Below are positions 1-64,000 of a stretch of 64,000 bases of DNA, piece by piece. Within the stretch, counting starts at the first letter, position 1, and every line of letters starts with the position of its first letter. Origin of the DNA: the human T2T-CHM13v2.0 reference genome, Homo sapiens; NCBI RefSeq assembly GCF_009914755.1, contig NC_060931.1; one strand, given 5' to 3'. The notes below the pieces were generated by a model that did no database searches, was not told where the DNA came from, and saw only the letters and a list, made by a program, of their open reading frames with translations. The translations under genes and the position numbers were made by a program.

Positions 1-163
1 CAGAGCAGGGAGAATTCTTCCTAAAGGTTTCAGCCACAGCCCAGGCCCTGAGACGCCTCACCTGATCTTCTCTGATGGCCAGGCCTGCATTATGCATCCC
101 CTCTAGGAGTGGGAATCGGGTCAACCCACATAAGTCATATGAACCAAGGATGGGGAAAATGTA

Positions 164-780
164 GGCTGGGAGCAGTGGCTCATGCCTGTAATCCCAGCAC
201 TTTGGGAAGCCGAGGCGGTAGAATTGCCTGAGGTCAGCAGTTTGAGACCAGGCTGGCCAAGATGGCAGAAACCCCCTCTCTACTAAAATACAAAAATTAG
301 CCGGGCCTGGTGGCGGGCGCCTGTAGTCTGACTTACTCAGAGGCTGAGGCAGAAGAATTGCTTGAAACCAGGAGATGGAGGTTGCAGTGATCCAAGATCG
401 TGCCACTGCACTCCAGCCTGGGTGTCAAAGTGACTCTGTCTCAAAAAAAAAAAAAAAAAAAATTGGGGAAAAGGGACCGGGTGCGGTGGCTCATGCCTGT
501 AATCCCTGCATTGTGGGAGGCAGAGGTGGGAGGATCACTTAAGGTCAGGCGTTCAAGACCAGCCTGGCCAACATAGTGAAACCCCACATCTACAAAAAAT
601 ACAAAAATTAGCCAGGCATGGTGGCAGATATCTGTAGTCCCAGCTACTCAGGGGACTGAGGCAAGAGAATCACTTGAACCCAGGAGGCAGAGGTTGCAGT
701 GAGCTGAGATCATGACACTGCACTCCAGCTTGGGCAACAGAGTAAAACCCTGTCTCTAAAAATAATAATAATAACAAAAT
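164..780 (+). mobile_element. Two tandem Alu elements
   Basis: Alu consensus (gcctgtaatcccagcactttggg...ccactgcactccagcctggg) with A tails. Confidence 0.9.
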
Positions 781-1260
781 GAGTGAAGAAAAGGTTTCTT
801 CAAAATCTGTGACCACAGATATGGCTGGACAGACAAGGGCATCTCCTGTATCAGAGATTTCCTGTGTTTCCGAGGTCCAGACATGAGGATGCTTTTGCCT
901 GGAATCCTCCATCCGACTATGGTGCTCTGAATTTTCTCTCCCCATTGGACGGTGCTCCCCAGGGCAGAGGCCGAGTCCTGCCTGCAGCTCTGGGGCAGAG
1001 ATGGGGCCTGGCTCATGGTGAGCCTTCTGGAAACATTGGGTGCAGGAAAGTTTGTGAGTATAGGATAGTGGGGAAGAGGCCTGGGGGTGGGGGGCTTGTC
1101 CACCCCTCCGGCCCCCTGCAGCCAGTCCCATCTTGCTGCCCCCTGACCCCCTAAACAGATAGCATCATGCCTGGAGGCTTTGCTCCTCTCCAGAGTCCCT
1201 TTTGTAAAGCGCTGGTGCTCCTATAAGCTCTTCTGTGCTTCATCATAAGGACACAAAGCT

Positions 1261-1565
<305 letters not shown>

Positions 1566-1669
1566 AAGACACAAAGCTTTTGATTCTGAGGTTACTGTAC
1601 TAGCAAGCATCACACACTTTTTTTTTTTGCCATGATTAATATGTAATCTTTGCTTTTAGCCCTTTTAAA

Positions 1670-3305
<1,636 letters not shown>

Positions 3306-3745
3306 AAAAGTGGTCTTTGTTGCAAACAGTTTGATGGATGCTCTTGGGATAGAAGATGAAACATCTTTCAATTGTAATAAATTTCTGCAACCAAATAAAT
3401 AAAGACACAAAGCTTTAATGGTGGGAAGGCAGGCAGAGGTCATGGCTAGATGACGGCCTGGTGTGGAGTTGAGGCAGGTAACTGCACACCAGGATATAAG
3501 AGGGTAAGGCAATAGCCTCTCTGTGTGTTTGTCCTGCCCATGCAGTAGAGGGGGTGCGTGCTGGGATGGTGAGTCTGAGAGCGGGAATCTGGCCTGTGCG
3601 GCAACGGGAGCAGTGAGCTGATAGGTTAAATCGGGTGTTGCCTCGTCCAGCCCACCTCAGGAGGGATGTGTGTTGCTTGATGGCCCTTGAGGGTCTGGGG
3701 GCCATTGGGAAGTGATGATGTGATCTCTCCTGTCTCTGCCCGCAG

Positions 3746-3812
3746 GTGAGTGAAGATGGCAGAGAGGACGTGACCAGCACTCACCCTTGTCCACCTGCCC
3801 AGTGGCACCGCC
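3746..3812 (+). other. CLIP2: 5' UTR part of CLIP2 exon 2
   Basis: Pyrimidine tract plus cgcag acceptor ending at 3745; 67 nt to the GCC-ATG at 3813. Confidence 0.85.
3756..3773 (+). promoter_or_regulatory. uORF MAERT* in the 5' UTR, in frame with the main ATG
   Basis: aagATGg (A-3, G+4), then GCA GAG AGG ACG TGA; 57 nt upstream of the CDS ATG. Confidence 0.7.
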
Positions 3813-3933
3813 ATGCAGAAGCCCAGCGGCCTGAAGCCCCCCGGCCGTGGGGGGAAGCACTCCAGCCCCATGGGCCGGACATCTACTGGGTCAGCTTCAT
3901 CCTCGGCGGCGGTGGCCGCTAGCTCCAAGGAAG
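3813..3933 (+). CDS. CLIP2: CLIP2 exon 2 coding part, aa 1-40
   Basis: accgccATG; MQKPSGLKPPGRGGKHSSPMGRTSTGSASSSAAVAASSKE; donor AAG|gtacgt; phase 1. Confidence 0.95.
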
Positions 3934-4177
3934 GTACGTGGCACACCAAGGATGGGGGGTGAGGGGACTGGCTACATGGGATGAGTGTTCTTCTGGAAGA
4001 GCCCCAGGAGCACAGGCCACTCTGTGACCAATCTGATGGGGGACGCTGAGTGTCATGAGCTCCTGTAATGGGGCCTGATCAACACTGGGAGGTTGGCAGA
4101 GGTTTCCCCAGGGAGGGGACATGGGCGCTGAGGTCTGGAGGGTGAATAGGTGATTCACTAGCTGAAGAGGAAAAGGT

Positions 4178-6800
<2,623 letters not shown>

Positions 6801-7689
6801 AAGGATGGTGGGAGCGGCTGGAGGATACCAATGGAAGAGTGATGGGACCTTGTTCACATCCCTTGGGCCACTGTGCAGAGAACGGATTGTAGGGTTAAGA
6901 GCCAGGTGGGGATACCAGTGAGGAGGCTGTGGTTATCCGGGGGAGGGAAGGGCTCATTACCATGCGTGGGCAATCAGGGAAGACTTCCTGGAAGAAGCGT
7001 GAATGAGCTCAGCCTTGATAATGGGGGCAGGGCAGTGGGTGGAGTTTGAAAATGAGAAGAGGAGGAGGAGGAAGGATCTGCAGACAGTGGGGGAAGGTCG
7101 TGAGTCAAGGCACCCAGTGGGCTGAGCTTGGTCCAGTGAGGAGTGAGGCTGTGTAACCTAATGGCTAGAGAAGGGCACCCGCCCAGCCCAACCCTGGGGC
7201 TGGGGCATGGCGTGCAGCGAGAGTCTTATTGAACCTTCTGGGTACTTTCCCCTTTGTTCCTCCCCGATCTAGAGAGGCCCAAATTCTGGCTGTGATCCAG
7301 CTCTCATGCCCCTCCTAGCCCTGCTCCTGCTGTGTGACCCTGGGAGAGTGACCTAACCTCTCTGAGCCACAAATGGGATAATAGCATCTCCCTAATGGGA
7401 TCAAGCGAGTTAATGAACATGGAGTGCCTGCAGGTAGAAAACTCATTAAAGATTAATTTCTTTCCCTTTCACCCATCCATCATCTCATTACAGGAAAATT
7501 TGAAAGTGATAAAAGAAAAAAACGTTCATTATCCTTTAACCTTCTCCCTTCCCCCTTACCACTTAACCTCATCACTGCACAGCCTAACCAGGATTCCGTG
7601 AAGGATGGACCATGTTTATCGTGGTCCCACAGGATTCTAACAGAGCTGAGCATTTCCTATTGCCGACATTGGCAGTTCCTGAGTTTTAG

Positions 7690-10545
<2,856 letters not shown>

Positions 10546-11803
10546 ACAAGTTGTTTTAAACAGCTAGATTGTGCATTCTACTTTTTCTCATCTTATTGCA
10601 TCCTATGGGAAGCACCTCCCTGTGCTACTGTGATATCACCTGCTGTCATCTGAATGGTTCCCTGGAGGGAACGGACTGTAGTGTGGTGTGTGGCGTGCCA
10701 CCTGCTTCCTAGTCACATTGCCCGGTGGTCTGGGGATGGGGACAAGGACTGGGTGGTCGGACTGCCTTGGGCCTCCACCCTCAAAGCTGTCCCAGAGAGA
10801 GAAAGTGTCCCTCCGAGAATCCCCAATTGACAGGGGAGCCACACCTTGTGCCTGACCTTGGAGATGGTGGCAGCAGAGGCTGTGGCTGGGCTTGGTGGTG
10901 TCCTCTCCCTTCACTGCACCCCGGCTGCTGCCTTTGCAGGGCAGAACTAGACTCCCAGGCTGGGGAAGGAGGTGGCCAGCCTGGAGCAAAACCGAGTTGG
11001 CTGAGACAGCCAAACTCCAGGAGAGAGAAAGGGAGAATTCTGCTGCTTTTGTTCCTGTTCCAAGATCTTGAGAAAAAAAAAAAAAAAAAAAGCCTCTGGG
11101 AAGAGTGACAGGTGGAAGAGCCAGGGAAGGACGGTCCCCCCAGTCCTGTTGGCCCTTCGGGCTCCCTCACCCACCCATGCAACTGTCCATCTGTTCTCCG
11201 AGGGGCTGGAGGCGGCCACATCCATCAGAGGCTGGGACCCTGGGCAGTGGGCAGCTCGAGATGTGTGTGGCAGAGGCCGGGGCCTGGCAGTGGTTTGTGG
11301 GGAGGGGAGCATGCTGGAGTCTGCTCTGGGAACGGGGTTGTGGCTGCCTCCCAAAACATGAGCTCAGCCTCCGGCAGAGGATCTGGCCAAGGGACAGGGC
11401 CTGGACTGGTGCCCTTGCTGCCCACCCAGTGGAGAGGGGAGGGCCTGTATCCTCAGAGCTGTGCCACACAGGGAGCAGCATTTGAGGGGGACCTTTGAGA
11501 GGGTCTCTCACACTAGGAGGTGGTGCAGGGCTACAAGGGAGAGGTGGTCAGAGCAGGTGGGCAGGAGGGCGGTTTGGGATCCACCTGGGGGCAAAGTCCT
11601 GGGTGGAGCAGCGTGGCGAGGGACAGCCTGGCCGGGTGTGACCGAGCACACCTGGAGGCTGGTGCAGACAGGGTGGTCAGGGACGGCCTGGCTCCAGTGG
11701 TGACATTGGAGCAAGGATTCAAGTGATGAGCAGGAGTCGCCCCAGCTGCCGTTCAGGGAAAAACATCCAGGCAGAGGGAACAGAGGCTGCAAAGGCCCTG
11801 AGG

Positions 11804-13655
<1,852 letters not shown>

Positions 13656-14096
13656 AGCATTGTGGTTCTAGTTCACTGAGCTCAATGTCCCTGTACCCCG
13701 TGAGTGTTCCAGACCTTGGCACCAACCTGAAGTGCCCGAGGTGGGGCCCCCACCCCCACCGAGGATGGTGCCTTTCTCTTTCCTTTCCATACATTTCTAG
13801 GAGCCTTCCCAGCCCCAGGAGAGCAGGTAGGATTGTCCCCATTTTAAGTGACTTGTCTGAGATGTTGGGCAAATTCGTCCCTTCAAGGGCAACTTCTCGG
13901 CTCTCCACTGACCACATCCTAAACTTTTTAATGGCATCAGGACGGGGAAGCCAAGCCCGCTCTTCTGTGGCTGGTGGGGGTGGGGGCAGGGCTGCCTCCT
14001 AATGTCCCTGACGTGGTCCAGGATCGATCTGACGGGGCGGGGGTCCGGCTGCCAGCACCTGTCTGCCTGCCTGGTGGCCTGGCCACGGGCTTCTCC

Positions 14097-14124
14097 ATGG
14101 GGAGCTGGCTCTGTTCTTTCCAGG
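14097..14124 (+). CDS. Candidate alternative first coding exon (MGSWLCSFQ-G), unverified
   Basis: ATG GGG AGC TGG CTC TGT TCT TTC CAG G|gtaagc; phase-1 donor matches exon 3; GC box and TGACGTGG just upstream. Confidence 0.35.
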
Positions 14125-15004
14125 GTAAGCCATCCGGGCCGCTCTTGCCCTGGGTTCCCCGGCCGCCTCTGCTGAGCAGAGACTCTGTTCTCCTGGTTTG
14201 GGAGGAGGGGGCACAGAAGTGGGGTTTGGAGTTCCATTTGGTTCAGGAAGAATGCCCAGCAGAGCCTGGGATTCAGGACGGTGTGGGCTGCTGGAGGGAG
14301 GAACCCTTCTTTAGGGCTGGATGCTGCAGAGGCTGGGCCTGGGGTGGCCACAGGAGAGAGGTGAGTTTCAGACGGACCCCTCCCTGGTCGGGGTGGGCTG
14401 GGGGATGTAGACTCGGTCCTCCCTGGAGCAGGCATGGACTGAGGGGTGGAAACAGGTTGGGGTGGACCCAATGCGGGGACTGCCGGAGGGAAAGTGGCCT
14501 CTTCAAGGAATGCTGTGGAGACCCCATTCCTTCCTTCGTAACCTCTGCCTTTGAGCACCTTCGGGAGAGAAAAGGAGGCTCAGGAGAGAAAGCCATTTGA
14601 GATTTTTGGGGCACTGATGCATGTTCCTTTGGGGCCACCAGGAAGCGGGAGTCAGGTGTGTGGCCCGTCTGCATTTCAGCCCAGGGGGTCCAGGGGATGA
14701 GAGGGGAGTTGGTGTGAGTCCACCTCCTGGGGCTCATGTTCTGGGGGTGTGCAGACATGCACCCCAGTTAGCCTGGGAGTCAGGTTGTGCAAACCAAGGG
14801 GGAACAGAGCCCCATGGGGTTGGGAGGGAGAGAGACACAGTGGGCCCCTTGAGATGGCTGCAGATGAGGGGATGTGGAGTTGCTATGGACGGGCATGAGG
14901 ACTTCCTTAGGTGATCCTAAGGGTAAAGTGCTGTACTCAAGGCAGAAGGATGGAGCTTTGCCTGAAACAGCCTGCTTGATGCCTGTGGTATTGGTAAAAT
15001 GCCT

Positions 15005-18863
<3,859 letters not shown>

Positions 18864-19768
18864 TGATGAGTTTTAGATAAAGCAGTCAGGAAAGGCTTCT
18901 CTGAGGAGGTGAGGGAGCCAGCTCTGTAACTTTCCTGGGGCAAGAGGTCGTGGGAAATACCCACACCCACATCATTCGAGGTGGAGCCCTCCCTCCCGCT
19001 CCCCCGGGTACCACATTTTGGGTTCCTTCCTCAGTTACGCACGTGGCGTGGCAAGCTGAATTGTAGTTGCTGGCATCCCCACTCCACCCCCTTGCCGGGC
19101 CCCGTTTGGCCATGCCTCTTGTCCAGTGTCTGACACAGAGTCTGGCACCTAGTAGGTCCTCAGGAATTGGGGTCCCTCCTGATGAGATTGAGCAGGAAAA
19201 GCCAGTCCCCACCTCCACAGGCAGGGCAGGACCCGCGTCCTCGCAGGCGGAGGGGAGAATGCGTCATCTGGGCGCCCTTTTTATCCCCACCGGCTGCAGG
19301 ACCACGCCACCAGCTGCAGCCACCCTGCACCGTGTCCTTAGGCCCTTGTCATGCTTTGAACTTGAAACTTGCAGTAAATTCCTTTGTGGCTCTTGTCTGG
19401 GTGGGAATCACTGTCTGGGGAATAAATCAACTGCATGTAGGAGGTTTATTTTAATTTTTTTTTGAGACAGAGTCTTGCTCTGTCGCCCAGGCTGGAATGC
19501 AGTGATGCGATTTCAGCTCACTGAAACCTCCGTCTCCTGGGCTTAAGCGATTCTCCTGCCTCAGCCTCCCAAGTAGCTTGGATCACAGGCACCTGCCACC
19601 ACGCCCAGCTAATTATGGTATTTTTAGTAGAGATGGGGTTTCACCATGTTGGCCAGGCTGGTCTCAAACTCCTGACCTCAGGTGATCCACCCACCTCGGC
19701 CTCCCAAAGTGCTGGGATTACAGGCATGAGCCACCTTGCCCAGCCTATTTTAATTCTTTTGGAGATGA

Positions 19769-20090
<322 letters not shown>

Positions 20091-20847
20091 TAGTGGCTCT
20101 TTGCCTTCGCGGGGGTTTGCTGGGGAACTCAGAGGGCAGTGAGGCCCAGGCTGTGCCCACAGGGAGCTCCCAAACAGCTTGCCTTTGGCCTGCGAGGATA
20201 TGGACCGAGGAAGCTCCTGTTAACCAGGTTTCAAAAACTCCATCGTATATACATTGGCTCCCCTGGGAGGAGACGTAGGACATGGAGAATGTCAGCGCTG
20301 GAAAGGACCTTAGCTATTTCTGACCTAGTCCTTTGTTATGTCATGGAGAAACTGAGGCACACATCTGGGAAGGCCAGACTTGGCTCACCCTGGCCAAGCC
20401 AGTATGTCACTGATGACTCCCTGGAGGGATAGGGAATTTCCCATGGTTTCTCAACTGCAGGAAGCTGAAAATGTCTCAGCGTGCATGGAATTTGATGAGC
20501 GTTTTGTCCCTGTGATGCGGGGGCAGCCGAGAGTCCCACTACTCAGAGGAAGAATGAAGCGAAGTATCACGTGCAGTTGCCATGGGCTCGTGGCTTGGAT
20601 TTTTGCAGCTGTTGAAACAACTGGTCCCTGGGCCTGTGACCCCTGGGAGGGGAGGGAGTCGGGGAGAGATTACCTGAGGGTCCGCCTGGGCCCGGACAGC
20701 TGGGGACAAGGACAGCTGAGCAGGCAGCTTCTCACCAAGAATAGCCATGCTGGGTCACCTTCGACCTGGGGACCCTTCTCTGGGCTCTAAGCACAGAGGG
20801 CAGGTAGAAACAGACCTTAGCTGGGCTACAGTGGTTCTGTTCAGTTA

Positions 20848-21330
<483 letters not shown>

Positions 21331-21907
21331 TTACCCTCTGTTTCCAAATCTGCAAGGTAAAAATATGATGTATTCTTATAATGAATAGCCCAGCGTGGTG
21401 GTGCATGCCTGTAATCCCAGCTACTCGGGAGGCTGAGGCAGGAGAATCACTTGAACTCAGGAGGTGGAGGTTGGAGTGAGCCGAGATTGCACAAGTGTAC
21501 TCCAGCCTGGGTAACAGAGCGAGACTCCATCTCAAAAAAAAAAAAAAAAAAAAGTGCCCTGTCCATTGAGGAGCATGCAGTTGGCACTTCATAAATGCAG
21601 CTGCTATCTTAATTATTTTGTTATATTTATTTTTTGTAGAGACAGGGTCTTGCTATGTTGCCCACACTGGTCTTGACCTCCTGGGCTCAAGTCATCCTCC
21701 TGTTTCAGCTTCCCGAGTAGCTGGGATTACAGGCTGCATAACTGCACCTGGCTTATTTATTCATTTATTTATTTATTTATTTATAAGAGATGGGGGTCTT
21801 GCTATGTTGTGCAGGCTGTTCTTGAACTCCTGGGCTCAAGTGATCCACTTGCCTCAACTTCCCAAAGTGCTGGGATTACAGGTGTGAGCCACTGTGCCTG
21901 GCTTATT

Positions 21908-21959
21908 TTCCTTCCTTCCTTCCTTCCTTCCTTCCTTCCTTCCTTCCTTCCTTCCTTCC
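21908..21959. repeat. (TTCC)13 microsatellite
   Basis: Counted directly. Confidence 0.9.
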
Positions 21960-22357
21960 TTTCTCTTTTTTTCTTTCTTTTTTTCTTCCTTCCTTCCTTT
22001 CTTTTCTTTCTTTCTTTTCTTTTTTTTTTTGATGGAGTCTCACTCTGTCGCCCAGGCTAGAGTGCAGTGACACGATCTCGGCTCACTGCAACCTCCGACT
22101 TCCGGGTTCATGCCATTCTCCTGCCTCAGCCTCCTGAGTAGCTGCGACTACAGGCGCCCACCACCACGCCTGACTAATTTTTTATATTTTTAGTAGAGAC
22201 AGGGTTTCACCATGTTAGCCAGGATGGTCTCAATCTCCTGACCTCGTGATCCGCCCGCCTCGGCCTCCCAAAGTGCTGGGACAGGCGTAAGCCACTGCGC
22301 CTGGCCTCTCTTCTTTTCTCTTTTTTCTTTTCTATTCTTTTCTTTTCTTTCAGATAG

Positions 22358-22953
<596 letters not shown>

Positions 22954-23026
22954 GTCCTGCTGCCTATTGTCTGGGAGCTCAGGTGAAGCACCTGATATCT
23001 CTGAGCCTCAGTTTTCTCATCTGTGA

Positions 23027-23430
<404 letters not shown>

Positions 23431-24385
23431 TAGCCACCCTTCCACTTTCCGGGGTCTGTGGACCCTGAGGCCTTAGGCTGGGCTGCAGCTTGGGGAGGGG
23501 AGAAAGGGGGAGGCCCAGGAGAGAGTTAGGAGGGTTTTCTTTCCTGTCCCAAGAGAGACAGAAGGGGACATCTTTATGCAAGAAGTCTGTGGCTGTGTCC
23601 CTCTATTAGGAAATAGGCTGGTAGCCTTTTGTGGGCCCTGTAACCGTCTGAGGGCGAGGATGGGGGTCTCGGAGACCACTTGCACAACACCTAGGTCCCA
23701 CATAGGGGCCACAGGGGGTCTCGGGTCAACAGCTGAGGGCCTGAGCCCACCTGGTGGGGGGGTGGCTTGTAATCCTTGAGAACGGGTTCCTCCCTGGCCC
23801 AGGACTTACAGTTTCCTTGAGAAGTGGAAAGCCATTGCTTCTTTTTTTTTTTTTGTCTTTTTAAAAATGAAGTCTTTCTCTTTCCCCTAGGCTGGAGTGC
23901 AGTGATGTGATTTCAACTCACTGCAATCTCCACCTCTCGAGTTCAAGTGATCCTCCCACCTTAGCCTCCTCACTAGCTGGGATTACAGGCACCTGCCACC
24001 ACACCTGGCTAATTATTTTATTTTTAGTAGAGATGGGGTTTCACCATATTGGTCAGGCTGGTCTTGAACTCCTGATCTTAGGTGATCCGCCTGCCTCGGC
24101 CTCCCAAAGTGCTGGGATTACAGGCATGAGCCACCGTGCCCGGCCTGGAAACATTGCTTCTGAGGGCGTACTTTCCTGGGGACGCTCTGGAGGGCTGGAA
24201 GAGTAGGGGGAGACCTGAGGAGGACCTGCCCAAGACCACACAGCCAACCATTCCTGCCTCGGTTTCCATGGCAAGACCATGTCTCTACAAAAAAATACAA
24301 AAATTAGCCCAGTGTAGTGGCAGGTGTCTGTGGTTTCAGCTACTCGGGAGGCTGAGGTAGAGGATTGCTGGAGCCCAGGAAGTCA

Positions 24386-24616
<231 letters not shown>

Positions 24617-24695
24617 TTAGACTCTGTGCTCCTGGGGCCACCCAGGGGCCAGCCCTAACAGCCACCTCTTTCCCTTTCCCTCTCCTTCTCTGCAG

Positions 24696-25252
24696 GCTCC
24701 CCACTGCACAAACAGTCATCTGGACCCTCCTCCTCCCCGGCCGCAGCTGCTGCCCCCGAGAAGCCGGGCCCCAAGGCGGCGGAAGTGGGGGATGACTTCC
24801 TGGGGGACTTTGTGGTGGGCGAGCGGGTGTGGGTGAACGGCGTGAAGCCAGGCGTGGTGCAGTATCTGGGAGAGACGCAGTTCGCACCGGGCCAGTGGGC
24901 TGGCGTGGTGCTGGACGACCCGGTGGGCAAGAATGATGGCGCGGTGGGCGGCGTGCGCTACTTCGAGTGCCCGGCCCTCCAGGGTATCTTCACGCGGCCC
25001 TCCAAGCTGACCCGGCAGCCCACGGCCGAGGGCTCGGGGAGTGATGCCCACTCCGTGGAGTCGCTGACTGCCCAGAACCTGTCATTGCATTCGGGCACGG
25101 CCACGCCCCCGCTGACCAGCCGCGTCATCCCCCTGCGGGAGAGCGTCCTCAACAGCTCCGTGAAGACCGGCAACGAGTCGGGATCCAACCTCTCAGACAG
25201 CGGCTCTGTGAAGCGGGGCGAAAAGGACCTGCGCCTGGGGGACCGCGTGCTG
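24696..25252 (+). CDS. CLIP2: CLIP2 exon 3, CAP-Gly domain 1
   Basis: Long pyrimidine tract plus tgcag|; GSPLHKQ...VGERVWVNGVKPGVVQYLGETQFAPGQWAGVVLDDPVGKNDG...LGDRVL; donor CTG|gtgagt; 557 nt. Confidence 0.97.
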
Positions 25253-25524
25253 GTGAGTGCGGGCAGTACTGGGCTCTGGGCCCAGCTTCCCTTCCCTCCC
25301 CTGCTCCGCCCCACTTGGCGAAGCTGGACCCCCCTGGGCTGGGCAGGGTGGGGACTCGAAGGGGGCTCGGACAGGGTCCAGCCTGGGACACCCATTCCTT
25401 ATCAGGACCATACAGAGTGACAAGAGAGACAGGTAATGTGGGCTCTGGAGACTGTTGCTGTGTGACCTTGGGCAAGTGTCCTAAACTTTCTGGGCCTCGC
25501 TCTTTCTATCGGTAAAATGGGATA

Positions 25525-33813
<8,289 letters not shown>

Positions 33814-34753
33814 AAACGCGCTGTACTCTAAGTCCCCCTTACCCCCACGCGGCTCCCTGAGCCCTGGCGGCCACGCCTACTCCCTCTACAATGGAGATTA
33901 CAGGAAACTTCTCTGGAGAAAACAGCTGGTCCTCTGAGAAATAAGAGAAGGTGATACAGGCATTAAATATGAACAAAAACGCCACTGAATATGTGACTAT
34001 GAATATTCATGAGCATGAATATTCATGTTGTATAAATATTCAGCTCTGGGAAATGAAAAATATCACAGAAATAAGAAACTGCACAGAAGTGTTAGAAGAT
34101 AAAGATAAGAAAATATTTCAGGAACTAGAACAGAAAGGAAACAGCCCAGGGGCGGGGGCTCACACCTGTAATCCCAGCACTTTGGGAGGCCAAGGCGGGC
34201 GGATCACTTGAGGTCAGGAGTTCGAGACCAGCCTGGCCAACATGGTGAAACCCCATCTCTACTAAAAATACAAAAACTAGCTGGGCGTGGTGGCAGGTGC
34301 CTGTAGTCTCAGCTACTCGGGAGAATGAGGCCGTAGAATTGGGAGGCAGAGGTTACAGTGAGCCGAGATCATGCCACTGCACTCCAGCCTGGGGAACAGA
34401 GTGACTCCATTTCAAAAAAAAACAAAAACAGGAGCCAAAAGAGAAGAACATTAGAGAACCTATTTACAGAAAAGAGGAATGGAGAAAAAGGAGGGGAGAA
34501 AATCAAATAATTAATTCAAGAAAATTCCCCAGATTGATAAGGGTGTTTCTTGATTGAAAGGGCCCCTAGGAGCCCAGGACAGTGGATGGAAAAAGGCTCA
34601 CATCAAAGCACCTCATTGTGGCTGGGTGACGTGGCTCATACCTGTAACCCCAGTGCGTTGGGAGGCTGAGATGGGAGGATCCCTTGAGCCTAGGAATTTG
34701 GGATCAGCCTGGGCAACATACTGAGACCCTGTCTCTTAAAAAAAGAATGAGAG

Positions 34754-35113
<360 letters not shown>

Positions 35114-35116
35114 TCA

Positions 35117-35224
<108 letters not shown>

Positions 35225-35570
35225 CTATACAAGAAAAAATTTAAAAAAATCTTGTACAAGAATATTCATAGCAACATTATTCATAATAGCCAAAAAGTGG
35301 AAGCAACCCAGTTGTCCATCAACAGATAAATGGACAAGCACAATGCATTCTGCCCATGCCATGGGATACTATTTGGCCACAAAACGAATGAAGTACTGGT
35401 CGGGCATGGTAGCTTACGCCTGTAATCCCAGCACTTTGGGAGGCCAAGGCGGGCGGATCACAAGGTCAAGAGACCGAGACCATCTTGGCCAACATGGAAA
35501 AACCCCGTCTCTACTAAAAATACAAAAATTAGCTGGGCGTGGTGGCACGTGCCTGTAATCCCAGCTACTA

Positions 35571-35777
<207 letters not shown>

Positions 35778-35889
35778 TCAGTGGGGTAGTGATACCTGCT
35801 GCAATATGATTGGACCTTGAAAACATGATGCTAAGTGAAAGAAGCCAGACACAAATGGCCACATATTGTGTGATTCCATTTCCTTTTGA

Positions 35890-36099
<210 letters not shown>

Positions 36100-36426
36100 T
36101 GATCCACCTGCGTCGGCCTCCCAAAGTGCTGTGATTACAGGCATGAGCCACTGCACCCAGCCGTGTGATTCCATTTCTATGAAGTGTCCAGAAGAGACAA
36201 ATCTGTAGCGATAGGATAGAAATAGACTAAGGGTTGTCAGGGGCTGTCAGGAAGATGGAACAGGCAGTGATTTCTCCTGGGTATGGGGCTTCTCTTTGGG
36301 ATGATGGTTATTATTTTTTGAAATGGAGTCTCACTCTGTCACCCAGGCTAGAGTGCAGTGGCGCAATCTCAGCTCACTGCAACCTCCGCCTTCTGGGTTC
36401 AAGCGATTCTCATCTCAGCCTCCTGA

Positions 36427-36636
<210 letters not shown>

Positions 36637-37111
36637 TAGAGATGAGGGTCTCACTATATTGCTCAGGCTGGTCTCAAAGTCCTGGCTTCAAGTGATCCTC
36701 CTGCCTCAGCTTCCCAAAACACTAGGATTACAGGCATGAGCCACCATCTTTGGGCCCTATATGTTTTAAAATGGTTAAAATGGTAAATTTTACATTATGT
36801 GAATTTTTACCTCCATTAAAAAAAAGAGTGAGCCAGGCACAGTGGCTCACGCCTGTAATTCCAGCACTCTGGGAGGCTGAGGAAGGAAGATTGTTTGAGG
36901 CCAAGGGTTCAAGACCAGGCTGGGCAACATAGTGAGCTCTCATCTCTACTAGAAAATGTTCAAAAATTAGCTAGGTATCGTGGTGTGTTCTGTAATCTCA
37001 GCTACTTGGGAGGCCAAGGCAGGAGGATCACTTGAACTCAGGAGTTCAGGCTGCAGTGAGCCATGATCGCACCACTGCACTCCAGTATGGGTGACAAAGT
37101 GAGAGCCTGTT

Positions 37112-37410
37112 GAAAGAAAGAAAGAGAGAGAGAGAAAGAAGGAAGGAAGAAAGGAAGGAAAGGGAAGGTAAGGAAGGGAAGGAAAGGAAGGAAGGGAAAG
37201 AAAGGAAGGAAGGGAAGGAAAGGAAGGAAGGGAAGGAAGAGAAGAAGGAGAGAAAGAAAGAGAAAGAAGGAAGGAAAGGGAAGAGAAGGGAAGGAAGGGA
37301 AGGAAGAGAAGAAAGAAAGAGAAAGAAAGAAAGAAAAAGAAGGGAAGGGAAGGAAGGGAAGAAAGAGAGAGAGAAAGAAAGAGAGAGAGAGAGAGAGAGA
37401 AAGAAAGAGA
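37112..37410. repeat. Purine-only GAAA/GGAA low-complexity tract
   Basis: About 300 nt of A/G. Confidence 0.9.
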
Positions 37411-38574
37411 ATAAAATATTTTGGCCAGGCACGGTGGCTCACGCCTATAATCTGAGGCAAGCACTTTGGGAGGCTGAGGCAAATGGATTGCTTGAGCCCG
37501 GAAGTTTGAGACCAGCCTGGGCAATGTGACGAAACCCCATCTCTACAAAAAATAGCCAGGCGTGGTGCCCTGTGCCTGTAGTCCCAGCTACTTGGGAGGC
37601 TGAAGTGGGAGGATCGCTTGTCCAGGAGGCCAAGGTTGTGGTGAGCCGAGATCACGCCACTGCATTCCAGTGTCAAAAAAAAAAAAAAAAAAAAAAGAAT
37701 AAAACATTTTCAGATATAGAAAGCTCGAAAATTTACCTCCTCGTGCATCTTTTCTTAGAAAGCTGTGGGAAGATGTGCTCTACTAAAATAAGTAGTAAAC
37801 CAGCCAGACGTGGTGGCTCACACCTGTAATCCCATCACTTTGGGAGGCTGAGGAGGGCAGATCACCTGAGGTCAGAAGTGCGAGACCAGCCTGGCCAACA
37901 TGGCGAAACCCCGTCTCTACTAAAAATACAAAAATTAGCCGGGCATGGTGACAAACGCCTATAATCCCAGCTACTCCGGAGGCTGATGCTGGAGAATCGC
38001 TTGAACCTGGGAGGCGGAGGTTTCAGTGAGCGGAGATCGCGTCATTGCACTCCAGCCTGGGCGACAGAGTGAGACTCCGTCTCAAAATAAATAAATAAAA
38101 TAAAATAAAATACAATAACATAACCTAAAATAAGTAGTAAACCAAGGAAGAAGAGTCAGGGGATCCAGAAAACATGAGCAAGCCCAGGACAGAGGCGAAA
38201 TGGTTGACAGGAGACTCCAGGCCAATGGCCGCACTCCAGAGAGGCCAGCAGCCAGCCCAGCTGGGAGTGGGTCCCGGGAGAGACATCTTCAGAAAGAACT
38301 TGATAAAATTCCCAATGCCTCTGAGCATCTTGGCAGGAGATTTAGACTATTGAAAGAGTTGGGGTTGAATTAGTATTGAGACTATTAAAACTAGGCAGAC
38401 AGGCCAGGTGCAGTGGCTCACACCTGTATCCCAGCACTTTGGGAGGCCAAGGCAGGTGAATCACTTGAGGTCAGGAGTTCGAGACCAGCCTGGCCAACAT
38501 GGTGAAACCCCATCTTTACTAAAAATACAAAAAAATTAGCCGGGCATGGTGGTGCATGCCTGTAGTCTCAGCTA

Positions 38575-38740
<166 letters not shown>

Positions 38741-39457
38741 TTATAGGAAAAAAAAATTTCTGGAAAGGAAAAGTAACTACAATACATCATCCTCATCTAT
38801 GAGTACTATCTACTTAGTCATAGTACTGCAATCCTGGAGTCAGATCAAAATTTAGATATGGAATACAAAAATTAGCTGGGCGTGGTGGTGCGCACCTCTA
38901 GTCCCAGCTACTCAGGAGGCTGAGGTAGGAGAATCAACACTGTCTCAAAAAAAAAAAAAAAAAAATTTTAGATATGGACCAGGTGTGGTGATTCACACCT
39001 ATAAATCCCAGCCCTTTGGGAGGCTGAGACAGGAGGATTGCTTGAAGCCCGGAGTTCCAGACCAGCTCAGGCAACATATCAAGACCCTGTGTCTACAAAA
39101 AATTTTTAAAAACTTAGCTGGGTGTGGTGGCACATACCTATTGCCCCATCTACTCAGGAGGCTGAGGCAGGAGGATTGCTTGAGACCAGGAATTTGAGAC
39201 CAGCCTGGGCAACATAGCAAGATCCTGTGTCTACAAAAAATTTTTTAAAAACTTAGCTGGGTATGGTGGCACACACCTATAGTCCCAGCTACTCAGGAGG
39301 CTGAGGTGGGAGGATTGCTTAAGCCCAAGAGTTTGAGGCTACAGTGAGCTATGATTATACCATTGCACTCCAGCCTAGGCAACAGAGCAGGACCCTATCT
39401 CAAAAAAAAAAGAAAAAGAAAAACTGCTTTTAGGGTTACCATTTATTGAAGCTCTAG

Positions 39458-39820
<363 letters not shown>

Positions 39821-40130
39821 TGAAGATGCTGAGGCTCAGAGAGGTTAGATAACTTGCCTAGGCACACACAGCTTCTAAGTGACAGAGTTTGAATGCAGGT
39901 CTGTGTGTCTGTCTTCAAAGCCTGTGCCCTTGCCTGTGTCAGCCCTGGGAGGCACTGGTTAACCTGTCTCCATCTCAATCATCCTCAGGTGTCTCTCCCT
40001 CCCCACTCCTGGCTCCCGTGTCCTCTGCATGCTGGAAGGGATGGATGGGATAAGCCTGGGCTGGGTGCCCCTGCCATCTCTGCCTGTGCCACTGCATCCT
40101 CTAGACCTGAGTCTCCCTGTGTGCCGACAG

Positions 40131-40255
40131 GTTGGCGGGACGAAGACTGGCGTGGTGCGGTACGTGGGGGAGACAGACTTTGCCAAGGGCGAGTGGTGTG
40201 GCGTGGAGCTGGACGAGCCCCTTGGGAAGAATGATGGGGCGGTGGCGGGCACCAG
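40131..40255 (+). CDS. CLIP2: CLIP2 exon 4, CAP-Gly domain 2
   Basis: gacag|[41 protein letters not shown]; donor CAG|gtatgg; 125 nt. Confidence 0.97.
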
Positions 40256-40582
40256 GTATGGTGGGCTTCTTCTGGGGAGTATGGGAGGGGGCTCCTCTCC
40301 CCAGGGTGGGCGCAGGGGATGGAGATGGGACATTGGAGGAAGCGAGTGTCCAGCATGTAGTGTCAGACACCATAAGTCCTTTCCCATTCCCTCCTTCCCA
40401 ACAGCCCACTAAGCTGGGTAGTGGGATTATCATCCCATTTTACAGATGAGAGTATGGAGGCCAGGAGGTCATTGTTCAAGGTCGCACAGTCACAGGCAAG
40501 CGCCAAGAGAATCTGTCCCCGTGTTCTCTTCTTTGTGTCACTCATGTCTAAGTGGGGTGGGAGCCCTCAAAAAGGAGAGGGA

Positions 40583-42025
<1,443 letters not shown>

Positions 42026-42660
42026 TCAGGGGTGGGTTGGACAGCAGTCCCCATCCCACCCCAAGGTTTCTCTTTCAAGCTTTTGCTTCTCTATGCAGGG
42101 ATTCTGTGGGCAGAGAGCTGATGGGAATCCTTCATTCTGGGGATGGTCTGAGGGTAGCCTGAAAGTGGGGCTGCAGCTGTGGCTGGGGTCTCTGAACAGT
42201 CTGTGGGAGCCAAGCTTAGCGGGTGTTGGAGCCCAGCACACTGGAGGACCAGTCTCAGCTTTGCTGCGTAACCAGCTGTGTGACTGTGGGCAAGTTATTT
42301 AACCTCTCTGAGCCTAAATTTTCTCATTTGTGAATGTAGATAACTTTGGGGGATGGAAATGAGCATTCATTTAAAGAGACTGGCACAAAGTGGGTCCCAG
42401 TAATTATTTCCTACTTCCAAGAGTATTCTCATTGGCTGTTCACAGCTGCAGAGACTCTCAGACCCTACTCACCTATATCCTTTTTTTGAGAGTCCTATCT
42501 CTCCACCTGGAAGATTTCCACCTTGGAGTGTCTTTCCACATGGGCCCCAAGGAGGTGTCTTTCTCTCTTTCTGCCAGGCTCTGAAGAGGCAGAGGAGGCA
42601 GGGGAGGCTCTCCAGGCTTTGGGGCCGTGACAGCAGCTTGGGTCTCTCCTGCTTCCACAG

Positions 42661-42874
42661 GTACTTCCAGTGCCCACCCAAGTTTGGTCTCTTCGCGCCC
42701 ATCCACAAAGTGATCCGTATCGGCTTCCCATCTACCAGCCCAGCCAAGGCCAAGAAGACCAAGCGTATGGCCATGGGTGTGTCAGCACTGACCCACAGTC
42801 CCAGCAGTTCCTCCATCAGCTCCGTCAGCTCTGTGGCCTCCTCCGTGGGGGGTCGGCCCAGCCGCAGTGGCCTG
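42661..42874 (+). CDS. CLIP2: CLIP2 exon 5, end of CAP-Gly 2 and Ser-rich region
   Basis: ttccacag|(R)[21 protein letters not shown]...[10 protein letters not shown]...RSGL; donor CTG|gtgagg; 214 nt. Confidence 0.96.
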
Positions 42875-43530
42875 GTGAGGGTGGGGCTGCAGAAGGGGAT
42901 TCTCTGGTGTGCGTTTGGGAGGGGTGAGGATGTAAGAGATCCAGGTGTTCTGGTCTGCCCCTGACTTACTCTAGTTCCAGTTTGGGATTTTTGAACAAAG
43001 AAGAAAGTGCATATCTTTTAATAGGGAAAATTGAGCCATTTACCTTTATTGCTGTTTTTATATAACTGATTTATTGGAACCCTAAGCCTTTCTCTGGAAG
43101 TTAAGGAGGGTTATACAGATGCAGGGCAGGGAGTTCAGAAAGGTTGGCATCAAACCCTGGATGAAGGGAAAAGAGGAGGCTGCTTGGTGGCTATGGGCAG
43201 AGGGCATTCTGTCCAAACCCAATCTAGGATTGGAGGTTCCTCCTTTCCCAGGAAAAAGTGGCCAAAGTGAGGGAGTCAGAGGCTCTGGCTATCAGGAGCT
43301 GACTCTCCTGAGATGGGGAGTTTCCTGAATCTCAAACATCAAGATTCCCCGCTGGGTGAGTCAGCAGGGGCCAGGATGTCAGAGTACTGGCAGGGGAAGA
43401 GCAGGACCCTGGGAGTCAAGGCACTTGGGCTCCCACCTGCTATGTTGCTGTAGATTAGGCTGGACAGAGCCAGTCTGCCCTGCAGTGCTTCAGATCCCTG
43501 AGACCCGCCTGCATCCACACCTTCCTGCAG

Positions 43531-43728
43531 CTCACGGAGACCTCTTCACGCTACGCCCGCAAGATCTCGGGCACCACGGCCTTGCAGGAGGCACTGAAGG
43601 AGAAGCAGCAGCACATTGAGCAGCTGCTGGCTGAACGAGACCTGGAACGGGCTGAGGTGGCCAAGGCCACAAGCCACATCTGCGAGGTGGAGAAGGAGAT
43701 TGCCCTGCTCAAGGCACAGCATGAGCAG
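43531..43728 (+). CDS. CLIP2: CLIP2 exon 6, start of coiled coil
   Basis: cctgcag|[42 protein letters not shown]...AQHEQ; donor CAG|gtgagt; 198 nt. Confidence 0.96.
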
Positions 43729-43984
43729 GTGAGTGGCAGGTGGGGCTGGGGGCAGAGCTTCTCCAGCCAGCCTCATAGAGTCTCACCCACTCAGAGCGGA
43801 GACCCTGGAGGGGGTGGGTGCAGAGAAATATGAAGATAACACAAGCAGTACCTGTCCCCCGCTTTCCAGAGATAAGCCTCAGTGACCTGGTGAATTTCCT
43901 TCCAGTCTTTTCTGCCTATGTATAAGGATACATACACCTACTTTCAGAATCTGGTTACAAGCTTGTATATCCTGCTTTTTAATT

Positions 43985-45905
<1,921 letters not shown>

Positions 45906-46424
45906 ATTTCAGATTATTTTTTTGAGCAGATTCTAGGGTTGAATTTCAGGAAAGTGACTCCTTGCCCCAAGCCTTGGGGCTGCTGCTATCTCGTGTCTGG
46001 TTTTTTCTCTGATGTTTGTCTCCCGTGGGAGAGTTCCCTTCTGGGCCTCTGTCCCCATCTGGGGTCTGGCTTGCCCCTCCTTGGATGCCAGGATCAATAG
46101 GCCAAGTTCATGGCTGTGCTTTGATGGAGCACAGACAAGACAGCAGGTTTGCAAGATAACAGGTCTTAGGCTCTTGTGGGTTGAGGCGGGAGGCAGGTAC
46201 TGAGGGCAGGTGGGCCTAAGGGTCCTGCCTCTGCCTCTCTTGTTCCTACTGGGTCCCCTCCTTCACACCTAGGCCCACTGTGCATGCCCGGCAGGTGCCA
46301 GCAGGGAAGTTGGGGTGACTGGGGTTCCAGGCCCTGCTCCTTGCCTGTCTCCCACCACACCACCAACCTGGACCCCATACCCCGGAGCATGCTGACCCTG
46401 TCCTGGCCTTCCTTGGGGGCCCAG

Positions 46425-46528
46425 TATGTTGCAGAAGCCGAGGAGAAGCTGCAGCGAGCCCGGCTGCTCGTGGAGAGCGTGCGGAAAGAGAAGGTGGACC
46501 TGTCCAACCAGCTGGAGGAGGAGAGGAG
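46425..46528 (+). CDS. CLIP2: CLIP2 exon 7, coiled coil
   Basis: cccag|YVAEAEEKLQRARLLVESVRKEKVDLSNQLEEER; donor GAG|gtacgt; 104 nt. Confidence 0.95.
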
Positions 46529-46672
46529 GTACGTGCTGGCCCACCCTCGCCCTGGCCCTGAGTCCCCTTAAGGAGGATGAGGAAGAGGGCAGGCTTGGGA
46601 ATAGCGGACCCAGGTTCCAGTCCTGCCCCTGTCACTGCCTCTGGCTGTGTCACCCTGGACTGGTGACATTAA

Positions 46673-48399
<1,727 letters not shown>

Positions 48400-48839
48400 T
48401 CACAAGTGGGACCCATCTCCCCTGCAGCCCTCCAACCAAAGACACCAGGCGGTGGGGACTCTGGCCGACTTGGTCCTGGGTCACCTCCTTGTAGGACACA
48501 AAGCTGACAGTGGACAGAGGTTTGCCTTGGCCTGGGATCCTCTCTACCTCCTAGATGATGCCCAGATACCTACATCTCCCTCCCCTGTCCCCAGGCAGCA
48601 GCCAGCCCCCATCCCCAACACCCCCACTTGGGTCTGTTCTGTGGGCTTTCAGCTGGCACCTGCGCTCCATAAGCTGTTGTTACTGTCGGATTCAGGGAGA
48701 TGAGGGTGTATTTATATTTGCCTGAGACAGCCATAGTGGCCTACACATCTGGTTCCCATGGCGATGTGCCTGACGCCAACAAACACAGATCTTTTTTTCT
48801 TTTTCTTTTCTTTTTTTTTTTTTTTTTTTGTTTCTTTAG

Positions 48840-49415
<576 letters not shown>

Positions 49416-50537
49416 TAGCTGAGATTACAGGGATGCGCCACCACGCCCCGCTAATTTTGTATTTTTAGTAGAGACAGTTTCTCCATGTTGGTCAGGCTGG
49501 TCTCAAACTCCCGACCTCAGGTGATCCGCCCACCTTGGCCTCCCAAAGTGTTGGGATTACGGGCGTGAGCCACTGCAACTGGCCCAGCCTTGAGTTCCTA
49601 TGTGTGGCTGTAAGGTGGGGTGGGCCTGTGTCTCTCCCCTGCGCTGTCTTGACAGGTGTGTGACAGAGTGTGTCTCCCTGAGGGTAGCCCTGATGCCTGG
49701 GCATTCCACATCCAGGGGCAGCCCTGGGAGTGGGGATTGGGTCTCTGACCCCCAGTTTTGAGGCCTGTGATGAGAACAAGATCAACAGCAAAGGAAGCCC
49801 ACTTTCCTTCTCTCCTTTCCTTCCTCCCCACAGGTTGTTCCTTGTGGTAGTGTCTGTTCCCCGCAGTGATGAAAACAGTGTTGTCAGCTGGGCGCGGAGG
49901 CTCACGCCTGTAATCCCAGCACTTTGGGAGGCTGAGGTGGGCAGATCACTTGAGGCCAGGAGTTCGAGACCAGCCTGGCCAACATGTTAAAACCCTGTCT
50001 CTACTAAAACTACAAAAATTTTTTATTGAGGTTGCATGCCCAGTGATGTATGCCTGTAATCCCAGCTACTCAGGAAGCTGAGGCAGGAGAATTGCTTGAA
50101 CCGTGGAGGCAGAGGCCTCAGTGAGCCGAGATCACACCAATGCACTCCAGCCTGGGCAACAGAGCGAGACTCTGTCTCAAAAAAAAAAAAAAAAGGGAGG
50201 GAGGAAGGAAGGAAGGAAGGAAAGAAAGAAGGAAAGAAAACAGTGTTGTCACTCACATCCCCGGGCCACCCTGCCCTTTATTTTATTTCCCACCACCCTG
50301 GGGAGGAAGGGTGTTGCCTTAAACACTGCCATTCTGGAGTTATTGGTGGTTCTTCCTAGAGTGCAGGTCAGCAGGTTGGGAGGTCTAGAGCTTTCCAGGA
50401 CTGTGGGACATTTTGATGGCCTCGCCTCTGGATTCTGGGCCATTCTCATGGCCTTGCCTCTCTCTGCTGTTGCTCATTCGGTGAATCCCGTTGCTCTGGG
50501 CAAAGCCAGGTCAGCCACCTCTTTCCCTCCCCTGCAG

Positions 50538-50598
50538 GAAGGTGGAGGATCTGCAGTTCCGCGTGGAGGAGGAGTCCATCACCAAGGGAGACCTGGAG
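50538..50598 (+). CDS. CLIP2: CLIP2 exon 8
   Basis: cctgcag|(R)[20 protein letters not shown]|gtaaca; 61 nt restores phase 0; motif shared with CLIP1. Confidence 0.95.
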
Positions 50599-51275
50599 GT
50601 AACAGTCAGAGGCCCCTTCCCTGGGCACACTTAGCACCGGTGCCTGGCCCTTGCTAGGGCAGATGGTTGTGAGGTCCAGCAGCACCTCTAGGCCCCCCCG
50701 GGGAAGGGGCTGGGGGGGAAAATGGGGAAGGATCAAAGGTCTGATGTCTGAGGTGTTAGTGGCTCAGCCCCAGGAGCCCCCCAGGGAAGCTGTGCTCCCC
50801 GTGTCAGCAGCTGGATGGGGTGGGCAGGACGAACCCAGGGCAGGGCAGATGGGGGGCTGGGCCCCAGGATAGAGTGGCTGAGGTCCCCTGTCCCTTCTTC
50901 TTAGGCAATAGCCCTAAAGGTGCCCCTTCGTTCATCTTGGATTCCAGGTAAAATTTTGGCTGAAAGTAGCTTGCTGAGTCACAGAATTTATAGGTAGGAA
51001 AACTGAGGCTCAGAGACCAAGGGAGCTGGGTATGGTGGCTCACACCTATAATCCCAGCACTTCAGGAAGCCAAGGCAGAGGATCACTTGAGCCCAGAAGT
51101 TCAAGACCAGCCTGGGCAACGTAGCAAGATCCCATCTCTACAAAAAATTTAAAAAGTTAGCCAAGCATGGTCATGTGCACCTGTGGTCCCAGCTACTCAG
51201 GGAGGCTGAGGCTAGAGGATCGCTTGAATCTGGGAGATGGAGGCTGCAGTGAGCTATGATTGCGCCTGTTTTTTG

Positions 51276-51276
<1 letters not shown>

Positions 51277-51338
<62 letters not shown>
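51277..51338. repeat. (TG)31 microsatellite
   Basis: Counted directly; sits inside an Alu right arm. Confidence 0.92.
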
Positions 51339-51339
<1 letters not shown>

Positions 51340-52776
51340 CTGTCTCAAAAAAAAGAATGGATGTTGGGGCACAACCCAGCGTCAGAGCCTCAGCCCAGCT
51401 CAGCATGTTCTAATTAAGTTTCCCTCTTGGCCAAGGGGCAGGCCATGTGGTTGCTCCTGGCTGACTTTTCCATTGGCAGTTGCTCTCCTGCAGGGGTTGG
51501 ATGGACTTCTGGGAAAAGCACCTGTATTTGCCAGGAACAGAGACCCCCCTGTGCCAGCTGCAGTCACCATGGGGGCTTACTGAAGGGCTGTAGGAAAGGT
51601 CACAGCCTCCAAGGGCAGGCATTTCAGGGGACTGGAGCCAGAAACAGCATCGGGAGCTAAGCCCATCCATGTGCCCCTTACTCAGGGTCTCCTTCCGATC
51701 TGTGTCTGAGGTCAGGCTCCTCCTGTCTGTTTCCCACTGTGTTTCTCGGCTCTGCTCTTCTCCCAGCCCCGCCCACTACCTACCAGCTGTCATTGAGAGA
51801 GGCTCTGATTGGTCCCAGGGATAGCCAATGGGCTGGCTGGCTCTGGATAGGGGTCCACCCCGGATCCAGCCGGCCCTGGCTGGGAGAGGCAGGGGGCGGG
51901 ACAGACAGTGACAGCTAAGTCAGTCCAAAGGGCTGCAGAATTCCCCATGCAACGTTTTATTGTAGCAAACTGAATTGTGATCATATTCATGGCAACCAGA
52001 AGGCAAAATGACCAAAGTCCCACTCATCCCCTCATCCCCACCCTTTTTTTTCTTTTTTGGAGACAGGATCTCACTCTGTTGCCCAGGCTGGAGTACAGTG
52101 GCACCATCTGGGCTCACTGAAGCCTCCACTTCCTGGGCTCAAGTGATGCTTTGCCTCAGCCTCCCAAGTAGCTAGGACTACAGGCGTGTGCCACCACACC
52201 CAGCTAATTTTTGTATTTTTTTTTGTAGAGGCTGGGTCTCACTATGTTGCCCAGGCAGGGTCTCGCTATGTTGCCCAAGTGGGTCTCAAACTCCTAGGTT
52301 CAAGCAATCCTGCCTCAGCCTCCCAAAGGGCTGGGATTACATGCATGAGCCATCACATCTGGCCCCCACCCATCTTAAAAGTCAGAAATAAAAGCCAGAG
52401 CCCCTCCTTGACCTCCTGGCCCCCTCCGCTTTATCACCCCACCTCTCTGCCTGTCTTTATTGCAAAACCCCCAGAAGGTTATCAGGCTCATGGTCTTCCC
52501 TCCTGTCCACACTGCCCCAATTACACAATGAGATGCCCCCATTCCAACTCCCCAGCCTCCTCTGCTGGCGTCTCCTCCTTCCTAATCTCTGAACATTGTC
52601 CCATCCAAGGGCTCAGTCCCAGGTCCGTTCACCCCTTGTCCACACTCACCCTGAGAGCTTCCAGTCTGTGGCCTCCATGCCCTGGAATGAGCCCCTGTAA
52701 GATCCACAGTCTTCCCCAAGCTCCCTGTACCATGCCCATTTGACATCTCCACCCAATTGAGGAAGAAGCAAGCACC

Positions 52777-53979
<1,203 letters not shown>

Positions 53980-54054
53980 GCCCAAATTGAACATGTCCTA
54001 ACCACATCTATCCAGGCCTCCCCTAACACCACCCCCCTTACGGTTCCCATCTCA

Positions 54055-57642
<3,588 letters not shown>

Positions 57643-57796
57643 CTACCAGTTCAGTGTGTAGGATCATGCACCATCTATGAGGGTTCCAGACAGGGCTGTT
57701 GTGCCCACCGACGGGGATAGGGGTGGCTGGGATGGAGCTTGTGATTTTCTGGAAGAGACATGCTGACTTCTTGTTGGCACTGGAACACACTGCCAG

Positions 57797-58076
57797 GAGG
57801 GAGGCGGGGGAGGGAGGGAGAGGAGAGAAAGAGAGAGGGAGGGACACAAAGAGGGGAGACAGGAAGGGAGAGAGGGGAAAAGAGAAGGAGAGAAGGAGGG
57901 AGGGAGGGAAACAGGGAGGGGAATGGAGAGAGAGAGGGAGGGAGAGAGGGAAAAAGAAAGGAGGGAGAGAGACGGGGGGGAGAAAGAAGAGAGAGAAAGT
58001 GGGAAGGAGAGGGGAGAGAGAAAGGGAAGGACAAAGAGGGAGAGGGAGGAGAAGGAGAGAGGAGGGGAGAGAGAGA
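57797..58076. repeat. GA-rich purine tract
   Basis: About 280 nt almost entirely A/G. Confidence 0.9.
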
Positions 58077-58199
58077 ACTTTTTTTGTTGTTCCTTAAGGA
58101 AAATTCAAGAAATAAAATAGGCCAAAGGACATAATCATCTCAATGTCTCTTAATGAATTGCAGGAGTATTTCTAATCAGGTGATGTCCGTTTACACCTT

Positions 58200-58325
58200 C
58201 ACCAATAGACAAGCTTCCGGGGTTTTATTACAGGTTTCACACCTAGAGGCTGTTTTGCTAAGCCCCGCCCCTTCAGAACTGCCCTGCAGCTGCTTTAACC
58301 CCTTCTCTCCTGGAGTATAAAGAGG
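58200..58325 (+). promoter_or_regulatory. Promoter-like module (CCAAT, GC box, E-box, TATA)
   Basis: CCAAT at 58202, GCCCCGCCCC at 58262, CAGCTG at 58287, TATAAAGAG at 58316. Confidence 0.35.
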
Positions 58326-59112
58326 ACCCTCTGGCTTCTCCCTAAGATGAACTTGGGTCTCCAAACTGCTCCCAATGTCCTCACCCTCCCAGCTTCCCTT
58401 CCAAGATCTGTTCTGTGAAATGCAAAAGCCAGTCTTGACACCCTGAGAATGCTGGCCTTTGTCAGCAGATGAAGCAGATATTGTCGAGCTGGGACAAAAG
58501 TGCCCTTGTGATTTGTGGAGACCAGGCGTCCTCTGTGGGGTCCGGTGGGGTGGGCAGCAATGGGGCCCGGGAGTGGGAGGCACAGCCCGGCCTCCACCAA
58601 GGAGGCTGGGGCCAAGAGGATCGTGAGGGGTCGGGTATATTTTGGAAACATCTTGCGTGTTATGGGTTCTTGCACTTTTAGCACAGGCCTGGGGGGGGGG
58701 GGGGAGTCGAGCGGGAATCCCGGGGTCCTTTATTTATTCCTCATCCTGTGGGTCTCCTGTGTGGAGGATGCTTTGCCTACAACCAGTGACAGCCTGCAGG
58801 GGAACGGGAACAGGATGGGCCCCTCCCCAGGAGCAGATCCTTGATGAGGACCTTCAAGGTCAAGGGCTGCTGGTTGGGGGTTGGGGGGGACAGAAAAGCG
58901 AGGTGCCCATTGCTACCCCAAGCAGGGGCCAGCGAGGGAGGATGGCTTGCAGGCCCCCACCCCCCACCGCCCTACACTGACCCAGCCGGGACACAGCAAG
59001 GGGTGGGCATGAGGCCCCACACCCCTCGCCTCCCCAGACTTCCTCTCTTTCGCTGAGCAATTCTGGCTCATGAATCTACTCTCCTCGCCTTGTTCACGGA
59101 AGATGACGCCTC

Positions 59113-59143
<31 letters not shown>

Positions 59144-59220
59144 CGGCTTCTTCTTCCCTGTGCCCCCCTCCCTGCGTCCCCGCCCCCACCCCCCCACCGT
59201 GTCCACCCTGGGTGGACCAG

Positions 59221-59325
59221 ACCCAGACGCAGCTGGAGCACGCGCGCATTGGGGAGCTGGAACAGAGCCTGCTACTGGAGAAGGCGCAGGCCGAGCGGCT
59301 GCTCCGAGAATTAGCGGACAACAGG
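59221..59325 (+). CDS. CLIP2: CLIP2 exon 9, 35-aa cassette exon
   Basis: ccag|[35 protein letters not shown]|gtaacc; 105 nt, phase 0-0; resembles the 35-aa alternative insert of CLIP-170/restin (from memory). Confidence 0.9.
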
Positions 59326-59482
59326 GTAACCGCGCCACCGCACCCGCCTGGCCCGCCAGCCACCTTGCCCTTTGATGCCCCCTCTGGCTTCTCTGTTTCA
59401 TTATTGACTCTCTTTCTTTAGCTGCTATCATCTTTTTTATTTTTATTTTTTATTTTTGCATCCCCTTGGAGGAGGGAAGTCA

Positions 59483-59992
<510 letters not shown>

Positions 59993-60717
59993 CTATGTAG
60001 GCAGACCTAGAAACCACTGATCCATGTCTCCTGTCTCCCCAGCTGAGGAGGCTGGGGAGAGGAAGGAGGTCAGGAACTGCAGATCTCTTCCCGGTTTCTC
60101 TGGCCCAGAGAGCCTGAAACATGGGTGCAGGAGGGGGCTGGGCTGAAGGACCTGGGGCTGAGGAAGGGGTGGGGCTTTTGAGGGAGTGGAGGTGTCCCCA
60201 GGGAATGGTGTTATAATGGGTCCTGGAGCCATGGAACAGCTCTGCTTGTGGGTGAGGCTTCCAGACTCCTAGGGCATGGTTCTGAGTCCCTGCTCCAGGC
60301 CCCACAGTCCCCTCCAGGCTTACCATGCACGCCTGGGACCCAGCACTCTGTGCAGGCACTCACATGCGAACAGCCAGCCGGCCCCCCAGCAGTCCCTCTG
60401 AGAGCAAGCAAAAACAGGCAGCAAGTGATGACTGGAAAAGCACCCCATAAACAGTATGTAGATGTAGAAGGAGCAGTGGTCAGTTTCTGCATGTTGGTCT
60501 CCGTGCACAAGTGGCTGTGTGCATGTGTGCAGGTGTCCAGAGACACACAGGGTCCATTTGCACACACTGGCCATTGCTCAGTGACCATGTGCTTGTACGG
60601 TACACACTCATGTGCATGAAGACTGAACGCACAAACTGACCCAGTCACGGCGGACCGGCCGGAGCCCTCCAAATGCATCTTGATCTAGGGTTCAACCTGA
60701 TGAAAACACAAAAACAG

Positions 60718-62018
<1,301 letters not shown>

Positions 62019-62176
62019 TCAGGAGGGAGTGAGCGCCTTTCCCTTCCCATGACCTCCACCTGCTGGGGCTGGTGCCCTCGAATGGACGCCCCCTACCCGG
62101 CCCCCACCATTGTGCCCTCCTTACCTTCCAGCCAGCCAGCCAGCCCGCTGATCCCTGTCTCCCTCTCTCCCCACAG

Positions 62177-63112
62177 CTGACCACAGTGGCCGAGAAGTCG
62201 CGCGTGCTGCAGCTGGAGGAGGAGCTCACCCTGCGCCGAGGTGAAATCGAGGAGCTCCAGCAGTGCCTGTTGCACTCGGGTCCCCCACCTCCGGACCACC
62301 CAGACGCCGCCGAGATCCTGCGGCTACGGGAGCGGCTGCTCTCGGCCAGCAAGGAACACCAGAGGGAGAGTGGGGTGCTGCGGGATAAATACGAGAAGGC
62401 CCTGAAGGCCTACCAGGCGGAGGTGGACAAGCTCCGCGCGGCCAACGAGAAGTACGCACAGGAGGTGGCGGGCCTGAAGGACAAGGTTCAGCAGGCCACC
62501 AGCGAGAACATGGGGCTAATGGACAACTGGAAATCCAAGCTGGACTCGCTGGCCTCGGACCACCAGAAGTCCCTGGAGGACCTCAAAGCCACCCTGAACT
62601 CGGGCCCAGGCGCCCAGCAGAAGGAGATCGGCGAGCTGAAGGCAGTGATGGAGGGCATCAAGATGGAGCACCAGCTGGAGCTGGGTAACTTGCAGGCCAA
62701 GCATGACCTGGAGACCGCCATGCACGTGAAGGAGAAGGAGGCCCTGCGAGAGAAGCTGCAGGAGGCCCAGGAGGAGCTGGCTGGGCTGCAGCGGCACTGG
62801 CGGGCCCAGCTGGAGGTGCAAGCCAGCCAGCACCGGCTGGAGCTGCAGGAGGCCCAGGACCAGCGCCGGGATGCCGAGCTGCGTGTGCACGAGCTGGAAA
62901 AACTGGACGTGGAGTACCGGGGCCAGGCGCAGGCTATCGAGTTCCTCAAGGAGCAGATCTCGCTGGCCGAGAAGAAGATGTTGGACTACGAGCGGCTGCA
63001 GCGGGCAGAAGCCCAGGGCAAACAGGAGGTCGAGAGTTTGCGGGAGAAGCTCCTGGTGGCTGAGAACAGACTCCAGGCGGTCGAGGCCCTGTGCTCCTCC
63101 CAGCACACCCAC
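62177..63112 (+). CDS. CLIP2: CLIP2 exon 10, long coiled-coil exon
   Basis: ccacag|LTTVAEKSRVLQLEEEL...EALCSSQHTH|gtaggc; 936 nt; lies within track ORF 62072..63430. Confidence 0.96.
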
Positions 63113-64000
63113 GTAGGCGCCTGCCCCTCCTGCTGGGGCGGGAGGGTCGGGCTGGGGAGGGCTTGGCCTTTTGCTGACCTCTGTTCTGCAGCCCAGGAAG
63201 CATTTCCCTTGTCCCCGAGAGCATGCCTGGGGCAGTCAAGGAAGGGGTCACCTGGCTTAGAGGAGGAGGAGCTCCTTGGCCCTCTGTTAGAGGGGCAGTG
63301 CGCCCTGGTGACCAGGGAGAACCGAAGCTGGTCTGAGCTGACCTGGCTGCATCCCCCCGCACAGAGCAGACCTGGAGAGATGGGACCTCCGTGCAGAGGA
63401 CGGGCTTTGATTTACCCATACATGTCTTAGGGTGCAGGGCTCCTAGGACCCGGGACCTCAGACCCTGTGCCCTGGGGCTGGCACAGACCTGAAGGCAAGC
63501 TCTGCCTATCCCCCTGGGGGCACCCATCTCCAACTTAGAAGCTCACCTGGGGAATCAGCGGCAGCCCCCTTTCTGCCAGTCCTAATGAGACTTTAGCAAC
63601 GGTGCCAACGAGTACTTCCCCAGAATGTGGGAGTTCCCGGAGTGGGGTCTGGAAGGCTAGAGGGGGTGGCCCTAAAGAGGTCGCTGTCACCAATGTCAAT
63701 TTTGCTCCAAATCTAGAAATTCCTTAAGCATCTACCCCTTCTTCCTTCAGCTGAACCCATCCTCCCAGCCCCTCTGAGGAGGTCAACACCCAGGTGGGCT
63801 GTGCCCACTCCACCAGGGCCAGGAAGGGCCTTTTGAGTGGCTCTGGGTACCACGTCTTATGCCAGGCCCTATGTGACTCCATTTCACCTTAACATCCTTA
63901 GATTGATACTGGCTCCATTTCACAGGTGAGCAAACCAAGACTTTCCCAGGTCCACAGCCTCTCAGTGGCAGAGATGTTCAACCCCATTCCCTGTGGGGCT

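What the first reader, a model, noticed from the sequence alone, without database searches (positions are those of the whole stretch)
14000..14130. Candidate unannotated alternative first exon encoding a lipid-anchor N-terminus (MGSWLCSFQ) for CLIP2
Seen: a repeat-free, locally CpG-rich island in mid intron 2 has TGACGTGG (14009), TGACG (14030) and a GC box GGGGCGGGGG (14034). These are followed by ATG 14097 encoding MGSWLCSFQ+G and a strong donor AGG|GTAAGC with G-runs downstream. The donor is phase 1, like exon 2, so splicing to exon 3 gives MGSWLCSFQGSPLHKQ... with both CAP-Gly domains intact. Established: G-S-W-L-C-S fits the PROSITE N-myristoylation pattern G-{EDRKHPFYW}-x-x-[STAGCN]-{P}; a nearby Cys is the usual second (palmitoyl) anchor; TGACGTGG is the XBP1/ATF6 UPRE. 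Inference: a promoter-switched, membrane-anchored CLIP-115 linking membranes to microtubule plus ends, possibly stress- or cAMP-inducible. Caveats: Kozak -3 is T, and I cannot tell whether this is already annotated.
Basis: partly seen in the sequence, partly recalled or inferred. Interest (0 to 1): 0.8.

Follow-up and report, generated by a model that had tools for sequence, protein, structure and literature searches.

The report
Conserved alternative CLIP2 start exon
A tiny stretch inside a CLIP2 intron, able to give this microtubule-tip protein a new fat-anchored front end, is conserved from human to opossum and so is probably a real alternative start exon, though its use in human tissue is untested.

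Summary
The donor AGG|GTAAGC follows 14124 in phase 1, the same phase as exon 2. Two claims fail. The site is not a CpG island (CpG o/e 0.39-0.44). The downstream G-runs are unremarkable.

The main result is conservation. Four non-human proteins carry this peptide.
- A tree-shrew CLIP2 model has MGSWLCSFQG joined directly to exon 3.
- An opossum CLIP2 isoform starts MGSALCAFQG joined to exon 3. It otherwise equals the canonical opossum isoform.
- Two unnamed unspliced ORFs keep FSMGSWLCSFQGK exactly. One does so with about 34% identity in its flanks and frame-shifting indels upstream of the ATG.

Conservation therefore runs from just before the ATG to the donor, as expected for a first coding exon.

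The N-terminus meets the NMT recognition rules at positions 2, 3, 5 and 6, and Cys6 is conserved.

Human transcription, the transcription start site and lipidation could not be tested here. The stress or cAMP inducibility idea is weak, because the second TGACG and the full UPRE are not conserved. I found no paper describing this isoform. I could not see GENCODE or the other two RefSeq transcripts.

The parts
14097..14124 (+). Coding part of the candidate alternative first exon: ATG, then MGSWLCSFQ, plus the first base of a split Gly codon (phase 1).
   Evidence: Read directly. The peptide is identical in Tupaia P0021, P0133 and P0134, and is MGSALCAFQ in opossum P0102. The opossum 9-mer has its unique best codon-distance match in the window here, and tblastn agrees.
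14125..14130 (+). 5' splice donor GTAAGC (exon side AGG).
   Evidence: PWM score 4.52, above 5 of 9 annotated donors; 7 of 1115 GT sites in intron 2 score as high. The unspliced ORFs P0133 and P0134 read Gly-Lys here, which is compatible with GGT AAR. P0021 and P0102 join exon 3 exactly after the Gly.
14005..14096 (+). Inferred 5'UTR and transcription-start zone. This is inference only. A start downstream of the out-of-frame ATG at 14002 would make ATG 14097 the first ATG.
   Evidence: P0133 and P0134 switch between human reading frames upstream of the ATG, so the stretch is not kept as coding. No expression data were available.
13983..14030 (+). Conserved upstream block (reads GAGLPPNVPDVVQDRS in the ATG frame). 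It contains TGACGTGG at 14009-14016 and ATCGAT at 14023-14028.
   Evidence: In the tblastn the upstream block (human GAGLPPNVPDVVQDRS) is nearly identical in the Tupaia P0021 prefix. P0134 keeps GAGLPP, then HDVL and IDL in shifted frames.
14030..14043 (+). Second TGACG (14030-14034) and GC box GGGGCGGGGG (14034-14043).
   Evidence: Present in human. This stretch falls in the gapped, poorly conserved part of the Tupaia and P0134 alignments.
24696..25252 (+). CLIP2 exon 3, the acceptor target. It encodes SPLHKQ... and the first CAP-Gly domain.
   Evidence: Hub annotation; translation; CAP_GLY at residues 40-104, E 2.5e-25.
3813..3933 (+). Coding part of canonical exon 2 (40 residues plus one base). 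The alternative exon would replace it.
   Evidence: Hub annotation; sequence. 111 of the 120 listed orthologue models carry this N-terminus.

Best explanation
Window 14097-14124 is the coding end of a real alternative 5' exon of CLIP2, conserved across therian mammals.

Proposed mechanism:
- A transcript starting shortly upstream, probably between about 14005 and 14096, is spliced from the donor at 14124|14125 to exon 3 at 24696.
- The canonical 40-residue basic, serine-rich N-terminus is replaced by MGSWLCSFQ. Both CAP-Gly domains and the coiled coil stay intact.
- The product would be 31 residues shorter than the canonical protein.
- After removal of Met1, Gly2 is a plausible N-myristoyltransferase substrate and Cys6 a plausible S-palmitoylation site. 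Together they would hold this microtubule plus-end protein on membranes.

Shown here: the sequence features, local conservation bounded by the ATG and the donor, and spliced gene models in two other species.

Inferred: the promoter or transcription start site, use in human, translation, and both lipid modifications.

My odds: about 0.75 that it is a real exon in some mammals, about 0.55 that it is used in human, and about 0.35 that a lipid-anchored protein results.
For: (1) Gene models. Opossum P0102 (993 aa) begins MGSALCAFQG followed by SPLHKQ. It equals the canonical opossum isoform P0101 (1022 aa) apart from a swap of 39 N-terminal residues for 10. Tupaia P0021 reads ...GFSMGSWLCSFQG followed by SPLHKQ, and its prefix maps to 13983-14126 at E 1.8e-23.

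(2) Local constraint. P0134 is 41% identical to the human translation over 120 columns. FSMGSWLCSFQGK is 13 of 13 identical, against 36 of 107 elsewhere.

(3) The upstream stretch is not kept as coding. P0133 and P0134 align partly to another human frame upstream of the ATG, whereas the ATG-to-donor block has no indel in any of the four sequences.

(4) The opossum 9-mer has a unique best codon-distance match at this site: total 3, next best 5 and 6, over 127,946 positions.

(5) The donor is strong and its phase matches exon 2. By my arithmetic, about 0.07 such ATG + myristoylation-pattern + donor arrangements are expected in intron 2.

(6) NMT motif M-G-[^DEFRWY]-X-[^DEKR]-[ACGST], as quoted in PMC9018777 (passage). 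Positions 3, 5 and 6 are met in human and opossum. Both human-opossum substitutions fall at positions 4 and 7. The same paper reports that a Ser6-to-Cys Galpha-o N-terminal construct still binds membranes.
Against: - No human RNA, CAGE, chromatin or proteomic evidence could be consulted.
- Of the 120 listed CLIP2 orthologue models, 111 have the canonical N-terminus, 2 are partial, and only 2 carry this exon.
- Two targeted searches found no further carrier: 36 hits of 87 candidates, and 11 of 34. Clustering may hide isoforms.
- A gene model alone is weak evidence. Horse P0048 and tamarin P0003 place other first exons in this intron, orthologous to window about 11120-11202 and 23705-23758. I do not know what evidence underlies P0021 or P0102.
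- P0133 and P0134 are unspliced ORF calls, so they show conservation, not splicing.
- Kozak position -3 is T, and an out-of-frame ATG lies at 14002.
- There is no CpG island.
- Position 7 lacks the preferred Lys/Arg.
- The vole model P0018 (MGAMCRRGG) does not map here, so rodent conservation is unknown.
Confidence: 0.6

Rival explanations
1. The block is a conserved intronic regulatory element, such as an enhancer or a promoter of a non-coding transcript. Its ATG, open frame and GT are incidental, and the two gene models are annotation by-products.
For: The upstream block 13983-14030 is also conserved in Tupaia. The hub lists RefSeq enhancers elsewhere in the gene. Annotation pipelines invent other first exons in this intron (P0003, P0048). 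No human expression data were seen.
Against: The sharpest conservation runs from just upstream of the ATG to the donor, with no indel, while both flanks carry indels and frameshifts. The opossum model joins exon 3 in the same phase after the same Gly. The two human-opossum substitutions spare Gly2, Ser3, Leu5 and Cys6.
Confidence: 0.15
2. It is a real exon but not a promoter-driven first exon. It would be an internal alternative exon, spliced from non-coding exon 1 or from exon 2. Depending on the acceptor used, it would provide the start codon, insert residues, or act as a poison exon.
For: A pyrimidine-rich acceptor lies at AG 13799-13800, which would give a 324-nt exon. An AG at 14054-14055 would give a 69-nt exon that is in frame and, by my reading, has no stop. 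No promoter evidence exists and there is no CpG island.
Against: The frame has a stop at 13929-13931, and out-of-frame ATGs lie at 13862, 13931 and 14002. The long form would therefore be poorly translated from exon 1 or terminate after exon 2. The stretch upstream of the ATG is frameshifted in P0133 and P0134. The opossum protein starts exactly at this Met.
Confidence: 0.12
3. Chance: an unconstrained intronic ATG, short ORF and GT with no function.
For: With a lenient donor threshold, 51 ATG-to-phase-1-donor arrangements exist in intron 2. 10 of 290 intron ATGs fit the loose PROSITE pattern. TGACGTGG is not enriched.
Against: The peptide is identical in three other species, 8 of 10 residues match in a marsupial, and the flanks diverge.
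Confidence: 0.05

Closest known systems
Canonical CLIP-115 / CLIP2 isoforms (NM_003388 and the shorter variant)
   Same: Everything from exon 3 onward: both CAP-Gly domains (the first confirmed) and the coiled coil.
   Different: The first 40 residues (exon 2 coding, 3813-3933) are replaced by nine residues beginning Met-Gly. The start would lie about 10 kb downstream of exon 2, inside intron 2.
CLIPR-59 (CLIP3), the lipid-anchored member of the CLIP-170 family
   Same: A CAP-Gly protein held on membranes by fatty acylation. It is S-acylated at Cys534 and Cys535 by zDHHC17 (PMC8061761, passages and table). PMC2174080 (passages) calls it the first family member with an identified membrane-localisation domain.
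   Different: Its anchor is C-terminal, palmitoyl only, and part of the constitutive protein. The anchor proposed here is N-terminal, myristoyl plus possibly palmitoyl, and switched on by choice of first exon. It is a different gene, so this is likeness of mechanism, not membership.
Myristoyl-plus-palmitoyl N-termini of G-alpha and Src-family proteins
   Same: Gly2 with a nearby Cys. The motif quoted in PMC9018777 is met at positions 3, 5 and 6. In that paper a Ser6-to-Cys Galpha-o N-terminal construct stayed membrane bound and appeared doubly palmitoylated.
   Different: There is no Cys at position 3 and no Lys/Arg at position 7. PMC2133112 (passages) states that Ser or Thr is preferred at position 6. 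No experimental labelling exists for this peptide.
Genes whose alternative first exons switch an N-myristoylation signal on or off (ABL1 type 1b versus 1a; membrane versus soluble CYB5R3).
   Same: Promoter or first-exon choice decides whether the protein starts Met-Gly and is lipid anchored.
   Different: These are unrelated proteins, cited as an analogy from memory only.

Membership tests
Alternative 5' coding exon of a protein-coding gene | Consensus-strength GT donor at its 3' end | tested here: met
   AGG|GTAAGC scores 4.52 on a PWM from recalled frequencies. This is above 5 of 9 annotated donors, and 7 of 1115 GT sites in intron 2 score as high.
Alternative 5' coding exon of a protein-coding gene | ATG-initiated frame that is open to the donor and in phase with the next constitutive exon | tested here: met
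   28 coding nt, phase 1, as for exon 2. The Gly codon is completed by 24696-24697.
Alternative 5' coding exon of a protein-coding gene | Conservation bounded by the exon, with less conserved flanks | tested here: met
   13 of 13 identical in P0134 against 36 of 107 elsewhere. The peptide is identical in Tupaia and P0133, and 8 of 10 identical in opossum. Frameshifts occur upstream only.
Alternative 5' coding exon of a protein-coding gene | Spliced to the downstream exon in a transcript or gene model | tested here: met
   Opossum P0102 and Tupaia P0021 join it to SPLHKQ. The evidence behind those models is unknown to me.
Alternative 5' coding exon of a protein-coding gene | Transcription start and junction reads in human | not testable with these tools
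   No expression, CAGE or chromatin data were available. Four literature searches found nothing relevant.
N-myristoyltransferase substrates | Gly at position 2 after the initiator Met | tested here: met
   ATG GGG. Conserved in all four other sequences.
N-myristoyltransferase substrates | Permitted residues at positions 3 and 5 and [ACGST] at position 6 (motif as quoted in PMC9018777), plus the PROSITE pattern | tested here: met
   Ser3, Leu5 and Cys6 in human and opossum. PROSITE pattern match. Motif text.
N-myristoyltransferase substrates | Lys/Arg at position 7. This is a preference: the quoted passage says substrates lacking it are not excluded, and that human G-alpha subunits lack it. | tested here: not met
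   Ser7 in human, Ala7 in opossum (passage).
N-myristoyltransferase substrates | Covalent myristate on Gly2 | not testable with these tools
   Needs metabolic labelling or mass spectrometry.
Dually acylated N-termini (myristoyl plus palmitoyl) | Cys close to the myristoylated Gly | tested here: met
   Cys6 is present in all five sequences. Whether it is palmitoylated is untested.
CpG-island promoter | CpG observed/expected of at least about 0.6 over at least 200 bp at high GC (criterion recalled) | tested here: not met
   o/e is 0.39-0.44 at GC 64-68%. The real island in the window lies at about 24700-25300, with o/e about 0.8.
UPRE/CRE-driven promoter | TGACGTGG or TGACG present and conserved | tested here: inconclusive
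   Present in human. The amino acids allow TGACGTGG in Tupaia. P0134 has Leu after Val, so the last G is lost. The second TGACG is lost in Tupaia (Asp to Asn) and in P0134. Factor binding is not testable here.

The most novel reading that the evidence does not exclude
Therian mammals keep a second, lipid-anchored form of CLIP-115. An intron-2 promoter would give it a myristoyl-Gly2 / palmitoyl-Cys6 N-terminus in place of the basic serine-rich one. That would tether membranes directly to growing microtubule ends.

This could explain why endogenous CLIP-115 was found on dendritic lamellar bodies, whereas the cloned canonical form goes only to microtubules (PMC2174080, passages). The isoform would also be part of the CLIP2 dosage lost in Williams syndrome. 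Knock-outs or assays aimed at exon 2 would miss it.
Probability: 0.3. Interest if true: 0.75.

Novelty: new member of a known kind. Interest (0 to 1): 0.6.

Why it matters
CLIP-115 was named a cytoplasmic linker because it was seen on a membranous organelle. No membrane-binding part has been identified, and the expressed canonical protein decorates microtubules only (PMC2174080). A conserved first exon that adds a myristoylation and palmitoylation signal would provide that missing part. It would make the question directly testable with a G2A or C6S mutant.

It would also add an isoform to a Williams-syndrome gene. Reagents, knock-outs and variant interpretation centred on exon 2 do not cover that isoform.

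Tried and rejected
(1) Horse isoform X1 (P0048). I first took its first exon to be this one. A codon-distance scan put its unique best match at window 11175 instead. The human sequence there has no GT donor and has an upstream stop, so it is a different exon and says nothing about 14097.

(2) A paralogous exon in CLIP1. CLIP1 has a comparable intron. The degenerate pattern for M-G-S-x-L-C-x-F-Q plus donor is unique in the genome: 1 forward, 0 reverse, controls 0 and 0. With up to 3 mismatches there are 84 + 63 hits (controls 30 + 24). None of the chromosome 12 hits listed lies near 122.37 Mb. 47 hits were not listed.

(3) More carriers of the peptide. Two region-restricted protein searches added none. 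The short hits there read through the intron just upstream of exon 3.

(4) Vole P0018 (MGAMCRRGG) does not map to 14097, so its origin is unresolved.

(5) Rfam shows only Alu-type hits in the flanks. Pfam finds nothing on the upstream ORF translation.

(6) Literature. There were 0 papers for CLIP2 + 'alternative promoter', 0 for CLIP2 + 'alternative first exon' and 0 for the peptide string. CLIP2 + myristoylation gave 3 papers, none relevant by title. CLIP-115 + isoform + exon gave 22, and CYLN2 + promoter + exon gave 10; I read search listings only and found nothing on this exon. Supplementary tables were not searched.

Full report
**What is in the sequence.**
- TGACGTGG lies at 14009-14016, TGACG at 14030-14034 and GGGGCGGGGG at 14034-14043.
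- ATG 14097 opens MGSWLCSFQ plus one G. The exon would end at 14124, followed by GTAAGC.
- Exon 2 ends ...AAG GAA G|gtacgt and exon 3 begins GC TCC CCA. Both exon 2 and the candidate therefore end in phase 1 and complete a Gly codon before SPLHKQ.
- ATG 14097 is the first in-frame ATG after a stop at 13929-13931. Out-of-frame ATGs lie at 13862, 13931 and 14002.
- The stretch is single copy in the assembly. It sits between Alu-type matches, with no Rfam match from 13708 to 15052.

**What is not there.**
- The site is GC-rich (64-68%) but is not a CpG island. CpG o/e is 0.39-0.44, against 0.29 for the whole window, and the 200-bp window on the site ranks 641 of 3190.
- The only island-like stretch in the window lies over exon 3, with o/e about 0.8.
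- Five GGG runs follow the donor, but 19% of 1606 GC-matched windows have as many.

**Chance.**
- TGACGTGG is not enriched: 2 found against 0.76 expected, and 12 of 100 shuffles reach 2.
- GC boxes are common throughout the window: 5 found against 0.55 expected.
- On a donor matrix typed from recalled textbook frequencies, the donor scores 4.52. That beats 5 of the 9 annotated donors, and 7 of 1115 GT sites in intron 2 score as high.
- Two ATG-to-phase-1-donor arrangements of that strength exist in intron 2, and 7 in the window. Only this one fits the loose PROSITE myristoylation pattern, which 10 of 290 intron ATGs fit.
- By my arithmetic this gives about 0.07 expected in the intron. That is suggestive, but the features were chosen after seeing the sequence.

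**Other species: gene models.**
- I searched the protein database with the exon-3 translation, asking for longer proteins. It returned 2101 hits, of which 120 were listed.
- Of the 120, 111 have the canonical MQKPSGLK...KEG front end, 2 are partial and 7 differ.
- Two of the 7 carry this exon. Tupaia P0021 reads ...GFSMGSWLCSFQG then SPLHKQ. Opossum P0102 starts MGSALCAFQG then SPLHKQ.
- P0102 (993 aa) is otherwise the same as the canonical opossum isoform P0101 (1022 aa).
- The Tupaia prefix maps to 13983-14126 at E 1.8e-23.
- The opossum 9-mer has its single best codon-distance match in the whole window at 14097: total 3, next best 5 and 6, over 127,946 positions.

**Other species: unspliced ORFs.**
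- A phmmer search of 1.84 billion representatives used the translation of 13932-14123 as query. It gave 4 hits, two of them repetitive and unrelated.
- P0133 is from a close relative, 84% identical over 14058-14288.
- P0134 is divergent, 41% identical over 120 columns. It keeps FSMGSWLCSFQGK at 13 of 13, against 36 of 107 elsewhere.
- In both, part of the stretch upstream of the ATG aligns to a different human reading frame. The upstream stretch is therefore not maintained as coding, while the ATG-to-donor block has no indel.
- Both are unspliced ORF calls. They show constraint, not splicing.

**Limits of the cross-species evidence.**
- Two further searches aimed at the peptide found no other carrier: 36 hits of 87 candidates, and 11 of 34.
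- The database is clustered, so absence is weak evidence.
- Gene models can be wrong. The horse X1 model uses a different first exon, orthologous to about 11120-11202, where human has no donor. A tamarin model uses one at 23705-23758.
- I do not know what evidence underlies P0021 or P0102.

**Promoter claims.**
- The block reading GAGLPPNVPDVVQDRS (13983-14030) is nearly identical in Tupaia, so TGACGTGG may be kept there.
- In P0134 the residue after Val is Leu, which rules out the final G of the 8-mer.
- The second TGACG falls on Asp to Asn in Tupaia and is lost in P0134. The GC box lies in the gapped part of both alignments.
- Stress or cAMP control is therefore unsupported.

**Lipid anchor.**
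- PMC9018777 (passages) quotes the NMT motif as M-G-[^DEFRWY]-X-[^DEKR]-[ACGST]-[KR]. It says a basic residue at position 7 is not obligatory.
- The same paper reports that a Ser6-to-Cys Galpha-o N-terminal construct still binds membranes and seems doubly palmitoylated.
- Human and opossum peptides meet positions 3, 5 and 6 but not 7. Their two differences fall at positions 4 and 7.
- PMC2133112 (passages) notes that Ser or Thr is preferred at position 6.
- Lipidation is thus plausible but unproven.

**Context.**
- Exon 3 carries a full CAP-Gly domain, so the isoform would keep microtubule binding.
- PMC2174080 (passages) records that CLIP-115 was seen on dendritic lamellar bodies. It also records that expressed CLIP-115 goes to microtubules, not membranes.
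- CLIPR-59, a relative, is membrane anchored through palmitoylated Cys534 and Cys535 (PMC8061761).
- No CLIP1 counterpart of the exon was found.
- No paper describing this exon turned up.

**Verdict.** This is most likely a real, conserved alternative 5' coding exon of CLIP2 (about 0.6 as stated, with a lipid-anchored product about 0.35). The rivals are a conserved regulatory element (0.15), an internal rather than first exon (0.12), and chance (0.05). Whether GENCODE or the other two RefSeq transcripts already hold it is open.

Noticed in passing
window 11120-11202 (+): Orthologous to the end of the first coding exon of a horse CLIP2 'isoform X1' model (P0048). The horse LWNWPSALR has its unique best codon-distance match at 11175. 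Human reads ...GKDGPPSPV...CNCPSVLRG there, but has no GT donor after it and an in-frame stop upstream.
   Followed up: partly
window 23705-23758 (+): The N-terminal prefix of a tamarin CLIP2 model (P0003) maps here (84% identity, E 6e-9). This is about 1 kb upstream of exon 3 and would be another model-specific first exon in intron 2.
   Followed up: no
window about 24680-25300: The only CpG-island-like stretch in the window (GC 68%, CpG o/e about 0.76-0.82 over 500 bp) lies over coding exon 3, not at any annotated start.
   Followed up: no
window 14023-14028: The palindrome ATCGAT sits in the conserved upstream block. The amino acids of Tupaia (QDRS) and of P0134 (IDL, in a shifted frame) are compatible with its being kept. 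From memory it resembles a CUX/CDP-type site; this was not tested.
   Followed up: no
window 24600-24695 (intron just upstream of exon 3): Several short unnamed database proteins (P0123-P0127, P0130) and two named models (P0015, P0031) begin by reading through this intron end (...LSPNHCLSPHPTG, then exon 3). These are unspliced or ab initio calls. Human has a stop in that frame.
   Followed up: partly
window 13797-14579 (-): A 260-codon stop-free frame runs on the opposite strand across the site. That is expected in GC-rich DNA. It was not searched against any library.
   Followed up: no
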